From IMG/VR virus record IMGVR_UViG_3300050821_000359, positions 3,265 through 67,264 of that record: a stretch of 64,000 nucleotides of DNA. One strand, 5' to 3'. The stretch comes from a virus. Shown here one piece after another: positions 1 to 64,000 of this stretch (position 1 is the first letter of the stretch; each line of letters begins with the position of its first letter). A program made the translations under genes and the position numbers. The notes beneath the pieces were generated by a model that was given only the letters and a program-made list of their open reading frames with translations, had not been told where the DNA came from and ran no database searches.

Positions 1-1
1 C

Positions 2-373
2 AAACGAGCGGCAGCGAAGCTATTCACAGCTATTGACAGGGGTGACGACTTCCCTTTAATTCCCGGTATTTGGGCGAACGTCTACAAAGCTTGGGACATT
101 GCTAACGGCGCAAATCCTATAAGTATTTTAGGACAAAGCCGACGCAACTTCAAAGTTTACCGATTCTTCAAGAACATTTTAGGAGACACAGACGGTGTAA
201 CGGTTGATAGTTGGGCGGCTAAGGTGGCTATTCCTAACTTGACGACACCTTACATCCGTGGTACTCTGTATTTGGGAATTGAGAAAGACTATCAGAAGGC
301 TGCTAAAAAGCTTGGTCTAGCTCCGAGAGACTTACAAGCTATTTGCTGGATACAGATTAGAGGGAGAGCGTAA
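2..373 (+). CDS. 5'-truncated phage protein, HhH-GPD/DNA-glycosylase-like fold
   Basis: Manual translation of frame 2 is open to TAA at 371-373: ...KVYRFFKNILG..GVTVDSWA...YQKAAKKLGLAPRDLQAICW, a pattern recalled from a widespread phage family. Confidence 0.5.
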   Translation, partial: KRAAAKLFTAIDRGDDFPLIPGIWANVYKAWDIANGANPISILGQSRRNFKVYRFFKNILGDTDGVTVDSWAAKVAIPNLTTPYIRGTLYLGIEKDYQKAAKKLGLAPRDLQAICWIQIRGRA

Positions 374-375
374 AA

Positions 376-711
376 ATGAAACAGTGGAATAGCGACAATG
401 TGGAATCTGCCATTATAAGTGTTCCAGAGTGTCAGGTTATAGCACAAGCACAACCAGAAGATTACACTACTGAAACTTTTTACGTAAATGTTTGCGGATC
501 AGAGCATAGTCTTTGGATAAGAGGTTTTAGAACTGATAGCGTACAGCCCTTATCGGATGATAATCAGATAGAAATGGTAGAGGTTACTACAGGGTATTCG
601 GACGGTGACATGCCGAACGATCCAGTTTTATGTATAGTCCATGCCAAAGTAAAGGCTGCGCTAATGACTGAAGGGTATCAAGTCGTTAACAGCATGGACC
701 CATATTTCTGA
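376..711 (+). CDS. hypothetical protein
   Basis: 111-aa ORF with GGGAG RBS. Confidence 0.6.
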   Translation: MKQWNSDNVESAIISVPECQVIAQAQPEDYTTETFYVNVCGSEHSLWIRGFRTDSVQPLSDDNQIEMVEVTTGYSDGDMPNDPVLCIVHAKVKAALMTEGYQVVNSMDPYF

Positions 712-720
712 AAACGGTTT

Positions 721-798
721 GGACACGTAGCTCAGGCGGATTAGAGCCAACGATTTCTAATCGTTAGGTCGCAAGTTCGAGTCTTGCCGTGTCCACCA
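721..798 (+). tRNA. tRNA-Arg(UCU)
   Basis: GGACACG/CGTGTCC acceptor, anticodon arm AACGA-TTTCTAA-TCGTT, T arm GCAAG-TTCGAGT-CTTGC, encoded CCA. Confidence 0.95.
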
Positions 799-820
799 CT
801 ATAATCCTGAAAGGATGTTT

Positions 821-955
821 ATGGTTAATCTATTAAAAGAATTGCACATACTGCATAGTTGGTCTAAATGGGTTATTAGACCATCCCTAATAGCCCTTAT
901 ACAAAGCAGAGTTTGTAGTAAATGTGGAAAAATTGCTATTAGGGAGATTTATTAA
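821..955 (+). CDS. small Cys/His protein (44 aa)
   Basis: Manual translation MVNLLKELHILHSWSKW...RVCSKCGK; AAGGA RBS. Confidence 0.45.
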   Translation: MVNLLKELHILHSWSKWVIRPSLIALIQSRVCSKCGKIAIREIY

Positions 956-1236
956 TGTGGAACCTAACCCTTAAAGGAATCCCGCCCGAAAGGCGTTTTG
1001 TGTATAGGATACGCATACCATGATCCCAAAGGGACCGAACATGTTGGTACTATTGAAGAGTTAATGAAAATCATTCCTTCTCACGAATTAGTATGGAAAC
1101 TATCAGGTATTGGAAAGGTGCAACTAGACAATGAATACGTTTAAACCAATCTCAGAATTCGCAACCAACCGCAAGTGTGTCGAGTGCTTGCAACCGGCTA
1201 TTCAATGGCGCTACAAACCCGATCAGCGCGGAGGAA

Positions 1237-1266
1237 TTGACAAATCATCCAAGCAACCTGTATGCT
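1237..1266 (+). promoter_or_regulatory. sigma70-like promoter upstream of the recombinase
   Basis: TTGACA-18 nt-TATGCT. Confidence 0.5.
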
Positions 1267-1819
1267 CTGTACATGGCTCAAACGCCTAGAAAGGGCTGTC
1301 ATGCAGCATTTTACACAGGACGAACTGAAAAGACTTATTAAGGAGATTCCTAAAGACCGTCAGAAGCTAATGATAGCTGTAGGATTCTCGCATGGTTTGA
1401 GGGTATCAGAATTAACAACACTTACTAAAGAAAATATCAGGGATGGTCACGTTGTCTGTCAAAGGTTAAAAGGATCGTTAAAGACCGTGCAGCCGTTTGT
1501 CGAGCATCCGGACCCAGAGCTAAATGAAGCTGGACGTTTAAGGGTACTGTATGGTACTCTAAAGCCTAACGAGCGACTGTTCCCTATGACCAGATCAGGG
1601 GTTTGGAGACTAATCCAGAGAGCAGGGGAACGGGCAGGATTGCCGAAGCATAAGTTACATCCTCATGCTCTCAAACATAGCTGTGCAATGGTTGCTATTA
1701 AGACAGCCGGAATTCAAAATATAAGACAGTACCTAGGTCACAAGAGTATTGCTTCAACCGGAGAGTATCTGAAAGTTTCAGACTCCGAAGCTAGCAAAGC
1801 ATTTATAGGATCACTATAA
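1262..1819 (+). CDS. tyrosine recombinase, catalytic domain only (likely start ATG 1301)
   Basis: GLRVSE, RLKGS, HPHALKHS, YLGHKSIASTGEY motifs. Confidence 0.9.
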   Translation: MLCTWLKRLERAVMQHFTQDELKRLIKEIPKDRQKLMIAVGFSHGLRVSELTTLTKENIRDGHVVCQRLKGSLKTVQPFVEHPDPELNEAGRLRVLYGTLKPNERLFPMTRSGVWRLIQRAGERAGLPKHKLHPHALKHSCAMVAIKTAGIQNIRQYLGHKSIASTGEYLKVSDSEASKAFIGSL

Positions 1820-1900
1820 TGGAACAGCCAAGAAAATTACCTTGTACTGGATGTGGAAGGATAAGACCTAAAAAGTTTTTAAAACCAATTAAGAACAGGG

Positions 1901-2398
1901 TTGGACTTTTTTGTGGTATTTGTCAAATACCTTATGGACGTAAGAAAGAGTTTTTCCATGACTAAAGCCGATTATCTAAAAGAAAACCGATACACATCTG
2001 GCTACATGGGTAAAGACAACATGTTACCTAAAAAGTTTCAGAAGAATGTCGCCCGTTGTGTCAAATTTCTGAAAACAATTAATAAGAGGTATGATAGCAT
2101 TGCGTTCACAGGAATGTCAGGAGCATTAGTAGCTCCTATTCTTGCTTACAAACTTAATAAGCATTTATTATTAGTTCGCAAAGAAAATGAGGAACGGCAC
2201 TCTTGGCAAGATGTAGAAGGTTTTACCAAATGCTCTAAATACATTATAGTAGATGATTTTATAGTTTCTGGAAAGACTGTAGAAAGAATACAAGAAAAGG
2301 TTTTTGAAGACTATCCAGCAGCGAGATGTATTGGTACTTTACAATATACCAGAAATATGAGTCTTAGTAAAATAAGTTTAATAGAAAGGGACAAATAA
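1901..2398 (+). CDS. type I phosphoribosyltransferase-like protein (likely start ATG 1958)
   Basis: PRPP-binding motif IIVDDFIVSGKT; LLLVRK. Confidence 0.8.
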   Translation: MDFFVVFVKYLMDVRKSFSMTKADYLKENRYTSGYMGKDNMLPKKFQKNVARCVKFLKTINKRYDSIAFTGMSGALVAPILAYKLNKHLLLVRKENEERHSWQDVEGFTKCSKYIIVDDFIVSGKTVERIQEKVFEDYPAARCIGTLQYTRNMSLSKISLIERDK

Positions 2399-2616
2399 TG
2401 TTCGACCAATATAAGCAAGTTAACAATGCGTTCATCGGAGCAGGAGAAAAGGCTTTTTCTGCACGTATTCCTATTTATAACAATCCTTACAGCAAGGCTC
2501 CCTTTCGGTCCCTTTGGATTCGTGGCTGGAAACGTGCTGAAAAGGCGTTTAACGAAATGGTACGTAAGAGCAAGGCTTTTCAGGAGACTTTGCCTTTGGA
2601 GGAAGTGAATGATTAA
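2398..2616 (+). CDS. hypothetical protein
   Basis: Translationally coupled ORF with NPY...WIRGW motif. Confidence 0.55.
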   Translation: MFDQYKQVNNAFIGAGEKAFSARIPIYNNPYSKAPFRSLWIRGWKRAEKAFNEMVRKSKAFQETLPLEEVND

Positions 2617-3154
2617 ATCTTTTTCTGAGAAAGCATTGACCCGAAAGAGTAATTTCCATTGGACAGAAGTATTTATACCTATTGGGATAGTATTAATATT
2701 TATAATATCAATGTTCACAACACATTGGTACACTAAGCCTAAACCTATTCCTAGTCCTGAACACATAACGTGGAACATACTGGCAGGGCCACCCGCGAAT
2801 CTCACTATCAATGGACAACGTTGGTTACTTTTACAGTATGACTATCATGATGATGTAAATTTTAATGTATATGATGACAAAGGAAACGTTGTTGGTCACA
2901 CTGGAGCAATGACTGCTTGTGACTCTAATACAATTTGGTATGATCCTTTTGTGTCACAGGCTTTGCTGAGAGACGATGTGTGGCATGAGATTAACCACGC
3001 CGAACTGTGCGGTGAAGATGATACCAAGATACAGAGAATAGCTCGCATCAAGCTAACTCACGACCATTGTCTAGTATATCAATTAGGAATGTCTGGATCA
3101 AGTTTTATACACGATAATCCAGAGTTTATGAAGTGGATGGAGGATTGGAAATAA
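2609..3154 (+). CDS. membrane-anchored protein with HExxH motif (possible zincin-like peptidase)
   Basis: N-terminal TM helix; WHEINHAE. Confidence 0.5.
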   Translation: MIKSFSEKALTRKSNFHWTEVFIPIGIVLIFIISMFTTHWYTKPKPIPSPEHITWNILAGPPANLTINGQRWLLLQYDYHDDVNFNVYDDKGNVVGHTGAMTACDSNTIWYDPFVSQALLRDDVWHEINHAELCGEDDTKIQRIARIKLTHDHCLVYQLGMSGSSFIHDNPEFMKWMEDWK

Positions 3155-3514
3155 ATGTTAACAGAACTTGATAGTTACGATTGGGCGGAAGTATTCGGTG
3201 AAGGTGGTGGCGGCAACTGCGAACCTATTATCCCTAACCGTTTAATTAATGGTGTACTAACCCCTGAACCTACTTTCTCTCGTGAAGATGTAGTAACCAT
3301 TAAGGGACAAGTAGAAGGCGAGAGAGACGAACAGAGTTGGGTTGTCTGGGGCCAATTAAAAGACGGCAGATTCTTTGTCGCTAGAGGTTGGTGCGATTAC
3401 ACAGGATGGGACTGTCGAGCAGGTAATTCTGGTGACACGTTTCCTACTGAAGATGAACTAATCCGATATGGTATGGATACCAATGAACGGTTACGGTTCG
3501 GCTTAGAGTTATGA
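3155..3514 (+). CDS. hypothetical protein
   Basis: Coupled ORF; GWCDYTGWDC motif. Confidence 0.6.
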   Translation: MLTELDSYDWAEVFGEGGGGNCEPIIPNRLINGVLTPEPTFSREDVVTIKGQVEGERDEQSWVVWGQLKDGRFFVARGWCDYTGWDCRAGNSGDTFPTEDELIRYGMDTNERLRFGLEL

Positions 3515-3777
3515 AAAAACTTATAGAGAACGTACCACCGAGCGCACCTAAGAAGCGGGGTAGACCAGCTAAGGTTAAGGACGAGCTAATCCCTGATAGT
3601 CTACCTAATAATCTGGTACTCGGTTGTCTGGTACGTTACTATGAGGGTGGCTGGCGGTTTGGTTACCTAGAGTCGATAAAGATGACTACGGCGCATGTAA
3701 CTCCTGTAGCAGCGTACAAGGCTAACCCCGGACGGTCAGTATCAATCGATGTTAATAGTTTGCAAAGAGGAAATTAA
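3511..3777 (+). CDS. hypothetical protein with AT-hook-like motif
   Basis: PKKRGRPAK; ATGA overlap. Confidence 0.55.
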   Translation: MKKLIENVPPSAPKKRGRPAKVKDELIPDSLPNNLVLGCLVRYYEGGWRFGYLESIKMTTAHVTPVAAYKANPGRSVSIDVNSLQRGN

Positions 3778-4103
3778 ATGAATAAAATTATAACAATAAT
3801 GGTGGCAATTTCTTTATATACTCAAACTGCCAAATATCCTACACGTTTAACTTATCCCCTTTGTGGATCGGGTTTTGAAAATTCTTTATGTAGAGGAATT
3901 GGTCCCTTTCTTCGGAGTGATTATCAAATATGGATAGATAGGCGGCTAAATTTTCATCTATGGCTAGACTACTCAAAATGGTCCCACAATGTTGAACGTG
4001 ACGACGAGGGAGCATGGAACGGTGATTTTAACAGTCGTCCGAGTGTTTGTGAAGACTTGGCATGGAAGTATGTTCCTATGGACTGTTAATAGTTTGCAAA
4101 GAG
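3750..4103 (+). repeat. 20-bp direct repeat TGTTAATAGTTTGCAAAGAG flanking ORF 3778-4089
   Basis: Identical copies at 3750-3769 and 4084-4103. Confidence 0.9.
3778..4089 (+). CDS. hypothetical protein, possibly exported
   Basis: MNKIITIMVAISLYTQTA signal-like N-terminus; 4 Cys. Confidence 0.5.
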   Translation: MNKIITIMVAISLYTQTAKYPTRLTYPLCGSGFENSLCRGIGPFLRSDYQIWIDRRLNFHLWLDYSKWSHNVERDDEGAWNGDFNSRPSVCEDLAWKYVPMDC

Positions 4104-4113
4104 AGGATAAATA

Positions 4114-4473
4114 ATGAGCGATTTCTGTGGAAGTGTAGAGTTTATGGACGATGAACTACTTAGAACCAAACTGGCGCAAGCCATGAAAGATGTTCAAGAA
4201 CTGTCTTCGGAGCAAGAAAGGCGCAGTCACTTTACCTCTACTGAAATATTAGCTGATAGGCTTCATAGGCTTTTGCATCCGGTTCATGACTGCGACTATA
4301 GCTATTCAAAATGGCCGATGCCTTTTGGGTGTCGTTTAGAATTTTGGAACTTAGCCTACTCATGCGAAAAATGGTTTAAAGTGTACTCAGAGAAAGTTCC
4401 GAAAGGTGTATCGGATGACTATCCTTTGGGACAATTAATAAAGTTTTTAGAAATTGCTAGATTTGGTAGCTAA
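4114..4473 (+). CDS. hypothetical protein
   Basis: GAGG RBS, 119 aa. Confidence 0.6.
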   Translation: MSDFCGSVEFMDDELLRTKLAQAMKDVQELSSEQERRSHFTSTEILADRLHRLLHPVHDCDYSYSKWPMPFGCRLEFWNLAYSCEKWFKVYSEKVPKGVSDDYPLGQLIKFLEIARFGS

Positions 4474-4482
4474 GAGAGGGTA

Positions 4483-5556
4483 ATGTTAGATGATTTAGAT
4501 AAACTTGCAAAGCAATTCGGTGGACTTACTGAAGAATATTCGTTCTATGGCGGGCAAGTAACGCTTAGATATGACGTTAAAAACCATGTCTACTATTTAA
4601 TAACTGGTGATGAATTAGTTGCACTAGATGGGGTTACTAATATTTGTCACATTTTAGATAAATCATCCGTTCTCGTTCCTTGGGGATGCAAGATGATGGG
4701 CAACAAACTGCTAAGTCTTATTAAAACTGAGTACCAATATGATCAATATGAAAATTTTCTAACTAACGAAAAAGAGTTAATAGAACTTATCAGGCAGTCT
4801 AAAAGTGCTCATAAAGATATTTTAGAAGATGCTGGCAACGTAGGTCATGTAGCTCATGCTTGGATTGAGAAGTATATAAATGCTTCAATAGCTAGTACGG
4901 CTCCTATCCCTGTAACGATTAACGAGCCTAGAGCGTTAAGCTGCGTACAGGCCGCTCTAACGTGGATGAATAAGCACAACGTCAGATGGCTTGGTACTGA
5001 GCGTAAAGTATACTCAAGGCGCTATCAGTATGCTGGTACTATGGATGGTTGGGCATTAGTCGATTCGTGCAAGGAACCCACTTGTTGTAAAACAGTTTTC
5101 AAAGATAGACTGTCCCTAGTGGACTGGAAGTCGGGCAACGGATTGTGGCCGGAATTTCTTTTGCAAACTGCTGCTTACCAACAAGCTTTTGAAGAGGAAA
5201 CAGGACAGATTATTGATGATCGTTGGATAGTCCGACTAGGAAAAGAGGATGGGAAGTTTTTTGTATGGCATGTAGAAGGCAGAGAAAATTACGAAGAGGA
5301 TTTATCAGCGTTCTTATCAGCTTTAGACTTATCAAGGGATTTTGCAACTGTTAAAGAACGAGTAAACGAGGAGAATAGTGCTATTAGTCTAGCTAAAAAG
5401 ATTGCTAAGAAAGCTGCTCAAGAGGAAGCTAATAAGATTCAGTGTAAGAAGTATCCGACTTATAAAGGTGTTCGCTATCCTACTTGCAATGGCGGAAATC
5501 CTTGTCAGGCTTGCCTAAAAAAGTATGAAGAAAAGCATTTGGTACTTGACAAGTAG
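4483..5556 (+). CDS. PD-(D/E)XK (Cas4/RecB-like) exonuclease
   Basis: GHVAH, E..V, YAGTMD, LVDWKSG, QTAAY motifs; C-terminal Cys cluster. Confidence 0.85.
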   Translation: MLDDLDKLAKQFGGLTEEYSFYGGQVTLRYDVKNHVYYLITGDELVALDGVTNICHILDKSSVLVPWGCKMMGNKLLSLIKTEYQYDQYENFLTNEKELIELIRQSKSAHKDILEDAGNVGHVAHAWIEKYINASIASTAPIPVTINEPRALSCVQAALTWMNKHNVRWLGTERKVYSRRYQYAGTMDGWALVDSCKEPTCCKTVFKDRLSLVDWKSGNGLWPEFLLQTAAYQQAFEEETGQIIDDRWIVRLGKEDGKFFVWHVEGRENYEEDLSAFLSALDLSRDFATVKERVNEENSAISLAKKIAKKAAQEEANKIQCKKYPTYKGVRYPTCNGGNPCQACLKKYEEKHLVLDK

Positions 5557-5574
5557 GGACGGATAATGTATACT
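5546..5574 (+). promoter_or_regulatory. strong sigma70-like promoter
   Basis: TTGACA (5546-5551), 17 nt, TATACT (5569-5574); predicted TSS about 5581. Confidence 0.8.
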
Positions 5575-5581
5575 ATACGTA

Positions 5582-5689
5582 TTGGTGGTAGTTTAATGGA
5601 AAACTTAAAAGGTCCGTGGAAACGGCAAAGGCTATTCGGCTTTCCGGTGATGACTCCGGTGTTAAACGCAAGCTGACCTTGCTCACCAA
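5582..5689 (+). ncRNA. tRNA-like structured RNA with expanded anticodon domain
   Basis: 7-bp acceptor-like stem TTGGTGG/TCACCAA, UA linker, D arm GTTT-AATGGA-AAAC, T-like arm GCAAG-CTGAC-CTTGC, internal hairpins; begins at the predicted TSS. Confidence 0.55.
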
Positions 5690-5709
5690 TGTAAGACCAA
5701 AAGGAACTA

Positions 5710-6549
5710 GTGGGAAACGAATTAACTATTTTAAACAATCAGGGAATTGGTGTAGATTTTACCAATCCTTTGTTCAAACTGAAGCCATCAACTCTTAACA
5801 TTGTTCAGCCGAATACACAACTAGATGCCAAGAAGGGCGCACTTCGTATCAACGAGACTGGCGACCAATACGATCAAATGGTCGTTACACTATTAAAGAT
5901 GCCAACAGCATCAAGACGCTGGTACACCGGACAAGCAGGACAGCTTAATAGGATACCTGAAAACCTCATGTGCTATTCATACGATTTGATTGCACCTGAT
6001 AAGAATTCGAAGATTCCTCAAGCAATGAACTGTGCATCTTGTTCTAAGAACATGGACGTACACAAGAATTGGGAGAAGTGGAGTCAGACTAAGAATAGTC
6101 TCGATAGACCACAATGCGAGACAGAGTTTTTAGCATACTTTATTGACACGGTTTTTAAGTTTCCTTTTAGAATGTTTATTCGTTCTAAGGCGAAAGACCC
6201 GTTTGAAATAGCCATGAGCAATCTTACTAATAAGTTGTTCATGCGTAAGGCTCAAGGACTTAGCTATAATATCTTCGACGTTAAGTTTACAATGGGAACT
6301 AAGGAAATTACTACTGGTAAGTTTAAGTCATATGTTCCAACATTCAGTAAGTTTGAGTATGTTACTGACGAAGATAGAGTAGCTTTTGGAGATATTTATC
6401 AGCAATTTGTTGCATCTGAAACTGCTGCTAAAGAGACTAAACAGCTAGCTGCGGCTTCGGAAGCTACCATAGAAGCTAATAGCCAAGTTGATAATGCTGT
6501 TACAGAAGGAGAATATGTTACCGATCAAGACGGCGATATTATTATTTAG
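5710..6549 (+). CDS. putative single-stranded DNA-binding/annealing protein
   Basis: Follows the exonuclease; Cys cluster; acidic C-terminal tail EGEYVTDQDGDIII; AAGGA RBS + GTG. Confidence 0.55.
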   Translation: MGNELTILNNQGIGVDFTNPLFKLKPSTLNIVQPNTQLDAKKGALRINETGDQYDQMVVTLLKMPTASRRWYTGQAGQLNRIPENLMCYSYDLIAPDKNSKIPQAMNCASCSKNMDVHKNWEKWSQTKNSLDRPQCETEFLAYFIDTVFKFPFRMFIRSKAKDPFEIAMSNLTNKLFMRKAQGLSYNIFDVKFTMGTKEITTGKFKSYVPTFSKFEYVTDEDRVAFGDIYQQFVASETAAKETKQLAAASEATIEANSQVDNAVTEGEYVTDQDGDIII

Positions 6550-6826
6550 TGTCACTGCAAGTGGCCATTGTACTAAAGTCTGCACGGATGTTATTCCAGA
6601 AAATGCCGTGGAACCAATTATGGTGCATGAGGAACCTATTTGTCCTAGAGAAGACTATAAGCTAAAGTGGTTTGTAGTCTACTCGGCAACTCTCCAAGGA
6701 TGGTCGGATTCTGGGAATGGAGTGCGTGCTGTCTACGGTGACGATAAGCGATTGAAGTTTCAGCCGATGTGTGTTATAAAAGGGGAGGACGATGCTGCAC
6801 CTAGCTCTGTACCTGTTTCTAAGTAA
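6488..6826 (+). CDS. hypothetical exported Cys-containing protein (likely start ATG 6515)
   Basis: GGAG RBS then MLPIKTAILLFSVTASG. Confidence 0.5.
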   Translation: MIMLLQKENMLPIKTAILLFSVTASGHCTKVCTDVIPENAVEPIMVHEEPICPREDYKLKWFVVYSATLQGWSDSGNGVRAVYGDDKRLKFQPMCVIKGEDDAAPSSVPVSK

Positions 6827-7109
6827 TCCGCCTCATACGTTAGAGAATGAAATAAAGACTGCCAATTCTGTTCTTATGGAGTTAAAAACTATTGATTGCG
6901 GTGATCCAAGATTCTTTGGGGAAGTGCTTCTTTTCAAATCAGAACTAGAACTATTATCAAATGTTATTAGTGTATCTTCTGACAAAGAAGTTAAGAAAAA
7001 TGAAAAAGAATTGCGGGAATTCAAACAAGCAGCAGAACAAGTTATTAGGGATAAAGAGGATTGCGTAAATTCGTTAGAAATTGCGCCAACCCCGCATAGT
7101 AAGATATAG
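6792..7109 (+). CDS. hypothetical protein
   Basis: GGAGG RBS; hydrophobic N-terminus. Confidence 0.55.
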   Translation: MLHLALYLFLSNPPHTLENEIKTANSVLMELKTIDCGDPRFFGEVLLFKSELELLSNVISVSSDKEVKKNEKELREFKQAAEQVIRDKEDCVNSLEIAPTPHSKI

Positions 7110-7116
7110 GAGGAAA

Positions 7117-7434
7117 ATGAAGTATACAATTCTAGCTCTGGCACTTTTTAGTGCCACGGCTTTCGCACAAACAACACCCGTAACCCCAGACACCGAGAAG
7201 CTTACTTCTTCTGAAGAACTTGCTCTCAAGTATGTAGGTCAAGAGTTTAACCAAGCACAGCAAGACCTTGCGCGTCTGGGTAGCGATGTAGCTAAGGCCC
7301 ATCCCGGTTACACACTTAACCCTAACACCGGAACACTGGTTAAGGAAGCAGCAAAGGCCGCACCTGTTGCGATACCGGAAGCTGCGCCTAAGCCCGAAGT
7401 TAAGTCTGACGCAAAGCCTGAAAAGAAGAAGTAG
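7117..7434 (+). CDS. exported protein with signal peptide
   Basis: AGGAGG RBS before ATG 7117; MKYTILALALFSATAFA|QTT. Confidence 0.7.
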   Translation: MKYTILALALFSATAFAQTTPVTPDTEKLTSSEELALKYVGQEFNQAQQDLARLGSDVAKAHPGYTLNPNTGTLVKEAAKAAPVAIPEAAPKPEVKSDAKPEKKK

Positions 7435-7442
7435 GAGATACG

Positions 7443-8570
7443 GTGCTTTTATACGATTACGTAAATGAAGAATTGCTAAAACAAAATATAGCCTCTGAGT
7501 TGATAAACGTGCAAAGGCACCCGAACCTGCCCCTTGATATTTATACTTATAGTCGTAAGTGTGTTTTAGAACAAGAGTGGAACGACGCCACAATTAAGTG
7601 CAGAGGGTTAATTGTTAATAGAGAGACTAAAGAAATAGTGGCTAGACCGTTTCAGAAGTTTTTCAACCTTAACGATTCGACTCGTCCTGAAACGTTATTG
7701 GAAAACTTGCCAAAAGACGAACCAGTCATAACAGAAAAGATTGATGGAAATTTAATTACTTTCTGGAGATACGGCATACACTGGGGAGCGGCTAGCAAAG
7801 GTTCATTTACTTCGGATCATGCTAAGTGGGCTACTAAGTGGTTAGAAGATCATATCGAAGAACATGGTCCGCTAGTCTTCCCGGAAGGTTTTACTCCTGT
7901 ATTTGAGGCTGTGTGCGAATCGGTACAGCATCATGTGGTTCATTACGGTAAAGATAGATTAGTGTTACTGGCTCTTATTAATATTGAAACCGGTTTTGAG
8001 AGTGCTTTAGATCGTCCGTATGCTTTACGGAATCACTTGGAATACGTGGACGAGCCACCAATCGGACTAGATGCAGCAATAAACGCAGACGGACCTAACA
8101 TAGAAGGTTTTGTCGCAACATGGCACAGACCCGGACAGCCACCGCTGAAGGTAAAAATTAAGCATCCAACGTTTCTAAAGTACCAGAAGATTTTGCACAA
8201 AGCCTCACCAAAAACTGTTTTAGAGTTGCTAAAAATGGGCGATCAGGGTACAATTGATAATTGGGTGACAAGTGCTCCTAAACATATTGCCGTAGTTATC
8301 GATCAATGGCAAGGAATGTTTAAAAATACTTATGAGCATCTTAGAAGCATGTCGGCAAGCATTCTGACAGAAGCGTTAAAGACTTGTACGACCCGTAAAG
8401 AGTTTGCTTTCTTCTTTTTAGAAGAACAGAATAAGTTTTTTGCTCCGGTCTGTTTCGCTATGTTAGACGAGCATAAACACCAAGAAGTTATATGGAAGAT
8501 CATCGGACATAGTTTAGACAATGATCAAATGTTTGCCAGTGCTTTTAGATCACTAGAGATAGGAGATTAA
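7443..8570 (+). CDS. RNA ligase, T4 Rnl1-like
   Basis: CRGLI, ARPFQKFFN, motif I EKIDGN, EGFV, KIK. Confidence 0.9.
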   Translation: MLLYDYVNEELLKQNIASELINVQRHPNLPLDIYTYSRKCVLEQEWNDATIKCRGLIVNRETKEIVARPFQKFFNLNDSTRPETLLENLPKDEPVITEKIDGNLITFWRYGIHWGAASKGSFTSDHAKWATKWLEDHIEEHGPLVFPEGFTPVFEAVCESVQHHVVHYGKDRLVLLALINIETGFESALDRPYALRNHLEYVDEPPIGLDAAINADGPNIEGFVATWHRPGQPPLKVKIKHPTFLKYQKILHKASPKTVLELLKMGDQGTIDNWVTSAPKHIAVVIDQWQGMFKNTYEHLRSMSASILTEALKTCTTRKEFAFFFLEEQNKFFAPVCFAMLDEHKHQEVIWKIIGHSLDNDQMFASAFRSLEIGD

Positions 8571-8571
8571 C

Positions 8572-9000
8572 ATGTTAAAAGTCTATTTAGCAGCACAATA
8601 CGCTAGACGAGATGAAATGTGTATCGTTGCTAAGCATTTGCAAGAAGTTGGTGTAGAGGTTACTTCTCGGTGGCTAGCAGAACAGGAAAGTCTTTCTAGC
8701 GACATGGGCGATCATTCTGATGATTTTTATAAAACTACTGCGGCAATTGACCTAGAAGATATTGATAGAGCAGATGTACTTGTGTTTATGGCCGAAAGTC
8801 CTTTAGTGGGAATTAAACGCGGGGGGCGGCATGTGGAATTTGGGTACGCTTTGGCAAAAGGTAAGAGAATATTTGTCATAGGGTTTAAGGAAAATGTGTT
8901 CCACTATATTCCTGGTGTAGAGCATTTTATTGGTATCGAGGATGTTGTACATTATATTGATTTAATTAGCCATGTGGAAGAAAATTGTATAAAAAATTAG
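8572..9000 (+). CDS. nucleoside 2-deoxyribosyltransferase-like protein
   Basis: KVYLA, DLEDIDRADVLV, GRHVEFGYALAKGK. Confidence 0.8.
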   Translation: MLKVYLAAQYARRDEMCIVAKHLQEVGVEVTSRWLAEQESLSSDMGDHSDDFYKTTAAIDLEDIDRADVLVFMAESPLVGIKRGGRHVEFGYALAKGKRIFVIGFKENVFHYIPGVEHFIGIEDVVHYIDLISHVEENCIKN

Positions 9001-9533
9001 ACATTACTGGTCAAAAATTTGGCAGACTTGTTGTAATTGGTCGTTCTTTCAAAAAGTATAAAAACGAACAACCTCATTGGGAGTGCCGATGCGATTGTGG
9101 AACAATGCGAAGAGTCTACCAAGGTAGTTTGACAAGAGGCATAACCGTATCTTGCGGTTGCTATCGAAATGAGCGAACAGGTAATGTTAAAAGATTAAGA
9201 CCATTTGAAGGTTTATATAACATTTTAGCAAGTAACACTCGTGACGGCAAGGTAAGTTGTGAATTGACTTACGAAGAGTTTTTAGAGTTTACTAAAATAA
9301 CAAAATGTCATTATTGCGGTGATGACATAACATGGTACGAATTTAATACAGCTAAAAACGGAAGCGGTTATAATATAGATAGAAAAGATAATGCAATTGG
9401 CTATAATAAAGGCAATTGCGTTGTAAGTTGCGGGATATGTAACTGGCTAAAGTCTAAATTTAATTATGAAGAATTTCTACAGCAAGTTCAAAAGATAGCG
9501 AGATACCAGAATGAACGAAATTGTAAGAATTAA
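8985..9533 (+). CDS. free-standing HNH homing endonuclease
   Basis: DITGQKFGRL...CRCDCG...SCGC N-terminus; CHYCG, IDRKDN..GY..GNCVVSC..CN. Confidence 0.85.
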   Translation: MYKKLDITGQKFGRLVVIGRSFKKYKNEQPHWECRCDCGTMRRVYQGSLTRGITVSCGCYRNERTGNVKRLRPFEGLYNILASNTRDGKVSCELTYEEFLEFTKITKCHYCGDDITWYEFNTAKNGSGYNIDRKDNAIGYNKGNCVVSCGICNWLKSKFNYEEFLQQVQKIARYQNERNCKN

Positions 9534-10497
9534 ATTCGGAAGCCACTTGTACGGGACTAACACTCCTAGCAGCGATGTTGATTACAAAGCTGTCCACATC
9601 CCACCAGCTTCCGATATTCTGCTACAGAGGGTCCGTGAATCTATTAAGACCGGACCCTCTAAAGGCGAAGGGGAAAAGAATAATCCGGGAGACATTGACT
9701 GCGAATCATACTCTTTACAGAGATTCTTACAGTTATTGGCAAAGGGAGAGACTGGACCCATCGACATGCTGTTCGCACCAAATCCAGAAAAGAAAACCCA
9801 TATCTGGAAAGAAATTATTAGTAATAGACACAGACTTCTTACTAAGAAGAGTGCAGCTTTTGTAGGGTATTGTCGTACACAAGCTAACAAGTATGGGATA
9901 AAAGGGTCTAGAGTAGCTGCTGCTAAAGCTGCTATGGAGGCTTTTACATCTATTAGTAAGTGGGGTTTCGCATTACACAAGGTAGGGGAATTTACCGAGC
10001 ATCTACCGACCGGGGAGCACTCACAAACAGTAGTAAAAGAGACTACTCCCGGTAAATTTGAAACCTATTACGAATGTTGCAACCGGATGGTAGGTTTTAA
10101 GAATACTATCAAAGAGGCTGCTAAGATTTTTACAACCATCTATGAAGAGTACGGACACAGGGCTAGACTAGCTGAAAGCAACGAAGGAATCGACTGGAAG
10201 GCTCTTAGTCATGCTGTCCGAGTTGGTGACGAAGCTATTGAATTGTTAATGACCCATAAAGTCACCTTCCCGTTAGTTCGTGCGGAACATATTAAGCAGA
10301 TCAAACTAGGACAAATTCCTTACAAGCAGGTAGCAGAAGAAATTGAAGAGTTTCTATTAAAGGTAGAGAAGGCTTCTGAACTGTCTGACATGCGCGAAGA
10401 ACCTGACTATCAATGGATTGACGAATTTGTAGAAAAGATTTATGCAAAAGTAGTTTACGATAAGTATGTAGGTTTCGAGGAATATGGAAATAATTAA
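9511..10497 (+). CDS. Pol-beta superfamily nucleotidyltransferase (RlaP-like)
   Basis: GSHLYGTNTPSSDVD; DWKALSHAVR. Confidence 0.85.
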   Translation: MNEIVRIKFGSHLYGTNTPSSDVDYKAVHIPPASDILLQRVRESIKTGPSKGEGEKNNPGDIDCESYSLQRFLQLLAKGETGPIDMLFAPNPEKKTHIWKEIISNRHRLLTKKSAAFVGYCRTQANKYGIKGSRVAAAKAAMEAFTSISKWGFALHKVGEFTEHLPTGEHSQTVVKETTPGKFETYYECCNRMVGFKNTIKEAAKIFTTIYEEYGHRARLAESNEGIDWKALSHAVRVGDEAIELLMTHKVTFPLVRAEHIKQIKLGQIPYKQVAEEIEEFLLKVEKASELSDMREEPDYQWIDEFVEKIYAKVVYDKYVGFEEYGNN

Positions 10498-11176
10498 TAA
10501 AATTCCTGCTATTGTTGGAGAAATACAAGCAGGAGAAGCTAAGAAAATAAGAAAGCAACTAGAGCAGTTGATTGCAAAGGTTAACAATTCAGCTTTTGAT
10601 ATTGCTATTTTGTTGCATGAAATTAGAAAAAACGGATATTATCAGGAATTCGGCACATTTACTGAATATATTAAGACTTTATCTCTAAAACCTCGTAAAT
10701 GCCAATATTTAGAAAAGATAGCATCGACTATGGAAGAACTGTCTATTCCTAGAGAGAAGTATGAAGGGCTAGGTATAGCGAAACTAAGGGAAATTACTAG
10801 TCTTGATCTTAGTCAGACATGGACTAACCCTGAGACTAACGAACAGACTCCTGTCAAACTCTTTGTAGAAGGCTTTATCGACAAGGGTCAAGATATGACT
10901 CTTGATGAGATTAAGCAACATGTAAAAACTTTAAAGGGACTAACCGGGGAGGATTCGCTCATTTGGCTAAATTTCTCAATCAAGCAATCAGTGCTTGACA
11001 ATACGGTTCGTCCTGCCCTAGAATTAGGGAAGTTAAACATTGGTTCTACGGGGAAAGACGACGACGGAAATAGTTTTGATCCGTCAGATGGACGAGCGTT
11101 AGAGGCAATAGCTGCTGAATATATTACTAATCCGGCTAATAACCCGTATCAGGAGTTAGAGAATAGTGACGTTTAA
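10484..11176 (+). CDS. hypothetical helical protein (DUF3102-like N-terminus)
   Basis: LLHEIRKNGYY..FGTFTEY pattern. Confidence 0.45.
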   Translation: MEIINKIPAIVGEIQAGEAKKIRKQLEQLIAKVNNSAFDIAILLHEIRKNGYYQEFGTFTEYIKTLSLKPRKCQYLEKIASTMEELSIPREKYEGLGIAKLREITSLDLSQTWTNPETNEQTPVKLFVEGFIDKGQDMTLDEIKQHVKTLKGLTGEDSLIWLNFSIKQSVLDNTVRPALELGKLNIGSTGKDDDGNSFDPSDGRALEAIAAEYITNPANNPYQELENSDV

Positions 11177-11360
11177 ATCAGTAACCATAGCAGCCGGTGC
11201 TTGGCTTATGCCTATCCTGTTTCTAGTAGGACTAGGGGTAATGCTAGTAGTCGGACATTTAGTTGGCTGGTCGTTAGTAACAGTATTTTTTACGTATTCG
11301 ATAGGATGGTTAATAGGTTATGTTACTGATTCGTTTACAGAATACTATCTTGAACCTTAA
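11166..11360 (+). CDS. small membrane protein
   Basis: Two hydrophobic helices. Confidence 0.5.
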   Translation: MTFKSVTIAAGAWLMPILFLVGLGVMLVVGHLVGWSLVTVFFTYSIGWLIGYVTDSFTEYYLEP

Positions 11361-11399
11361 ATGGTTTGTTGTTAATTATGGATCGTTTATTCCGGTGCT

Positions 11400-11657
11400 A
11401 TGGAACTTTATAAAGTTAAATGCTTTTTACGTGATAAGTTTAGGTGTCGTAGTTGCAATAACATGAACAACATAACTTGTCATCATCTTATTTATAGATC
11501 ACAAGGTGGGACAAACGATCTAAACAATGTTATAACACTTTGTAATAGCTGTCATGACGGCCATCACCGTAAGAAGTTACTGATAACAGTTATCAGGATT
11601 ATGGAAGAAGATTGCATAGTAAGATTTGAAAGGAAATCTGGATGGAAACCGACTTAG
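11400..11657 (+). CDS. small HNH endonuclease
   Basis: RDKFRCRSC...HHL..RSQGGTNDLNNVITLC.SCH. Confidence 0.85.
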   Translation: MELYKVKCFLRDKFRCRSCNNMNNITCHHLIYRSQGGTNDLNNVITLCNSCHDGHHRKKLLITVIRIMEEDCIVRFERKSGWKPT

Positions 11658-11666
11658 AGAGGAGTA

Positions 11667-12251
11667 ATGAAATGCTGTACTAAGTGCAATCTATTTAAAG
11701 ACGATTCTGAGTTCTATATAAGAAAAACAGGAAAACTGTATTCGTGGTGCAAGGATTGTACTAAACAGTATGCAGAAGAAAACCCATCAAATACCGCCAA
11801 AAACCCGGAATGGATCGCGGCTTACAGATTAAAAAACAGAGATAGGTTGATAGCTAATCATAGAAAATCTAGGGCCAATAACTTACCCAAACGAAGAAAC
11901 ATTGAGAAGAAATGGGCAGCAAAAGACAGACAAGAAAACCCCGGCAAATACTTAGTACATCAGGCAAGAGCAAGAGCTAGAAAGAAAGGTCTGCCATTTA
12001 ATTTAGAAGGCACTGTCGATATTCCAGATTTTTGCCCAATTCTTAACATACCTCTGTTCAAAGGTATTAAGAAACATGGACCAAATTCACCTAGTTTAGA
12101 TCAAATAGTTGCTGGAAACGGTTATACAAAAGACAATTCTCAAGTTATTTCATATAAAGCTAACACAATGAAGACCGATGCTTCGCCCGAAGAACTAATT
12201 CGTTTTGCTAATTGGGTGCTAAAAACTTATGTTAAGACCTTACCAGACTAA
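11667..12251 (+). CDS. HNH-like homing endonuclease with N-terminal zinc finger
   Basis: CTKC...CKDC; CPIL, SPSLDQI..GYTKDN..VIS..AN..K. Confidence 0.8.
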   Translation: MKCCTKCNLFKDDSEFYIRKTGKLYSWCKDCTKQYAEENPSNTAKNPEWIAAYRLKNRDRLIANHRKSRANNLPKRRNIEKKWAAKDRQENPGKYLVHQARARARKKGLPFNLEGTVDIPDFCPILNIPLFKGIKKHGPNSPSLDQIVAGNGYTKDNSQVISYKANTMKTDASPEELIRFANWVLKTYVKTLPD

Positions 12252-13866
12252 AGCTATACAATTAATTCGTAACAAACACATTGCCGGGGTTTCTCGGCAA
12301 TTGTTGTGTATGGCTACTGGAACCGGTAAATCGGTAGTTTTTGCTAATCTTCCCAAAGAAATGCAAGATATTTTGCCCGGCCAGACCATGCTGTTAGTGC
12401 ATCGAGACGAATTGGCGAAACAAGCTGTTGAACACTTTAGAAGCATAAATCCAACTTTAACTGTTCAACAAGAAGCAGGAGCACTAATTTGTGACGCATC
12501 CATAGCCGACATAGTAGTAGCCAGTGTTCAAACTTTGGGAAGACAAGGGACCATTCGCACCAACAAATTTAACTGGAATAACATATCCAGACTAATTGTT
12601 GACGAAGCTCATCGTAGTATCACTAATAGCTATAAACAAGTTTTTGATGTGGGTGGCTATCTAAAAGATAACAAACGTTTGCTATTAGGTTGTACAGCAA
12701 CCCCCGTTAGGGGCGACGGACAAGGACTTAACGAGATATACCAAGCTATCCCTTTTACGTATTCTCTTAGACAAGCAATAGATGATGGTTGGCTGGTAGA
12801 TGTTAAGGGTATACGAGTAAATACTAAAGTCAGTTTAGATCAGGTTAGTACGAAGGGCGGCGAATACGACGAAAAAGAGTTAGCAGAAGCTATCGATACA
12901 CCTTGGAGGAATGCTCTTGTTGCAAAAAGTTATCTGGAACATTGTGAGGGAAGACAGGCTATTGGGTTTTCCGTTAATATCCTTCATGCGCAGAATCTTG
13001 CTGAAACATTTAAGAAGAAAGGTATTAACGCGGAGTGGGTATCCGGCGTGGACCCGGAGAAAGACGACAAGATCAGCCGCTTTAGAAAGGGTCAAATAGA
13101 TGTTCTGTTTAACGCTCAGTTACTTGTCGAAGGGTTTGACTGTCCACCTATCTGCTGTGTTATAATGGCAGCACCAACTAAAAGCGGCGTTGTTTTCAGC
13201 CAAAGGGTAGGAAGAGGAACGAGGTTATTTGATGGTAAGACTGATGTTATTGTCCTTGATATGGTTGATACTTCTGTCCGTCATAGCTTAATTACTTTAC
13301 CAACTCTATTAGGATTACCTTCTAAACTAGACCTAAAAGGAACTTCGCTAACAAAAGCTATTGAGAAGATCGAAGAGATTCAAAAGAAGTACCCACATCT
13401 AGATTTTACAACGTTAGACGATATTACTAAAGTTGATAGTTGGGTTACTAACGTTAATCTTTTCGAGGTTAAGATACCGGCTGAAATAGATGCTAATAGC
13501 GAATTTATATGGCACCCTACAGCAATCGGCGGGTATGTATTAATGCTTCCTGACAAAGATGAAATCAGGATCAGTCAGAATCTTCTTGATATTTGGGAAT
13601 TACGTGGTAAGATAAAGGGGAAGTCTTATAAAGGTGAGAGGAATACGCTGGAAGAAGCTTTAGCAGCAGCCGATAAATTGGTTATGGACGTGGCTCCGGA
13701 TGTACTAAAAATTGTCCAGAAAGAAGCTAAATGGCACAAAGACCCGCCTACACCCGGTCAGTTAAAGTTGTTAAAGAAATTGTATAAGAATAAGCAAATA
13801 CCGGATAACCTAACAAAAGGTTCGGTCAGTAAATTAATAGGATCAGCGTTAGCTGGAAAGGAATGA
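12229..13866 (+). CDS. superfamily 2 DEAH-box helicase
   Basis: LRPYQ, ATGTGKS, DEAH, TATP, EGFD, QRVGRG.R. Confidence 0.95.
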   Translation: MLRPYQTKAIQLIRNKHIAGVSRQLLCMATGTGKSVVFANLPKEMQDILPGQTMLLVHRDELAKQAVEHFRSINPTLTVQQEAGALICDASIADIVVASVQTLGRQGTIRTNKFNWNNISRLIVDEAHRSITNSYKQVFDVGGYLKDNKRLLLGCTATPVRGDGQGLNEIYQAIPFTYSLRQAIDDGWLVDVKGIRVNTKVSLDQVSTKGGEYDEKELAEAIDTPWRNALVAKSYLEHCEGRQAIGFSVNILHAQNLAETFKKKGINAEWVSGVDPEKDDKISRFRKGQIDVLFNAQLLVEGFDCPPICCVIMAAPTKSGVVFSQRVGRGTRLFDGKTDVIVLDMVDTSVRHSLITLPTLLGLPSKLDLKGTSLTKAIEKIEEIQKKYPHLDFTTLDDITKVDSWVTNVNLFEVKIPAEIDANSEFIWHPTAIGGYVLMLPDKDEIRISQNLLDIWELRGKIKGKSYKGERNTLEEALAAADKLVMDVAPDVLKIVQKEAKWHKDPPTPGQLKLLKKLYKNKQIPDNLTKGSVSKLIGSALAGKE

Positions 13867-14174
13867 TGGCTCACGATTTTGAGATTAGTCAGTTTCAATT
13901 CGATGTGTTAAAGAAGTTATACGATTCTAAGACGCCGGTCATTGTTGCGATGGAGCCAAAGGACAGTGACCCTGAGAAAGATCGTCATGCTATTATTTTC
14001 CACCAAGTACAGTATGACGATCTTGTTAAACACAATCTTTTCAAAGATGTAACAGAAATGTTTAAAGGAAAACTTGATAGTAAAGTGCTAGAAGGTAGAG
14101 GGTACAAAGTTTATTCTGTTACTAACCAAGCTATCGAGATTATGTCCTTATATGCGAAGGGAGTTGTTCAATGA
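13863..14174 (+). CDS. hypothetical protein
   Basis: Coupled ORF, 103 aa. Confidence 0.55.
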   Translation: MMAHDFEISQFQFDVLKKLYDSKTPVIVAMEPKDSDPEKDRHAIIFHQVQYDDLVKHNLFKDVTEMFKGKLDSKVLEGRGYKVYSVTNQAIEIMSLYAKGVVQ

Positions 14175-14339
14175 ATAGAAACTCTGAGGTACTAGCAGAT
14201 TTTGTGAAATACTGTCAGGAACACCCTGACGAACGATTTTGGCAGGCTATTAGAAATTGGAGCGGTTACTTCAAAGTTGTTGTGGGACCGACCACTATGG
14301 ACGAAGGTTTAGATACTTTTTATTGGGAAGGAAAACGGC

Positions 14340-15488
14340 ATGAAAGCTAATCACCAAGTAAACATTGTCAAAATTGATACTATCCTGCCACACACCAACG
14401 CGGATAATCTTGAGATTATCAAGGTAGGAGAATATCAGGTAGTTTCTAGGAAGGGTCAGTTTGTTATTGGATCACTAGGAGTTTACCTACAACCGGATTC
14501 GGTCGTTCCGCAAACCGAGGCGTTTCGTTTTATCTGGGGAGACTATTATGCTGAACCGCCAATGCACGGTGCTGTGACTGTTCCTGAGAAGAAACGGCGA
14601 ATTACTGTTAGAAGGTTTAGAGGAGAATGGTCAGAGGGACTGTTACTACCTGTTAGTGATTTTGATGAACTTGTTGATAGTACATTGACTAGACATTTTG
14701 TAGAATCGGATCATCCGGTTGGAAAAGATGTTAGCGAACTTTTAGGAATTATTCACTATGATCCTGATAAAGAACTTAGAGGCGACGATCAGGCTGCTCC
14801 TAAACGGAAGAGACGTTATCCGAAGACTCTCAGGGGATGGATTAATTTCCTATTAGCTAAGTTGAGTTTTAGGAATCGGGAGAAGTTCTTAGCTGGAACT
14901 GACAGTCTAGGTATTCCATCCTATGATGTTAATGCTTTAAAGAATTATCCTAATACCTTTCAGGATGGAGAACTAGTTTCCGTTACTGAGAAGATACATG
15001 GAAGTAACGCACGATACGTTTTTATTGATGGAGTAATGTATGCGGGGTCGAAAAACTACTGGAAGGCGCAAGACTCTAGCTGTATATGGCGCAAGGCAAT
15101 CGTTGCGAACCCTTGGATTCGTCAATGGTGCGAGTCACACCCTGAGTATGTGCTTTACGGCGAAGTCGGAGCAAGTCAGAAGGGTTTCGATTACGGACAC
15201 AAAGCCGATGACCCATTCTTCTTCGTCTTCGACGTAAGGCTTCCTAACGGCAAATGGGCTGACGAGAATACGCCAGAAGGCTTGCAGGCTCTTATGTCTT
15301 TGCAGCCTTATTGGGTGCCAGAACTGTACAAGGGACCGTTTGACAAGGAAACTGTTAAAGCTTTGTCAACAGGACCGTCAACAGTCATGAAAGCAAAGCA
15401 TATTAGAGAAGGTGTAGTAGTTTCTGCTGTTGCTCGAAGGGCTAAGTTAAAGGTGGTATCGAATACGTTTCTAGAAAAGGATAAGTAA
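14340..15488 (+). CDS. RNA ligase, Rnl2/DRB0094-like with N-terminal OB-like domain
   Basis: PHTNADNLE, RFRGEWSEGL, motif I EKIHGSN, YGE, FVFD, REGVV, KLK. Confidence 0.9.
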   Translation: MKANHQVNIVKIDTILPHTNADNLEIIKVGEYQVVSRKGQFVIGSLGVYLQPDSVVPQTEAFRFIWGDYYAEPPMHGAVTVPEKKRRITVRRFRGEWSEGLLLPVSDFDELVDSTLTRHFVESDHPVGKDVSELLGIIHYDPDKELRGDDQAAPKRKRRYPKTLRGWINFLLAKLSFRNREKFLAGTDSLGIPSYDVNALKNYPNTFQDGELVSVTEKIHGSNARYVFIDGVMYAGSKNYWKAQDSSCIWRKAIVANPWIRQWCESHPEYVLYGEVGASQKGFDYGHKADDPFFFVFDVRLPNGKWADENTPEGLQALMSLQPYWVPELYKGPFDKETVKALSTGPSTVMKAKHIREGVVVSAVARRAKLKVVSNTFLEKDK

Positions 15489-15739
15489 TGGAATCTAAAT
15501 TGGTTACAGGAAAAGACTTACGGGTAGAAATTCGTCATACAACTTCCGGCAAAAGTAAAAAGCACAAATGGAACGATCACGCACAATTTCTTTTGATCGT
15601 GTACCCAGATGGACAAATGCGCTTCTCAGCCAATGGGACCGTTGTGTTTAGCCGAGAGCTATTGGAAAAGATTGACGACGAAATAGAAGAGGCACAGGCA
15701 GCATTGTTTAAAGAATTAAAGGGATTAAATGGAATCTGA
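15488..15739 (+). CDS. hypothetical protein
   Basis: Coupled ORF. Confidence 0.55.
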   Translation: MESKLVTGKDLRVEIRHTTSGKSKKHKWNDHAQFLLIVYPDGQMRFSANGTVVFSRELLEKIDDEIEEAQAALFKELKGLNGI

Positions 15740-15887
15740 AAAAGAAGCGCATCTATGTGAGAAATGCGGTGCAATTGTTTGGAACAAAACACTGCACGAA
15801 GAGTATCATGAAGAAATAGGAAAATATCAACGTTACGTAAACTTATTTAGACCAAAGCCGCGCCCTCACCGTAACGCAGGAGGATAG

Positions 15888-16430
15888 GTGATACCTGATC
15901 AATTAGAAATTTTGGAAGGCTACTGTCAATGTGGTTGTGGCAACAAGACCACCATTAGCAAAAGAACTGATCCCAAACGAGGAAATGTTGAAGGACAACC
16001 GGTCAAATGGGTTACCGGACATAGCAGAAATAGAGCCAAAGGACCAGAATATATCGTTAATCCAGATACCGGCTGTTGGGAATGGCAATTGTCTTTAAAT
16101 AATAACGGATACGGTAGAAAAGTCTGTGGACAAAGTATTTACGCACATATCTATTATTATCAACAAAAATACGGAGACATTCCTAAAGGACTAGAACTAG
16201 ATCATAAATGTAAGGTTAGACACTGTTGTAATCCCGATCATCTAGAACCCGTTACACATACTATAAACATGAGACGTAGCGCAAGAACCAAATATACAGA
16301 AGAAACTGTCAAATACATCCGACAATTAAAATCAGAAGGATTAGGTTCTAGAAAAGTCTCTAAACTTCTAGGAATTCCTAGAAACACTGTCGCTTTTATC
16401 ATGTCTGGGAGACTTTGGAAAAATGTCTAA
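15888..16430 (+). CDS. HNH homing endonuclease with C-terminal HTH
   Basis: CQCGCG; GCWEW, GYG, LDHKC..RHCCNPDHLEPVT...N. Confidence 0.9.
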   Translation: MIPDQLEILEGYCQCGCGNKTTISKRTDPKRGNVEGQPVKWVTGHSRNRAKGPEYIVNPDTGCWEWQLSLNNNGYGRKVCGQSIYAHIYYYQQKYGDIPKGLELDHKCKVRHCCNPDHLEPVTHTINMRRSARTKYTEETVKYIRQLKSEGLGSRKVSKLLGIPRNTVAFIMSGRLWKNV

Positions 16431-18423
16431 TATTGATGAAAAGTATTCTGGAAGCATTGCCTTACAATTTGTTATTAGCCAAGGATGGAATTGGAAACCT
16501 GCAACATACCCAAACATTGAAATTGAGTGTTGCCCGAAGTGTGCGAAAAATTCCTACGGCCATTTCTACATGGAATGTCGAGGACCGCAAGACCCGCAAA
16601 AACAACGCGACTCACTCTTCCTTTGTCAGAAATGCGGTTTCTCTGGTAACTTACTCACTTTAAAGCAATTTTTAAATATAGGTATTTCTGAAGTATCTTC
16701 TCAGAAGGATTGGGCAGCTAGTCAAAAGAAGATCGACATTCTGCCGAATGTTGACAAGTGTCACGAAGCCTTGTTAGCAGACGGGGATGCTCTCGATTAT
16801 TTAATGAATATTAGAGGATTCTCTAAAGACATTATCAAACAACAGAAACTAGGGCTGACAAAGCATTACTTCAAGAGCACTGGAGAAGTAAGAGCGTTAG
16901 TTTATCCTTACCTATTAAACGGTAATCAGATTTGGGCGCACTACCGAACCTTGCCCGATCCTAACAATCTTTCTAAGGTTCCTAAAGACTTTGCTAGTCC
17001 TGCTGGATGGGACGCTACTTTGTATAATATCGGAGTGCTTTCACCCGAAGTCAAAGAATTGGTCATGGTTGAGGGCGAGGCAAATTGTATTGCAGCTTTG
17101 GATAAAGGTATTCTGGACATATGTGGGGTTCCGGGGGCTAACGTTCGCAAAGCAGAATGGATTGACAAGTTAGACACAGTTGAAAAGGTTTACATCTGCT
17201 ATGATACAGATAAAGTTGGACAACGAGCAGCACAGGCTATCGCTAGTAAAGTTGGTATTGAAAAATGCTATAAGATTGTACTTCCATCCTTTGATGTGGT
17301 TACTGAATCTGGTGAGACAAAAAAGGGTAAAGACCTTAATGAGTGGTTTTTAAATGGAGGAACAAAAGAAACTTTCGAGCAATTAAAGTTAGAAGCAAAA
17401 CTTTTTGACGTGGATGGTGTCACTAATTCTAGCGATGCATTAGAAGAATTTGAAGAAGAACTGGACGGTAAAGGTGCCGGTCAGAAGTATGTTTGGCCGA
17501 TGGTTGGAGATATTATCCAGTTTGATGAAGGCGACTGCATACACATTTTGGCCGAAGAAAAAGTAGGAAAGACGAAGTTCGCTATGAACCTATTAGAGTA
17601 CATGGTAGGAGCATACGACGAAAACGGTGTTAACATTTGTCTAGAAATGACTCGTCCCAAGCAAGCTAGAATGTGGGTCAGTCATAAGAGTGGGGTAGCT
17701 GATAACATCCCTAAGACACCAGAAGAGGCACAGTATCTTACAGATCAATTCAAGTCAGTTATCCCTGTTGTTAAAGATATGGTAGCAAATAGAAAAGGAG
17801 AGCTATTCTTTTGCTCCCCTAAGTACCATTCGGCTGACGACATTTACAAGTTGATTATTGATTGTATCCGTAGATATGGCGTCAAGTGGATTGTGCTTGA
17901 CAATTTGCAGAGATTGTGCGATACTACTATTGGTGGTAAAAACAGGACACAATACCTTTCTGAGATTAGCAAGCGGCTGTCACAGATTTGTAAAGAATAC
18001 CTAGTACAGATTATCCTGATTTTACAACCTAACAGAGTTAGTGAAAACAAATTAACAGCCGTTTCTAACGTGGACGGTGCTTCACAAGTCGCCAAGGACT
18101 GCGACGGGCTACTTATTCTCAACTGTAACAAAATAGGGGAAATAAGTAAAGATATGCTGGCTCAGGGCGGATTTATTCAGACTGAAGGCACGTTCAGTCC
18201 CGAAGTCTTAGTAACCGCCGCGCTTAGTCGCTATTCCGCTGGTGGGTCAACGATGTTGTACTTTGATAGAGCTACAAGTACAGTCTACAAGTTAACTGAA
18301 GGAAAAATTGCTGCTATGACGGCAAAAGCTAACGCCGGTATCGGATACGCCGAACAAGCTAAAGCTATGAACATGCCGTTAGACGCTTTAAAGGATGTAA
18401 TAAACACTGATATAATTGTATGA
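16423..18423 (+). CDS. primase-helicase (T7 gp4/Twinkle-like)
   Basis: Zn finger CPKC..CQKC; TOPRIM VEGE, YDTD, KDLNE; Walker A VGKT, LEM, VLDNL, QPNR. Confidence 0.9.
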   Translation: MSNIDEKYSGSIALQFVISQGWNWKPATYPNIEIECCPKCAKNSYGHFYMECRGPQDPQKQRDSLFLCQKCGFSGNLLTLKQFLNIGISEVSSQKDWAASQKKIDILPNVDKCHEALLADGDALDYLMNIRGFSKDIIKQQKLGLTKHYFKSTGEVRALVYPYLLNGNQIWAHYRTLPDPNNLSKVPKDFASPAGWDATLYNIGVLSPEVKELVMVEGEANCIAALDKGILDICGVPGANVRKAEWIDKLDTVEKVYICYDTDKVGQRAAQAIASKVGIEKCYKIVLPSFDVVTESGETKKGKDLNEWFLNGGTKETFEQLKLEAKLFDVDGVTNSSDALEEFEEELDGKGAGQKYVWPMVGDIIQFDEGDCIHILAEEKVGKTKFAMNLLEYMVGAYDENGVNICLEMTRPKQARMWVSHKSGVADNIPKTPEEAQYLTDQFKSVIPVVKDMVANRKGELFFCSPKYHSADDIYKLIIDCIRRYGVKWIVLDNLQRLCDTTIGGKNRTQYLSEISKRLSQICKEYLVQIILILQPNRVSENKLTAVSNVDGASQVAKDCDGLLILNCNKIGEISKDMLAQGGFIQTEGTFSPEVLVTAALSRYSAGGSTMLYFDRATSTVYKLTEGKIAAMTAKANAGIGYAEQAKAMNMPLDALKDVINTDIIV

Positions 18424-18926
18424 CAGAACGACAGAAGATTAACCAAGTAATTAGTAAATTGCGAAACGATTGGCCTACTACTCCAGAAGAGTGTAAGACA
18501 TATGGAATACGTCTTTGCAAATATAGCCGATCTGGTGCGTATAGATATGTCTATAAGGTGTGGGGTTTGCCACTTGTTATCAAATTTCCACAAAACGATG
18601 ACGACAAGATACATGCTATTCAGGAATGGATAGTTTATAATAAACTGAAATTCTGTGATAGGTATAGGAAATTAAAGAAGTACATGCCTACCATTTACTA
18701 CTTTAACATGAAGACCGGGGTAAGTGCTATGCGGTATTATAAGGTGCTTGGCGAGTCAAATTGGCGTAACTCTAATAAATACGATAAATCTAGAAGCCTT
18801 TTAGAGAAACGAGTTAAAAAGATTTATAAACACGCAAACGATGTTGACAATTCGGGCAACGTAGCAAGGGATAAAAACGGACAGCTAAAGATAATAGATT
18901 TAGGCTGCTTCGATGAGGTTTGGTGA
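18420..18926 (+). CDS. minimal protein-kinase-fold protein
   Basis: SGAYRYVY, VIKFP, E, D...GN, KIIDLG. Confidence 0.65.
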   Translation: MTERQKINQVISKLRNDWPTTPEECKTYGIRLCKYSRSGAYRYVYKVWGLPLVIKFPQNDDDKIHAIQEWIVYNKLKFCDRYRKLKKYMPTIYYFNMKTGVSAMRYYKVLGESNWRNSNKYDKSRSLLEKRVKKIYKHANDVDNSGNVARDKNGQLKIIDLGCFDEVW

Positions 18927-19312
18927 CAGCAAAAGAACGAGCAAAGGATGCTAGATTAAAAAGAGAATACCATATAACCCTTGCAGAATTTAATAAGGTT
19001 CTAGCATATCAGAATAACTGTTGTGCAATTTGTAAGAAAAGATTTGGTAAGAAGGGTCAGAAATTAATACTATCAGTTGATCACTGTCACACAACGGGGT
19101 TATGTCGTGGCCTGCTCTGTTGGCCTTGCAATAAAGCTATAGCAATTTTTCAAGATGATGCGAAGAGAATGGCGGCAGCTTCGCAGTACATACTTAATCC
19201 GCCGTTTACTGTCGTTCTGGGTGCTCCTAGAGTCACCGCGCCGGGGAAGGTAGGAACCAAAATAAGAGCCAAAAGGTTACTAAAAATGGCTAGGGAAAAG
19301 AATGGGGCTTAG
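18920..19312 (+). CDS. endonuclease VII-like nuclease
   Basis: Q..CCAIC, VDHCHTTG..RGLLC..CN. Confidence 0.9.
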   Translation: MVTAKERAKDARLKREYHITLAEFNKVLAYQNNCCAICKKRFGKKGQKLILSVDHCHTTGLCRGLLCWPCNKAIAIFQDDAKRMAAASQYILNPPFTVVLGAPRVTAPGKVGTKIRAKRLLKMAREKNGA

Positions 19313-19706
19313 AAAGGAAGAGAGAGTACACCGCAATAAGAAAAGTTTTGATGAAATCCTTGGTGATCCTTATGCCTTGGAACTGTTGCAAGGACAATTT
19401 GAACTATTAAAGAATAGTACAGATGCAAAGAACGGTCAATTGCAAAAAGGAAAAGGTGCTCGACCCAACATCGTAGATTTTTTTATAGATGTTGAACATG
19501 CAGTAATAGATGGGTTGAAAAAGTATACAGGACAGGAAGAAATTCCTAAAGACATTGAGCAATTGTTTTACAACACATATGTACTAGAGACTGAGCCAAT
19601 ATTTACTCAACAAGAACGAGCGAAAGTTGAGCAAGCAATTGGCAGTATTTTTAGAAAGCGCAGTATCAGTCCGATAGGGCGCTACTTCACAGTCATAAAA
19701 CAGTAG
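19302..19706 (+). CDS. hypothetical protein
   Basis: 134-aa coupled ORF. Confidence 0.55.
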   Translation: MGLRKEERVHRNKKSFDEILGDPYALELLQGQFELLKNSTDAKNGQLQKGKGARPNIVDFFIDVEHAVIDGLKKYTGQEEIPKDIEQLFYNTYVLETEPIFTQQERAKVEQAIGSIFRKRSISPIGRYFTVIKQ

Positions 19707-20119
19707 GTAATTATGAGCATTAAATTCGCATGGTATGATGTGTGGGTAGGGGCTTACTGGGATAGGAAAAACCGAACATTGTACATTTGCCCTATCCCTA
19801 TGGTATTAATAGCTGTAAAAATTAAATAGAAAGAAAACAATGAACATAGAAGAGTTACAAAAGAAAGTATACACGCAGATAGACATTTTCCAAGATATTT
19901 GGAGTTGGCAACCGGGCGAGTCTCGTAATGCTCTAGTTTGTGATATTCGGGATAAAGTCGATAAAATATTTGAAAAGGCTAAGAAAGAACAATCATGAAA
20001 ACTGAAAACGAAGAGTATCTAGAAGAAATTAAGAACGAGAAGCATCAACCTAGAAAGTTACAGTTGCTCCAAAAGTACGGGCTCATGGCACCACAACTAA
20101 CAAAAGAGGAACAAGAACT

Positions 20120-20440
20120 ATGCAACCAGAAGTAATTGATATTAAGAGTCCTGCTGGCAATGGCGTATACATTACGTATCAGACTGTTAAGCACATGCGT
20201 CCGACTTGCGGACACCGGTTAGACTTACATCGGCTACCTAAACATAGGAATTGCAATTTTTGTTGGGTAGCATTTTGGCAGAATAACGGCGAGGCTGTAA
20301 AAACTGCTGATGAAATGTTTAACTCCGATCATCCCGAGGCATTAGAACAAATTATAGGAACTAAAGGCGTCAGGAAGTTCTTAGGATTCATGTCCGTCAT
20401 CGCTAATGCAAAAACACAAGGAATCAACAATGGCGACTAA
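20120..20440 (+). CDS. hypothetical Zn-binding protein
   Basis: CGH...CNFC; GAGG RBS. Confidence 0.55.
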   Translation: MQPEVIDIKSPAGNGVYITYQTVKHMRPTCGHRLDLHRLPKHRNCNFCWVAFWQNNGEAVKTADEMFNSDHPEALEQIIGTKGVRKFLGFMSVIANAKTQGINNGD

Positions 20441-20888
20441 GCACGGCATGAGCTACACTCCAGAATACAATGCATATAAAGGTGCTAAAAACAGATGTAA
20501 CAATCCTAAAAATGGTCGGTATCAATATTACGGCGAAAGAGGTATAAGGTTCTTATTCAATTCGTTTGAAGAATTTTATCAAGAATTGGGACCAAGACCG
20601 GACAATTTAACACTAGACAGAATTGATACTAATGGAAATTATTGTGTCGGAAATGTGCAATGGTCGTCACAGCTAGACCAATTGCAAAATAGAAGAAAGT
20701 ACTTTATTGGAAAAAGAAAAGGTAAAGGCTACTATTGGAACAAAGCCGCAAAGAAATGGGCGGCACAACTATGGTTTAAAGGTACGTATTACTATCTAGG
20801 ATTGTTCCCAACCGAAAATCAAGCTAGAGAAGCTTATGAAAATAAATTAAATGAACTAATAGCTAATAGCAAACTAGAGGGACAGTGA
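20406..20888 (+). CDS. HNH-AP2 homing endonuclease (likely start ATG 20430)
   Basis: KHGMS..PEY, RC.NP, YGERGI, TLDRID.NGNY...N..W; AP2-like KKWAAQ...YLGLF. Confidence 0.9.
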   Translation: MQKHKESTMATKHGMSYTPEYNAYKGAKNRCNNPKNGRYQYYGERGIRFLFNSFEEFYQELGPRPDNLTLDRIDTNGNYCVGNVQWSSQLDQLQNRRKYFIGKRKGKGYYWNKAAKKWAAQLWFKGTYYYLGLFPTENQAREAYENKLNELIANSKLEGQ

Positions 20889-22033
20889 AAGGATTAGCAG
20901 ATTTACAAGCATTATTAGGAGCTACGCAGGGGCAAATTGTTAACGGTTTTCAAATTGTTGATATTCCTAATTCAGTTCCCTCGGAAACAATTGTTCAGGC
21001 TAAGAAAGAAAAGGAACCAAAGCTGGCAAGCAAGGAAGATAAGTTTGAAGTTCTAAAACAGCTTAATAAAAAACTTAACAAACAATTTGAAGTTAATGTC
21101 TCACTTACCAGAATGGGAGAAAAGGTAGGAATTCGTCTACCAAGTATCAGTACCAATCTTCCATCATTAGATGAAGGTGTGCTACAATGCGGCGGCATTC
21201 CAATTGGCCGAATTGTTGAAATCTTCGGACCTGAATCCGCTGGTAAAACTACCCTTGCTTTACACATAATTGCACAGGAGCAAAAGAACACTAGCAATCT
21301 GTGTGCTTTCATAGATGCAGAACATTCACTAGACCCAACTTATGCAGCATCTCTGGGTGTTAACATGGATGAGTTAGTTATTAGTCAACCTGATAGCGGC
21401 GAGCAAGCACTAGAAACTGTTGAGGAATTAATTGATAGTCGTACTGTCAGTCTGATTATCATTGATTCTGTTGCTGCGTTAGTTCCACAAGCAGAGCTAG
21501 ACGGAGAAATGGGCGATTCCAACATGGGCTTACAGGCAAGACTTCTCTCACAAGCAATGAGGAAGTTACGTGGAAAAGCTAATATGAATGGTGTCAGTTT
21601 GATATTCATTAATCAGATACGTGAGAAAATTGGTGTAATGTTTGGCAATCCTGAGACAACGACTGGAGGCAGAGCATTAAAATTTTACTCATCTGTACGT
21701 CTAGACGTTCGTCGTAAAGATGTTATCGGACCAAAAGAACAGCCTATAGGTCACACTCTCAAAGTAAAAGCAGTAAAGAATAAGTGTGGAGCGCCCATGC
21801 GTGAAACATTTATCAATTTGCTTTATGGAAAAGGAATAGATACCTTCGCAGATACGGTTAGTTACGGCGTCACATGTGGCGCAATAGAACAATCGGGTGC
21901 ATGGTATTCTTATCAAGGGGAACGTATAGCATACGGTTTAGAAAATACTATTGAAAAACTTAGAGGAGAGGCGCAACTTTTTGAGAAAATTCGTGTCAAT
22001 ATTATAGAAAGGACCAAAAACACGGAGAACTAA
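20885..22033 (+). CDS. recA: RecA recombinase
   Basis: GRIVEIFGPESAGKTT, FIDAEH, QPDSGEQALE, DSVAALVP, MFGNPETTTGGRALKFYSSVRLD. Confidence 0.98.
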   Translation: MKGLADLQALLGATQGQIVNGFQIVDIPNSVPSETIVQAKKEKEPKLASKEDKFEVLKQLNKKLNKQFEVNVSLTRMGEKVGIRLPSISTNLPSLDEGVLQCGGIPIGRIVEIFGPESAGKTTLALHIIAQEQKNTSNLCAFIDAEHSLDPTYAASLGVNMDELVISQPDSGEQALETVEELIDSRTVSLIIIDSVAALVPQAELDGEMGDSNMGLQARLLSQAMRKLRGKANMNGVSLIFINQIREKIGVMFGNPETTTGGRALKFYSSVRLDVRRKDVIGPKEQPIGHTLKVKAVKNKCGAPMRETFINLLYGKGIDTFADTVSYGVTCGAIEQSGAWYSYQGERIAYGLENTIEKLRGEAQLFEKIRVNIIERTKNTEN

Positions 22034-22653
22034 TGAAAGTATGTACCAAATGTAAAAAAGAAAAAGATAAAACTTTCTTTGGAAAAGACACTAGTCGTAA
22101 AGACCTGCTCAATCCTTGGTGCAAAGAGTGTAAACGGCAAGCGTCGTTAGTTTATAAAGCTGAAAACAAAGAAAAAATAGCTGCATATTATTTAAAAAAC
22201 AAGGATAAAGTATCCGCACTAAATGCGGCGTGGCGTGCTAAGAATAAAGAAAAAATAATCGCCTATAGAATAGAAAATAAAAACTATTATCGTGACTACC
22301 AGCTTACACATAAAGAAGAACAGAAAGATTGGAGAAGAAGAAAGTTATACGGAATTTCAAATGACGATTTCAGAGAAATACTTGAAATACAAGAAAACAA
22401 ATGCTTAATTTGTAAAGAATTGTTTTCGGATAACAATTTGCCTCATGTAGACCACTGTCATTGTTCCGGAGAATTACGAGGCATTTTGTGTGGAACCTGT
22501 AATCGAGCACTAGGACTCTTTAAAGATCGACCGGACCTCTGCCGAGCAGCCGCCGATTATTTGGAAATTTACAAAAACCTCTTGACAACCGACCAGACCC
22601 TTGATACTCTAGGTTCAGAGTTGTTCAAGGCAATCAAAGTAGCAGTAGATTAA
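22033..22653 (+). CDS. endonuclease VII-like homing endonuclease
   Basis: N-terminal CTKC..CKEC; HVDHCH..G..RGILC..CN..LG. Confidence 0.9.
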   Translation: MKVCTKCKKEKDKTFFGKDTSRKDLLNPWCKECKRQASLVYKAENKEKIAAYYLKNKDKVSALNAAWRAKNKEKIIAYRIENKNYYRDYQLTHKEEQKDWRRRKLYGISNDDFREILEIQENKCLICKELFSDNNLPHVDHCHCSGELRGILCGTCNRALGLFKDRPDLCRAAADYLEIYKNLLTTDQTLDTLGSELFKAIKVAVD

Positions 22654-22666
22654 GGAGAAAGAAAGA

Positions 22667-23164
22667 ATGAAGAAGATTTTGTGTACACTGATGCTTGCTA
22701 TTGCTAGCATCCTGACAATTCCCTCTCACGCACAGACTACAACTAAGTATCTTTTGGGAGCACATCCATGTGGCAGTTTTACCAATAATTATTACTGCGA
22801 TGGGATTCCTTTCACTCGTTGGGACGGTTCGCAGCCTCAACCCTCTAATGGAGACGCTTTTACACCACCGATTCCTGCTTATGTGTTTTCTGACTTACTT
22901 TATAACGGTCGAGTAAATGGCTTTTTCTTCCTGACTAATGACGGGTTAGATATTAACGGACCTACAGGAAATGTGGTTTCAGTTATAGATGTTCCCGCGC
23001 CTAACGCGCCGGTTGGTGTTCAACAAGTTACCGCTACCCTAAAGGGTGCTAACTATACAGGAACAGTGACGTTTCTTTATACTAAAGGAAAACGCTCATG
23101 TGGTGGTCGAACCTGCGTTACACCTTGGCAGATTCTTAGTGGCTATGTGGAGGTAACGAAGTGA
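22667..23164 (+). CDS. exported Cys-containing protein
   Basis: AAGGAG RBS; signal peptide ...IPSHA|QTT; two Cys pairs. Confidence 0.7.
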   Translation: MKKILCTLMLAIASILTIPSHAQTTTKYLLGAHPCGSFTNNYYCDGIPFTRWDGSQPQPSNGDAFTPPIPAYVFSDLLYNGRVNGFFFLTNDGLDINGPTGNVVSVIDVPAPNAPVGVQQVTATLKGANYTGTVTFLYTKGKRSCGGRTCVTPWQILSGYVEVTK

Positions 23165-23406
23165 AGAAAATTCTATTAACACTTTCAATTTTCGCCGGTC
23201 TATCCTTTATCAGTCAACCAAAAGCGCACGCTGATTACTGGTGTCCTAGTGGTTCCGGCGCAGCAGTAGGCATCTTCCCTGTCGGTCCTGCATGGGTTCC
23301 ATATCGATACTGCGCAGGTTTCAATACTGGCGAGGAAGTCGATTTTGATTTCCAAGTGATCACATGGGGTGACTATTGGGACTTAAAGCGAGTCCTTGGA
23401 GACTAA
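23161..23406 (+). CDS. small exported protein
   Basis: GGAGG RBS; signal peptide ...PKAHA|DYWC. Confidence 0.65.
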   Translation: MKKILLTLSIFAGLSFISQPKAHADYWCPSGSGAAVGIFPVGPAWVPYRYCAGFNTGEEVDFDFQVITWGDYWDLKRVLGD

Positions 23407-23414
23407 CTAACCTA

Positions 23415-23448
23415 GGGCCACGATTGTTAAATAATTGTGGCCCATTTT
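23415..23448 (+). terminator. rho-independent terminator
   Basis: GGGCCACGATTG/TAATTGTGGCCC stem followed by ATTTT. Confidence 0.7.
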
Positions 23449-23612
23449 AGAAAGGAAAAATGAAAAACGTATTTGTATACACTAGTACTTGCTGCTCAAA
23501 ACCTGCACGTAAACCTGCCCTAGTCCGCACAGAGGAAGCTAAAGGAACATTGGGACACTGGCGTTGTGTGGGATGCGGCAAGTCTGCCAAAGTGACTAGA
23601 ACAAGGGTATAA

Positions 23613-23915
23613 ATGACTCAACAGATGAATGATGTTGGCACCCGTTATGAGCATCTTAGAGAGTTTATTAGTGATCTAGAAGATGCCCTAGTAACAATGT
23701 CAGATCGAATTGAAAAAGCTAAATATGTACCGACAGATGATACTAATAAGTTAAGAAATTTAACAATCACTTATCAGGTAATTTCTCGTTATTTTAATAG
23801 TCTCTCCGGAGTAAACGAGACAGAGCAAGACTATAAGTTGTCTTGTCTAGTTGACAAAATTCCTGATAATCCTGATGAAATTGAAGGCGGAAGGGGAACA
23901 CCATTATGCAAGTAG
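23613..23915 (+). CDS. hypothetical protein
   Basis: 100-aa ORF. Confidence 0.5.
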   Translation: MTQQMNDVGTRYEHLREFISDLEDALVTMSDRIEKAKYVPTDDTNKLRNLTITYQVISRYFNSLSGVNETEQDYKLSCLVDKIPDNPDEIEGGRGTPLCK

Positions 23916-24069
23916 CAAATATCGTAATAGACTTCAATGAGAATAAAAAGACATACACAGCTACTCTTAAAACAGATGCAAAGAAATTAGATGGGTTTAG
24001 TCTAGACGGCACCGAGGGCACTAGTAATCTAGGCCCAATAACAGCATTAGAAGATTTGATTGAGAATGT

Positions 24070-24267
24070 ATGGGCATTAGTATAGATGCACTAGGAATTC
24101 TTACCATCATTGGTTTAACTTTAGCTATTACAACATTTCTAGGCCCGTTCGTAGTTTTTACTATAGCTGCTGTTTATTACTTTGGCTTAGTACTTTTAAT
24201 AACTGTTGCAGAAATGTTAAAGTATCTTGTGAAAGGGGTTTGTGGGATTTTCAAATCTTCTAAATAA
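24070..24267 (+). CDS. small membrane protein
   Basis: Two hydrophobic segments. Confidence 0.5.
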   Translation: MGISIDALGILTIIGLTLAITTFLGPFVVFTIAAVYYFGLVLLITVAEMLKYLVKGVCGIFKSSK

Positions 24268-24607
24268 ACTACCTTATAAGGAAATTGGCTGGAAGGAACT
24301 AGGAGAAGTCTTTTATAGATACACGCTACTAAAAACTCCTTGGTTCAATGTTTATTTACACAAACTAGACGCTCCTAATTGGCATCCTGTTTGTCACGAT
24401 CATCCTTGGTCCTTTGTGACTATTTTGCTAAAAGGCGGATACCTAGAAAAGTGCGACGAAGGAACGTTTCATAGGAAACCGGGAGCTATGCTTTATAGAC
24501 CGGCAGAATTTAAACATAATATTATTACCCCATACGGAACATCTTGGTCACTAGTCATAACAACTAAGAAAAAACGGCAATGGGGCTTTTTAACCTGTGA
24601 GGATTAG
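24242..24607 (+). CDS. cupin-fold phage protein
   Basis: YLH...HDHPWSF...LKGGY.E...H. Confidence 0.7.
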   Translation: MGFSNLLNKLPYKEIGWKELGEVFYRYTLLKTPWFNVYLHKLDAPNWHPVCHDHPWSFVTILLKGGYLEKCDEGTFHRKPGAMLYRPAEFKHNIITPYGTSWSLVITTKKKRQWGFLTCED

Positions 24608-24964
24608 ATGGGATTCATTATCGAAGGTTTGAATGAGTATCAAGACGCAGCAGTCGCTACAGCACAATATCCTAATCTTGGTGAGAATATTTTATACCCA
24701 ATGATGGGTCTAGCTGGCGAATCGGGCGAAGCAGTTGACAAAGTTAAGAAATTGTGGCGTAATAGAAATATCACCAGCGGAAAGGAATACACCTTTACCG
24801 AGAAACTGGAACTGGCAAAGGAACTTGGCGACACTATGTGGTACATAGCAGCCGCCCTAAAAGAAATTGGCTATACCATGTCAGAGTGTGCTACACTAAA
24901 TATTGAAAAGCTGCTTGACAGACAAGCTAGAAATGTCATTAGGAGTTCTGGAGATAACCGTTAA
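24608..24964 (+). CDS. mazG: MazG-like NTP pyrophosphohydrolase
   Basis: GLAGESGE..DKVKK, KELGD.MWY, N..KL..R...G..R. Confidence 0.9.
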   Translation: MGFIIEGLNEYQDAAVATAQYPNLGENILYPMMGLAGESGEAVDKVKKLWRNRNITSGKEYTFTEKLELAKELGDTMWYIAAALKEIGYTMSECATLNIEKLLDRQARNVIRSSGDNR

Positions 24965-25134
24965 TGGCTTTGGCGTGGGGTATTCTTGGGGCGGTTCTCG
25001 GGTACATGGCCGGAAGGCTATTCCGTATAGCATACGACTATTGGAGGCAAAATGATTAGCATAGCGATTATCGTTTTCTTAGCTATCTACGGATTACTGA
25101 GTCTAGTGATCGATGTAAACAATAAGGTGAATAA

Positions 25135-25422
25135 ATGGTTGAAAAAGAATTAACAATAATTGAAAGCTACGATCTACTTGTTGCTAAAAGAAACCCAGAG
25201 TCTAGACGGTCTATTAAGATATTTCTGGAGATTATTAGCAATCTGACAGACAGGTTAGCAGAAGCTAGCAAAGTACTAGAAGAAATTGCTAACAGTTCGC
25301 ACCAAGCGTATGATGGGAATGCCTCATTTATCAGTGAGCACTCAAGTGGGTACGCACTAGGTGTAGCTGATGGTCATAGATGCGCGGCAGCAACGGCTAA
25401 ATTATACCTAGAAAGGATTTAA
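25135..25422 (+). CDS. hypothetical protein
   Basis: 95-aa ORF with AAGGTG RBS. Confidence 0.5.
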   Translation: MVEKELTIIESYDLLVAKRNPESRRSIKIFLEIISNLTDRLAEASKVLEEIANSSHQAYDGNASFISEHSSGYALGVADGHRCAAATAKLYLERI

Positions 25423-25423
25423 A

Positions 25424-26248
25424 ATGTTTATAGTAACGAGCGGCAATCGTTGGCTCCAATACAAAGCGTTCGTGTTTAGCGGCGGCGAAGTGAGCGTAAA
25501 GCTTACGCCCGAATTGACAAGTTTCACGTTTCCTAGTGACGTAGTTCACATTACTGCTCACATCACTTCGTCAAATAAGGTGATGGAATTAGTCATGCTG
25601 ACAGACGCTATTCGCAGAGAATGGGGCGATGTAGCAATTGTTCTGAAATGTCCGTACCTTCCTTACGCAAGACAAGATAGGGTATGCGCCCCCGGAGAAT
25701 CGCTATCATTAAAGGTTTTCTGTGATATTATTAACTCGTTGAAGTTTAGATACGTATATGTAGCAGACGTTCATAGCGAAGTCGCTTTAGCACTTCTCGA
25801 CAATGTTGTTAACATCCAGCAAGAAAACTTTGTCAGTAAAATTGACAGCAAGTATCTGGTTAACACTTGCCTAGTCTCACCAGATGCAGGAGCTACTAAA
25901 AAGATTAATAACGTTGCTAGGGCTTTGAAACTTCCGGTTATCCGCGCTGACAAGGTACGTGATCCGAATACCGGAGAGATTACAGGAACCGATATTCAGA
26001 AAAATCCTGCTTTTTGGGATAGCAATTTACTAGTTGTTGACGATATTTGTGACGGTGGTAGAACATTTATTGAGTTAGCTAAGAAAGCGAAAGAACGTTA
26101 TGAAATTGGAAAGTACTATCTATACGTCACACACGGAATTTTTAGCAAAGGGTTAGAGCCGCTGTTAGAATACTATGACCATATATTCACAGCTTACCCC
26201 TTTCCGGGAATAGCTCATGAGAAACTGACTGTATTAGGAGGAATTTAG
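25424..26248 (+). CDS. prs: ribose-phosphate pyrophosphokinase-like protein (candidate NARP1 Adps)
   Basis: FSGGE, PYLPYARQDR, DVHS, SPDAGA, VVDDICDGGRTF, THGIFS. Confidence 0.92.
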   Translation: MFIVTSGNRWLQYKAFVFSGGEVSVKLTPELTSFTFPSDVVHITAHITSSNKVMELVMLTDAIRREWGDVAIVLKCPYLPYARQDRVCAPGESLSLKVFCDIINSLKFRYVYVADVHSEVALALLDNVVNIQQENFVSKIDSKYLVNTCLVSPDAGATKKINNVARALKLPVIRADKVRDPNTGEITGTDIQKNPAFWDSNLLVVDDICDGGRTFIELAKKAKERYEIGKYYLYVTHGIFSKGLEPLLEYYDHIFTAYPFPGIAHEKLTVLGGI

Positions 26249-27960
26249 TGCATAACATGTTTCCACTTCACGCTACAGACTTTTATAAGACCGGTCACTA
26301 TGCGCAATATCCTGCCGGTACAGAATACGTATATTCTAACTTTACCTGCCGATCTGATAAATTCTTTAAGGGTCTTCCAGATTTTGATCACAAAGTTGTC
26401 TTCTTTGGCTTACAGGCTGTTTGTAAATGGCTCCTTATCGAACAATGGAATAAAGAGTTTTTTAACAAGCCAAAAGACGAAGTTGTCAGTCGGTACAAGC
26501 GTAGAATGGATAAGGCTCTTGGTCCCGGTCTAGTAGACACTAAGCACATCGAAGACCTGCACGATCTGGGCTATCTGCCAGTAGAAATTAAAGCACTTGC
26601 AGAAGGCGCACGAGTTAACATTAGAGTACCACTTTATACTATCAGGAATACTGATCCTAATTTTGGATGGGTTACTAATTACCTCGAAACGCAGCTATCC
26701 GCCGAAACTTGGAAACCAATTACTACCGCAACTATGGCCTACGAATATAGAAGGTTATTAGACCGTTATGCAGAACTGACAGGTAGTTCTAAGGATTTTG
26801 TCCCTTGGCAGGGTCACGACTTCTCTGACAGAGGCATGTCGGGCATTTATGACGGGGCTATCAACGGTGCTGCTCACCTTCTGTCCTTTACCGGGACAGA
26901 CACAGTACAGGCTTTAGACTTCTTAGAAGACTATTACGGAGCTAGTGATACATTCATTGGCGGAAGTGTGCCAGCTACCGAGCATTCTGTAATGTGTATG
27001 GGAGGAAAAGAAGACGAAGTAGAAACGTTCCGTAGATTGATTACTAAAACCTATCCTAAAGGAATTGTTAGTATCGTATCAGATACGTGGGACTTCTGGA
27101 AGGTAGTAACGGATTACGTACAGCAATTAAAGTATGTTATTTTGAGCAGGGATGGTAAGGTTGTTATTAGACCAGACAGCGGCGATCCTGTAGATATTTT
27201 GTGCGGGACAGCTTATATTAGCGATCTAGATAAGGAACCTTCGGTAAAATCTTTAGAAGATGCTAAATCATACGCGGAAGAATGGTTGGTAGAAGACGAG
27301 CGGGATGCTACTCCGCATGGAGAATGTGGAAATTGGGAAATATCGGGTTATTTTAAATTTAATAACAAGATTTATAAAATAGTTGTTCAAATTGACTGGA
27401 ACCGTCACGATAAACAATACTATTATATCGATGGCAGTTCTATTAAGAGTTGTGTAGAAACTGTTCTGACTCCTTCCGAGAAAGGCGCAGTCGAATGTCT
27501 TTGGGAAGTATTTGGTGGAACTATTACGGACAAAGGCTACAAGCTTTTGGACAGCCACATAGGTCTAATCTATGGCGACTCGATTACCCTTGACAGAGCA
27601 CAGGCTATTCTGGCAAGATTAAAGCAGAAAGGGTTTGCGTCTGGCAATATAATCCTAGGAATTGGCTCCTACACATTTAACTACGTTACTCGTGATACAC
27701 TAGGGTCTGCTATTAAGGCTACATGGGGAGTTGTCAACGGGGAAGAGCGTAATCTATTCAAAGACCCGGTGACTGATAGCGGTGTTAAGAAGTCTGCTAA
27801 AGGTCTATTAATGGTTACTAAAGAAGGTAACGAGTATGTGCTCCACGACGAGCAGACTAAAAGCATGGAAGCAACAGGGCAATTAAAAACCGTCTTCTGG
27901 AATAGTCAGATGATGCGGGAACAATCATTAGAAGAAATTAGAAAGGAATTACATGGGTAG
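26248..27960 (+). CDS. nadV: nicotinamide phosphoribosyltransferase-like protein (candidate NARP1 Namat)
   Basis: TDFYK.GH..QYP, HDFS.RG, GTDT, SVPATEHS, VSDTWD, RPDSGDP, IYGDSIT, KDPVTDSG.KKSAKG. Confidence 0.95.
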   Translation: MHNMFPLHATDFYKTGHYAQYPAGTEYVYSNFTCRSDKFFKGLPDFDHKVVFFGLQAVCKWLLIEQWNKEFFNKPKDEVVSRYKRRMDKALGPGLVDTKHIEDLHDLGYLPVEIKALAEGARVNIRVPLYTIRNTDPNFGWVTNYLETQLSAETWKPITTATMAYEYRRLLDRYAELTGSSKDFVPWQGHDFSDRGMSGIYDGAINGAAHLLSFTGTDTVQALDFLEDYYGASDTFIGGSVPATEHSVMCMGGKEDEVETFRRLITKTYPKGIVSIVSDTWDFWKVVTDYVQQLKYVILSRDGKVVIRPDSGDPVDILCGTAYISDLDKEPSVKSLEDAKSYAEEWLVEDERDATPHGECGNWEISGYFKFNNKIYKIVVQIDWNRHDKQYYYIDGSSIKSCVETVLTPSEKGAVECLWEVFGGTITDKGYKLLDSHIGLIYGDSITLDRAQAILARLKQKGFASGNIILGIGSYTFNYVTRDTLGSAIKATWGVVNGEERNLFKDPVTDSGVKKSAKGLLMVTKEGNEYVLHDEQTKSMEATGQLKTVFWNSQMMREQSLEEIRKELHG

Positions 27961-29014
27961 CTGTTTTCTTAAACGGGGAACTACATATCGGGTAGCTTCA
28001 CAGGAAGCCTTGGACATGCATGATAAACTTCCTGCTGGAACCTACGCTGTTAAGTTTAGCATGGAGACTGGTTTCTATCTAGAGGTTATCGACTCTTTTC
28101 CGATTCCTAGTAGGATTTATGGCAGTTATTCTCAGGATGCTGATAGAATCTGGAATACATTTTCTAAGCGTACTGGAACTACGGGCGTATTACTTACGGG
28201 TGAGAAAGGAAGCGGTAAAACTCTTCTGTCAAAGCTTGTAAGCCATAACGCTCTAGCTCAGAATGTGCCGACTCTTGTTGTTAATCAGCCTTTTTCTGGC
28301 GAAGGATTTAACACTTTCCTTCAAGACATTGAGCAACGATGCATAGTTATCTTTGACGAATTTGAAAAGACTTACGACAAAGATGATCAGGAAAAAATTC
28401 TCACGTTGTTGGACGGTGTTTTTAACAGTACTAAACTATTTATCCTTACGTCTAACGACAAATGGAAGATCGATGTTAACATGCGCAATCGTCCGGGACG
28501 TATCTTCTACTTGCTAGAATTTAGGGGGGTTGATGAAGCTTTTGTCCGAGATTACTGCCATGAAAAACTTAATAACAAATCTTATATTCAGTCTATCTGC
28601 AATCTGCTAACGATGTTTGATGCATTTAATTTCGACATGCTTCAATCATTAGTAGAAGAGATGAATCGTTATGAGGAGTCTCCACAAGACGCTTTGAAGT
28701 TTTTGAACATCAAGCCGTTAATGATTGAAAGACAAACTTATAAAATTAAATTTTTCATAGAAAATTCTGAAATTGATGAAGCCAAACTAGAAGATACAAC
28801 CGTCACAATATCTCCAATGGTATCGCCAGTTCAGGTTAGCTGGCTAACTGACAAATTAGATAGTGATAACGAGCCGGAATGGGAGAATGTAATATTTACA
28901 CCTGAAGATATTAAGCACATTTCTCAGGGTAAATATCTTTATGTACAAGGTAACTACAAGCTATCTATCAGTCGTATTGAAACGGATAACTTTGATTATA
29001 GGAAATATCTATGA
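27953..29014 (+). CDS. AAA+ ATPase
   Basis: GEKGSGKT, IFDEFEK, LLDG, NRPGR. Confidence 0.9.
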   Translation: MGSCFLKRGTTYRVASQEALDMHDKLPAGTYAVKFSMETGFYLEVIDSFPIPSRIYGSYSQDADRIWNTFSKRTGTTGVLLTGEKGSGKTLLSKLVSHNALAQNVPTLVVNQPFSGEGFNTFLQDIEQRCIVIFDEFEKTYDKDDQEKILTLLDGVFNSTKLFILTSNDKWKIDVNMRNRPGRIFYLLEFRGVDEAFVRDYCHEKLNNKSYIQSICNLLTMFDAFNFDMLQSLVEEMNRYEESPQDALKFLNIKPLMIERQTYKIKFFIENSEIDEAKLEDTTVTISPMVSPVQVSWLTDKLDSDNEPEWENVIFTPEDIKHISQGKYLYVQGNYKLSISRIETDNFDYRKYL

Positions 29015-29211
29015 AAGTAAAGGAATTTGTCATTGAACTTAACAAGTTGGTTGACGAGGGACATGGAGACAAAGAAATGTTTTCATGCCACGGAGCTAGC
29101 GGAGCAATTGATCCAATTGGCTACCCATATTTCAGGAAAGGACTAGACGCCACGTTTGGTCCTTTCGATCTAGACGGTGACGAATTTGTGGAGGTTTATA
29201 TTGGAAACTGA
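29011..29211 (+). CDS. hypothetical protein
   Basis: ATGA-coupled last gene of the + arm. Confidence 0.55.
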   Translation: MKVKEFVIELNKLVDEGHGDKEMFSCHGASGAIDPIGYPYFRKGLDATFGPFDLDGDEFVEVYIGN

Positions 29212-29226
29212 GTATCTAAAAAGATT

Positions 29227-29259
29227 AAGGCCGGGGTTTGATCCCCGGCTTTTCCTTTT
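29227..29259. terminator. terminator between the convergent arms
   Basis: AAGGCCGGGG-TTTGAT-CCCCGGCTTT stem with T tract. Confidence 0.8.
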
Positions 29260-29261
29260 GC

Positions 29262-30923
29262 TTAACTTCCGCATGTCCCGCCTTTCGTCCAATCGCATAC
29301 ATCGCCCTGTTCATAAAATATCTGCCCTTCATGCTTTAAGGCAGTCTTATAGCTCACGGTAGTAAGTGGTTGTCCACTCCTTGCCCCATCCGGGTAACAA
29401 GTAATCCCTCTTAAATCTGGCAAATATTTTAGCAGCATTGTACCGAACTCTTCTATCTTGTCCTCATTGTTTTGTGGACTTCCCCAAGCAGGAAGGTTAA
29501 GAGTACTGCTGATCCCATGATCGACAAACTTCTGCATCCATGCTTGAAAGGCTATCCGTTTCTCAGGAGTCTCGGCCAATGAGTAAGCGTCTTCAATACT
29601 ATCAACGTCTATGCCCTGATCTACTAATCTCTTGATAACTGGGTCTACTACGTACTGATACTGCCAATTCGTACCATTAAGGTATCTCCGTTTGTAAGCT
29701 GTGCAGAAGAACGGCTCAATGCCGCTGCTCGTTTCTGCTACGATCCCGATAGTTCCCGTAGGAGCAATCGCCCTAGTCTTGACAGACGGCGACAGGTTCC
29801 ATTTTAGTTCCCAATTAAGGGCGTATGAAGTACTTTCTTCATAAATCTTTAAGTAGTTCGCCAAGGACACATCGGGACCATATGGCTTGTCATGAGTTAT
29901 CAGCCATTCGTGCAGACCCATCAGCCCTAAACCTAGGCGACGGTTAAGTGTTCTAATCTCGTCTACCTTCGGATATGGGACATGAGAATAGACCGTTCCG
30001 GCTACTAATAGAGCAGTTCCAACTTCTACACATGCTCTCATGTCTTCTACTGTATGTATCCTAGCCATATTGATACTAAGTAAATTGCAAATATCCGAGT
30101 CATCGTAACTAGTAACTTCTGTACAGGCATTTCTTAATGTCTCTCCTGCGTTGCTGCCAGTATCTATTGAAAACCCCGGCTCTCCTGTCTTCAGCATCTT
30201 CCTTACAGTTGTCCAATAGACTTTATGAGAATGGTCGTGCTTGGGATGGTCCTTATCGTAATAGGCTTTGAAGAACTCATCATCAAGCCGTACACTGACA
30301 TTCGTGCCGTCCATAGGTGCAGGGAAGTTGTAGTCCTTAGCCTTCAGCGCCCGTACCTCTGGCGACCAATCTTTAATAGAAATGAATAGGAATATATCAG
30401 GATGGTCCCAACCTAATCCAGCCCAGATAGCAGATCGTCTCGATCCACCTTGCATGATTTGCCGTCCCGCATCATTTACGATTTCCATCAAAGCAGTCGG
30501 TCCCGTAGCTTCCCCGCCAGTGCGCCGGATTAAGGCTCCCTTCTCTCTAACACGCGAGTACTCGATCCCTATACCTGCTCCACTCATTAGCGCCATCCCA
30601 GAGTTGTGCATAATCTCTGACCAGCCTTCTCTACTGTCTTCTGCTCTTAATAGCAAGCAATTTTGAACTTGGTGGTAATCTCTGCCAGCAGCATATAAAT
30701 ATCTACCACCGGGAATAATTTGCCTGATAGCAATTCGATAAGTTAATTCGTCCTTTAGAGACTTAGGGGCATTAACTGCTGATAGTACATTATACGCTAC
30801 TCTTTTTGAAATCTCTACCCATGATTGTTGATCTTGTTTGGTCGGGAACTTCCCGTATTTTAAATTTATCACGTCCTGCGCAAACGCGCCGAACTCTAAT
30901 AGCTGTGGCTCTACTGGCCTCAT
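29262..30923 (-). CDS. nrdJ: class II (B12-dependent) ribonucleotide reductase
   Basis: PGGR.L, NC, GAGIG, RRSA, NACTE, CNL, RRLGLG, IAPTGT, SSGIEP, C-terminal Cys pair; no NrdB in window. Confidence 0.88.
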   Translation of the reverse strand: MRPVEPQLLEFGAFAQDVINLKYGKFPTKQDQQSWVEISKRVAYNVLSAVNAPKSLKDELTYRIAIRQIIPGGRYLYAAGRDYHQVQNCLLLRAEDSREGWSEIMHNSGMALMSGAGIGIEYSRVREKGALIRRTGGEATGPTALMEIVNDAGRQIMQGGSRRSAIWAGLGWDHPDIFLFISIKDWSPEVRALKAKDYNFPAPMDGTNVSVRLDDEFFKAYYDKDHPKHDHSHKVYWTTVRKMLKTGEPGFSIDTGSNAGETLRNACTEVTSYDDSDICNLLSINMARIHTVEDMRACVEVGTALLVAGTVYSHVPYPKVDEIRTLNRRLGLGLMGLHEWLITHDKPYGPDVSLANYLKIYEESTSYALNWELKWNLSPSVKTRAIAPTGTIGIVAETSSGIEPFFCTAYKRRYLNGTNWQYQYVVDPVIKRLVDQGIDVDSIEDAYSLAETPEKRIAFQAWMQKFVDHGISSTLNLPAWGSPQNNEDKIEEFGTMLLKYLPDLRGITCYPDGARSGQPLTTVSYKTALKHEGQIFYEQGDVCDWTKGGTCGS

Positions 30924-30961
30924 TCTTTCTCCGTAATGTTTACAACGTGTCCAAAGACACG

Positions 30962-30990
30962 AAAAGCCGGGTAACCAAAAGGCTACCCGG
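30962..30990 (-). terminator. terminator after tRNA-Thr
   Basis: CCGGGTAGCC-TTTT-GGTTACCCGG then CTTTT on the minus strand. Confidence 0.65.
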
Positions 30991-31016
30991 ATAAAACTTT
31001 TTATTATATTTATTTG

Positions 31017-31090
31017 TGGAGCCGAAGTCAGGAGTCAGACCTGAGATTACTGTTTACAAGACAGGGGTTTTATCGTTAAACTAATTCGGC
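31017..31090 (-). tRNA. tRNA-Thr(UGU), atypical T loop
   Basis: GCCGAA/TTCGGC acceptor, CTGT-CTTGTAA-ACAG anticodon arm, TCAGG-TCTGACT-CCTGA T arm, encoded CCA. Confidence 0.8.
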
Positions 31091-31585
31091 TTTAATTTCT
31101 TCTAATAGACTATTAAGATACTTTCCAGCGTGTGATCCATCCCCATAAATCTCTTCTCCGGGGTTAACAAAATCGCTGTCAAAGTGACTATGAATTCTTT
31201 TCAACAAGTCTTTTAATCTTTCGTTTTCTTCTTCTACAACAATACCAGTGTTAGGAATAACCTGAACAGCCCGGTCATCCCAAATTTCCAAGATGCCTAT
31301 GTCTTTCTCACAGGTAACTTCCAATCGCTGACCAAAATACTTCTCACACCAGTCTTCAATAGCTACTCGGCTTGCTAATGCTTCTCCTAACCTTCTTGGT
31401 GTGTCATCATGCCAAACTCTAGCAGTAAAAATCTTAACAATCTTTCCTTCTGCTAACCATTGTTTAACACGATTGACCATAGGCATAATAGGTTCCCCTA
31501 ATACACCTGCCCCTTTCCATTCAGTGTAAACTGCTAAAGTTTTATCAAAATCTACTGCTATAGATTGCGGGATTCTGTCAGTCAT
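31076..31585 (-). CDS. HAD-family phosphatase (PNKP phosphatase-like)
   Basis: IAVDFDKTL, KIFTAR, K, IWDDRA. Confidence 0.8.
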   Translation of the reverse strand: MTDRIPQSIAVDFDKTLAVYTEWKGAGVLGEPIMPMVNRVKQWLAEGKIVKIFTARVWHDDTPRRLGEALASRVAIEDWCEKYFGQRLEVTCEKDIGILEIWDDRAVQVIPNTGIVVEEENERLKDLLKRIHSHFDSDFVNPGEEIYGDGSHAGKYLNSLLEEIKAELV

Positions 31586-31594
31586 TTATTCCTT

Positions 31595-31668
31595 TGGCAC
31601 CGGGGCAAGGTAACGATCCTCAGTTTGAAGGGTCAAAGCCTTCCGTTTTACCATTAAACTAACCCGGT
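31595..31668 (-). tRNA. tRNA-Gln(UUG), atypical T arm
   Basis: ACCGGG/CCCGGT acceptor, GAAGG-CTTTGAC-CCTTC anticodon arm, encoded CCA. Confidence 0.8.
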
Positions 31669-31671
31669 ATT

Positions 31672-31746
31672 TGGTGGAGAATGAGAGAATCGAACTCTCA
31701 ACTTCGGCTTGCAAAGCCACTATTTTCCCGTTAGAACTAATCCCCC
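31672..31746 (-). tRNA. tRNA-Ala(UGC)
   Basis: GGGGGAT/ATTCTCC acceptor with G3:U70, TTTGCAA loop, GAGAG-TTCGATT-CTCTC, ACCA. Confidence 0.93.
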
Positions 31747-31940
31747 CACTATCTATCGACTTCAAACCCCGGAGGGCATCTTTCATAAACAGCGTGTTCC
31801 ATTTGTCTAGAAACATCAGATATAAAATAAGGTAAATGGTCATCATCCATTTTCATAAACTTTAACCAACGAGCATTACTAACTTTCTTTAAAGTAAGTA
31901 AAGCACTCATAATTTCATTATTTTCCAATGCTATTCCTTT

Positions 31941-32696
31941 CTAGTGAAATATTGCTACTAATGTTCCGATAACACCCGTTACTACACCCGCTCCGAACCA
32001 TTTAAGGCGACTTGCCCTTGCTTTGGCATTTACGGCGGCAACTTCATTCTTACATGTCTTGTCGGCTTCTGTCAAGGTTAAATTTAGACCAGCAATCTGT
32101 TTAGTTTGGTCGGCAATAACCACATTACCCTTGGACAATTCGTCTGTCAGATTGTTATTCTTAGTCTGCTCGTCTGCGTAGTTCTGCGTTAGTACAGGAA
32201 CTTCTTCTAATGTCTGTACAGTCTTAATAGATGCATTTTGGGTCAAAGTACTACCAGCAGAAGTAGCAGCTATTTCGGCTATTTGAAACCCTGCTAGATT
32301 GGCCCAACGTGCTTGTAAATCAGTTATTGGCAATGTAGCATCAGTTTGCTGCTGAGTTGATAGTCCAGTTGTCCGATTAGACTGACTTGTGCTCAACACT
32401 TGATTCTGCTTTGTAAGCGTATCGATTACGTCTTTGTATTGTGCTAGAGCAGTCGCTACTTGTGCCGATAACTGACTATTAGCTTCCTTCTGAGTGTTTA
32501 ATTGCTGCTGCATTAGAAGGAATTTCTGATTATCAGAGTCGGCTACGTGGTTTAAGAACTTTGTTAAAAACCATCCGGCAAACACTAATAGAACTATTAC
32601 AAATATTAATCCTTCGTGCGCTTTAATCCAACTCGGCGGATTTGTCAGTCCCGTTTGCGCTGGCGTAGGATTTGGATTTACTGTTTGATCCGACAT
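31941..32696 (-). CDS. membrane-anchored coiled-coil protein, spanin-like
   Basis: N-terminal TM, long heptad region, C-terminal hydrophobic WFGAGVVTGVIGTLV. Confidence 0.5.
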   Translation of the reverse strand: MSDQTVNPNPTPAQTGLTNPPSWIKAHEGLIFVIVLLVFAGWFLTKFLNHVADSDNQKFLLMQQQLNTQKEANSQLSAQVATALAQYKDVIDTLTKQNQVLSTSQSNRTTGLSTQQQTDATLPITDLQARWANLAGFQIAEIAATSAGSTLTQNASIKTVQTLEEVPVLTQNYADEQTKNNNLTDELSKGNVVIADQTKQIAGLNLTLTEADKTCKNEVAAVNAKARASRLKWFGAGVVTGVIGTLVAIFH

Positions 32697-32788
32697 TTAA
32701 TACTTCCTCTGTTGTACAGGGGAACCAAGATTTAGTACCCCAAGCCTCAAACGATGACCATTCGCTCTGAGGCGAAGGTCTAGATTCT

Positions 32789-32926
32789 TTACTTACCTTT
32801 TCCATTCTTTTTACCCTTCTTAGCAACATTTATCGCAATTGCGACGGCTTGGCGTTGTGGCTTACCAGCAGCCATTTCAGTCTTAATATTAGTTCCTACA
32901 TTCTTCTTACCCTTTAGCAGTGGCAT
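32789..32926 (-). CDS. small basic phage protein (45 aa), missed by the ORF track
   Basis: MPLLKGKKNVGTNIKTEMAAGKPQRQAVAIAINVAKK; AAGGAG RBS; matches the recalled MPLKKG..G.PQKQAVAIA pattern. Confidence 0.7.
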   Translation of the reverse strand: MPLLKGKKNVGTNIKTEMAAGKPQRQAVAIAINVAKKGKKNGKGK

Positions 32927-33413
32927 TCCTCTCCTTTTCAATCTCTAATTGCAAAATTGCTAACGCTCTCCAAGCTAACTTGGCAGCGTGTCTATGTCCA
33001 TCAATATCGACAGTGCCAACTTCTAATAGATGACGCATAAGTGTGTCTTCATGATCTTTACTTTTTTCTCGACTCCAGTGTAAAGGCTGTCCGGGATTAT
33101 GCTGGTCATTGCCAGCTTGCGACACTTTAGCAACCGCTACTAGAGCATCTGGAAAATACTTTAATACTCCAGAGTACAAAGGAATTTTCTTTCTGTCACT
33201 TGCATTCGTAGGTAAGTGTTTTCCTTCCTCTGGCTTTATATAAACATCCATACTTGGCACCGGAACGTTAGTAACGTTTATCTCTGAGCCGCATGTAAGG
33301 TAGTCTGAAATATTCTGATACATGCTAGAAGCTACTTCTATGGGTGTTCCGAGTGGATTAGCCTTTACATCATTTTTCAGTGTTTCTAAAATACGTTCTA
33401 CGTCTGGATGCAC
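32907..33413 (-). CDS. dATP/dGTP diphosphohydrolase-like (DUF5664-type) protein
   Basis: RK..PL, AL.AVAKVS..GN..H, W.R.KS.DH.D..MRH, H....AWRALA.LQ. Confidence 0.75.
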   Translation of the reverse strand: MHPDVERILETLKNDVKANPLGTPIEVASSMYQNISDYLTCGSEINVTNVPVPSMDVYIKPEEGKHLPTNASDRKKIPLYSGVLKYFPDALVAVAKVSQAGNDQHNPGQPLHWSREKSKDHEDTLMRHLLEVGTVDIDGHRHAAKLAWRALAILQLEIEKERNATAKG

Positions 33414-33429
33414 CTTTCCTCCAAAAGAT

Positions 33430-34710
33430 TTAATCTAATTCTGTGTATATAAATTCCGCAATTCTTCCAACCTCTTTATTCCATACAATAGCTTCCGCCT
33501 GTTGTAAATTTCCTAGCAGCATATTGGAAGCGTGCCAAGCGTCCGGTGGACATAAGGCTGAAAAAGTTCTAACACGAACTCCAAACTTTTCATCTACTTT
33601 CAGACCGTGCGTGTGACCAATGTGAATCTCTCTGAATAAAGAGTTACCAAATGACTGCGGCTGTTCTGTTGCCATCCATAGACCATAATCGGTCTTCTTT
33701 CCTTTATCTCCATGAGTAAATCCTAATAGTACTTTTCCCCATGTATAGAATTTATGAGGATTGGGCGAATTATCGATTTCCACATCCGGAAATGCGTGAA
33801 ACCAGCACTCTAAAGAGTCTCCAAGAGTAAACGTACTTTGGTTATCATGGTTGCCGGGGATTACTTTAACCTTTACCGGAGCTATTAATCTAAGTTTCTC
33901 AATAGTTCTTACAAGCATTTGACGGACAGCTTTATAAGTCTTAGGATAACGAGTGTCACTATTTACTAGTGTGCCTTTCGTTGTTTGAGAATTATAATCA
34001 TCTGAGTTCAGCAAATCGTTGCCTACACCCAATAATATCTCATCAAACTTGTACCCTGCTGCTCTATCGAGAATAGCGTCTACTGCTTTTTCATAAGTAG
34101 CGATTGCTTTCGGAGTATCGTAATCTGCATGTCCTGTCTCTCGCGACCATGCAAATTTCCCTGCATGTAAATCTGGTATTAGTAGTTCTAAAGAATTGCC
34201 AGATTGTCTGTCAGACCTAACAATAGGTGAAGGAATTCTTGCAAACTCTTTTGCTTCCCTCTTTAAATCTTCTATTTCAATCCGAGCGTCTTCTATAAAT
34301 TGCCGCTTAACAAAAGTTGCTTTAACTTGATAAAGAGGAAACGCCTCGCCTTCGCCATCAGAATTTTTATATCCCATTTCCCAAGCATTCGCAATAAATC
34401 TATCAACCGTCCACAGTTGTGTATCTATCTTAAACTTTTCAATCAATTCGTCAAGACTGTGAATGCGCGTCTTAGGTAACGTGACGGTCCAAGTATTTCC
34501 TTGCCATTCTTGTGTTTCAGGTTCTACAGTATGAATTTCCCCCGCAGATGCCACAAATTCTTTAAAACTTGTAAAATGTTTTGCAATAAACTTTTCTGAG
34601 AAAGAGCCGTGTTCTCTGTAATAATCTCTAGTAACTTTACCATTCTTTTCTATAAGCTTCTTTAAATCATCAATTAACGCCTGTCTAGATGTATCTACGT
34701 TTTCACTCAT
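33430..34710 (-). CDS. calcineurin-like metallophosphoesterase with N-terminal helical domain
   Basis: PDLH, GND, PGNHD, THGD, GHTH. Confidence 0.85.
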   Translation of the reverse strand: MSENVDTSRQALIDDLKKLIEKNGKVTRDYYREHGSFSEKFIAKHFTSFKEFVASAGEIHTVEPETQEWQGNTWTVTLPKTRIHSLDELIEKFKIDTQLWTVDRFIANAWEMGYKNSDGEGEAFPLYQVKATFVKRQFIEDARIEIEDLKREAKEFARIPSPIVRSDRQSGNSLELLIPDLHAGKFAWSRETGHADYDTPKAIATYEKAVDAILDRAAGYKFDEILLGVGNDLLNSDDYNSQTTKGTLVNSDTRYPKTYKAVRQMLVRTIEKLRLIAPVKVKVIPGNHDNQSTFTLGDSLECWFHAFPDVEIDNSPNPHKFYTWGKVLLGFTHGDKGKKTDYGLWMATEQPQSFGNSLFREIHIGHTHGLKVDEKFGVRVRTFSALCPPDAWHASNMLLGNLQQAEAIVWNKEVGRIAEFIYTELD

Positions 34711-34730
34711 CTTCCTCCATAGTTATATAC

Positions 34731-34759
34731 AGGATACCACAAGTCTATCGCTTTGTCAA
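34731..34759 (-). promoter_or_regulatory. sigma70-like promoter
   Basis: TTGACA-17 nt-TATCCT with TGn extension, then GGAGG RBS. Confidence 0.7.
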
Positions 34760-35092
34760 ATTTTTCTTTGGCTTAGGTTTTGCCCTCGCCGTAATGGTCG
34801 CCTGTTGCAGAAGGGCCGGAAATAAAAACGTCTTCATATCATTCCTAGTCTCTTTCTGTTCTGCTACTAGTTGTTCTGTCTGACTTTTTAGTTCGTGTCG
34901 TACTGTATCTAATTTGCTGCTAAGAGATGCATCTAAAGCTATAACATTGTTGCTAATAGTTGATAGTTTATCTTTAACCCAATAAACTAATTTAAAAACT
35001 CCCCATCCCAATCCCGCGATTGTGACAGCATCTTTTCCTATTGTAAACCAAGAAGCAACCGTTACTAAAGTGGTTGGATCGGCAAATATCAT
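34745..35092 (-). CDS. holin-like membrane protein
   Basis: TM segment, coiled coil, basic C-terminus; near lysis candidates. Confidence 0.4.
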   Translation of the reverse strand: MIFADPTTLVTVASWFTIGKDAVTIAGLGWGVFKLVYWVKDKLSTISNNVIALDASLSSKLDTVRHELKSQTEQLVAEQKETRNDMKTFLFPALLQQATITARAKPKPKKNLTKR

Positions 35093-35613
35093 AATTGTCC
35101 TTTATTTCTGAAGTAAGCTGTCATTCCATACCATTCTTCAAATGTAAAGGTGTCTCGCTTACCCATGTTACAACGTTTGCAGCAAACGGCTAAATTATCC
35201 TTGTGATAGCCTTTGTCATTGTCTTTTCTATCTAAATTATAGCCATAACCGTTCGTACTACACTCTTTCCATGTGACGGGCGCAGTACAGTACAAACAAT
35301 TAGTAACTTTAGTAAATTCTACAAACTCTTCATAAGTTAAGGTAAAATCTAGTTGACGCAAAGTAGTGTTATCCCGCTGCATCCTACGATATAGCGCCTC
35401 ATAGTCGCGCAAGCGATGGGGATGATTACACCCGCATCCTTTACTTCCTCCACTCTTTAATGTAGCCGATCTAATTACTTTTTCAATATTACTTCCACAC
35501 TGGCATTGACACAAAAACGCCGGTTGTCCTTCCCGTATTGATCTTTCTGATACATCTCTACGCAACACTAGCCAATTGCCGAATTGTTGTCCAGTTAAGT
35601 CTATATATTTCAT
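35089..35613 (-). CDS. HNH homing endonuclease, paralog of 8985-9533
   Basis: DLTGQQFG, CQCQCG, LTYEEFVEFTK, GYNLDRKDN.KGY...N...CC..CN. Confidence 0.85.
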   Translation of the reverse strand: MKYIDLTGQQFGNWLVLRRDVSERSIREGQPAFLCQCQCGSNIEKVIRSATLKSGGSKGCGCNHPHRLRDYEALYRRMQRDNTTLRQLDFTLTYEEFVEFTKVTNCLYCTAPVTWKECSTNGYGYNLDRKDNDKGYHKDNLAVCCKRCNMGKRDTFTFEEWYGMTAYFRNKGQL

Positions 35614-35618
35614 TTAAA

Positions 35619-36026
35619 TTATCTCAGCACAATTAACGAATTCATATCACAACATTTCGCATGAATGTCTAAATTACTAAGTATTTTTTCTTTAAACCAC
35701 AAATTGTCAACAGGTTTAGCACTATCTAGCCAATACATGCCGCCCTTTGCGTAGTCCATGCTACCGGCGTATATAGCTTCAACTTCGTGCAGAAGCCTAG
35801 TAAAGTCTGGTGCCCATATTTGAGGAATGTCGTTTGGCTGCTCGATAGTAGCAGAGTATTTGGGGATATTGTGGATAATTTCACTCCACGATCCCCAACC
35901 AACTCGTTGTCTATTAGCTAGAACACTCATGATAAGGCAACTACCTAAGTGCCCACCAAATACTTTTCCATGTCGCCAACCTGCTAATACTAATTGCGAC
36001 TTGTTGTAATCGTCCGGTCTTAACAC
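35619..36026 (-). CDS. SleB/Hydrolase_2-like cell-wall hydrolase candidate
   Basis: W R...G...V.ANR....W...I....YS...D.AKGG.Y pattern; position next to holin-like gene. Confidence 0.45.
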   Translation of the reverse strand: MLRPDDYNKSQLVLAGWRHGKVFGGHLGSCLIMSVLANRQRVGWGSWSEIIHNIPKYSATIEQPNDIPQIWAPDFTRLLHEVEAIYAGSMDYAKGGMYWLDSAKPVDNLWFKEKILSNLDIHAKCCDMNSLIVLR

Positions 36027-39000
36027 TAGTTCCCCCTGTTGTGTAATTTACTGGCGTAGTCGTCGGCATTATCAGGGTTATCAAATTTTCCTAGATTTTC
36101 TCCAGTTTTAAGATAATGCCGCCAAGCCTCTTTGAACATTGTTTTTTCTTCAGTACTTCCTTCTTCGGGCTTCTTCCCATCTGGAGTCAAAAACTTGCCG
36201 TTAACTACTGTAGGTACTAAAACTTCTCTACCTTTGTCGTCAGCAAACGAAGTTGAATATTCAGAGCTATGTGTACCGTCAGCATTTTGAACAGTAGGAC
36301 GGTTCCAAATTGGCAAATTACCCTTCTCAACTAGTCCTTTAGGATTAGAAATTGCCATGAAAGGATCGGGATGAGAAGGTTTAGTAGGGAAAGTACTACT
36401 AGATTTACCTCCCAACGAGTTATTAACACCCTGATAAACGCTAGTAGTAAAGTTATTAGCTCCTACTTGTGCTACTCTACCAGCCGCCTTAGCAACAGGA
36501 CTTTGTACAACGTTATTAAGGTTGCTAACCATTTTCCATGTGTTAGGATGATTAGCTATTCCTTCTATAATATTCTTGGCATACTGTGTGTTCTCTGCGC
36601 CGCCTGCTGCTAGAAGTCCAAGCATAATAGCCAACGGACTGTGAGCAGCACCGCCAACAGCAGCACCGGCAGCTAATCCCGGAGCAATTACACCGGCTTT
36701 AATAACATTCTTAACAGACTGTACCTTAGATACAGTTTTTAATAAATTATCATAAGCTTGTGAGGCTTCTGGAGTAGGTCTAAACAAACTATCTACTACT
36801 TCAGGAGAATTTCTTAAAGTGCCTACCCAATCTAGGAATTTTCCAGTATTTACCATACTAGGTTTACCCAAAGGACTGACAGCGGCTTCTCTAAGTTTGT
36901 TATCAAGAATAGCTTTACCCAACGAAGACATACCGTCAGGTCCAAGTGCTTGCGACAATTGCTGAACACGCTGCGGGTCTTTCATCAAAGTTCCCACATC
37001 GCCATTACCTAGAAGGTTAGACACAGTAGCCGCCACATCCTTTACTCGTTGCTGTGCTTCTGGTAAAAGTGTATTAGCTTCTTGCGCTTGCCTGACAGCG
37101 TTTTCTAATCCGCCAGCTTTCATTGTATTGCCGAACATGGCTTGGCGGACTTCAGGTTTAATCCCTATCCACTTGTTAATAAAGTTTTTGAAATTAAACT
37201 CACCAGTCTGCTTATCAATCGAATCGGCAGCTAATCTCTGTAACGACTGATCACTAATGCTGTCAAATGCTTTATCACCAATAGTTTGTCTTAGTGTGTT
37301 AATGTCGCCAACACTTGTACCGCCGCCCATCATTCTTTTAGCAACATCGTTCTGAGTGCCTGATAGAATAGCTTGTACGTCTTTATTCTTAAATCGGGCA
37401 ATGCCTTGTTTGTAGGCAGAATTCATATTGTTAAGAGTATCTATGGCATCCGGGTTTCCAGTTTTCTTTACAAGTTGTTCTACAGAATCATCGACACCCT
37501 GAATAAGTTTGTGATAAATATCTCTATCAGCCCTCTCTTCAGAACTTGCCCATCCTGTATTTCTAAGCCGCTCTCCTAGCTTGCGCCGAATTTCAAGCAA
37601 CTTGTCCATATCCATTGTAACAGGTTCTTTCTCTTCGGCAGGAACTTCTTCAGTATGTTCGACACCAGATGCATCAACCCATTTATCAACTTTGGGCGCT
37701 TCCTCTTCGGTAGCTTTTGCTAACTGATTGACCATTTGGTTAGCTTTCGCTGAACCGGGACGCGAAATAGATAGGGCCTTGTCTAATGGATGTGCAGCTT
37801 CTTCTGCATTTTCTGCTAAACTTTGAGCAGCTTTTTGTAAAGGACTTCCTTCAAATTCCACATTAGCGTTTTTAGTAAGATTCTTTAAAGAATTGGCACC
37901 GTTTACGTAGTTGCTCTGAAGCGTATCATGTGCGCCCTTAACAGCGGCTTGTGCCTGCGATGTAATAGCTGCATTATCAGGAGCATTGGCAGCTAGTGTT
38001 TGAGGAACCTGAGAAGCATTTTCTACCTGACCTTGCAGTTCGTTGGCAGTATTCGTAGCAGTCTTAGTAGGTTCTTGGAAAGCACTTTCGATAGAACTTC
38101 CTAATTGATTGTTAACTTCTTCTCCAGTCGGAGCATTGGCCGCAGTTTGTGCTAAACTGTTAGCAGCTTCCGCACCTTCAGCGCCTTTAGCCGCGAGTTG
38201 TCCGATCCCTTCCCCGGCTGCACCAAGCACACCACCAGTCGCAGCAGCAACACCAGCTTCGCCCGGATTTCCAGTATGGACTAGCGTCTGCCCACCCCCC
38301 ATCATAGCATCTTTAGCAGCCTTTAGTCCAAGCGTTAATAGACCGGCTAGTTTAGGATTGCTACCAACGGTTTTGGCAATTTGGGAAACTTGATTAGCAT
38401 GTCCTGCTACGTCAGCAACAGTTTCACCAGCTTTCATAGGAGCAGTGGCCATTTTTAAAAAGCCATCTGTTCCTATCCACTCTAATGCTTGTTCGCCAAT
38501 CGCACCAACGTTCTGCCAAAAACCTTTAGCGTCTCCTGAAGACTTTAACCACTGAGATGCATCATGGACAATTTGATAACCAGACGATTGCTTCATAGCT
38601 TTAGCTTGTTCTTGCCACGCTTGTTCTTGTTCGTCATCTGTTGCTTGTGGATGTGTAACTTGGTATTGCATTTTAAAATTCTGTCTATCAGAATCAGAAG
38701 GTTCCGATAGATAGTTTAAAATATTACCAGCAGCACCGGCAGCAGATTTAACCGCACCCGATACTGCATTACCAACAATGCTGTTTGATTGATTAGCAAA
38801 GTAATCTAATCCCTGACTCTTAGTAGCATCAGGAGCAGACTCTAAACCACTAGTAAGTTGCTGCATTCCAGTCTGTCCTACATTTGCTCCTTCTGGAATA
38901 GGTGTGCTATAATCATCGTTGCTAGTAACTTGTCCCTCATTAGGCAAGTTAACCTGACCTTGTTGTCCTAGCGTTGCCCCTTGGGGTATAGGTGTGCTGT

Positions 39001-39070
39001 AATCATCTGATCCGGCACTTGACCCTGTTTGAATTTGAGGATTCGGTTGATTCTGATCTAGCATGTTCAC
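36026..39070 (-). CDS. large internal virion/DNA-ejection protein
   Basis: 1014 aa, Ala/Gln/Gly-rich helical with hydrophobic Gly-rich stretches; last gene of the ejection block. Confidence 0.6.
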   Translation of the reverse strand: MNMLDQNQPNPQIQTGSSAGSDDYSTPIPQGATLGQQGQVNLPNEGQVTSNDDYSTPIPEGANVGQTGMQQLTSGLESAPDATKSQGLDYFANQSNSIVGNAVSGAVKSAAGAAGNILNYLSEPSDSDRQNFKMQYQVTHPQATDDEQEQAWQEQAKAMKQSSGYQIVHDASQWLKSSGDAKGFWQNVGAIGEQALEWIGTDGFLKMATAPMKAGETVADVAGHANQVSQIAKTVGSNPKLAGLLTLGLKAAKDAMMGGGQTLVHTGNPGEAGVAAATGGVLGAAGEGIGQLAAKGAEGAEAANSLAQTAANAPTGEEVNNQLGSSIESAFQEPTKTATNTANELQGQVENASQVPQTLAANAPDNAAITSQAQAAVKGAHDTLQSNYVNGANSLKNLTKNANVEFEGSPLQKAAQSLAENAEEAAHPLDKALSISRPGSAKANQMVNQLAKATEEEAPKVDKWVDASGVEHTEEVPAEEKEPVTMDMDKLLEIRRKLGERLRNTGWASSEERADRDIYHKLIQGVDDSVEQLVKKTGNPDAIDTLNNMNSAYKQGIARFKNKDVQAILSGTQNDVAKRMMGGGTSVGDINTLRQTIGDKAFDSISDQSLQRLAADSIDKQTGEFNFKNFINKWIGIKPEVRQAMFGNTMKAGGLENAVRQAQEANTLLPEAQQRVKDVAATVSNLLGNGDVGTLMKDPQRVQQLSQALGPDGMSSLGKAILDNKLREAAVSPLGKPSMVNTGKFLDWVGTLRNSPEVVDSLFRPTPEASQAYDNLLKTVSKVQSVKNVIKAGVIAPGLAAGAAVGGAAHSPLAIMLGLLAAGGAENTQYAKNIIEGIANHPNTWKMVSNLNNVVQSPVAKAAGRVAQVGANNFTTSVYQGVNNSLGGKSSSTFPTKPSHPDPFMAISNPKGLVEKGNLPIWNRPTVQNADGTHSSEYSTSFADDKGREVLVPTVVNGKFLTPDGKKPEEGSTEEKTMFKEAWRHYLKTGENLGKFDNPDNADDYASKLHNRGN

Positions 39071-39071
39071 C

Positions 39072-41888
39072 TTATTGTGCTACTGGCCGCATTCCCTGTT
39101 TACCGGGCATAGAGTAGCCGATTATTTTACCTTTAACATAAACAGGAATCTCATTCGGACGAGCATTTGGATCAGACTTGGTATTGGCAGAATTAGGCTG
39201 CGTACCTTGTCCTTGCTTTTGTCCTTGGCCGGGTTCCCACGGTGTATCTTTTCCGTACTTCTGAGCTAGATTGGTAAAAGATGCAGGAATATTATCCATG
39301 TGCATCCCACCTGATTGTTTTTCAAATGCTTCGTCAAATGGCTTGATCTTCCCATACATAATGTCAGTATATAATGAACCTAGCGCATTAATTTGATTTA
39401 ACGAATTCTCAGGAGTCATGTTTTTCATTAAGGCTTCTACTTGCGGTTTATCAGGAGCGAAACCACCGGCTAGAACTTTACCCATTTCGCCGTTAATGGC
39501 GTTAGTAAGTCCTGATAGTCTAGAGAAGGCAGTACCGCCAGTATGATAGTTAAACTCATTCTCTAACTTGTTAAGTATCGGATACTGACCAGCACCTTCG
39601 CCTTTACCTGCAACTTCTTTAGCAGCATCTAACAATAGATTTAGGTGGTTAGCAACGCCCGACGCCGCGAATACTGTCTTTCCAACCTGACTATTAGGGT
39701 TGCCGTAAGCTGCAAGATTCTTGTAATTAGCTTCTTTGTAGTTAGGATTAAGCTGAGTAACAATATCTAGCAACCCTTGCTGATCCATTCTAGCTGATTT
39801 AAACCACAACTTATTAGAGGCAACATTCAAAGGTGCTTTGTATTTAGCAATTTGCAATGCGTCTCTGATAGCTTCTGGATCAAGAGTTACACCTTGACCT
39901 TGTAGATTCGTAACAACGTCTTTAGGGTCCATACGAAGAACATTGTCCGGAACCTGAGCCTTATCAAGAGTATCTACCATTTCTTGTTTCTTTTGTTCGG
40001 CTGCTGAGTCTAAAGCAGTTTTATTCTTGGCTCTTTGCTCAAGGGCATTTGTCTGAATGTCAGTTTTAGTTTGTTCGCTATGCGCTTGAATTTGGGCAGC
40101 CCGATAACTGTCTACCTTTTCAATATTATCAAAACCACCTAGTAACGCCGTCATAGCAGAACCAGCAGCCTGTGTTTCAGGTTTACTCATAAGATGTGCG
40201 ATAGCTTGCCGGTAGCTTCCACTTTCCGCTAATGCAGGCATGAACTGAGCAATTGCTGATGACAGGGCCGGATTTTCTTTAGCTGCTTCGGCTAGATTGG
40301 GAACCTTAAAGTTATCAGAATTATTCACATTTTCTGAGGGTAACTGAGAGTTATTTAAACCGCCCACCATCGTACTAATGGAATCTACATATTTTTGACC
40401 ATTAGGCGTTATTTTGCCATCAACCAATCCCCCGCCGTATGCCGCCAAAGCCATTCTAGGGTCTTTATATTGCTGCAAAAGTTGGGACAGATATTTAGCA
40501 GTCCCTTCTACGTTTTGTGTTGGATTATGGGGATCGGTGACTCCTAGCATTTTAGCCGTACTCGGAAGTAACTGCCCAAGTCCCATTGCGCCAGATGTAG
40601 GATTATTTTGAACATTAGGGTTACCACCTGACTCTTGCTGAATAACACCTTTTACCAAAGCGTTGAAACTGTCTGCTGGCATAATGTCTTTGACCTGATC
40701 GGCATACTTTTGAGCCACTTGATCGGCTAAACTAGATACAGCTTCATTTTTAAGGTTAGGTTGTGTCAACATTCCGAGATTTTGCGGAACAGTTCCGGCA
40801 TTATTGTTGTTTGCTTTTTCTAAAGTGTCTTGAAAATTTTGAAAGTTCTGTTTAGCGATGCCCCATTGCGCCGCTTGTGTATAAAAACTCATAGCCATTC
40901 TAAGACCCATAGGCGAACTGTCTAATAATGGATTGTCTGCCCAATTCTTACCAGTCTCTTTTGCCCACTGGCGTACGTTTGGTCCTAAAAGTTTGCTGGC
41001 CTTTAGACTTGGATCGACAATAAGGTAATCCATGTCCCACTGAGGGACACCTTTAGCATCAGTTACTTGATTGCCATTGGAGTCTCGGCGGGGCACTCTC
41101 ATATAAGGAATAGCGTTATCTTCTGTTATATTATATTTTTTAAGATCGTCATATGTCGCAACACCTTTAACATATGTTGGGAACTCGCCTTGTACACGAT
41201 CAGCTAGGTCTTTAAATTGTTCAATATATTTGTCGTTTTGCTCGGCATCTTCTTTGCCCATTTGACGAGCCATGCTGTACATACGCATGTTAGTCTCGGT
41301 CACCTGTGCGCGCCTTGCAAAATCTTGCTGAGCCTGTTCCTTTGGTTTCTCCTGTTGCTGTTCGTTAGTCTGAAAACCTTGTTGAAAACCTTGCTGTGCG
41401 GCTTGACCGGCAGCGTTGGGACCATGTTGTCCTAATCCTGTAAAAGCACCTGATAACGCTTCTAGTGCGATTGCCATTCCTATATGAGCATTACTAATAG
41501 GAAGGGGAACCTTTTGCATATTTCCTTCAGCATCCACAGTGTACTTATATCTAGGACCACCAGCTAAGGCTAGCGCCACATCGTGAAACATACTGGCTTT
41601 TTGGACAGCAGGGGGCACAGTTGGTTTAGTAGGAGCGGGAGCAGTGGTTTGTGGACCTTGCCCTTGTGGTGCTTGAGGCGGTTGTCCTTGAGGAGCAGTG
41701 TTGCCCAACGGAGGATTAAGTGCTGGCACATTCCCCTGAAAACCGTTACTAGGTTGTGGGGGAGTCTGTGTGGGTTGCTGTGACTCTGAGGCATCCGGAG
41801 TATCTGTACTTAGTATCTGACCGTCATTTGGTAGGCTGACTTGCCCTTGCGCAAAAGGTGCAGATGTTGTTGTTTGTGTATCGTCCAT
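39072..41888 (-). CDS. internal virion protein with lytic transglycosylase (SLT) domain
   Basis: IQQESGGNP, GAMGLGQL, NVEGTAKYL, ALAAYGGG. Confidence 0.85.
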   Translation of the reverse strand: MDDTQTTTSAPFAQGQVSLPNDGQILSTDTPDASESQQPTQTPPQPSNGFQGNVPALNPPLGNTAPQGQPPQAPQGQGPQTTAPAPTKPTVPPAVQKASMFHDVALALAGGPRYKYTVDAEGNMQKVPLPISNAHIGMAIALEALSGAFTGLGQHGPNAAGQAAQQGFQQGFQTNEQQQEKPKEQAQQDFARRAQVTETNMRMYSMARQMGKEDAEQNDKYIEQFKDLADRVQGEFPTYVKGVATYDDLKKYNITEDNAIPYMRVPRRDSNGNQVTDAKGVPQWDMDYLIVDPSLKASKLLGPNVRQWAKETGKNWADNPLLDSSPMGLRMAMSFYTQAAQWGIAKQNFQNFQDTLEKANNNNAGTVPQNLGMLTQPNLKNEAVSSLADQVAQKYADQVKDIMPADSFNALVKGVIQQESGGNPNVQNNPTSGAMGLGQLLPSTAKMLGVTDPHNPTQNVEGTAKYLSQLLQQYKDPRMALAAYGGGLVDGKITPNGQKYVDSISTMVGGLNNSQLPSENVNNSDNFKVPNLAEAAKENPALSSAIAQFMPALAESGSYRQAIAHLMSKPETQAAGSAMTALLGGFDNIEKVDSYRAAQIQAHSEQTKTDIQTNALEQRAKNKTALDSAAEQKKQEMVDTLDKAQVPDNVLRMDPKDVVTNLQGQGVTLDPEAIRDALQIAKYKAPLNVASNKLWFKSARMDQQGLLDIVTQLNPNYKEANYKNLAAYGNPNSQVGKTVFAASGVANHLNLLLDAAKEVAGKGEGAGQYPILNKLENEFNYHTGGTAFSRLSGLTNAINGEMGKVLAGGFAPDKPQVEALMKNMTPENSLNQINALGSLYTDIMYGKIKPFDEAFEKQSGGMHMDNIPASFTNLAQKYGKDTPWEPGQGQKQGQGTQPNSANTKSDPNARPNEIPVYVKGKIIGYSMPGKQGMRPVAQ

Positions 41889-41897
41889 TATTTCCTC

Positions 41898-42695
41898 TTA
41901 ATCACTATTAGGTCCATATGGTGCGTTGGGATTGGGTGCTTGTGGCGCAGGTTGTGTTGCACTGGTTGCTCCATTTAACAGTGTGCTCAACCCACCAGAA
42001 GCAAATGCTCCGCCAACCTGACCTAATGCGCCTGTAACAGCACTTACCCATGAATTGTTTTCTTGTGCAATTTGGTTAGCCGTATTTGCTGCTGCTGTTC
42101 CTGCACCTGTAGCTGCATTAGCAGTAGAAGTAGCAGGATTAAATACATTAGGAGCGCCAGCTAACCCGCTTACCGCATTTTCATAATTCTGTCTGCCTAC
42201 TGCGTAGTTTTGTTCAGTAATTTGTCCTAATTCTGTAGAAGTTTGGTTAGCAGCGTTTTCTGCTAACGATGCTTCTATTCCAGTTTGTGTTCCACTAGGG
42301 AGTGAGACATTGCCCCCACCTTCTGCTGATAGCGCATTTCCGACAGCTTCTTTGGCATTTCTATAACCTACTCCAGCTTGTGTAATAGCCTGCGAATTAA
42401 GATTAGAAAGTTCTTGAGCAGAAAACCCTTGCTGATTAGGTCCAGCATTAACAGTCGGTGTAAAAGTATTTAATAGGTCTTGAAATACTGTAGAAGAATT
42501 TCCGAAAACCGTTCCAGCTTGTTGCTGTACTTGGTTCATAAAATTTTGCTGACTAGCGCCGATTTGTTGTTGCTGCTGCGTAGCGCCGCAGGTTAGCTCA
42601 ACAGGACCGGCATATTCAAACCATTCATCTAAGACTTTTACGTACTGTTTACGCGATTCGCACCATTCAAATCGTGTCAATGTGTGTACTTTCAT
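41898..42695 (-). CDS. small ejection/pilot protein (P22 gp7-like position)
   Basis: Leader ending EYAGPVELTCG, then Q/N/A/G-rich body. Confidence 0.55.
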   Translation of the reverse strand: MKVHTLTRFEWCESRKQYVKVLDEWFEYAGPVELTCGATQQQQQIGASQQNFMNQVQQQAGTVFGNSSTVFQDLLNTFTPTVNAGPNQQGFSAQELSNLNSQAITQAGVGYRNAKEAVGNALSAEGGGNVSLPSGTQTGIEASLAENAANQTSTELGQITEQNYAVGRQNYENAVSGLAGAPNVFNPATSTANAATGAGTAAANTANQIAQENNSWVSAVTGALGQVGGAFASGGLSTLLNGATSATQPAPQAPNPNAPYGPNSD

Positions 42696-43099
42696 TATAC
42701 CGCCTTATAAAGCAAATCGCAAGGGCCGTCTTGAAACCCTAACCTTTTGATACAAAACTTTCTTAACAATGGAGACGTACTGTGGAAAACAAATCCTGAA
42801 AACCCATTTTGTCGAGCGTTTTCTTCTAATTTAGGAAACTCTTCTAACATTGTTTTCATATTTCTTCTAAAGTCGTTATTGTTTAAATACTGTATATCCA
42901 ATCTAATAATTTTTTTATCTGATCCCAGACTGACAGCCTGCCCTCTTAGAAAGAGAACAAGTCCGTCATCATCTTCGTAAACATTACAAATTGCATCCGG
43001 ATCATAAAAAAACTCAGGCGGCGTTTCCGAATGATATTCGTCTGTTAGTAGACTAGTTGCTAACAATTCATAATCGTTTTGTTCTAATCGTCTTATCAT
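42695..43099 (-). CDS. GNAT-like virion morphogenesis protein
   Basis: MIRRLE..D, ...KRLGF; upstream of the ejection genes. Confidence 0.5.
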   Translation of the reverse strand: MIRRLEQNDYELLATSLLTDEYHSETPPEFFYDPDAICNVYEDDDGLVLFLRGQAVSLGSDKKIIRLDIQYLNNNDFRRNMKTMLEEFPKLEENARQNGFSGFVFHSTSPLLRKFCIKRLGFQDGPCDLLYKAV

Positions 43100-43329
43100 T
43101 TTGGTATATATAGCCGCCTTTGTGGAACCATTGTCGTAAATGTTTGTCGCAATGAATCGGTATTAGTCTGCCATACTTGCGGCAACGCACACCTTAGAAA
43201 AGGATTTCTAACCGGTTGTGTCGGTGCCGCTGCAAAAGGAATACTAGGATCACGATTCGGTTGCTTAATAGGTTCAGAAGAACTATAGTTTTGTGAATAA
43301 TTAGTTAATGCATCGCTTAAACTTGGCAT
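43096..43329 (-). CDS. hypothetical tail-associated protein
   Basis: 77 aa, ATGA-coupled to the next gene. Confidence 0.55.
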   Translation of the reverse strand: MPSLSDALTNYSQNYSSSEPIKQPNRDPSIPFAAAPTQPVRNPFLRCALPQVWQTNTDSLRQTFTTMVPQRRLYIPK

Positions 43330-43796
43330 AGTTTCTTATCCTCATAGGTATCAAGATAATTAATGGCCGATTTTAACATCTCTTTACTATCTTTAAACCT
43401 TCCTAGAGCCGTGTTACATCCGTCACATAGAAGTCCACGAATGCATTTGCCACAAGTTTTTCTTTCCGGACAACATGCGTGATCGTGATCTACATTAACT
43501 TTTGCCATAACACATTTACAGATAGCACATGTGTTGCCTTGGGAATCTAGTAAACTATTAAATTGGTCCAGAGTCATTCCATATAAACGCTTTAAATCAT
43601 TCTTTTTAAAATAATCTGGATTATTTAAATTCCACCTATCATTGTACAGTTTTTTCCTTTCAGGACTTAGCTTAGGAGGATATTTCTTTGATCGTTCGGC
43701 GCGACAAGTTCGACAGTGCCTATGCTTGTTTTTGTGCATATAAATATTTTCTTCAGTAAAAGGATGCCCTCGCTTACAGTGTGATCGTAATGTCAT
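43317..43796 (-). CDS. endonuclease VII-like homing endonuclease
   Basis: HCKRGH..CRTC; CAIC, VDHDH.CC...CG.CIRGLLC..CN. Confidence 0.9.
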   Translation of the reverse strand: MTLRSHCKRGHPFTEENIYMHKNKHRHCRTCRAERSKKYPPKLSPERKKLYNDRWNLNNPDYFKKNDLKRLYGMTLDQFNSLLDSQGNTCAICKCVMAKVNVDHDHACCPERKTCGKCIRGLLCDGCNTALGRFKDSKEMLKSAINYLDTYEDKKLCQV

Positions 43797-43819
43797 TTTA
43801 TCCTTATAAGTTGTTGATT

Positions 43820-46573
43820 CTAAATCTCTTGGTAAAACGAACCAAATATTGTCATAGAAAGCAACTCGTTCTGAACCGTGTCAGTTGGCGACCAGACTAT
43901 CTGAATTTGACAATGACGCATTGTTGCTGCTTCATCAGGTAAGTCAGATAGATAGAATCTTTGACTATACAAGGATTGGGATTCACGAAGACCCGGAGGG
44001 TCATACTCCCATCTTTTGATATAGTCAATTGGTCCCGTATAGTAAGGCAATGCTTCATCTACAAGAATTCCTATGAATAATGGAGAACCTGTTTTAACCG
44101 AATCAGTAGTTACAAATGCTACTGCCGCTACTTGACCGGGTTGTGCCAGTACACACGAACCAATGGTAGCATTGGCGATATAAGGGATTAAATTGTCAGT
44201 AAACACTGTCGTATCTCTATAAAGAATTTGGGTTGTCGCATTCGTTGGTCCGATCATCAATCGATGCACACCGGGAGATGTTTCAATACTTTGGATAGCT
44301 TTTATACCACCGTTAATTCTTGCGTATGGCGACCATGTTAGTCCTGTCTCTGGTGCAGGAGTTGTCATTAGTCTGTACCAGCCAAATTGTCCATCTCCCA
44401 CATACCATGCTTGATCTTCACCTTCTGTGTGCCAAGTTACGTAAACTAAACTAGGAACCCAAGCAGTACCGGGGAGTCCGTTGCTAGTTGCCAACAAATC
44501 TCCTATAGGAAACCCAACGTATGATACCGAATCAGAAGGATCAATTGTTACAAATTCACTATCAGTTGTAAACAGACCAATTACCGATCCGTTTGTTCCC
44601 AGAGCATTGTAACTTGGAAGTCCGATTCCCGGAAGAATCGGTACAGCAGCTTGCAGTGGATTGTTAGTAGTCCCGTTTCCTTGTATTAAATAAACATCTG
44701 ATACCGTAAACACAAACAATCCAACGGGTGTTGGAACAAGCCTAGTCACTAATGAAGATACAGCCGAAAAATTAGTCGCCGGTATGTATCCATTGATTCC
44801 ATTTCCTACCGGAGTATCTGGTCCTGCCGTCCAATAAACAACATTTCCAACACTATAAAATATTCTATCGAGATGGTATGTAAGGTTCTTTGCGCCATAT
44901 TGCGGAATAGTGTTCTCTAGACCTAATGGTGCGCTGATGAGATTGTTTAATCCGGTATCAGGAGTTGTGTCTACGTACCCATTTAGCATATAGTCTTCCA
45001 GAGAAAGGGTGTAGCCACCTTCCGGACCCGGTATTAGAAATGGAACTGATTGCCCGTCAGTAGTTCTAAAAATCGCCACATAGTCAGTCTGTGTGTCAAT
45101 AGACAGGTTAGGAGAAACGGAAAATTGTTTAGTACTAAGCCCTGATCCGGCTGTTAAATAAACACCTTGTGATCCGTTTATGTTGCCGGTAGCTGGCGAT
45201 AAGGTTGAAACATTTGATACAGTATTGTCCAAAGTATTAACTAAAGCAACACAATATTTCCACCCTCCGTTAGATGCACTAATGGCCCCTGTGTAGACTA
45301 CCGTCCAAGTAATTGTGTTATCTGCTGTTGTCTGTCCAAGAATTGTTGCCCACGATGGAGCAGTTGTTCCGGACATTCCGCCACTCGTAGAATGCTGTAT
45401 ATTGCCGTTGGAATCTAATATAAAAATTCCCGCTCCGTACCCGGAACTCGCAGTCCAATTTACTAAGCCATCTTGAGGATTAGGTATGAAATTTGGATTA
45501 TATGCCGATAAACTAGGGTTAATAGGAATAGTTTTAGAGTTATCTAATCCCCATGTTTCAACTGGAATGCCTTTATTTAACCAAACCGCAGTATTGTCTA
45601 TTATAAAATTTGGAGCAAACGCCATCGCAGGAGCACTAAATGTTCCATTAGGTTGCTGCACTTGGTCGGTAATACTAGAGGGCGCAGGACCGACAGGTTG
45701 CGTGTTTCCTGTAACCGGGTTTCCTCCATTAATCGCTACTACGCTAATATGTTCTACAGTGCTTCCCGGACTGACTAAATAATTGACAGGATACTGCAAT
45801 GTTATTGTTGTACCACTAATACCAGTGACCGTCGCTTTTTGGTATTCTAACCATGTAGCTGCCATTGTTCCGGGAAATGTTATTACATCTCCTGTATTTA
45901 GTACTCCAGTAACACTGATACTAGAAGTCAATGTTAATTGCGGTCCTATCCCCGGAGTAGGCGCAGTCAGGTGAGTAGCAACAATTGGGACAGCAGTCCC
46001 TAACAGTTGCATCATATTTCCGTTAGAGTCTATAAAAAACGTAGTCAAAAACGGATTAACCTGCAAATTAATAACAGTATTGGCAGTCCATCCAAACAGA
46101 GTTTGTAGCCACTTCCTATTATCTACACCATCAGCAAAGTAAAGTGTATTTCCAACACTTTGCATATATGATTGACCTGCTCCTGTGCTTTTTGTAAATA
46201 CTAGGTTCTTGGTGTTTCCGTTTGTTGAATAGAGAGCATTCGCTTGGTCCACCATTACATCAATTTGTTCAGTAGTAGTATTTGATAATCTAAAGGAATA
46301 AAATCTATCAACATTAGAGTAACTGTTATTATCATAAATACTAGTACCGGGACGACGCGCTAATGTCAATTTATTAGTAACTTCTACGTTTAGTCCTGCT
46401 ATAAGGGCATCCCCTGACGGTCCATAAAACTTTTCAGTCAACCTAGTAGTGTTTGCGTCTCTTAGGGGAGAACGATTAGTCCAGATGCCGGAACTCCAGC
46501 GCCCGGTCGCAATCGCGGCCCATCTGGTTTGTTTCTGTGCCGTTGCACCATTTAAAGCTAAGTTGTTAGACAT
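43820..46573 (-). CDS. tail tube/nozzle (packaged-DNA stabilisation)-like protein
   Basis: 917 aa, beta-rich, N-terminal L.RRPG; position before GNAT and ejection genes. Confidence 0.6.
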   Translation of the reverse strand: MSNNLALNGATAQKQTRWAAIATGRWSSGIWTNRSPLRDANTTRLTEKFYGPSGDALIAGLNVEVTNKLTLARRPGTSIYDNNSYSNVDRFYSFRLSNTTTEQIDVMVDQANALYSTNGNTKNLVFTKSTGAGQSYMQSVGNTLYFADGVDNRKWLQTLFGWTANTVINLQVNPFLTTFFIDSNGNMMQLLGTAVPIVATHLTAPTPGIGPQLTLTSSISVTGVLNTGDVITFPGTMAATWLEYQKATVTGISGTTITLQYPVNYLVSPGSTVEHISVVAINGGNPVTGNTQPVGPAPSSITDQVQQPNGTFSAPAMAFAPNFIIDNTAVWLNKGIPVETWGLDNSKTIPINPSLSAYNPNFIPNPQDGLVNWTASSGYGAGIFILDSNGNIQHSTSGGMSGTTAPSWATILGQTTADNTITWTVVYTGAISASNGGWKYCVALVNTLDNTVSNVSTLSPATGNINGSQGVYLTAGSGLSTKQFSVSPNLSIDTQTDYVAIFRTTDGQSVPFLIPGPEGGYTLSLEDYMLNGYVDTTPDTGLNNLISAPLGLENTIPQYGAKNLTYHLDRIFYSVGNVVYWTAGPDTPVGNGINGYIPATNFSAVSSLVTRLVPTPVGLFVFTVSDVYLIQGNGTTNNPLQAAVPILPGIGLPSYNALGTNGSVIGLFTTDSEFVTIDPSDSVSYVGFPIGDLLATSNGLPGTAWVPSLVYVTWHTEGEDQAWYVGDGQFGWYRLMTTPAPETGLTWSPYARINGGIKAIQSIETSPGVHRLMIGPTNATTQILYRDTTVFTDNLIPYIANATIGSCVLAQPGQVAAVAFVTTDSVKTGSPLFIGILVDEALPYYTGPIDYIKRWEYDPPGLRESQSLYSQRFYLSDLPDEAATMRHCQIQIVWSPTDTVQNELLSMTIFGSFYQEI

Positions 46574-46591
46574 AAGATTCCTTCCGTTCCT

Positions 46592-46939
46592 CTAACTAGG
46601 TATCCACGCATCTGTATTAAACGGAGAAGGTGAACTAAGAACTTGTACTAAATTTGGACCCCAAACTAATTGACCATTTGGAGTGTATGCGGAAACGTGA
46701 TAACCTGTTGCGTTAGGAGTCATAGCATCATTCGGCCATATATTTTGCGCAGGAGATAATAATATATTACCAGTCGGACCTAGATTAATTTGTATTTCGT
46801 ATCCTGCACAAACCAGTGTGGATGAATTGACAACACAATCTTGAGATAGTCTAAATTTTAAATAACCGTTAGCAACGGCTGGTATAGGTCCGAAGTGCGG
46901 CTCTGCAAATGTTCCAGTTAGCTGATTGACAACTGACAT
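46592..46939 (-). CDS. small tail accessory protein, paralog of 53436-53732
   Basis: VANGYLKFRLSQD vs VANGTLRIRLSQD. Confidence 0.6.
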   Translation of the reverse strand: MSVVNQLTGTFAEPHFGPIPAVANGYLKFRLSQDCVVNSSTLVCAGYEIQINLGPTGNILLSPAQNIWPNDAMTPNATGYHVSAYTPNGQLVWGPNLVQVLSSPSPFNTDAWIPS

Positions 46940-47229
46940 TAAGTACTCCCATTACCGTTACTTGAACCGGTGGTTTTTGTATTTAGTATATTTCTAATTT
47001 GATTAGCACCGTACAAGGGTCCAGAAACAGTCAAGATAAACTCTCCACCAGTAGTTAAAAAATTATCAAATTGTTCAATAGTAATTGTTTTTCTCCAGAC
47101 TAATACACCGAACGTAACACCAATTCCTAGTATAAATGCTACAACCAATCCCATAACCACGCGAACAGAGGAACCAGAACCATCTGGTTCGCTGAATACT
47201 GATTTTATAAAGTCTTTCATAAACCTCAA
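46939..47229 (-). CDS. two-TM holin-like protein
   Basis: Two hydrophobic helices, 96 aa. Confidence 0.5.
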   Translation of the reverse strand: MRFMKDFIKSVFSEPDGSGSSVRVVMGLVVAFILGIGVTFGVLVWRKTITIEQFDNFLTTGGEFILTVSGPLYGANQIRNILNTKTTGSSNGNGST

Positions 47230-48425
47230 TGATAAAACATCGTTATTCTTGAATCAATATGCGCTGTGGCGGTTCCGGTTACTGACTGGTCGAACTGAAC
47301 TTGTGTGTCTGCTCCGTGGTCCCATGTTGGGTTGTTTACTGGGATGCCGCATACTGGATTGTTGGATGTATCCGTAACTGTATATGTGATTGGAGAAGCA
47401 CTCGCACTCACATCGTAAACAGTAATAGCAGTGTAACAGTATGAGTTGTAAGAAACTCCTATTCCTCGTGTGCCATACACAACTGTATGATAAACATCAC
47501 CTATCGTAATAGGGAGAGTAGTTATACAACCACCGCTAGGAACTGGACAGAATTTTAAATTAATCCATGCAGAGCATCCTTGCGGACAGGCCCGGTACAT
47601 ATTGACAGTAAACGAATAGTCTAATCCCCATCCATAATAGCCACCCTGATTTTTCGCATAGGCTGTAGCACTAGAATTTAAATTAGTATCTGTTTCAAAG
47701 TTTCTAGGAACTGCCCCTGTGTCAATTTTCCAATAAAATGAATCAATGTAGCCGGTAGACAAATCGACAACCAAACTATTAGTTTTCCATGAAGACGGCC
47801 ATAACATACTTACGTTCGGTGCTGCTGAATTTGCCACGGAAGAGAATGTGGCACCACTACTTACGGAACAACCCGGAAGATTTATTCCCGAAATGTAAGA
47901 AGGGTCTGTCGAATGCGAGTCAGACGTACAATATGATGCATAAGTGGTTGCACCGTAAGTATCAACAATTACTGTTGCGGAGTCTGTTCCTCCCGCCCCT
48001 AGGCCGTTGTCCACCGGAAGTATCCCGGTTCCAGAGGCGGTTACTGTAGGAATTCCCTCAAAAGCACAGCCAGCAGCTACCGCAGCAGTTCTGATAACAG
48101 AAGTCGCATAAAGTTGACCATTATACACAGGAGGAGAGTTTAGCGGGGTGATAGCTGGTGTGCTATTGCAACCCGTTCCAAAGTTTCCTAACTGCTTTCT
48201 AATAGGGGTTACGGAAATTTGGGGAGCAGCAGATGTATAAGTCGCATTGCTATTGGAAGTCATTATTCCAATAAAATCTATAATTTTAGTACCAGTCGCT
48301 AACCCCGGATATAATGTACTAGGGGGCGATAACGTCTGGGGCGCTTGCAAATCTTGACCCAATGCAGGTAAGGTGATAAGGCATAATAAAATTTTAATTA
48401 TGGAAGAATACATGAATATCCCCAT
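47226..48425 (-). CDS. beta-rich Cys-containing protein with signal peptide (fibre module)
   Basis: MYSSIIKILLCLITLPALG|QDLQ; Thr/Ser/Gly-rich. Confidence 0.65.
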   Translation of the reverse strand: MGIFMYSSIIKILLCLITLPALGQDLQAPQTLSPPSTLYPGLATGTKIIDFIGIMTSNSNATYTSAAPQISVTPIRKQLGNFGTGCNSTPAITPLNSPPVYNGQLYATSVIRTAAVAAGCAFEGIPTVTASGTGILPVDNGLGAGGTDSATVIVDTYGATTYASYCTSDSHSTDPSYISGINLPGCSVSSGATFSSVANSAAPNVSMLWPSSWKTNSLVVDLSTGYIDSFYWKIDTGAVPRNFETDTNLNSSATAYAKNQGGYYGWGLDYSFTVNMYRACPQGCSAWINLKFCPVPSGGCITTLPITIGDVYHTVVYGTRGIGVSYNSYCYTAITVYDVSASASPITYTVTDTSNNPVCGIPVNNPTWDHGADTQVQFDQSVTGTATAHIDSRITMFYH

Positions 48426-49915
48426 TTATAGGCGGTAGCTCCTGCTAGAGCCGAGGAGCCTACGCTGGCAACAAAAAGCGTAGAAGAACTAGAACTTTGG
48501 GATACATATACTTGTCCTGTTCCTGACAATGCGGCGGTAGTAGCACTCGCTGGATATATATTACAAACCGGTTGAGACGCATAATTTGTATTTCCGAATG
48601 TAATAGTAACCACGCCTGCACTAGCAACTGGTGACGAACCTGTTGTAACATTTATCCATCCAGCTTGGTCAGAAGACCCGGCAATAAGACTTACCGTAGG
48701 ACTAGTTCCTGCACCTGAGTCTGCTCCTATGGTCGGACTTCCGCTCATAGAAGGATTTAGTGTAATCCAATTATTAGTAGAATAACACTCATAGATAACG
48801 TTATTCGATCCTGTAGGACTTGGGTTAGTCCAGAGTGCTCCGGGCGAACAAGTTGCTGGCAAACTAATAGAGGTAGTTACAGGCAATGTTGTAGGAATAT
48901 ATTGAGTACCATTAAATTCAATGACTTGGTTAAGGGTAGGGGATACTGTGTTTACTGCCACACCTTGAATGGAAGTAGCGTTTCCAGTCAATGTACATCC
49001 AGTGGTAGTTGCTCCTCCATTACTATCTAAACATAACCCGGTTCCGGCTGCTCCGGAAATTGTACCAGAACTTATTAGATTAGAATCCGTTCCTTGGATG
49101 CCAGTTATGAACGCAGAACTTCCGGTAATACTCACATTAGCAAGGGTCAGCGTGCCCGTTAGTGTGCAGCCCACCAGCGTGCAATATGTTGACGCTAAAT
49201 TAGTTGGTTGCCATTGGGTAGCACCCGCATTATAAACTAAGGCATAATTATTTGTTGGAGACGTACTTGACACCGCAAAACCCTGTAAGGATGTTGCGTT
49301 CCCCGTCATAGTGCAGCCAGAAGTAGTCAATCCGTGCCCTGCATCGAGACATACGCTTGTTCCTGCTGCGCCCGAAATTGTGCCAGAAGTTATTAAATTA
49401 CTATCAGTTCCTTGTGTTCCAGTAATAAACGCAGAACTTCCGGTGAATGACATACTAGGTAGTGTCAATGTTCCGGTCAACGTGCAACCGCCTAACGAGC
49501 AATAGCTTCCGCTAACTGAATTTGAATTAAATGGTGTCCTAACGTCCGTAATTCCGGTAATTAACCCGTTGGAAACTACGACAATTGCTATCGGAATCTG
49601 GGTAGATGTGAACACAGATGTACTAACGGTTACTGCGCATGAAGCGGTAGTATCTAAATATATATAACTTGTCGCATTAGTATTAAGTTGAAAAACTGAC
49701 GCTACGGCAGTACGAACTGTACTTCCACAAAAAGCGGTGCCCGGACCTATGTCTAAAAATGGACCACCCCCGGCGTCAATAGTCGGTGCATAACCGGGGG
49801 CCACTCCATTAGTATATTTAGCGTTAACATCGTATAGAGGAGCAGTAGAAGTTTGTGGACTTTGTGCAAACATACAAGTCGCAAACATTAACAAAATGGG
49901 TAATAGAAATTTCAT
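48398..49915 (-). CDS. tail-fibre-like protein with signal peptide and internal duplication
   Basis: MKFLLPILLMFATCMFA|QSPQ; two ~105-aa repeats starting YC.L.GCTLTGTLTL. Confidence 0.7.
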   Translation of the reverse strand: MKFLLPILLMFATCMFAQSPQTSTAPLYDVNAKYTNGVAPGYAPTIDAGGGPFLDIGPGTAFCGSTVRTAVASVFQLNTNATSYIYLDTTASCAVTVSTSVFTSTQIPIAIVVVSNGLITGITDVRTPFNSNSVSGSYCSLGGCTLTGTLTLPSMSFTGSSAFITGTQGTDSNLITSGTISGAAGTSVCLDAGHGLTTSGCTMTGNATSLQGFAVSSTSPTNNYALVYNAGATQWQPTNLASTYCTLVGCTLTGTLTLANVSITGSSAFITGIQGTDSNLISSGTISGAAGTGLCLDSNGGATTTGCTLTGNATSIQGVAVNTVSPTLNQVIEFNGTQYIPTTLPVTTSISLPATCSPGALWTNPSPTGSNNVIYECYSTNNWITLNPSMSGSPTIGADSGAGTSPTVSLIAGSSDQAGWINVTTGSSPVASAGVVTITFGNTNYASQPVCNIYPASATTAALSGTGQVYVSQSSSSSTLFVASVGSSALAGATAYKWGYSCILP

Positions 49916-52900
49916 TAAGGTAATACCCTCACATTATAAGCAAGACTTGCAGGTGTTCCTGTACCGCAAACATAAACCGTTACCGTGTTTGTTGAAGTAA
50001 CTGATGCTCTTAAATCAAAAGCACCACCTACATCTGCGCCAGTAGTACTAGAAACTGTTACAGGAGAACCGACTGCTGCACCTGTCACGGTTGCTGTTCC
50101 AGAATCGCAAGTAGCGGTTAATGAGGTTCCTGTAATTGTTCCTGTTGTTCCTGTTAGATAAGCCGTCGCACACGCACCACCGTCCTTGATTCGTCCGGTT
50201 GTGTTAGCAAAAGTGGCGCAGTCATTAACTACAGTTGTAGTAGAATTAGCAATATCTATTAATTGTCCTGCCGTACCTGTTGCTGGACCTAGTTCAATAT
50301 AGTTTCCTGATACTCCAGTAGGTGCTGTTAGGCTCATTTCAAATAATGTAGTAGGTGAATTCAAACCTATTTTAGCAGCCTGATCTACGAATCCGCGAGT
50401 CAAATCTGTGGTAGGAATTGCACCAGAAGGCGTGATCGATCCGTTGTCAATAAGTACGAGATTGCCACCGACATTTCCCATTCCCAATTCTGCGCCTATA
50501 GTACGCCCATAGGGGTAATAAATTGTCGTACCGGGTGCACGAGTCCATGTCACCTTAACCGAATTAGCCCCACCGTTTGCGACTGCACCACTGCATTCAG
50601 TACCCGGAATACCGGGAGCGCCAGATGCATCGTTTCTTGACGCAATTCTGTAGTAGTAGGTGCCATCTGGTAGGGTGCCAGCGCCCGGTCCTTGAGTGAC
50701 GGTGCAGGTCGGAGGAGTGATGGGTGAAAATAGGATACGGTCATTGAATGTTATGGCGTCCGAGTTGCTATTGAAATGGATATTCCCACCAGTGCCGCCA
50801 AGTCCAAGCTGCCCACTAGCAGTCAAATTCATATCCCCGAGAAACGGCAGGAACGCAATAGTACTGAAACTGCCAGAGTTGTTAAGTGAGTTGATCAAGT
50901 TATAGAAATAGTTTGGATTCGTCTTCTGATTTGTGGTGACAGTACTTAGATTGAAAAGCGACCTTCCATTACTGGGAGCTTCTTGCAGGATCGCCCAATC
51001 GTAATATGCGCCAAATTGCTGAATAGTGTTTAACGGTGTGACAGAACCGCCATTGTCGGTATAAAGATTGTCTCCTCCTCCAGCGCCTATAGTGATGTAC
51101 GGATTGCCAGTCAAACCTCCACTGCCGCCCTGTGCGCCATTCCCTCCCACGCCGAGGAACAGCGAATGAAAAATGGAGTACGGATTCTGCGCCGTCAGGT
51201 TGGATTTAAATCCGGTGTACTGCCCTGCTTCGTCGTTGAGTTCCGTGATGGTATCGCTGGTGGCGAACGCAATGTTGTTCGGCTCCAAGGCAAGGTCACC
51301 CCTGACGCATACCGGAGCCAGATTAAGAGCCGTGCAGGTTGTGGAATTATAAGTCTGCACGTCCAGAACTTCGGCCATAGGCCAAATATTGATTACGTTC
51401 AGCGCGGCGGTTGTAGTTGCGAGTACATAGGTTGCGGTAGTCGCGGTGTGCTGTCCGGTGAGTACGGCAAGGGTGCAACTGAAGTTGTTCTGACTGTTGC
51501 TGATGAACGTGACGGCGGTGCATACCGTGCCATTGAGAGCACTGTCAGACGCGCCTGAGAAGATCACGTTCGTCTTGTTATAGCCTACAGGGAAACCAGT
51601 GACTCCGGTTGCGTAGACGGTCGTCCCATTGCTCGTGAGTCCGGTCACTGCTCCAGAAAGATAAATAGTGGAATTGAAATTCCCGCCGCCTGTAACGAAC
51701 GGCCCCGGTGATCCGCTGCCCTGCCGAAAGAATGTAACCTCGCAGACGGTAGTAGATATGCATCCGATCACATCCACCAGATAGCGATTAGGGTTGGCTC
51801 CGGCTGGTGTGTTGGCAACGATCTCCATGCCCGACCCGCAAAGGCTACCCTGCATAATAACGCTGCCGGAAGCGTGCGGTTTGCGTACTAGAGCCGTGAC
51901 GGCATATGGCCCCGATCCGGTTACTGAGGTAGGAGTGATCACATCGTGAAATTGAGAGGCAAAACACATCAACGTGGTGATAGTAGGCGCTGTTCCACCC
52001 ACCAGATTTACATTGAATGTAAGTACCGTTCCATAGGGAGAGTGCCCCACATCTGCCCCGTTTGGCTGCACAGGAGCGGCAAGTGTTCCCCAGAAGTTTG
52101 AAGCCGTAACAGCAGTTCCGAATGTAACGGCCTCAAGAGTAGCCGAGAGTCCCGCTGCGAGATTGGTAATGGTGTTTGCTGTTGCTCCCTGCGTTATGTC
52201 GATGATGCAGCATCGCACACCTTGTGAACCGCTGAAGCTGGTAGGCGTGCCGCTTATAGCTTGCGAGCCGTTCGTACATCCACCTACACAACTTTCGCGG
52301 AACTGCGATACATCTTCTGTAACTGCCGTAGCAAATTCAGTTCCTTCATCGGATGTTGCTCTGGAGCCGCCGTGTGAATTGATGTAGGCATACCAAGCGG
52401 TGTCGCCTATGCCATTGTGCTGCATGACGGTGTTTAGTGCTTCTCTGATTCCAGCGCCCAACGAAGTGTAGGTAACATTTAGGCCAGCGCCGACTTGCCA
52501 TGCAGTGTTTCCGATCAGAGGAACAGGCGGATTGCCGACACTAAGGCCGGGTTCGGAGTCATTGAACATAACCTGAGAACAATCGTAGAGACTGGTCGCT
52601 GATAAGGTGTAGGGAGCATCCATCAGGCAGTTAGTCACATTCGCAGCCGGAACTCCAGAGAACGTAGCTAAACGAGGATACGGCCAGTTATGGTAAAAGT
52701 TCTGCGTCATCCCCTCGCGCTCATCCTCAAAATGAAACATACTCGGAACACTGGGTATCATGTTGGTGTAAGTATATTGCTCTGTCGTAGCGTATGTTGG
52801 ATCAGCTATGCACAAAGGTTGACCGGCTGCTGCACAAGCCGAAATGCCTGTCAAAACATTGTACTGTTTCGCGTATGCCGAACCTCCTATTACGGGGGCT

Positions 52901-53436
52901 ACGAATGCGCGTGTAGATGTAATTGTGTTCGCTGTAGTTATTCCATCGTCTAAATGAGACTGTGCTGCGATAGCCGTTGGGGATGTTCCTAAAGGAATTA
53001 CCCCATTTGCTTGATTAGCAACTGTTCCTGAACCTGAACCTCCCAGTCCTGTTCCAAATTGTGTTCTGGTGTCATTAATGTTGGTAATAACTGAGGTAGT
53101 GGTGACAATGGCTAATGGAATTTGTGTAGTTAATACAAACACAGATGTACTGGCAGTTGGTGCGCAACTATTCGTTGTGTCCAAATATACATAATTGGTG
53201 GCGTTTGCGGACAAAACCACCACTCCTCCGGTATATTGCTGAAGTGTGGTCGAACATATTACAGTTCCACTAGAAAGATTCAAGTTTAGTGCTCTACCTG
53301 CTGTTGGTGCATAGCCGGGAGCAATGCCGTTAACGTATTTAGCATTAACAGCATATATAGGATCAGTCTGAGATTGCGGACTTTGCGCATTCGCCAAACT
53401 TGCTATGAAAATTAATAGAAATGCTAAATATTTCAT
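49915..53436 (-). CDS. large tail-fibre/spike-like protein with signal peptide
   Basis: MKYLAFLLIFIASLANA|QSPQ; shares N-terminal domain with 48398-49915; T/G/S-rich; Fn3-like GTYYYRI. Confidence 0.7.
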   Translation of the reverse strand: MKYLAFLLIFIASLANAQSPQSQTDPIYAVNAKYVNGIAPGYAPTAGRALNLNLSSGTVICSTTLQQYTGGVVVLSANATNYVYLDTTNSCAPTASTSVFVLTTQIPLAIVTTTSVITNINDTRTQFGTGLGGSGSGTVANQANGVIPLGTSPTAIAAQSHLDDGITTANTITSTRAFVAPVIGGSAYAKQYNVLTGISACAAAGQPLCIADPTYATTEQYTYTNMIPSVPSMFHFEDEREGMTQNFYHNWPYPRLATFSGVPAANVTNCLMDAPYTLSATSLYDCSQVMFNDSEPGLSVGNPPVPLIGNTAWQVGAGLNVTYTSLGAGIREALNTVMQHNGIGDTAWYAYINSHGGSRATSDEGTEFATAVTEDVSQFRESCVGGCTNGSQAISGTPTSFSGSQGVRCCIIDITQGATANTITNLAAGLSATLEAVTFGTAVTASNFWGTLAAPVQPNGADVGHSPYGTVLTFNVNLVGGTAPTITTLMCFASQFHDVITPTSVTGSGPYAVTALVRKPHASGSVIMQGSLCGSGMEIVANTPAGANPNRYLVDVIGCISTTVCEVTFFRQGSGSPGPFVTGGGNFNSTIYLSGAVTGLTSNGTTVYATGVTGFPVGYNKTNVIFSGASDSALNGTVCTAVTFISNSQNNFSCTLAVLTGQHTATTATYVLATTTAALNVINIWPMAEVLDVQTYNSTTCTALNLAPVCVRGDLALEPNNIAFATSDTITELNDEAGQYTGFKSNLTAQNPYSIFHSLFLGVGGNGAQGGSGGLTGNPYITIGAGGGDNLYTDNGGSVTPLNTIQQFGAYYDWAILQEAPSNGRSLFNLSTVTTNQKTNPNYFYNLINSLNNSGSFSTIAFLPFLGDMNLTASGQLGLGGTGGNIHFNSNSDAITFNDRILFSPITPPTCTVTQGPGAGTLPDGTYYYRIASRNDASGAPGIPGTECSGAVANGGANSVKVTWTRAPGTTIYYPYGRTIGAELGMGNVGGNLVLIDNGSITPSGAIPTTDLTRGFVDQAAKIGLNSPTTLFEMSLTAPTGVSGNYIELGPATGTAGQLIDIANSTTTVVNDCATFANTTGRIKDGGACATAYLTGTTGTITGTSLTATCDSGTATVTGAAVGSPVTVSSTTGADVGGAFDLRASVTSTNTVTVYVCGTGTPASLAYNVRVLP

Positions 53437-53732
53437 TAAGCCACCTGTGCAATATTAGGACCAGCTACTTTTAATCCGCTGGAATTATAAACTTCATAAA
53501 TATAATAAGAATGAATCGGAAGAAGTGTAGACCCAGAATTACTTTGTAACGTTATAGTTCCAGAATTACCGTTACTATCAAGGGAAAAATCCTTAAAATT
53601 ATAGGTCAACTGAGAAGGGACCACAGTATCTTGTTCATCTTGACTTAGACGAATTCGTAATGTTCCGTTAGCGACAGGAGTTCCATCTGCATTCTGGAAA
53701 TTACTTATAGGAAATGGACCTGAAGTTGGCAT
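53436..53732 (-). CDS. small tail accessory protein
   Basis: DGTPVANGTLRIRLSQD, LDSNGN. Confidence 0.6.
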   Translation of the reverse strand: MPTSGPFPISNFQNADGTPVANGTLRIRLSQDEQDTVVPSQLTYNFKDFSLDSNGNSGTITLQSNSGSTLLPIHSYYIYEVYNSSGLKVAGPNIAQVA

Positions 53733-54664
53733 TATATGGCCGTCCTAGTTTGAAATCCTTGCTGCAATTTGTCTTGATTGGCAATCGGTGTTCCAGTAAT
53801 CGCTTGCCAGTTATTAAGAATAATGTTAACTTCAGTCTGCGTTAGACCGCTGCTAGAACTTATCAAATTAGCTATAAATTTTGAATTAGCCATTTGAAAG
53901 CGAGGATCGTCGGCAAACATGTACATCAACGCTAGTAATCCCCAATTATAAATATGTGAGTATTCGTCAGGAATTGGTGCCCAAGTTGTGTTAGTTCCTG
54001 TAATAATAGGGGGTTTCTGTTGAAGTGTAATTGCTACAGGGTAAGGTTGATCAGGGCAAGGAATTAATCTAAAAGTAATATTCCCGTCTCCCGCGTCTCC
54101 TTGCGCTGATATATCGTGAGGGCGATCTTGGTTCGAGTCTAAATGCAGAGCAATCTTAGAATTAATAGGTTTCCATTTAGGGAAATTGGCCCCATCCTTT
54201 ACCTGCAAGGAAACTGTTTCTATCCATGCAAAATTATAAGTTTGAGATACAGTCGTTCCTATAGAACCGTTATTAATCCACTGAACGGTGTTATCAGTCG
54301 TTACTTGCCCTGTTATCGTACTCCAAGTGGGAGCAGTAGAATTTGTTATCCCTGCTGTGTAGACCATTTGAGAGTTTCCGTTATTGTCAACAAGTACCCA
54401 TCCAACTTGGACCGGTGTACCCGCAGTCCAATTAAAAATGTAATAATCTTGCTGACCCGGTTTACAAACAAATCCCGTTACCACTCTATTCCATCTCCAT
54501 GAAAAAGGAGCACCTAGAATAGTCTGCATAACAGTATTTATGCTTGAAATGGCAGGTTCCATCATATTTCCGATAACCGGATTGCGACCCCATATGAACC
54601 GTTTGCACCACTCTAGGGTTTGAGAAATTTTAATAGTCGAACTTGCCAATTTATCTCCATGCAA
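53732..54664 (-). CDS. head-tail adaptor-like protein
   Basis: STIK.., PFSWRWNR, FRLIPCPDQPY, IPDEY; paralog of the body of 55399-56742. Confidence 0.55.
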   Translation of the reverse strand: MHGDKLASSTIKISQTLEWCKRFIWGRNPVIGNMMEPAISSINTVMQTILGAPFSWRWNRVVTGFVCKPGQQDYYIFNWTAGTPVQVGWVLVDNNGNSQMVYTAGITNSTAPTWSTITGQVTTDNTVQWINNGSIGTTVSQTYNFAWIETVSLQVKDGANFPKWKPINSKIALHLDSNQDRPHDISAQGDAGDGNITFRLIPCPDQPYPVAITLQQKPPIITGTNTTWAPIPDEYSHIYNWGLLALMYMFADDPRFQMANSKFIANLISSSSGLTQTEVNIILNNWQAITGTPIANQDKLQQGFQTRTAI

Positions 54665-54665
54665 T

Positions 54666-54690
54666 AAAAAAGGCAGACCGAAGTCTGCCC
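54666..54690 (-). terminator. rho-independent terminator
   Basis: GGGCAGAC-TTCG-GTCTGCCT followed by T tract. Confidence 0.8.
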
Positions 54691-54716
54691 GTTACCGATT
54701 AATGCTTAATATTTTA

Positions 54717-54875
54717 TTAATTTTTCTGAATAGTTGTCACATTGTTGCCCTGAACTGAATAAATTTTCTGTGTTCCTATGTAAAAATTTACGAAACCAGA
54801 TTCAAAGTCATAACTGTCAGCTTTGACCACGATGACAGGTTGTGTGACCCATCTTGTTACTATGTAGGTATTCAT
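54717..54875 (-). CDS. small hypothetical protein (52 aa)
   Basis: AGGAG RBS, ATGA overlap with the nuclease stop; MNTYIVTRW. Confidence 0.5.
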   Translation of the reverse strand: MNTYIVTRWVTQPVIVVKADSYDFESGFVNFYIGTQKIYSVQGNNVTTIQKN

Positions 54876-55360
54876 TGATAACTCCTGATATACGCTGCCA
54901 TCTTTTCTAGCAGGTTTGGATCGTCGTAGGCCGCCCCAAGTGCGACATTGCATGTTGTACAGAGTAACTTTCGTATCCTCATAGTTTTATGACAATGGTC
55001 AACTTGAAAATAAAGGTTACCTCTTCCCGGTTCACTAGTTCCACAAAGAGCACATTTGTTGTCCTGAGATAGCAACATTTCTTTGTATTGTTCTAAGGTA
55101 ATGCCAAACTTTCTTTTTAGAATAGTATTTTTTACGGTTTCCGGGTTGCTTTCTCTATATCTTTTAGCTCTAGCACATCGTTCTGGTATATCTTTTTGGT
55201 AATATCTACGATGATTTATTCGATTACATTCCATGCACTTACGTCCGTTCTTAGTGCCGTTCTTGTGGAATAATTGTTTATAACTTCCTTCTACGAATTC
55301 GTGCCCATTTTTACAATGAGTTTTGAGTTTCGGGCCTCTTGTTTTTAGTATAATATCCAT
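54872..55360 (-). CDS. endonuclease VII-like homing endonuclease
   Basis: HCKNGH..CMEC; CALC, VDHCHKT..IRKLLC..CN..LG. Confidence 0.9.
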   Translation of the reverse strand: MDIILKTRGPKLKTHCKNGHEFVEGSYKQLFHKNGTKNGRKCMECNRINHRRYYQKDIPERCARAKRYRESNPETVKNTILKRKFGITLEQYKEMLLSQDNKCALCGTSEPGRGNLYFQVDHCHKTMRIRKLLCTTCNVALGAAYDDPNLLEKMAAYIRSYQ

Positions 55361-55366
55361 AATTCT

Positions 55367-55395
55367 ATTATACCATACTTGTCAAATTTAAACAA
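55367..55395 (-). promoter_or_regulatory. promoter for a probably leaderless nuclease mRNA
   Basis: TTGTTT-17 nt-TATAAT with TGn extension; ATG follows 6 nt later, no RBS. Confidence 0.6.
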
Positions 55396-55398
55396 GGT

Positions 55399-56742
55399 TT
55401 AGCCACCAGTCCAAGGTCCAAATGGCAAAATAGGGGAAGTCGGGTTGTATCCCCAACCGGTGTCCATCACTGAGGCACTGGTAGGATAAAAACCAAAGTC
55501 ATCCATCTCGCGGTCCGCTTGACGCACAGATTTATCAAGTGCTTCTAAAGCTAACTGCCTTTCTTGTGGATACTTAGCTCTAACTTTAGGATCAGGATTT
55601 CTTCTATAACACTCGGCAAAAAAGAGCATCTTAAAAGCCCATTCCCAATCGTCCGGGATCACACCTAAAGTCTCGTTAAGACTACTGAACCGTTTCGCTC
55701 TAAGTTGGGCTACTACCTGAATTAAGAACGGAACGCCGGTTTGTGGAGGAACAGGATTAACCCTTATCCCTTGACCGTTAGGGTCAATTGCTGTCCACAC
55801 ACAAGACCCATCTAACACAGTTGTTGCCAATAGATTAGGACTTTTAAAAGTAGGATAAGTAGGATTAGAAGGCCACTGAGGTTGTGTTATTCCGCATGTG
55901 CCAAATTTTGTTAGCGTCCATAAGTTTCCGTAATAATCAGTAATCGCTGTACAAGCGTTTAGAGGCGTTGCGAGTGTTCCTAATGGGTTCGTATATATTA
56001 CGCCGGGACCGGGATTCTGTTGACCAGATTGATTCGGTCCTACAACAGTCGTTTCTCCACTAAGATTGCCGGGAGTCGGTCCTAACGGATGTGCTCCCCA
56101 TGTACCAGACATTAGAATCTTGTTAGGGAGCCAGCAGATTTTACCCGGATAAGTTTGTTGAGCGTAGGTTACTTCTAAATCCTTTCTAACTTCTAAAAAT
56201 GTTTTTTGCTTAATAACAGAAGTCTGGTTAATATTTACTGCCCACGCACTCTCAATCCATCCAATATTAGACACACCCGGAATATAATAATCTTGTTGCA
56301 AACTAATCGTAGGAAAAGGAGGAATGTTTATTCTATTCCATTTCCAGTTATAAGGTTGTCCTATATTTCCACCATTGATAATCGCTTGCATAACATCATT
56401 AGCAATGGATAGCGCAGGAGCAGTAGATAGGCCCCCTGTTGCTAGTGCCGGTGCTACATCTCCTAGCGTAGATGCGTCTTCAACAACTTCCACTAATTTA
56501 ATAGTAGAATTATTAACAGGACCGATGGCAGGAGACAGGTTAGTTGAAATAATAATATAACCTGTCAAATTAGGATCGGATGCTTCTAGATAAAGATTAG
56601 AAGCATCATACAAAGTTGGTTGAAACCAAACTGACCCGCTGCTAGTCATGTTGACAATTGCTGACGCCGGTATTACTCCTAATGTGTGAGGTAATATAAA
56701 ATTGCCCGGTGCAATCGTAGTAAATGGGACTTTAATGGTCAT
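55399..56742 (-). CDS. head-tail adaptor-like protein with N-terminal accessory domain
   Basis: PYNWKWNR, IRVNPVP, IPDD; N-terminal domain paralogous to 56743-56970. Confidence 0.55.
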   Translation of the reverse strand: MTIKVPFTTIAPGNFILPHTLGVIPASAIVNMTSSGSVWFQPTLYDASNLYLEASDPNLTGYIIISTNLSPAIGPVNNSTIKLVEVVEDASTLGDVAPALATGGLSTAPALSIANDVMQAIINGGNIGQPYNWKWNRINIPPFPTISLQQDYYIPGVSNIGWIESAWAVNINQTSVIKQKTFLEVRKDLEVTYAQQTYPGKICWLPNKILMSGTWGAHPLGPTPGNLSGETTVVGPNQSGQQNPGPGVIYTNPLGTLATPLNACTAITDYYGNLWTLTKFGTCGITQPQWPSNPTYPTFKSPNLLATTVLDGSCVWTAIDPNGQGIRVNPVPPQTGVPFLIQVVAQLRAKRFSSLNETLGVIPDDWEWAFKMLFFAECYRRNPDPKVRAKYPQERQLALEALDKSVRQADREMDDFGFYPTSASVMDTGWGYNPTSPILPFGPWTGG

Positions 56743-56970
56743 TTATCCCTCATAATCAGCAGCAGCATAAACTAGAAAAAATCCCGTAACATTAATGTCC
56801 GATGCTACCACATAAAGATTAGTAGCATCGAATCGATTAGTTTGAAACCAAACGTCTCCCCCACTTGTTAGAGTTTTGGTAACAGATATAGGTGTAGTTC
56901 CCAAACCATGCTGTAAAGTAAAGTTTCCGGGAGCAGTAGTTATAAATGGAACTTGAACGCCCTTTGCCAT
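56743..56970 (-). CDS. small virion protein
   Basis: VPF.T.APGNF.L.H.LG..P shared with the downstream gene. Confidence 0.65.
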   Translation of the reverse strand: MAKGVQVPFITTAPGNFTLQHGLGTTPISVTKTLTSGGDVWFQTNRFDATNLYVVASDINVTGFFLVYAAADYEG

Positions 56971-56977
56971 GATACTC

Positions 56978-57667
56978 CTATCTTAATGTAGTATTCGCAG
57001 TCATTTCCCTGTAATACGCGCCATTGTCAGAAAATCCGAATACAACGGAACCAGATGGCACATTTCTAGTCTGAAAGTTACAAGCTGCTTGCCACTCTGC
57101 GAACTTCTGTATATACTCTTCTTCAGATTTGCAGCGATTCTTAATAGGTGGTTTCCATGTATATCCACAACGAAGACAACGTACCCACATATCGCCATTA
57201 CAAAAGGTATGCTTCAAAACAGCATATTGGGAATCATCTCCTTGTCCACCAAGGACCGCTGCTACACCGTTACCGCCTTTACGGTGGTTACACCGTTTCT
57301 GTGCTCTGGCGTCAATGTCTGCATTTTGTTTTAGAGTTAATCCGTTCGTAACACTTGTTTGTCTGATATTCTGACGCCTGATGTTTCTTTCATCAAGTCG
57401 TTCTTGAATGTCTTGTAGATTTGCCTCTCGTTCCTGAATTTCTAATTGCTGCGCTCTGAGTTTTAATCTCTCTGTTTCTAGCTGTAGATTAACTATTTCC
57501 TCGTTCTTTTCTTTTGCTCTAGGCGTTCCTTCTGCCGTAGGCTTCACAATATCATTTAAGTTGCTCAAGTTTCCTCCAAACTTATTCCCAACCCTTGTCT
57601 CTCTTTCTCCACTCATAGAGTAGTCCGTTATAGCGGCTGAATGCTGCCGAGACACCCGGTTTTCCAA
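56978..57667 (-). CDS. coiled-coil + Zn-finger protein (likely start TTG 57568)
   Basis: GGAGG RBS before TTG; CNH.K.G, CLRCG. Confidence 0.6.
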   Translation of the reverse strand: MENRVSRQHSAAITDYSMSGERETRVGNKFGGNLSNLNDIVKPTAEGTPRAKEKNEEIVNLQLETERLKLRAQQLEIQEREANLQDIQERLDERNIRRQNIRQTSVTNGLTLKQNADIDARAQKRCNHRKGGNGVAAVLGGQGDDSQYAVLKHTFCNGDMWVRCLRCGYTWKPPIKNRCKSEEEYIQKFAEWQAACNFQTRNVPSGSVVFGFSDNGAYYREMTANTTLR

Positions 57668-58229
57668 ATACTTTATTAGCTTTCTCTTCTGTCAACAATC
57701 CTTTAAGGATAAGTTGTAAAGTGACAGTGCGCCAGCCCCGTCTTTTCTCTGCTAATGGAACACCGTGATCATCAAAGTTAAACATTGATAGCTCAGGCAT
57801 CATGCCATACTGCGACCATGCGGCTACTTCTAAAGGACCGCCGTTAACAGAGACTAACAGGGTTACCTTATCAGGATGTGGATGTTCTCGATAAAAACAA
57901 TTTAATCCAGACTTCCTTAAAAGAGTTATTAGTTCGGAAGAGTGCATTACTCTTCCTACTCTTTCCTCTTGGTTAGCATATTCTTCTGGCGTAACCCATT
58001 GATACTGTCTTGCTAGTTCATCGTTTAGCTCTCTCTGCTCTGCTAGTAGCTCCTTAGTCTGAGAACTAACAGGACCGTCATGGTGATGTTTTTGGGCGTA
58101 TTCCGCTACTTGTGCTGCTAGTTGCGGAGTCATTTTAGTTCCCATTTCATCATCATAGCTCTGCCACGGAGCAGTTTCGGATAGCCTAGTTCCTTGTGTC
58201 TTTTGTATCTCTTGTGCCGTTGGTTGCAT
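57582..58229 (-). CDS. hypothetical head-module protein
   Basis: 215 aa, GGAGG RBS. Confidence 0.6.
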   Translation of the reverse strand: MQPTAQEIQKTQGTRLSETAPWQSYDDEMGTKMTPQLAAQVAEYAQKHHHDGPVSSQTKELLAEQRELNDELARQYQWVTPEEYANQEERVGRVMHSSELITLLRKSGLNCFYREHPHPDKVTLLVSVNGGPLEVAAWSQYGMMPELSMFNFDDHGVPLAEKRRGWRTVTLQLILKGLLTEEKANKVFGKPGVSAAFSRYNGLLYEWRKRDKGWE

Positions 58230-58340
58230 AGCCCTCCAGCTATTAATAACATGTCTGCACGATAGCGAAGTCCATGACTCTCATTAGGTGCAGTCTACGG
58301 ATTCGGATGGCCGTCCTTGTCAGTAGAAATATCCACATAC

Positions 58341-58634
58341 TTAGTCCGCTTCCGATAATCCATCTTTGGCGTATTCTTTACGTGAAATCAAACTTAGTAT
58401 ACCTTCTACAATCGCATCATAGTCTGTTACATCACAAGTCAATCCTGCATCTGACCATAGTCTTTCTAAAGCCATTTCAGCCGACTTGTCTACACTGCAA
58501 AGTTCTAAGAACAATCTGTCAGACTGTAGTTGGTAATTTTTTAGGGCACGGCGAAGATGCCTATTAACACTCCGCTGTGCCCTGTTGTTATGTCTTAGAA
58601 CGAAAGTCTCCTCTACCTCTTCATCGTAAGCCAT
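58341..58634 (-). CDS. hypothetical protein
   Basis: 97 aa, AGGAG RBS. Confidence 0.55.
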   Translation of the reverse strand: MAYDEEVEETFVLRHNNRAQRSVNRHLRRALKNYQLQSDRLFLELCSVDKSAEMALERLWSDAGLTCDVTDYDAIVEGILSLISRKEYAKDGLSEAD

Positions 58635-58642
58635 TTTGTCTC

Positions 58643-59590
58643 CTAGATTTTCACTTTCACCTTGACACTAGAGTAGATTTTATCCAAAGGAAGTCCGTGC
58701 ATAGGATTGCCAGAAGGCGCACCAGTCGTTCCTTCAGAGTTATTAAAGGTTGGGAAAGAAACTTCCACTTCTGTTGCACCTAGAGCAAGTGCTGTTAGCA
58801 ACCCGGTAGACGACACCGAAGCAACTGCTGTACTTGTCCCAGAAGGTTGATAGGTGTTACCAGTCAACGTCTTAGAAGGATAAACCACATAAGTAAGCTG
58901 ATTAGTCCCGCTCTCTTCTGAAGTAGCAGTAGCAGCATGAGTCTCTGCGATTGCATCTGGGTTTGCCAAAGTTAGCGTAGTTGTGCTAGAGGCAGTAGCA
59001 ATAAACGTACCGTTATTAGTAGGATTAGTTACAAATCCGGCAATCGTAAATCCTTGTCCTGCTAGCGCGTTCGATCCGCCACCTGTGATAGTACCAGTGT
59101 AAACAGCAGTACCTTCCTGAGCCGAGGCGGTGCCTGCATGTGTCTCAGCAACCGCATTAGCATTCACCAGAGTCAGTGTAGTCGTGCTAGACGCTGTAGC
59201 AGCAAATAATCCGTTATTAGCAGCGTTGGTAAATCCTGCAATAACAAACGTGTAGCCCTTGAAAGCATTACTTCCGCCACCAGTAATAGTACCGGTGTAA
59301 ACAGAGTGAATGCCGTCAGTAGTAGCAGCAACCGAAGTAAGAGTTAAAACACCGACTGTCGATGCCGCAACGGATGTAAGCGTCAACGCAGACCCGGTGT
59401 CAACCTGTGCGTTAGAAACATCCACAATTTGTGGATTTAATTGAAAAGTTGTAGGATAGTCAACACCAGACAACGAAAGGATGATCGTGTTCTTACCGGG
59501 AATAGTACTCCCGACAGGGTATTGTGGATCATTGCCAGTCGTTAAAATCTTAGCAGCTACGCCTAAACCTGTAGTAGCATTAAAAGCCAT
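58643..59590 (-). CDS. virion decoration protein with internal duplication and Ig-like motif
   Basis: Two copies of VYTGTITGGGSNA..G..F.IAGF...NNG.F.ATASSTTTLTL.N; VASVSSTGLLTA. Confidence 0.65.
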   Translation of the reverse strand: MAFNATTGLGVAAKILTTGNDPQYPVGSTIPGKNTIILSLSGVDYPTTFQLNPQIVDVSNAQVDTGSALTLTSVAASTVGVLTLTSVAATTDGIHSVYTGTITGGGSNAFKGYTFVIAGFTNAANNGLFAATASSTTTLTLVNANAVAETHAGTASAQEGTAVYTGTITGGGSNALAGQGFTIAGFVTNPTNNGTFIATASSTTTLTLANPDAIAETHAATATSEESGTNQLTYVVYPSKTLTGNTYQPSGTSTAVASVSSTGLLTALALGATEVEVSFPTFNNSEGTTGAPSGNPMHGLPLDKIYSSVKVKVKI

Positions 59591-59603
59591 TTATAATCTC
59601 CTA

Positions 59604-60104
59604 TTAACCTAAGTAGCTAACACGCGCACTAACTGCATAGGCCAGTGCCGTACCGCTTCCTGCGGCGTAGCTTGTTGTTGCAACCACGATTGTTCCGCCA
59701 GCAGCAACGCTTACTCTAAATGTACCTTGGTTGACCACACCGGCAGCACTGACCGAAGTCACATCTGCAAGAGTGTCAGTAACCGAAGTGTTAGACGCTG
59801 CATCCGTGTACACAACTGTAATTGCGGGAAGTGTCGCACCCGTAGGTGTATTAGTAGAAACTTCATAAAGCGAAACTAAATACATACCTGCCGCTTGCGC
59901 GGTAAAAGTAAGCACGTTCGCGTTATTAGCAGTCTGCGCTGTTAAACTAGCTGCTCCTGCTGTACCTGTCGCCGGAACCCACCCATTGCCTGCGCTGATA
60001 TAGAGAGTCGAATCGACTGTATCTACACCTAAAGCGGCATAAAGGGGCGTATTACCTGCGGCGATGGTAGAAGGTTGTCCTTGAAAAATTCTATCAAAAG
60101 CCAT
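59604..60104 (-). CDS. putative capsid decoration protein
   Basis: A/T/G-rich beta protein close downstream of MCP; AAGGAG RBS. Confidence 0.55.
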   Translation of the reverse strand: MAFDRIFQGQPSTIAAGNTPLYAALGVDTVDSTLYISAGNGWVPATGTAGAASLTAQTANNANVLTFTAQAAGMYLVSLYEVSTNTPTGATLPAITVVYTDAASNTSVTDTLADVTSVSAAGVVNQGTFRVSVAAGGTIVVATTSYAAGSGTALAYAVSARVSYLG

Positions 60105-60148
60105 TATTCTCCTTGAAATTGCGCTATTCGCGCTTCTAACTATAAACT

Positions 60149-60174
60149 AAAAAGGGAGCGGTTTAGGCTCCCTT
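60149..60174 (-). terminator. terminator at the end of the HNH gene
   Basis: GGGAGC-CTAAACC-GCTCCC-TTTTT. Confidence 0.6.
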
Positions 60175-60786
60175 AGTTTCTAGCATTTTAGCTAAATCTT
60201 TTATAACTTCCAGTCTTTTAAAAACGGATTCATCAGAAACCTGACAACCATTAGCTCTGGACATAGAAGCTCGCATCCAACCATCTAGTGTAAATTTTGA
60301 CTTACTTGTTTGACAAGACATATAAGGACTTTCAGGACTACTGGAACAGCACGGAACTAAATTTCCGGGAATATGCCCCTTGGAAGAATCTAGCCTATCT
60401 AATCCCCATACTTTTCCAGACAAGGGAAACAACCCGCAATACGCGCAAGGTCTTGGATTCCCACTATCATCCAAAAAATAATGAATAGCCTCAGTAGGAT
60501 TGTTAAATCCAAACTCACGGCTTTCCTGCTTATCCGTCCATTTCATGCCTAAATATCTCTTTCTAAGTACAGGATAGTACCCATTAGACATATTTTTAGC
60601 TTTTTGCGAAAACCGCATACCTTCTTTAACATAGGAAGGTAGACTGCCGTCTTTTCTCCAATCAGTTGCCCAATCTTCGATTGTACCGGCTGAAATTCCC
60701 GTTCTCTGGACAATTTCTTTATATGATCTTTTCTTAATTAGTAATTCTAAAACTTTATTTCTGATTTCTATCGGATGTGCTTTCAT
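60163..60786 (-). CDS. free-standing HTH + HNH-like homing endonuclease next to the MCP introns
   Basis: N-terminal HTH; CAYCG, GLDRLDSSKGHIPGNLVPCC. Confidence 0.8.
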   Translation of the reverse strand: MKAHPIEIRNKVLELLIKKRSYKEIVQRTGISAGTIEDWATDWRKDGSLPSYVKEGMRFSQKAKNMSNGYYPVLRKRYLGMKWTDKQESREFGFNNPTEAIHYFLDDSGNPRPCAYCGLFPLSGKVWGLDRLDSSKGHIPGNLVPCCSSSPESPYMSCQTSKSKFTLDGWMRASMSRANGCQVSDESVFKRLEVIKDLAKMLETKGA

Positions 60787-60792
60787 TTAATT

Positions 60793-60821
60793 ACTATATC
60801 ACACTTTTGGTGAAAAGTAAA
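60793..60821 (-). promoter_or_regulatory. promoter for a probably leaderless HNH mRNA
   Basis: TTTACT-17 nt-TATAGT with TGn extension; ATG 6 nt downstream, no RBS. Confidence 0.55.
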
Positions 60822-60843
60822 GGGGATAGACTGGCTACCCCCT
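60813..60843 (-). terminator. terminator directly after the spliced MCP stop codon
   Basis: AGGGGGTAG-CCAGT-CTATCCCCT-TTACTTTT. Confidence 0.7.
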
Positions 60844-60848
60844 GAGAT

Positions 60849-62141
60849 TTAACTGATTGCGCTTGCGGCGTCAATCTCGCGGATACGGCACATTTGTTAA
60901 AAGTTTATTCAACTTTACTAAGTCATTTCTGCTTAGTTCTTATAGTTGTTTTTCCTATAAGGTCGGACTATCGCATCATCTTTGCTAAGATGTTATCTCG
61001 CTTAGTCTCTCACGGTCCCTTGCGGGTTCCGCCTTGTTGGCATTTCAGCGTTCAAGTCAATCAGAGATAATTTAACTACGACCTGTATGTTATTGATTAT
61101 AAACAAGTTAATCGTAGTATCTGGCCCAAGGCTAGTCGTGAAATGTACACGATAGCTCGTCCCACACTTGGGTAGATAAACCGGTCAGACGAATTATTAA
61201 CCGGGAATGAGTCCTTCGGGATCAGCAACGGTAGGTTCAGCATTTTGCACGATATTGCACTTAATGTTCTGCCATGCCCCGTCACCAAAACCAGTATCAC
61301 CCTGAGCACCAAGCTTAATCGAGAAGATACCGTCACGACCAAAGATATAAGTACGCAGAGCAGTTAAGCCTGTCACACTCTTATAATTGGTTGTTTGAGT
61401 AACTTGGTTCGTCTGGAAGAAGTGAACACCAGTCGAAGGAATTTCGATCATTTCGGTCAGATCAGTCGATAGCAAGTCTTCCATGCGAGCAAGACCCACA
61501 GGAGTGTGCTTCAAAATGTCGATAGGAGCATTATTACTATTATCTGCTAACACGTCACCTAAAGCGAAAGGATGTATGACGCCACAGAATGCCTTAGAAG
61601 CCTCATCAAAAGGTCTAACCGAACGGCCAGCAAGACTCTGAACCGAGTTACGAATCTGAGTTAGACTCAAAGTAGTAAACGCGGTTGTCGAAGTCGCTGC
61701 AAGCGAAGTTAGAACCGAACTATCAGTAGCACTCGCACCGTCAGCAGTTGCACGGACAAGACCACTAAGAGACTCGCCAAGACGGTATGCAAGTTCACGA
61801 GCAACATTCTCAACAGTGTTATCAATAGCTGTTGCTAAGGATAGGCTGGAGAAGTTTGCATAATCAGCATATTCACCGATGGTAGCAGTGGTTGTTAGAA
61901 CGTTAATAGAGATACCTGCACCAACAGTACCTTCAGAAACTTGAGTAGTATTTGCCGCAAAGGGCACATACATAAACATCTCATATTGATTACCACTTTT
62001 CATTGGCAAATCAAGACGTTCGGAACAAGCTACGAAAGGAGTCTGTGCTTTTAGATTTTCTCTAAACTTTTTATCATAATATCTAACCGTACTCTGAGGT
62101 AGGTTAGACTGTAGGTTACTAGCTGGACTATAATTAGCCAT
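60849..62141 (-). CDS. major capsid protein (N4-gp56-like), three exons: 62141-61199, 61162-61111, 60888-60849; 344 aa spliced
   Basis: YYDKKF...LP.KSG, EG, GEYADY, IHP motifs; joined exons read ADPEGLIPG-W-TSYRVHFTTSLGPDTT-I-RIREIDAASAIS*, followed by a terminator. Confidence 0.85.
60889..61110 (-). ncRNA. group I self-splicing intron (222 nt, no internal ORF)
   Basis: P1 ACTACGAT/GTCGTAGT with U.G at the splice site; P3 TTATCTC/GAGATAA; P7 GACTA/TAGTC; P8 CATCTT/AAGATG; three P9 hairpins; terminal G; P10 ATACAG/CCGTAT. Confidence 0.92.
61163..61198 (-). other. 36-nt core-less group I-like mini-intron
   Basis: AATAATTCGTCTGACCGGTTTATCTACCCAAGTGTG; creates in-frame stops; IGS pairs with both exons; ends in G; removal restores GGT-TGG (Gly-Trp). 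Confidence 0.8.
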
Positions 62142-62206
62142 TAGTTTCTCTTAAAAGGATTTTCAATTCCTCCAAACTAAAAATCTGTCCTTTGTCGTCA
62201 GCCTTG

Positions 62207-62294
62207 CCAGTAATCCGACTGGTAGTTTCTGATCTAGTTAAGACTTCAACTAGATAACCTCACGAAATTGGTTTGCAGTAGTAATCCGACTACT
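62207..62294 (-). promoter_or_regulatory. twin AGT-CGGATT-ACT hairpins in the MCP leader
   Basis: AGTAGT-CGGATT-ACTACT (62294-62277) and CCAGT-CGGATT-ACTGG (62222-62207), with a TCTAGTT/AACTAGA hairpin between. Confidence 0.6.
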
Positions 62295-62715
62295 AGCTAA
62301 GATTATTTGATTGTTTTACCATGACCAAAGCATGTTGATCGGGGTAATAATAATCCTTTTTAACATCTGTTACTCTATATCCTATGTCGAAATATAGTCT
62401 TTGTGCAGGATTTTCCATGTGGACTAATAGACCGAATGGGAGTCCTTTATAAAATTCTTCAATCTTTTGCAATAACTGCGTTCCGATTCCTTTGCCTCTG
62501 TGGGCGGGAGTTATCGCAATGTTGTAAATGTGTACCTGACTATTAACAATTATGGACACTAAGAATCCGACAACTTTGTTGTCAACTTCTGCAACTAATG
62601 TGCGTCCTTTATGAATTTCTGCCAATAGTCCTACATTTGGCTGTGGTCTATCAAAAGATTCTTTATTAATCCTGAATATTGCCTCTATGTCTTCATGGCA
62701 ATACTCCCTAATCAT
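62293..62715 (-). CDS. RimI-like GNAT acetyltransferase
   Basis: VVGFL, HIYNIAI.PAHRGKGIG..LL, V...N.AQRLY...GY, YY. Confidence 0.88.
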   Translation of the reverse strand: MIREYCHEDIEAIFRINKESFDRPQPNVGLLAEIHKGRTLVAEVDNKVVGFLVSIIVNSQVHIYNIAITPAHRGKGIGTQLLQKIEEFYKGLPFGLLVHMENPAQRLYFDIGYRVTDVKKDYYYPDQHALVMVKQSNNLS

Positions 62716-63602
62716 TTCTTCCTCAAATCGGCTTCTAACTTATCAACTTTCTTTCCGAATGTCGGATCACTTAACAAGCGTCTCTTGTATTCTTCTGAAG
62801 ACATGGCCGAGACTGCTGCGAGTCCTGTGTAGATTTTCTTTTGCCCACCGACAACTAGTTCGTACACAATATCGCTGCCGGGATCGGGAGGAGTACCGGT
62901 GTCGCTAGCTTCTTCTCTTGTTAGTCCTGTTGGGATTCTCTTAACAATTCTTTCAGGTTGCTGAACTTCAGGAACAGGAACAACTTCTGGAACAATAACG
63001 GGAATTGGTTCTGGGACAATTTCTGTGGGTGCCTGTGTTAGTACGTTCTGTGCTTTTAAAGTATCGAAAGCCTTCTGAAAATTTGCCTTAACAGGAGCTA
63101 GATTATATCTAATCATCCAAGACGTAATTGCTTCTAGATTCTCGCTACAACGGTAGTAGTCAGGGTTATCAGACACAAACGCATCTGCTTCTAACTTTGC
63201 GCGAAGCCTAAGATTATCTCTCTGAACATCGTGTAGAACTTTACCAATCTGGTTGATCGGTGCTCCGACAGCCGCTTCAAATAACGTGGAAGTCGCGTCA
63301 ACGGCGGTAGTTGGGTCTAGCAACTTTCTTGATAGATCGTATCTTTCTTCGTCTGTCAGTACTCTCGGGGAGAACTCTACAGGAGTAACAATCCTTTCGG
63401 CATCGTCTGAAATCTCTTCATTGTCAACAATGCCTAAACGAACTTTTCTAGTCTCAGTTCTTAACTTTCTGATTAATAATTGATTCTGTTCTACTAACTT
63501 TTCTGTTAGTTCATCGGGCGAGTTATACTTAATAACTTGTGCCCCACCTATGGGTCTGCCCGATTCATCGACAGGCTGATACTTATAAATTTGTTCTGCC
63601 AT
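62712..63602 (-). CDS. putative capsid scaffolding protein
   Basis: Helical, Pro-rich linker, C-terminal AMSSEEYKRRL; upstream of MCP. Confidence 0.55.
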   Translation of the reverse strand: MAEQIYKYQPVDESGRPIGGAQVIKYNSPDELTEKLVEQNQLLIRKLRTETRKVRLGIVDNEEISDDAERIVTPVEFSPRVLTDEERYDLSRKLLDPTTAVDATSTLFEAAVGAPINQIGKVLHDVQRDNLRLRAKLEADAFVSDNPDYYRCSENLEAITSWMIRYNLAPVKANFQKAFDTLKAQNVLTQAPTEIVPEPIPVIVPEVVPVPEVQQPERIVKRIPTGLTREEASDTGTPPDPGSDIVYELVVGGQKKIYTGLAAVSAMSSEEYKRRLLSDPTFGKKVDKLEADLRKK

Positions 63603-63938
63603 TTAAATTAGCTCCTCTTCTAATTCATCGGACGTGTCACCTAAGTCTAGATTTTTTGTAACATCTTCCGGTACATCCGTATCCTTTACGCGATGCACGT
63701 AATCGTGTATTTCAACGTTTACCCTATTTACAACTGAAGTAAACAGTTGTGCGGCAACCTTTGCCGATTTGTGGGAAGAAAGGATAGCTGTATCAGTCTC
63801 TTGGTTGATACAATCTACCATAAACTGATCTATACAACTTCTAGCAATCTTATGTAAAACCTTGATTCCCGGATGTGCAACAATTCCTGCCAAATCTGCT
63901 AGCTCTTGCGAGTCTAGGTGTATTTCTGGGTTAAACAT
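63603..63938 (-). CDS. hypothetical head-module protein
   Basis: 111 aa, GGAGG RBS, acidic tail. Confidence 0.6.
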   Translation of the reverse strand: MFNPEIHLDSQELADLAGIVAHPGIKVLHKIARSCIDQFMVDCINQETDTAILSSHKSAKVAAQLFTSVVNRVNVEIHDYVHRVKDTDVPEDVTKNLDLGDTSDELEEELI

Positions 63939-64000
63939 CTTCCTCCAAAGACGTGCCGGGAGTATTTTGGTATAGCACCTAGCGGTAACTCCCCGCTATC

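What the first reader, a model, noticed from the sequence alone, without database searches (positions are those of the whole stretch)
61163..61198. 36-nt satellite mini-intron in the capsid gene: full guide sequence, no catalytic core
Seen (minus strand): the MCP frame hits TAA TAA..TGA right after ...ATT CCC GGT. Deleting exactly 61198-61163 joins T to GG and gives Gly-Trp-Thr-Ser-Tyr-Arg, continuing the capsid frame. The insert has the substrate-selection parts of a group I intron. GACCGG (61186-61181) pairs with the 5' exon end CCGGTT with a U.G wobble exactly at the junction (P1). The adjacent TTCGTCT (61193-61187) pairs 7/7 (two G.U) with the 3' exon start GGACGAG (P10). It ends AAGTGTG, like the AAATGTG end of the full intron 52 nt downstream. 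It has no room for P4-P8. Established: group I splicing needs the P3-P8 core with the P7 guanosine site, and cores can act on P1 substrates supplied in trans. Inference: a non-autonomous intron spliced by the neighbouring ribozyme, so one core removes two introns from an essential late mRNA. I know of no described phage example, but could not search.
Basis: partly seen in the sequence, partly recalled or inferred. Interest (0 to 1): 0.97.

Follow-up and report, generated by a model that had tools for sequence, protein, structure and literature searches.

The report
Core-less mini-intron in phage capsid gene
A 36-base insert that breaks a soil phage's capsid gene is a tiny intron with the splice-site pairings of a self-splicing group I intron but no ribozyme, environmental RNA shows it cut out exactly, and it probably borrows the ribozyme of the full intron 52 bases downstream.

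Summary
The capsid (MCP) gene on the minus strand carries two inserts that intron-free relatives lack: 36 nt (61198-61163) and 222 nt (61110-60889).

Contigs from three soil metatranscriptome runs join 61199 to 61162 and 61111 to 60888 exactly. One of them matches the window at all 1026 bases. The spliced ORF is 344 aa, the normal length.

The 222-nt insert has group I topology, though Rfam RF00028 misses it. The 36-nt insert has only three parts:
- a P1 guide, with U.G at the splice site
- an adjoining P10 guide
- a terminal G

I found 28 distinct inserts of this kind (34-98 nt) in related phages. They sit at five capsid sites, plus the equivalent G^W site in a distant capsid lineage. Each guide matches its own exons, with compensatory changes.

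All 26 inserts whose contig reaches far enough lie 16-80 nt upstream of a full intron. None is the last insert in its gene. That the neighbour's core does the cutting is inferred, not shown; my odds are about 0.6.

Eight literature searches found no natural helper-dependent group I intron. The closest known are the 56-81-nt fungal rDNA mini-introns. This scan has reported the same class before on other phage genomes.

The parts
61199..62141 (-). MCP exon 1 (N4-gp56-type major capsid protein, residues 1-314 plus the first base of Trp315)
   Evidence: ORF list. PHROG major head protein phrog_1357. Homologs of 343-344 aa. RNA contigs end this exon at 61199.
61163..61198 (-). 36-nt core-less mini-intron: P1 loop, P10 guide, P1 guide, 18-nt tail, terminal G at 61163
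   Evidence: Absent from intron-free alleles. Boundaries are unique from the profile alone. Skipped exactly in RNA contigs of runs X1, X2 and X4.
61187..61193 (-). P10 guide TTCGTCT, pairing with the first 7 bases of exon 2 (61162-61156)
   Evidence: Two P10 pairs change on both sides among 7 site-193 mini-introns.
61181..61186 (-). P1 guide GACCGG, pairing with exon 1 end CCGGTT (61204-61199), with U.G at the splice site
   Evidence: This hairpin is the minimum-free-energy fold of the insert. Two P1 pairs change on both sides, tracking synonymous Pro and Gly codon changes.
61111..61162 (-). MCP exon 2, 52 nt (rest of Trp315 to the first two bases of Ile332)
   Evidence: Profile-spliced alignment. 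Present in the RNA contigs between the two joints.
60889..61110 (-). 222-nt ORF-less full intron with group I topology. P1 guide GTCGTAGT 61082-61075; P3 61070-61064 with 60999-60993; P7 61007-61003 with 60970-60966; P9.0 partner A at 60963; terminal G at 60889
   Evidence: Consensus fold of 31 family members with compensatory changes in P3, P6, P8, P9 and P9.1. Skipped exactly in RNA. The only family member in the 67-kb contig. Not found by RF00028.
60849..60888 (-). MCP exon 3, 40 nt including the stop codon (last base of Ile332, then RIREIDAASAIS*)
   Evidence: RNA contigs resume at 60888.
60163..60786 (-). Free-standing HTH plus endonuclease VII/HNH-like gene just downstream: candidate homing endonuclease of the cassette
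   Evidence: Pfam HTH_28 below its cut-off. PHROG endonuclease VII phrog_1035, E 1.1e-9. Homologs lie downstream of 6 of 17 interrupted MCP contexts and 0 of 56 uninterrupted ones.

Best explanation
The 36-nt insert is a non-autonomous group I-type mini-intron. It keeps only the substrate side of a group I intron:
- a hairpin whose 3' strand pairs with the end of exon 1 (P1, with U.G at the cleavage site)
- a directly adjoining guide in the hairpin loop that pairs with the start of exon 2 (P10)
- a terminal G

Shown: it is removed from the capsid mRNA at exactly these sites, and selection maintains the guides.

Inferred: the catalytic core (P3-P9 with the guanosine site in P7) is lent by the complete 222-nt group I intron 52 nt downstream on the same transcript.
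- That core docks the mini-intron's P1/P10 helix.
- It performs both transesterifications on the mini-intron, using the mini's own terminal G.
- It also splices itself out.
- The strong P10 tells the core which 3' splice site belongs to which 5' splice site, so exon 2 is not skipped.

The pair, together with the free-standing HNH gene downstream, probably spreads as a homing cassette in which the inserts interrupt the nuclease's target.

My odds: about 0.9 that this is an RNA-spliced group I-type mini-intron, and about 0.6 that the downstream neighbour is its catalyst.
For: RNA:
- Contigs of three metatranscriptome runs from three studies (X1, X2, X4) carry both joints, 61162>61199 (skips 36) and 60888>61111 (skips 222), with no ambiguity.
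- X1 record 1 matches the window at 1026 of 1026 bases, including 631 bases of the HNH region.
- No RNA contig spans an exon-intron boundary of this allele, and no exon-2-skipped joint is listed.

Product: the spliced ORF is 344 aa with a normal C-terminus.

Guides:
- 18 of 18 distinct short inserts at 5 MCP sites have U at -1 and a terminal G. They have a P1 of 6-13 bp with U.G at the junction, and a P10 of 4-8 bp directly 5' of it.
- For two of these (L090, L091) the U/G boundary is a synonymous one-base shift from the profile's best boundary.
- 0 to 13 of 2000 shuffles reach the observed guide length.
- At the window's site, 91.7% of cells pair, against 25-59% when partners are slid. Four pairs change on both sides, and 0 of 500 shuffles reach the covariation score.

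Helper:
- A search for the window's site that did not use the intron found 9 viral and 10 metagenome loci. All have a full intron, or its start at a contig end, 40-78 nt downstream.
- Overall, 26 of 26 distinct mini-introns with enough contig lie 16-80 nt upstream of a full intron, in at least 8 different site combinations. None is the last insert in its gene.
- 80 of 80 mini-free alleles have no intron in the last 80 residues.
- The neighbour is the only family core in the 67-kb contig.

P9.0:
- In 24 of 24 full introns, the base before the terminal G is complementary to the third base after P7 (18 U-A, 3 A-U, 2 C-G, 1 G-C).
- The mini-intron's equivalent base is complementary to the downstream neighbour's partner in 24 of 26, including 4 with the rare A-U (L119, L149, L241, L133).
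- In 3 of the 6 cases with an upstream full intron examined (L149, L119, L136), the mini's base is not complementary to that upstream intron's partner, though it is to the downstream one.
Against: - No experiment or read-level data link the excision to the neighbour's core.
- The RNA evidence is assembled contigs, not reads. RNA libraries can hold DNA, and the tool could not say whether the joined form also exists as DNA.
- Two mini-introns break the P9.0 rule: L304 ends AG beside a neighbour whose partner is A, and L313 ends CG beside a partner A.
- The P9.0 match and the co-occurrence could partly reflect joint descent of mini and neighbour as one cassette.
- These phages are intron-rich: 7 of the mini-bearing genes also have a full intron upstream. 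The window's contig is about 70% complete, so another core acting in trans is not excluded.
- The idea that the mini's TTATCT mimics the neighbour's P3 strand fails. L184 and L119 keep that motif while their neighbours' P3 differs.
- The P1 hairpin is not thermodynamically unusual (z -1.3).
- RF00028 matches neither insert.
Confidence: 0.6

Rival explanations
1. The mini-intron is spliced by a group I core, but not specifically its neighbour. Any excised or unspliced intron of this family in the infected cell, from the same phage or a co-infecting one, acts on it in trans as a multiple-turnover ribozyme.
For: - It is established that group I cores accept P1 substrates in trans, and an engineered 'spliceozyme' removes introns from other RNAs in E. 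coli (PMC4094466, abstract read).
- The phage group is intron-rich, with 214 family hits in the loci fetched.
- 7 mini-bearing genes also have an upstream full intron.
- L304 and L313 do not fit their neighbour's P9.0 partner.
- L304 carries the L119-type mini beside a different intron at a different site.
Against: - A freely diffusing helper predicts no positional rule. Yet 26 of 26 minis lie 16-80 nt upstream of a full intron, and none is downstream of the last one.
- The window's contig holds only one family core.
- In 3 of the 6 cases with an upstream intron examined, the mini's 3' end is complementary to the downstream core's partner but not to the upstream one's.
Confidence: 0.15
2. The mini-intron is a minimal self-splicing element that needs no full core. 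It uses flanking exon RNA for structure, as claimed for the 67-nt PaSSU intron of Phialophora.
For: Harris and Rogers report 63-75-nt fungal rDNA introns with only P1, P7, P10 and an intron-exon pairing. They cite in vitro splicing of the 67-nt PaSSU that required about 300 nt of exon context (PMC3160393; abstract, Background and Discussion read).
Against: - At 34-40 nt, after P1 and P10 guides of 11-13 nt and their loop, only about 18 nt remain. No P7-like pairing is conserved among the tails.
- The strict association with a downstream full intron would be unexplained.
- Established knowledge of group I catalysis requires the P3-P8 core and the guanosine site.
Confidence: 0.06
3. Proteins remove the insert. 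An RNA endonuclease and ligase recognise the helix that brings the two exon ends together, and the group I-like features are coincidental.
For: P1 plus P10 form one continuous splint across the junction, which could in principle guide a cut-and-rejoin enzyme. Bacteria and phages encode RNA ligases (established knowledge, not tested here).
Against: - U.G exactly at the 5' site and a terminal G are kept in all 18 inserts, at 5 different sites. These are hallmarks of group I chemistry.
- The terminal dinucleotide tends to follow the neighbour's P9.0 partner.
- The link to a downstream ribozyme would be unexplained.
Confidence: 0.05
4. The insert is not spliced at all. The joined RNA contigs come from an insert-free variant of the same phage, and this allele yields a truncated or ribosome-bypassed capsid protein.
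For: - The RNA evidence is assembled contigs, and the tool gave no check of the joined form in DNA runs.
- A stop codon directly follows the Gly codon, as in the T4 gene 60 bypass (the comparison comes from passages of PMC5009743).
Against: - The joined contig is identical to the window over 1026 bases, including the HNH gene. That gene was found only beside interrupted alleles (6 of 17 against 0 of 56).
- The nearest uninterrupted protein on record is 96% identical, not 100%.
- Three runs show only the joined form, and none shows an exon-intron boundary.
- The take-off and landing codons would be GGT and GGG, which do not match, and bypass would lose the conserved Trp.
- Mini lengths of 34, 35, 37 and 40 nt are not multiples of three.
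- Selection maintains the guides.
Confidence: 0.04

Closest known systems
Self-splicing group I introns of phages, such as the neighbouring 222-nt intron (resemblance to T4 td-type introns is recalled, not tested)
   Same: - 5' splice site after a U that forms U.G in P1.
- An internal guide with the P10 part directly 5' of the P1 part.
- A terminal G.
- Exact exon ligation seen in RNA.
- A homing-endonuclease gene nearby.
   Different: The mini-intron has no P3-P9 core and no guanosine-binding P7, so it cannot be a ribozyme by itself. It is 6 times shorter than the already small neighbour.
[quoted passage not shown]
   Same: Very short inserts that keep P1 and P10 and are removed from an essential RNA. 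They are interpreted as reduced descendants of full group I introns.
   Different: - The fungal ones are described with a P7 and an intron-exon pairing, a terminal U in PaSSU, and self-splicing in vitro with long exon context.
- They sit in rRNA genes, are monophyletic at essentially one site, and have no helper intron.
- The phage ones are 34-53 nt (up to 98) and lie in protein-coding genes at several sites, each with a site-specific guide. They end in G and always lie upstream of a full intron.
Degenerate group I introns of lichen mycobiont rDNA (bioRxiv 10.1101/2021.05.01.442275)
   Same: Group I-derived introns that lack sequences needed for catalysis, yet are correctly removed in vivo and so depend on something else.
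   Different: They are about 300 nt, in eukaryotic rRNA, and removed by an unidentified fungal machinery. No neighbouring ribozyme is proposed.
Engineered 'spliceozyme' (Tetrahymena ribozyme variant that removes an intron from another RNA): PMC4094466
   Same: [quoted passage not shown]
   Different: - It is man-made, and the guides sit on the ribozyme.
- Here the guides sit in the mini-intron itself, the arrangement is natural, and the presumed helper is in cis and is itself an intron.
T4 gene 60 50-nt coding gap with the mobA homing endonuclease cassette
   Same: A short, stop-containing insert in an essential phage gene next to a free-standing homing endonuclease. [quoted passage not shown]
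   Different: The T4 gap stays in the mRNA and is bypassed by the ribosome between matched GGA codons. Here the insert is absent from the RNA, the flanking Gly codons do not match, and group I guides are conserved.
Collaborative homing: an ORF-less intron plus an adjacent free-standing endonuclease (cyanophage S-PM2 psbA / F-CphI; recalled, paper not read)
   Same: ORF-less introns in a structural gene with an endonuclease gene immediately downstream, found only beside interrupted alleles.
   Different: The target and cleavage of this HNH-like protein are untested, and the known case has no mini-intron.

Membership tests
Group I intron (self-splicing ribozyme) | 5' splice site follows a U that forms a U.G wobble inside P1 with an internal guide sequence | tested here: met
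   Window: T61199 pairs with G61186. All 18 distinct minis show it. The U.G pair is invariant in 7 of 7 site-193 minis, while neighbouring pairs covary.
Group I intron (self-splicing ribozyme) | P10: the guide segment directly 5' of the P1 guide pairs with the start of the 3' exon | tested here: met
   7 bp in the window and 4-8 bp in 18 of 18 minis. Two P10 pairs change on both sides.
Group I intron (self-splicing ribozyme) | Last intron base is G (omega-G) | tested here: met
   G61163. The boundary was set by the exon profile alone. All 18 minis end in G; for L090 and L091 that boundary is a synonymous one-base shift from the profile's best.
Group I intron (self-splicing ribozyme) | Catalytic core: P3-P8 pseudoknot, P4-P6, and P7 with the guanosine site | tested here: not met
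   - 36 nt leaves 18 nt after the guides.
- nhmmer with the family profile finds nothing in 18 minis.
- Local alignments are no better than shuffles.
- The neighbouring 222-nt intron does have this core.
Group I intron (self-splicing ribozyme) | Exact excision and exon ligation at the RNA level | tested here: met
   Joints 61162>61199 and 60888>61111 appear in RNA contigs of X1, X2 and X4. These are contigs, not reads.
Group I intron (self-splicing ribozyme) | Two transesterifications started by exogenous guanosine, without protein | not testable with these tools
   Needs in vitro splicing, or detection of the excised insert carrying an untemplated 5' G.
Rfam Intron_gpI (RF00028) | Score at or above the 50-bit gathering cut-off | tested here: not met
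   No match even at E<=10 on 391 bases or on the whole contig. The model also misses the full 222-nt intron, so this says little.
Programmed translational bypass (T4 gene 60 type) | [quoted passage not shown] | tested here: not met
   GGT against GGG, and bypass would drop the conserved Trp. The insert is absent from the RNA contigs.
Small degenerate group I introns of fungal SSU rDNA (PaSSU type) | P1, P7, P10 and an intron-3' exon pairing within 56-81 nt; no helper intron | tested here: inconclusive
   - P1 and P10 are present.
- No conserved P7-like pairing is seen in the tails, though I made no dedicated search for one.
- The constant downstream full intron has no counterpart in the fungal family (PMC3160393).
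Collaborative-homing cassette (ORF-less intron plus free-standing endonuclease) | Endonuclease gene adjacent to the interrupted gene and absent beside uninterrupted alleles; the nuclease cuts the insert-free allele | tested here: inconclusive
   Adjacency and association are met: 6 of 17 against 0 of 56. Cleavage specificity is not testable here.

The most novel reading that the evidence does not exclude
These are the first natural helper-dependent (non-autonomous) group I introns. They are 34-53-nt elements reduced to a P1/P10 guide and a terminal G. A neighbouring intron's ribozyme splices them in cis, so one catalytic core removes two introns from an essential late mRNA. That would be a natural counterpart of the engineered spliceozyme and of non-autonomous transposons. 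It would also be a living intermediate on the proposed path from group I intron to the unspliced T4 gene 60 coding gap.
Probability: 0.55. Interest if true: 0.93.

Novelty: new variant of a known kind. Interest (0 to 1): 0.87.

Why it matters
Group I introns are defined as self-splicing. A natural intron that keeps only the substrate helices and relies on another intron's ribozyme would show three things:
- These ribozymes can act in vivo as enzymes on a second substrate.
- Introns, like transposons, can decay into non-autonomous forms that survive by parasitising autonomous ones.
- A 35-nt insert can interrupt an essential gene at no lethal cost.

It also gives a concrete, testable model for how short protective inserts next to homing endonucleases arise, as in T4 gene 60.

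On the practical side, gene callers truncate these capsid genes (314 aa instead of 344), and Rfam misses both the helper family and the mini-introns. Such genes are therefore systematically misannotated in soil and peat viromes.

The system is small (about 460 nt) and can be tested directly in vitro.

Tried and rejected
- **Rfam.** cmscan at E<=1 on 3 kb, at E<=10 on 391 bases, and RF00028 on the whole contig gave nothing. I therefore established the group I nature of the 222-nt insert from a 31-sequence consensus fold instead.
The window's mini has TTATCT like its neighbour's P3 5' strand. L184 and L119 keep the same motif while their neighbours' P3 is TTTACTC, so there is no covariation. Not supported.
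- **Origin by internal deletion of a full intron.** nhmmer found no similarity. Best local alignments of 18 minis to 31 full introns were no better than shuffles (13-99 of 100 shuffles as good). Short resemblances remain anecdotal: GACTAAG in L119, and a full intron at the equivalent G^W site in L122. The origin is open.
- **Thermodynamics.** The P1 hairpin is the minimum-free-energy fold, but its z-score is -1.3. With the flanks added the z-score is -0.08. This is not evidence either way.
- **Reference-free scan for minis upstream of any family intron.** It gave 15 candidates in 123 contexts, against 4 in 97 control windows displaced by 1500 nt. That is too unspecific to extend the class to other genes. 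I kept only L241 and L133, which a mini-free allele (L196) supports.
- **Translational bypass and frameshifting.** Rejected, see the rival explanations.
- **Exact 25-mer of the mini in viral contigs.** 0 hits.
- **RNA gaps.** X3 does not cover the junctions, and parts of the 222-nt intron have no RNA cover in any run. I draw nothing from that.
- **Literature.** Eight full-text searches found no natural helper-dependent or core-less group I intron in phages or bacteria. Subscription papers are mostly not held.
Full report
**What is in the window**

On the minus strand, an ORF of 314 aa (62141..61197) stops at TAA TAA right after ...ATT CCC GGT. It is a major head protein. It matches PHROG 1357, and JGI names some relatives 'N4-gp56 family major capsid protein'.

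Its close relatives (up to 96% identical) are 343-344 aa and go on ...LIPGWTSYRVHFTTSLGPDTTIRIREIDAASAIS. In the window the missing 30 residues are encoded in two further pieces in one frame. All 80 related viral loci fetched first are uninterrupted over the last 80 residues. Some carry exactly the two junctions expected after removal of both inserts.

I built a nucleotide profile from 65 distinct intron-free alleles and aligned it to the window, allowing long gaps and imposing no splice rule. The result is unique:
- exon 1 ends at 61199
- a 36-nt insert spans 61198-61163
- exon 2 spans 61162-61111 (52 nt)
- a 222-nt insert spans 61110-60889
- exon 3 spans 60888-60849

Both inserts follow a T and end in G. 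Joining the exons gives 344 aa, 331 of them identical to P0002 and the last 31 identical. The contiguous 13-bp P1+P10 guide was reached by 0 of 2000 shuffles of the insert. The insert is single-copy in the window.

**RNA evidence**

Four soil metatranscriptome runs hold parts of the region. I laid their contigs on 60100-62200. X1, X2 and X4, from three studies, each have one contig carrying both joints: 61162>61199 (skips 36) and 60888>61111 (skips 222). The tool marks both joints as unambiguous.
- X1 record 1 (1026 nt) has no difference from the window. It runs on through 631 bases of the downstream HNH gene.
- X2 record 7 (243 nt) has none either.
- X4 record 13 (411 nt) has 3 differences.

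No RNA contig crosses an exon-intron boundary of this allele. No joint that skips exon 2 is listed. X3 does not cover the area.

The limits are that these are assembled contigs, that RNA libraries can contain DNA, and that the tool gave no check of the joined form in DNA runs.

I think an insert-free DNA variant is unlikely, for two reasons. The nearest uninterrupted protein on record is 96% identical, not 100%. And the HNH gene present on the joined contig was found only beside interrupted alleles.

**The 222-nt neighbour is a group I intron that Rfam misses**

RF00028 gives no match, even at E<=10. A core motif shared by the window and L089 found 65 viral loci. An alignment of 31 distinct members folds into P3, P4/P5, P6, P8, P9 and P9.1. 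28 of the 38 predicted pairs show compensatory changes. An invariant GACTA/TAGTC (P7) interlocks with P3 in the group I pseudoknot order: P3, P4-P6, P7, P3', P8, P7', P9.

Each member has a P1 guide matched to its own exon, follows a U and ends in G. In 24 of 24 full introns in capsid genes, the base before the terminal G is complementary to the third base after P7. This is the P9.0 pair: 18 U-A, 3 A-U, 2 C-G and 1 G-C. Any resemblance to T4 td-type introns is my recollection, not a test.

**The mini-intron is one of a class**

L089, L090 and L091 show the same layout at a different place: a 34-35-nt insert, a 50-nt exon, then a 200-nt family intron. Spliced alignment of all capsid loci gave 18 distinct short inserts (34-98 nt) at five sites, after residues about 301, 303, 308, 314 and 333.

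Further examples bring the total to 28 distinct sequences:
- L178
- two in a capsid lineage only 38% identical, at the equivalent G^W site and only 16 nt from the next intron (L241 and L133, with L196 as the mini-free allele)
- seven new ones from the metagenome scan

Every one of the 18 tabulated has:
- U at -1 and a terminal G (for L090 and L091 after a synonymous one-base shift from the profile's best boundary)
- a P1 of 6-13 bp with U.G at the junction
- a P10 of 4-8 bp directly 5' of the P1 guide

Shuffles reach the observed guide in 0-13 of 2000, and guides do not fit the exons of other sites.

At the window's site the guide follows synonymous exon changes:
- the Gly codon's third base U, C or A faces A, G or U
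- Pro CCC or CCT faces G or A
- Thr ACG, ACA or ACT faces C, U or A

On a 7-sequence alignment, 91.7% of cells pair, against 25-59% when partners are slid by 1-3 columns. Four pairs change on both sides, and 0 of 500 shuffles reach the covariation score. Selection therefore keeps P1 and P10, which is what a group I reaction would need.

**What the mini-intron lacks**

After the guides and their loop, only 18 nt remain in the window's copy. The family profile finds nothing in the 18 minis. Their best local alignments to 31 full introns are no better than shuffles. There is no core, so it fails the defining test for a self-splicing group I intron, although it works like a group I substrate.

**Who supplies the core**

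This step is inferred. The indirect evidence is as follows.

1. Co-occurrence. A pattern for minis at the window's site used only exon sequence. It found 9 viral and 10 metagenome loci. All 19 have a full family intron, or its first bases at the contig end, 40-78 nt downstream. Over all sites, 26 of 26 distinct minis with enough contig lie 16-80 nt upstream of a full intron, in at least 8 different combinations of mini site and intron site. The 80 mini-free alleles have no intron in that region.
2. Polarity. The last insert in the gene is never a mini, although 7 genes also have a full intron upstream of the mini.
3. Only one core. nhmmer with the family profile finds only the neighbour in the 67-kb contig. 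The record is about 70% complete.
4. P9.0. The base before the mini's terminal G is complementary to the downstream neighbour's P9.0 partner in 24 of 26. This includes four with the rare A-U pair (L119, L149, L241, L133; three separate lineages). In L149, L119 and L136 the mini's base is not complementary to the upstream intron's partner, though it is to the downstream one.

Against this:
- L304 (mini ends AG, partner A) and L313 (mini ends CG, partner A) break the P9.0 rule.
- Shared descent of mini and neighbour as one cassette could produce part of the signal.
- Other cores in trans cannot be excluded.

**Mechanism proposed**

The mini's P1 hairpin forms first. When the downstream core has folded, it docks this P1/P10 helix in place of its own P1. 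Guanosine attacks after U61199. The mini's G61163 then enters the guanosine site, helped by G61165-U61164 pairing with A60963-C60962. Exon 1 is joined to exon 2, and the core also removes itself.

The unusually long P10 would prevent joining exon 1 to exon 3. The upstream position keeps the natural 5'-P1...core-3' order and lets the mini be processed before the core leaves the transcript.

Shown: the exact RNA junctions, the guides and their covariation, the absence of a core, and the association and polarity. Inferred: the docking, the order of events, and cis rather than trans action.

**Context and comparison with what is known**

A 207-aa HTH plus endonuclease VII/HNH-like gene follows the capsid gene. 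Homologs lie downstream of 6 of 17 interrupted capsid contexts and 0 of 56 uninterrupted ones. This fits a homing cassette of the collaborative type (recalled).

From the papers:
[quoted passage not shown] The primary paper was not held.
- Fungal SSU rDNA holds 56-81-nt putative group I introns with P1, P7 and P10. The authors call the 67-nt PaSSU the smallest intron with shown group I activity (PMC3160393; abstract, Background and Discussion).
- Lichen rDNA has degenerate group I introns that are removed by unknown means (10.1101/2021.05.01.442275, passages).
- An engineered spliceozyme removes introns in trans (PMC4094466, abstract).

None of these is a natural, helper-dependent, core-less intron, and eight searches found none.

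Earlier notes of this scan report the same class on other phage genomes, for example e1-3409714, e1-5906120 and e1-5964965. I did not test those genomes. They led me to the fungal paper.

**Verdict**

The insert is a genuine mini-intron with group I-type guides that is absent from the RNA (odds about 0.9). The downstream intron as its catalyst is the best-supported reading (about 0.6). I class it as a new variant of a known kind, with high interest.

Noticed in passing
window 60163-60786 (minus strand) and loci L091, L121, L134, L163, L183: Homologs of the HTH/HNH-like gene lie within 1.5 kb downstream of the capsid gene in 6 of 17 interrupted contexts and in 0 of 56 uninterrupted ones. This fits a free-standing homing endonuclease that travels with the introns.
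   Followed up: partly
L181, L182, L167, L132, L140, L144 and others (for example L181:4847-4944): A 74-nt insert with mini-intron features (U at -1, terminal G, P1 of 7 bp, P10 of 6 bp) contains an in-frame diverged copy of the capsid C-terminus ending in a stop. A full-length capsid protein is therefore encoded with or without splicing.
   Followed up: partly
window 60889-61110 and 214 family hits in the fetched loci: Rfam RF00028 does not detect this widespread phage group I intron family, even at E<=10. Annotation pipelines will therefore truncate the host genes.
   Followed up: yes
capsid genes of L089-L091, L119, L123, L130, L136, L138, L149, L169, L170, L184 and the window: The last 95 codons of this capsid gene are an intron hot spot. 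Full introns sit at 10 different positions (profile columns 47, 123, 128, 135, 140, 202, 209, 234, 245, 271). Each has a guide matched to its site, and four are about 800-880 nt long, which suggests an ORF.
   Followed up: partly
L102:1575-2054: After ...GWTS the capsid ORF of this 2-kb contig runs into unrelated GC-rich sequence with no intron features. It is possibly a chimeric assembly or a recombination breakpoint.
   Followed up: no
window 60919-60939 and 61032-61060 (run X1, record 2): One 193-nt RNA contig matches two short parts of the 222-nt intron, with 94 other letters in place of 92 between them. It is probably a variant intron from a related phage, present as RNA or DNA.
   Followed up: no
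L264/L295, L233/L249/L270/L279, L293, L161: Two or three family introns lie in tandem within a few hundred bases in other genes of related phages. I did not look for mini-introns there in any reliable way.
   Followed up: no
L304 and L313, about 330-1000 nt downstream of the mini-intron: Downstream of these interrupted capsid genes lies a different Cys-rich ORF (starting MPKFQDLTGN / MIFQDLTGN). It follows a conserved hairpin-like stretch, and both loci then share a near-identical tail. This may be another free-standing endonuclease cassette.
   Followed up: no
L122 (about 270-495, minus strand): A distant capsid lineage has a full-length family intron at the site equivalent to the window's mini-intron (G^W). 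Its first 25 bases match 21 of the first 24 bases of the 97-nt insert of L134. That hints minis at this site descend from a full intron, but the exon context constrains both.
   Followed up: partly

Follow-up and report, generated by a model that had tools for sequence, protein, structure and literature searches.

Results

A capsid gene interrupted by a mini-intron and a full intron

We analysed a window of 64,000 nucleotides of a soil phage related to Tunturiibacter phage Tunturi_3 (IMG/VR record IMGVR_UViG_3300050821_000359). The major capsid (head) protein gene lies on the minus strand. Its exon 1 (61199..62141) is 85% identical to the Tunturi_3 major head protein and matches phrog_1357, major head protein (E 3.8e-16), but the apparent ORF stops at a TAA codon (61199-61197) inside the boundary of a 36-nt insert, the mini-intron (61163..61198). 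This insert is followed by a 52-nt exon 2 (61111..61162), which encodes 17 residues identical to Tunturi_3, then by a 222-nt full intron (60889..61110) and by exon 3 (60849..60888), which includes the stop codon at 60851-60849. The spliced frame gives the same C-terminus as Tunturi_3, and removal of the mini-intron recreates the Trp codon present in uninterrupted relatives.

Downstream of the capsid gene we found, also on the minus strand, a free-standing endonuclease-like ORF of 207 aa (60163..60786). It matches phrog_1035 'endonuclease VII' (E 1.1e-9), but a Pfam search gives only an HTH match below cut-off and no nuclease domain at E 0.01 or better. It is 62% identical to an ORF located inside a full intron of the same capsid gene in another lineage, L290 (L numbers designate related lineages). 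A homologue follows the capsid gene in 5 of 17 other lineages with a mini-intron and in 1 of 80 capsid relatives.

Both inserts are absent from RNA contigs

To determine whether the two inserts are removed from the RNA, we compared the window with contigs from metatranscriptomes and from a DNA run. In each of three metatranscriptome runs, from three soil studies, one contig joins exactly 61199 to 61162 (skipping 36 nt) and 61111 to 60888 (skipping 222 nt), and exon 2 is kept in all three. One RNA contig of 1026 nt fits with 0 mismatches, and one runs from 60258, within the endonuclease-like ORF, across both joints. In the DNA run we detected no such joint, its contigs running through the region unjoined. 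These boundaries agree with those deduced from homology with the uninterrupted Tunturi_3 gene. The mini-intron therefore leaves at the RNA level, although contigs cannot show intermediates, the order of events or rare isoforms. Parts of the region without RNA cover, for example inside the full intron, were not used as evidence.

The full intron has the topology of a group I ribozyme

The full intron contains a guide (61082-61076), P3 (61070-61064 with 60999-60993), P7 (61007-61003 with 60970-60966), P8 (60992-60989 with 60980-60977), J7/9 (60965-60961) and a terminal G (60889). RNAalifold on an alignment of 45 introns of this family finds P3 (7 bp), P4, P6 and P8 in the canonical order, with compensatory changes in 14 of 21 predicted pairs, including 6 of the 7 pairs of P3. 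The P7 strands are invariant in all 27 cores compared but one, in which both strands changed together. It is the only core of this family in the 67-kb record, which is 70% complete. However, Rfam searches gave no hit at E up to 10 on 60850-61250 or on 59000-62500, and none at the gathering score on 12 related loci, so that the group I nature of this intron rests on topology, covariation and splice-site rules. A blastn search of the 222-nt sequence against GenBank phages gave no match.

The mini-intron keeps substrate helices without a core

The last six bases of exon 1 (61199..61204) form the 5' strand of a 6-bp P1 with 61186-61181, with a U.G pair at the 5' splice site, exactly where the RNA joint lies. 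The internal guide (61181..61193) consists of a P10 guide (61193-61187) directly followed by the P1 3' strand; the P10 guide pairs with the first 7 bases of exon 2 (61162-61156). The mini-intron ends in G (61163). Only 18 nt follow P1 and there is no partner strand inside the element for a P3-P9 core with a guanosine-binding P7: it is therefore not a self-contained group I intron.

We then looked for related elements and found 20 lineages with inserts of 34-98 nt at seven sites in this capsid gene. All end in G and have a P1 of 6-9 bp ending in U.G and a P10 of 4-7 bp on the adjoining guide; those of 34-46 nt have no core. In an alignment of five orthologous minis, 93% of cells pair, against at most 48% when partners are slid, and 4 pairs change on both sides, which 1 of 500 shuffles reaches. 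For P1, 100% of cells are paired and 2 of 6 pairs have changes on both sides; for P10, 97% of cells are paired and one pair has such changes.

At one site the elements form a length series of 34-98 nt, in which the longer forms keep an internal partner for the region of the hexamer described below. In addition, the mini of L120 reads, by our inspection of the sequences, like the first ~45 nt of the full intron that sits at the same site in L105. These observations support an origin by deletion from a full intron, as had been proposed in a preliminary description of the locus.

A full core starts 57-108 nt after the 3' site of the mini in 15 of 15 lineages with enough contig, and a core also lies downstream in two further lineages, L281 and L286. 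In contrast, 76 of 80 capsid relatives in one set and 70 of 80 in another have neither a mini nor a full intron in this region. Many lineages are related, so that independent cases number perhaps 8-10. In addition, a wider scan looked only upstream of cores, and a generic genome-wide scan for P1/P10 minis was not specific (244 against 100 raw hits, then 43 against 36 after a frame filter), so that a mini without a partner would have been missed.

The match to P3 is real but is not conserved

The preliminary description had noticed that a hexamer following the P1 of the mini-intron (61179-61174) is identical to the first six bases of the P3 5' strand of the full intron (61070-61064), both being complementary to 60999-60993. 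We verified every letter and coordinate, and this observation is correct. Both introns end in G-T-G (61165-61163 and 60891-60889), and A-C stands at 60963-60962, behind the P7 3' strand. Among 20,000 composition-preserving shuffles of the 18-nt tail, 413 (about 2%) contain a run of 6 or more bases identical to the P3 strand, and the hexamer occurs 40 times on the two strands of the window. The match is therefore somewhat unlikely but, as a post hoc 6-mer, not by itself beyond chance.

It had been inferred that the mini-intron may dock its P1 by swapping strands in P3. To test this assumption, we compared the mini tails with the P3 5' strands of their partners. Only the window shows a shared run of 6 or more bases (1 of 15 pairs); the others share 2-4 bases, no better than the 235 non-cognate pairs, and minis at other sites carry no P3 copy. 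In L085 and L203 the orthologous partners have two compensated changes in P3 while their minis keep the hexamer. In L204 and L281 the hexamer differs, and it changes together with the facing exon codons and not with the P3 3' strand. We also looked for cognate-specific pairing between mini tails and the partner intron itself and found none, the cognate ranks running from 2 to 13 of 15.

The interpretation given in the preliminary description is thus only partly supported. The mini-intron is indeed a deletion derivative that is excised from RNA, and the idea that base pairing places its P1 next to the ribozyme is supported in spirit, but the P3 strand swap is not supported. The proposal that the G-T before the terminal G could pair with A-C as P9.0 is neither supported nor refuted: most minis and partners end in U-G and the informative position agrees in about 9 of 15 pairs, counted by eye. 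As had been stated, joining 61199 to 60888 would skip exon 2 and shift the frame; the order of splicing was inferred from this to matter.

The tail of the mini-intron is predicted to pair with exon 2

The tail of the mini-intron (61167..61179), which holds the hexamer, is antisense to the 3' part of exon 2. The predicted helix, here called Pt, has its 5' strand at 61178-61174 and 61172-61167 and its 3' strand at 61130-61125 and 61122-61118, and directly abuts the P1 5' strand of the full intron (61117-61111). The duplex has an energy of -13.5 kcal/mol, reached by 0 of 300 shuffled tails. The MFE fold of this region of the window (-38.2 kcal/mol) lacks Pt, but the fold constrained to include it is only 0.1 kcal/mol away (-38.1 kcal/mol), and pair probabilities are about 0.45.

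We extended this analysis to the other lineages. The tail-exon duplex ranges from -9.9 to -23.6 kcal/mol, and at most 1 of 300 shuffled tails reaches it in 10 of 12 short minis. The exon site ends 2-9 nt before the 5' splice site of the partner whatever the exon length (35-81 nt). Unconstrained MFE folds give three consecutive hairpins, P1 of the mini, Pt and P1 of the partner, in 7 of 8 lineages, and also in L281 but not in L286. Compensatory changes face third positions of the Asp, Pro, Leu and Gly codons; since bulge lengths differ, the second half of Pt could not be put into common alignment columns and its changes were read from the duplex of each sequence. However, Pt is statistically weak in L217 (12/300), L150 (23/300) and L286 (14/300), and it is not separable from internal structure in the 62-98 nt forms.

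Discussion

We propose that the 36-nt insert is a non-autonomous remnant of a group I intron that keeps only what a substrate needs: a P1 hairpin presenting the 5' splice site in a U.G pair, an adjacent P10 guide for the start of the next exon and a terminal G. In this view its remaining 12-18 nt form Pt, which ends exactly where the P1 of the downstream intron begins, so that three adjacent helices would stand at the entrance of the neighbouring catalytic core. This core (P3-P9, with the G-binding P7) would dock the P1/P10 of the mini and carry out both transesterifications on it, before or after splicing itself. Our data show excision at the RNA level at exactly these bases, covariation of P1, P10 and Pt, and the constant company of a full core among lineages with enough contig; in contrast, catalysis by the neighbour, the role of Pt as a tether and protein-free splicing with guanosine of either element are inferred, since no experiment or read-level data show what catalyses the excision. 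We consider this reading more likely than not, with a probability of about 0.6. The hexamer is part of Pt and its match to P3 is a peculiarity of this one phage.

The least unlikely alternative is that a group I ribozyme, either the excised neighbour or another intron of the phage, acts freely in trans, Pt having another role such as ordering the two splicing events, suppressing exon skipping or shaping the 3' splice site. Indeed, engineered group I ribozymes excise internal segments in trans (PMC4094466, PMC2532722), phage relatives often carry 2-3 cores per locus (42 of 146 loci with a core), and exon skipping between tandem group I introns is known from Twort orf142 and Coxiella 23S rRNA (PMC10136302). 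However, the presence of a core within about 110 nt downstream of the minis and the position of Pt, which ends at the P1 of the partner even when the exon is 78-81 nt long, are hard to explain if position did not matter, and only one core was found in this incomplete record. The P3 strand swap appears very unlikely: besides its lack of conservation, it would unfold the P3-P7 pseudoknot of the very core that is needed, and its support comes down to the perfect copy in the window, which follows P1 as P3 does.

Ribosomal bypass of a retained insert, as in T4 gene 60, is contradicted by the RNA contigs. The Gly codon before the insert (61202-61200) is followed by two stop codons and sits in a hairpin, and a Gly codon (61163-61161) precedes the resumption point, but the two codons differ in the third base and landing there would drop the conserved Trp; moreover minis at other sites are 34, 35, 37 or 40 nt long with no matching take-off and landing codons. 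RNA libraries can contain DNA, but it is equally improbable that the joined contigs come from an intron-less DNA variant, since the closest uninterrupted relatives are at most 92% identical whereas the RNA contig fits with 0 mismatches. Cutting and rejoining by a phage or host endonuclease and ligase is also very unlikely. We have no direct evidence for it, although a tRNA splicing ligase is mentioned in Tunturi 5 (PMC11924767); the conserved features are those of group I exon alignment and not a bulge-helix-bulge motif, and the company of a ribozyme core would go unexplained.

The mini-intron shares with self-splicing group I introns of phages, such as T4 td, nrdB and sunY or Twort orf142, the U.G pair in P1, the neighbouring P10 guide, the terminal G and excision at the RNA level, and the full intron has their P3-P7 pseudoknot core with P4, P6 and P8. 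It differs from them by the absence of P3-P9, without which it cannot bind guanosine or fold a catalytic site, and by its tail antisense to the downstream exon; Rfam recognises neither element. Tandem group I introns also flank very short exons in Twort orf142 (23 nt) and Coxiella 23S rRNA (34 nt), where cooperation between neighbours and exon skipping are likewise at issue, but there both introns are complete ribozymes and the documented interplay is exon skipping (PMC10136302), whereas here one element is core-less, the exon is retained in all RNA contigs and a predicted helix links the first element to the exon. In engineered trans excision-splicing ribozymes and 'spliceozymes' (PMC2532722, PMC4094466), a group I core removes an internal segment that is not itself a ribozyme and joins the flanks, but the ribozyme carries the guide sequences; here the element is natural, the guide lies in the excised segment and the putative ribozyme is itself an intron of the same transcript. 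The 50-nt gap of T4 gene 60 (compare PMC5009743) is also a short insert containing an in-frame stop, next to a gene that is, here only putatively, homing-endonuclease-like, with a Gly codon followed by a stop in a hairpin, but here the insert is absent from the RNA. The degenerate group III introns of Euglena plastids are likewise shrunken introns that depend on functions supplied from elsewhere, but they are of a different class and chemistry, and no tether to a neighbouring complete intron is known there. We found no description of core-less group I mini-introns in the literature searched, which left out supplements and most subscription journals, and the word 'intron' does not occur in the Tunturi paper (PMC11924767).

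It is somewhat more likely than not that these elements form a natural class of 'substrate-only' group I introns (33-46 nt), which have shed the whole ribozyme and survive by recruiting the complete intron next door through an antisense tether to the shared exon. The neighbour would then be a natural multiple-substrate, spliceosome-like group I ribozyme. Such elements occur at seven or more sites of one capsid gene and, apparently, in other phage genes, and they may persist because they still interrupt homing-endonuclease target sites.

In practice, inserts of 33-46 nt with stop codons make gene callers truncate phage capsid genes, the ORF appearing here to end 30 codons early, and this large intron family is not seen by Rfam either. 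The P1-Pt-P1 arrangement gives a directly testable design rule for tethering a substrate to a group I core. Group I introns are textbook self-contained ribozymes; a natural intron that keeps only the substrate helices and lets a neighbouring ribozyme do the chemistry would be the first natural counterpart of engineered trans-excision ribozymes, and would also be a living model of the step from self-splicing towards a shared splicing machine.

Organization of the capsid gene

The window comes from a phage related to Tunturiibacter phage Tunturi_3. Its 314-aa ORF at 62141-61197 (minus strand) is 85% identical to the major head protein of that phage, which is 343 aa long, and the last 29 residues of the Tunturi_3 protein are encoded in the window in two further pieces located downstream of the apparent stop. 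To define the boundaries, we aligned the two genes. In this layout, exon 1 ends at U61199 and is followed by a 36-nt insert (61198-61163, hereafter the mini-intron), a 52-nt exon 2 (61162-61111), a 222-nt insert (61110-60889, the full intron or partner) and a last exon running from 60888 to the stop codon at 60851-60849. Joining the exons gives the same C-terminus as in Tunturi_3 and recreates a Trp codon across the first junction. A 207-aa ORF at 60786-60163 lies behind the capsid stop codon and not inside the intron.

A preliminary description of this locus had pointed out that a hexamer in the tail of the mini-intron is identical to the beginning of the P3 5' strand of the full intron, and had proposed that the mini-intron docks by swapping strands in P3. 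We firstly verified this observation and found it correct in every letter and coordinate, including the hexamer, the 7-nt P3 5' strand, its complement, the G-T-G ends, the A-C after P7, the 52-nt exon and the frameshift that exon skipping would cause. When the tail was shuffled, an equally long copy of the P3 strand was present in about 2% of cases (413 of 20,000).

The mini-intron is removed at the RNA level

To determine whether the 36-nt insert is really an intron, we examined the sequencing runs containing this stretch, which include three soil metatranscriptomes from three studies and a DNA run that may be the source of the window. When their contigs were aligned on 60100-62200, we observed that each RNA run has a contig that joins 61162 to 61199 (skipping 36 nt) and 60888 to 61111 (skipping 222 nt) and that keeps the 52-nt exon. 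In contrast, the DNA run has no such joint and its contigs run through the region unjoined. One RNA contig of 1026 nt fits without a mismatch and continues into the downstream ORF. No contig joining 61199 to 60888 was listed, although contigs cannot exclude rare forms.

This result rules out a ribosomal bypass of the insert. It also makes it unlikely that the joined contigs derive from an intron-less DNA variant, because the nearest uninterrupted relatives are at most 92% identical.

The mini-intron has the substrate half of a group I intron

The full intron belongs to a large family of phage introns: a strict two-motif pattern derived from its core matches at least 120 IMG/VR stretches, and a profile of the core gave 200 hits in the loci collected. 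In an alignment of 45 cores we found P3, P4, P6 and P8, with compensatory changes in 14 of 21 pairs. The P7 strands are invariant and P3' lies between P7 and P8, which is the group I pseudoknot. The 5' exon ends in U opposite G and the intron ends in G. However, Rfam does not recognise this family, with no hit on the window nor on 12 loci holding many copies, and a blastn search of GenBank phages returned nothing similar. DNA contigs of run X1 coming from other organisms align to the conserved core at 60996-61067 and then diverge, indicating that the same soil sample holds several other members of this family.

The mini-intron presents a 6-bp P1 (61204-61199 with 61186-61181) ending in U.G, a 7-bp P10 between the adjoining guide (61193-61187) and the start of exon 2, and a terminal G. 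Only 18 nt remain after P1 and it therefore cannot hold a core.

Related mini-introns in the same capsid gene

We then looked for other mini-introns in relatives of the capsid protein. Of 80 IMG/VR relatives, 76 are uninterrupted in the C-terminal region, three carry a mini-intron plus a full intron and one is unresolved. Of 80 metagenome loci, many of which are the same contigs as in IMG/VR, 70 are uninterrupted, seven are interrupted and three are unresolved. Searches with the core motif and with a pattern for the Gly|Trp site, which is the site occupied in the window, brought in more loci. In all, we measured 20 lineages of mini-introns (designated below by the L number of their locus), of 34-98 nt, at seven sites within the last 45 codons, and every one has a P1 ending in U.G, a contiguous P10 and a terminal G.

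Five short orthologues present at the same site as in the window were aligned and scored pair by pair. In these, 93% of cells are paired, against at most 48% when the partners are slid, and four pairs changed on both sides, a result matched by 1 of 500 shuffles.

At the Gly|Trp site the elements form a length series of 34, 36, 36, 37, 39, 40, 40, 62, 71, 83, 94, 97 and 98 nt, and in the long forms the hexamer region pairs with an internal complement. In addition, by our own reading of the sequences, the mini-intron of L120 resembles the 5' 45 nt of the full intron that occupies the same site in L105. This supports the proposal of the preliminary description that the mini-intron is a deletion derivative.

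More generally, the last ~45 codons of this gene (60849-61330 in the window, and the homologous parts of L012, L085, L105, L120, L141, L150, L189, L217, L281, L286 and L290) are an intron hot-spot, in which ten or more distinct insertion sites carry full, intermediate or mini elements, with up to three interruptions in one allele, for example in L085 and L150. In L157 (4400-4740) the capsid gene ends uninterrupted but, about 100 nt later, a full intron core follows and after it comes a second copy of the C-terminal coding piece with its own stop, which may represent a displaced or bypassed intron with a duplicated last exon.

A full core lies downstream of the mini-introns

Using a profile of the core, we found a full core starting 57-108 nt downstream of the 3' site of the mini-intron in 15 of 15 lineages whose contig extends far enough. 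Three further lineages are cut by the contig end; one of those, L205, has its partner in an identical lineage, L209. L281 and L286 also have partners. Full introns without mini-introns do exist, for example in L190 and L112. The 67-kb record of the window, which is 70% complete, holds only this one core.

The tail of the mini-intron pairs with exon 2 rather than with P3

To test the P3 swap, we extracted by alignment the P3 strands of the partner for 15 mini-partner pairs. Only the window shares 6 or more bases between the tail and the P3 5' strand, whereas the others share 2-4, like the 235 non-cognate pairs. Moreover, L085 and L203 keep the hexamer although their orthologous partners have a different, internally compensated P3. 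Duplex energies calculated between tails and whole partner introns show no preference for the cognate partner.

The best duplexes pointed to the exon. We scored each tail, taken without its terminal G, against exon 2, taken without its P10 part, and obtained values of -9.9 to -23.6 kcal/mol for the 12 short mini-introns. At most 1 of 300 shuffled tails reaches the real value in 10 of the 12, but the helix is statistically weaker in L217 (12 of 300) and L150 (23 of 300). The exon site ends 2-9 nt before the 5' splice site of the partner, that is, at the start of the 5' strand of the partner's P1, and this holds whether the exon is 35 or 81 nt long. In the window, 61178-61174 pairs with 61122-61118 and 61172-61167 pairs with 61130-61125; we call this helix Pt.

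We observed that Pt covaries with synonymous changes in the exon. In L204 and L281 the third base of the Asp codon differs and the facing tail base differs to match. The third base of the Pro codon is faced by three different matching tail bases in the window, L126 and L281, and by a wobble in L203. The Leu-Gly part differs at two positions between the window and L203, both compensated, and L217 and L222 differ by one compensated pair. Unconstrained folding of the stretch from exon 1 to the guide of the partner gives three consecutive hairpins (P1mini, Pt, P1partner) in 7 of 8 lineages, with z-scores from -2.0 to -5.4, and also in L281. In the window itself, the fold that includes Pt is 0.1 kcal/mol above the MFE and its pairs have a probability of about 0.45.

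Thus, the interpretation given in the preliminary description is only partly supported. A deletion derivative that docks by base pairing, the docking itself being inferred, agrees with our data, but the specific mechanism is not supported, since the pairing is with the exon and not with P3.

Candidate mini-introns beyond this gene

To look for such elements elsewhere, we scanned the 260 nt upstream of 166 distinct cores for P1, P10 and a tail-exon duplex. We obtained 26 candidates, against 4 in control regions, two of these four controls repeating a 'real' hit. Thirteen candidates are the known capsid mini-introns, six are new short candidates (33-46 nt) in other places and seven are longer and remain putative. 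Among the six new ones, excision would remove a stop or frameshift in L098, L181 and L104, and in a second L150 mini-intron that matches the capsid N-terminus by homology. Five of the six fold into the three hairpins. A generic scan, which was not specific, flagged an 84-nt candidate with a 6-bp P1 and a 10-bp P10 at 62216-62300 (minus strand) in the spacer between the acetyltransferase-like ORF and the capsid gene; this candidate rests on pairing alone and may be due to chance. The window also contains four tRNA genes, at 721-795, 31020-31090, 31598-31668 and 31675-31746 (Rfam tRNA, 46-65 bits).

Inferred mechanism and mobility

A literature search, which covered few subscription journals and no supplements, found nothing on core-less group I mini-introns. 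The nearest things in print are tandem complete introns with exon skipping (PMC10136302) and engineered trans-excision ribozymes (PMC4094466, PMC2532722).

The 207-aa ORF at 60786-60163 matches a PHROG annotated as endonuclease VII and is found after the capsid gene mainly in intron-bearing alleles. It is 62% identical to an ORF carried in the 3' part of a full intron of about 880 nt, located in the Tyr codon after Trp-Thr-Ser of the same gene in L290 (870-1745; also L291), and the same endonuclease-like gene therefore occurs both inside and outside introns. This fits homing-type mobility of the intron cluster, the endonuclease activity being inferred from sequence similarity alone.

Our analysis demonstrates the excision of the mini-intron from the RNA at U|...G| boundaries, the existence of P1, P10 and Pt with covariation, the absence of a core in the mini-intron and the presence of a core next door. 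That the core of the neighbour docks the P1/P10 of the mini-intron and performs both splicing steps is an inference, as is the role of Pt, which would hold the P1 of the mini-intron at the junction where the partner's own P1 enters the core. Such an arrangement would work before the partner splices and also afterwards, because the freed intron's guide could rebind the same exon bases. Since Pt disappears with the excised mini-intron, it could also impose an order on the two events or suppress exon skipping. In our view, this underlying phenomenon is of more interest than the hexamer itself.
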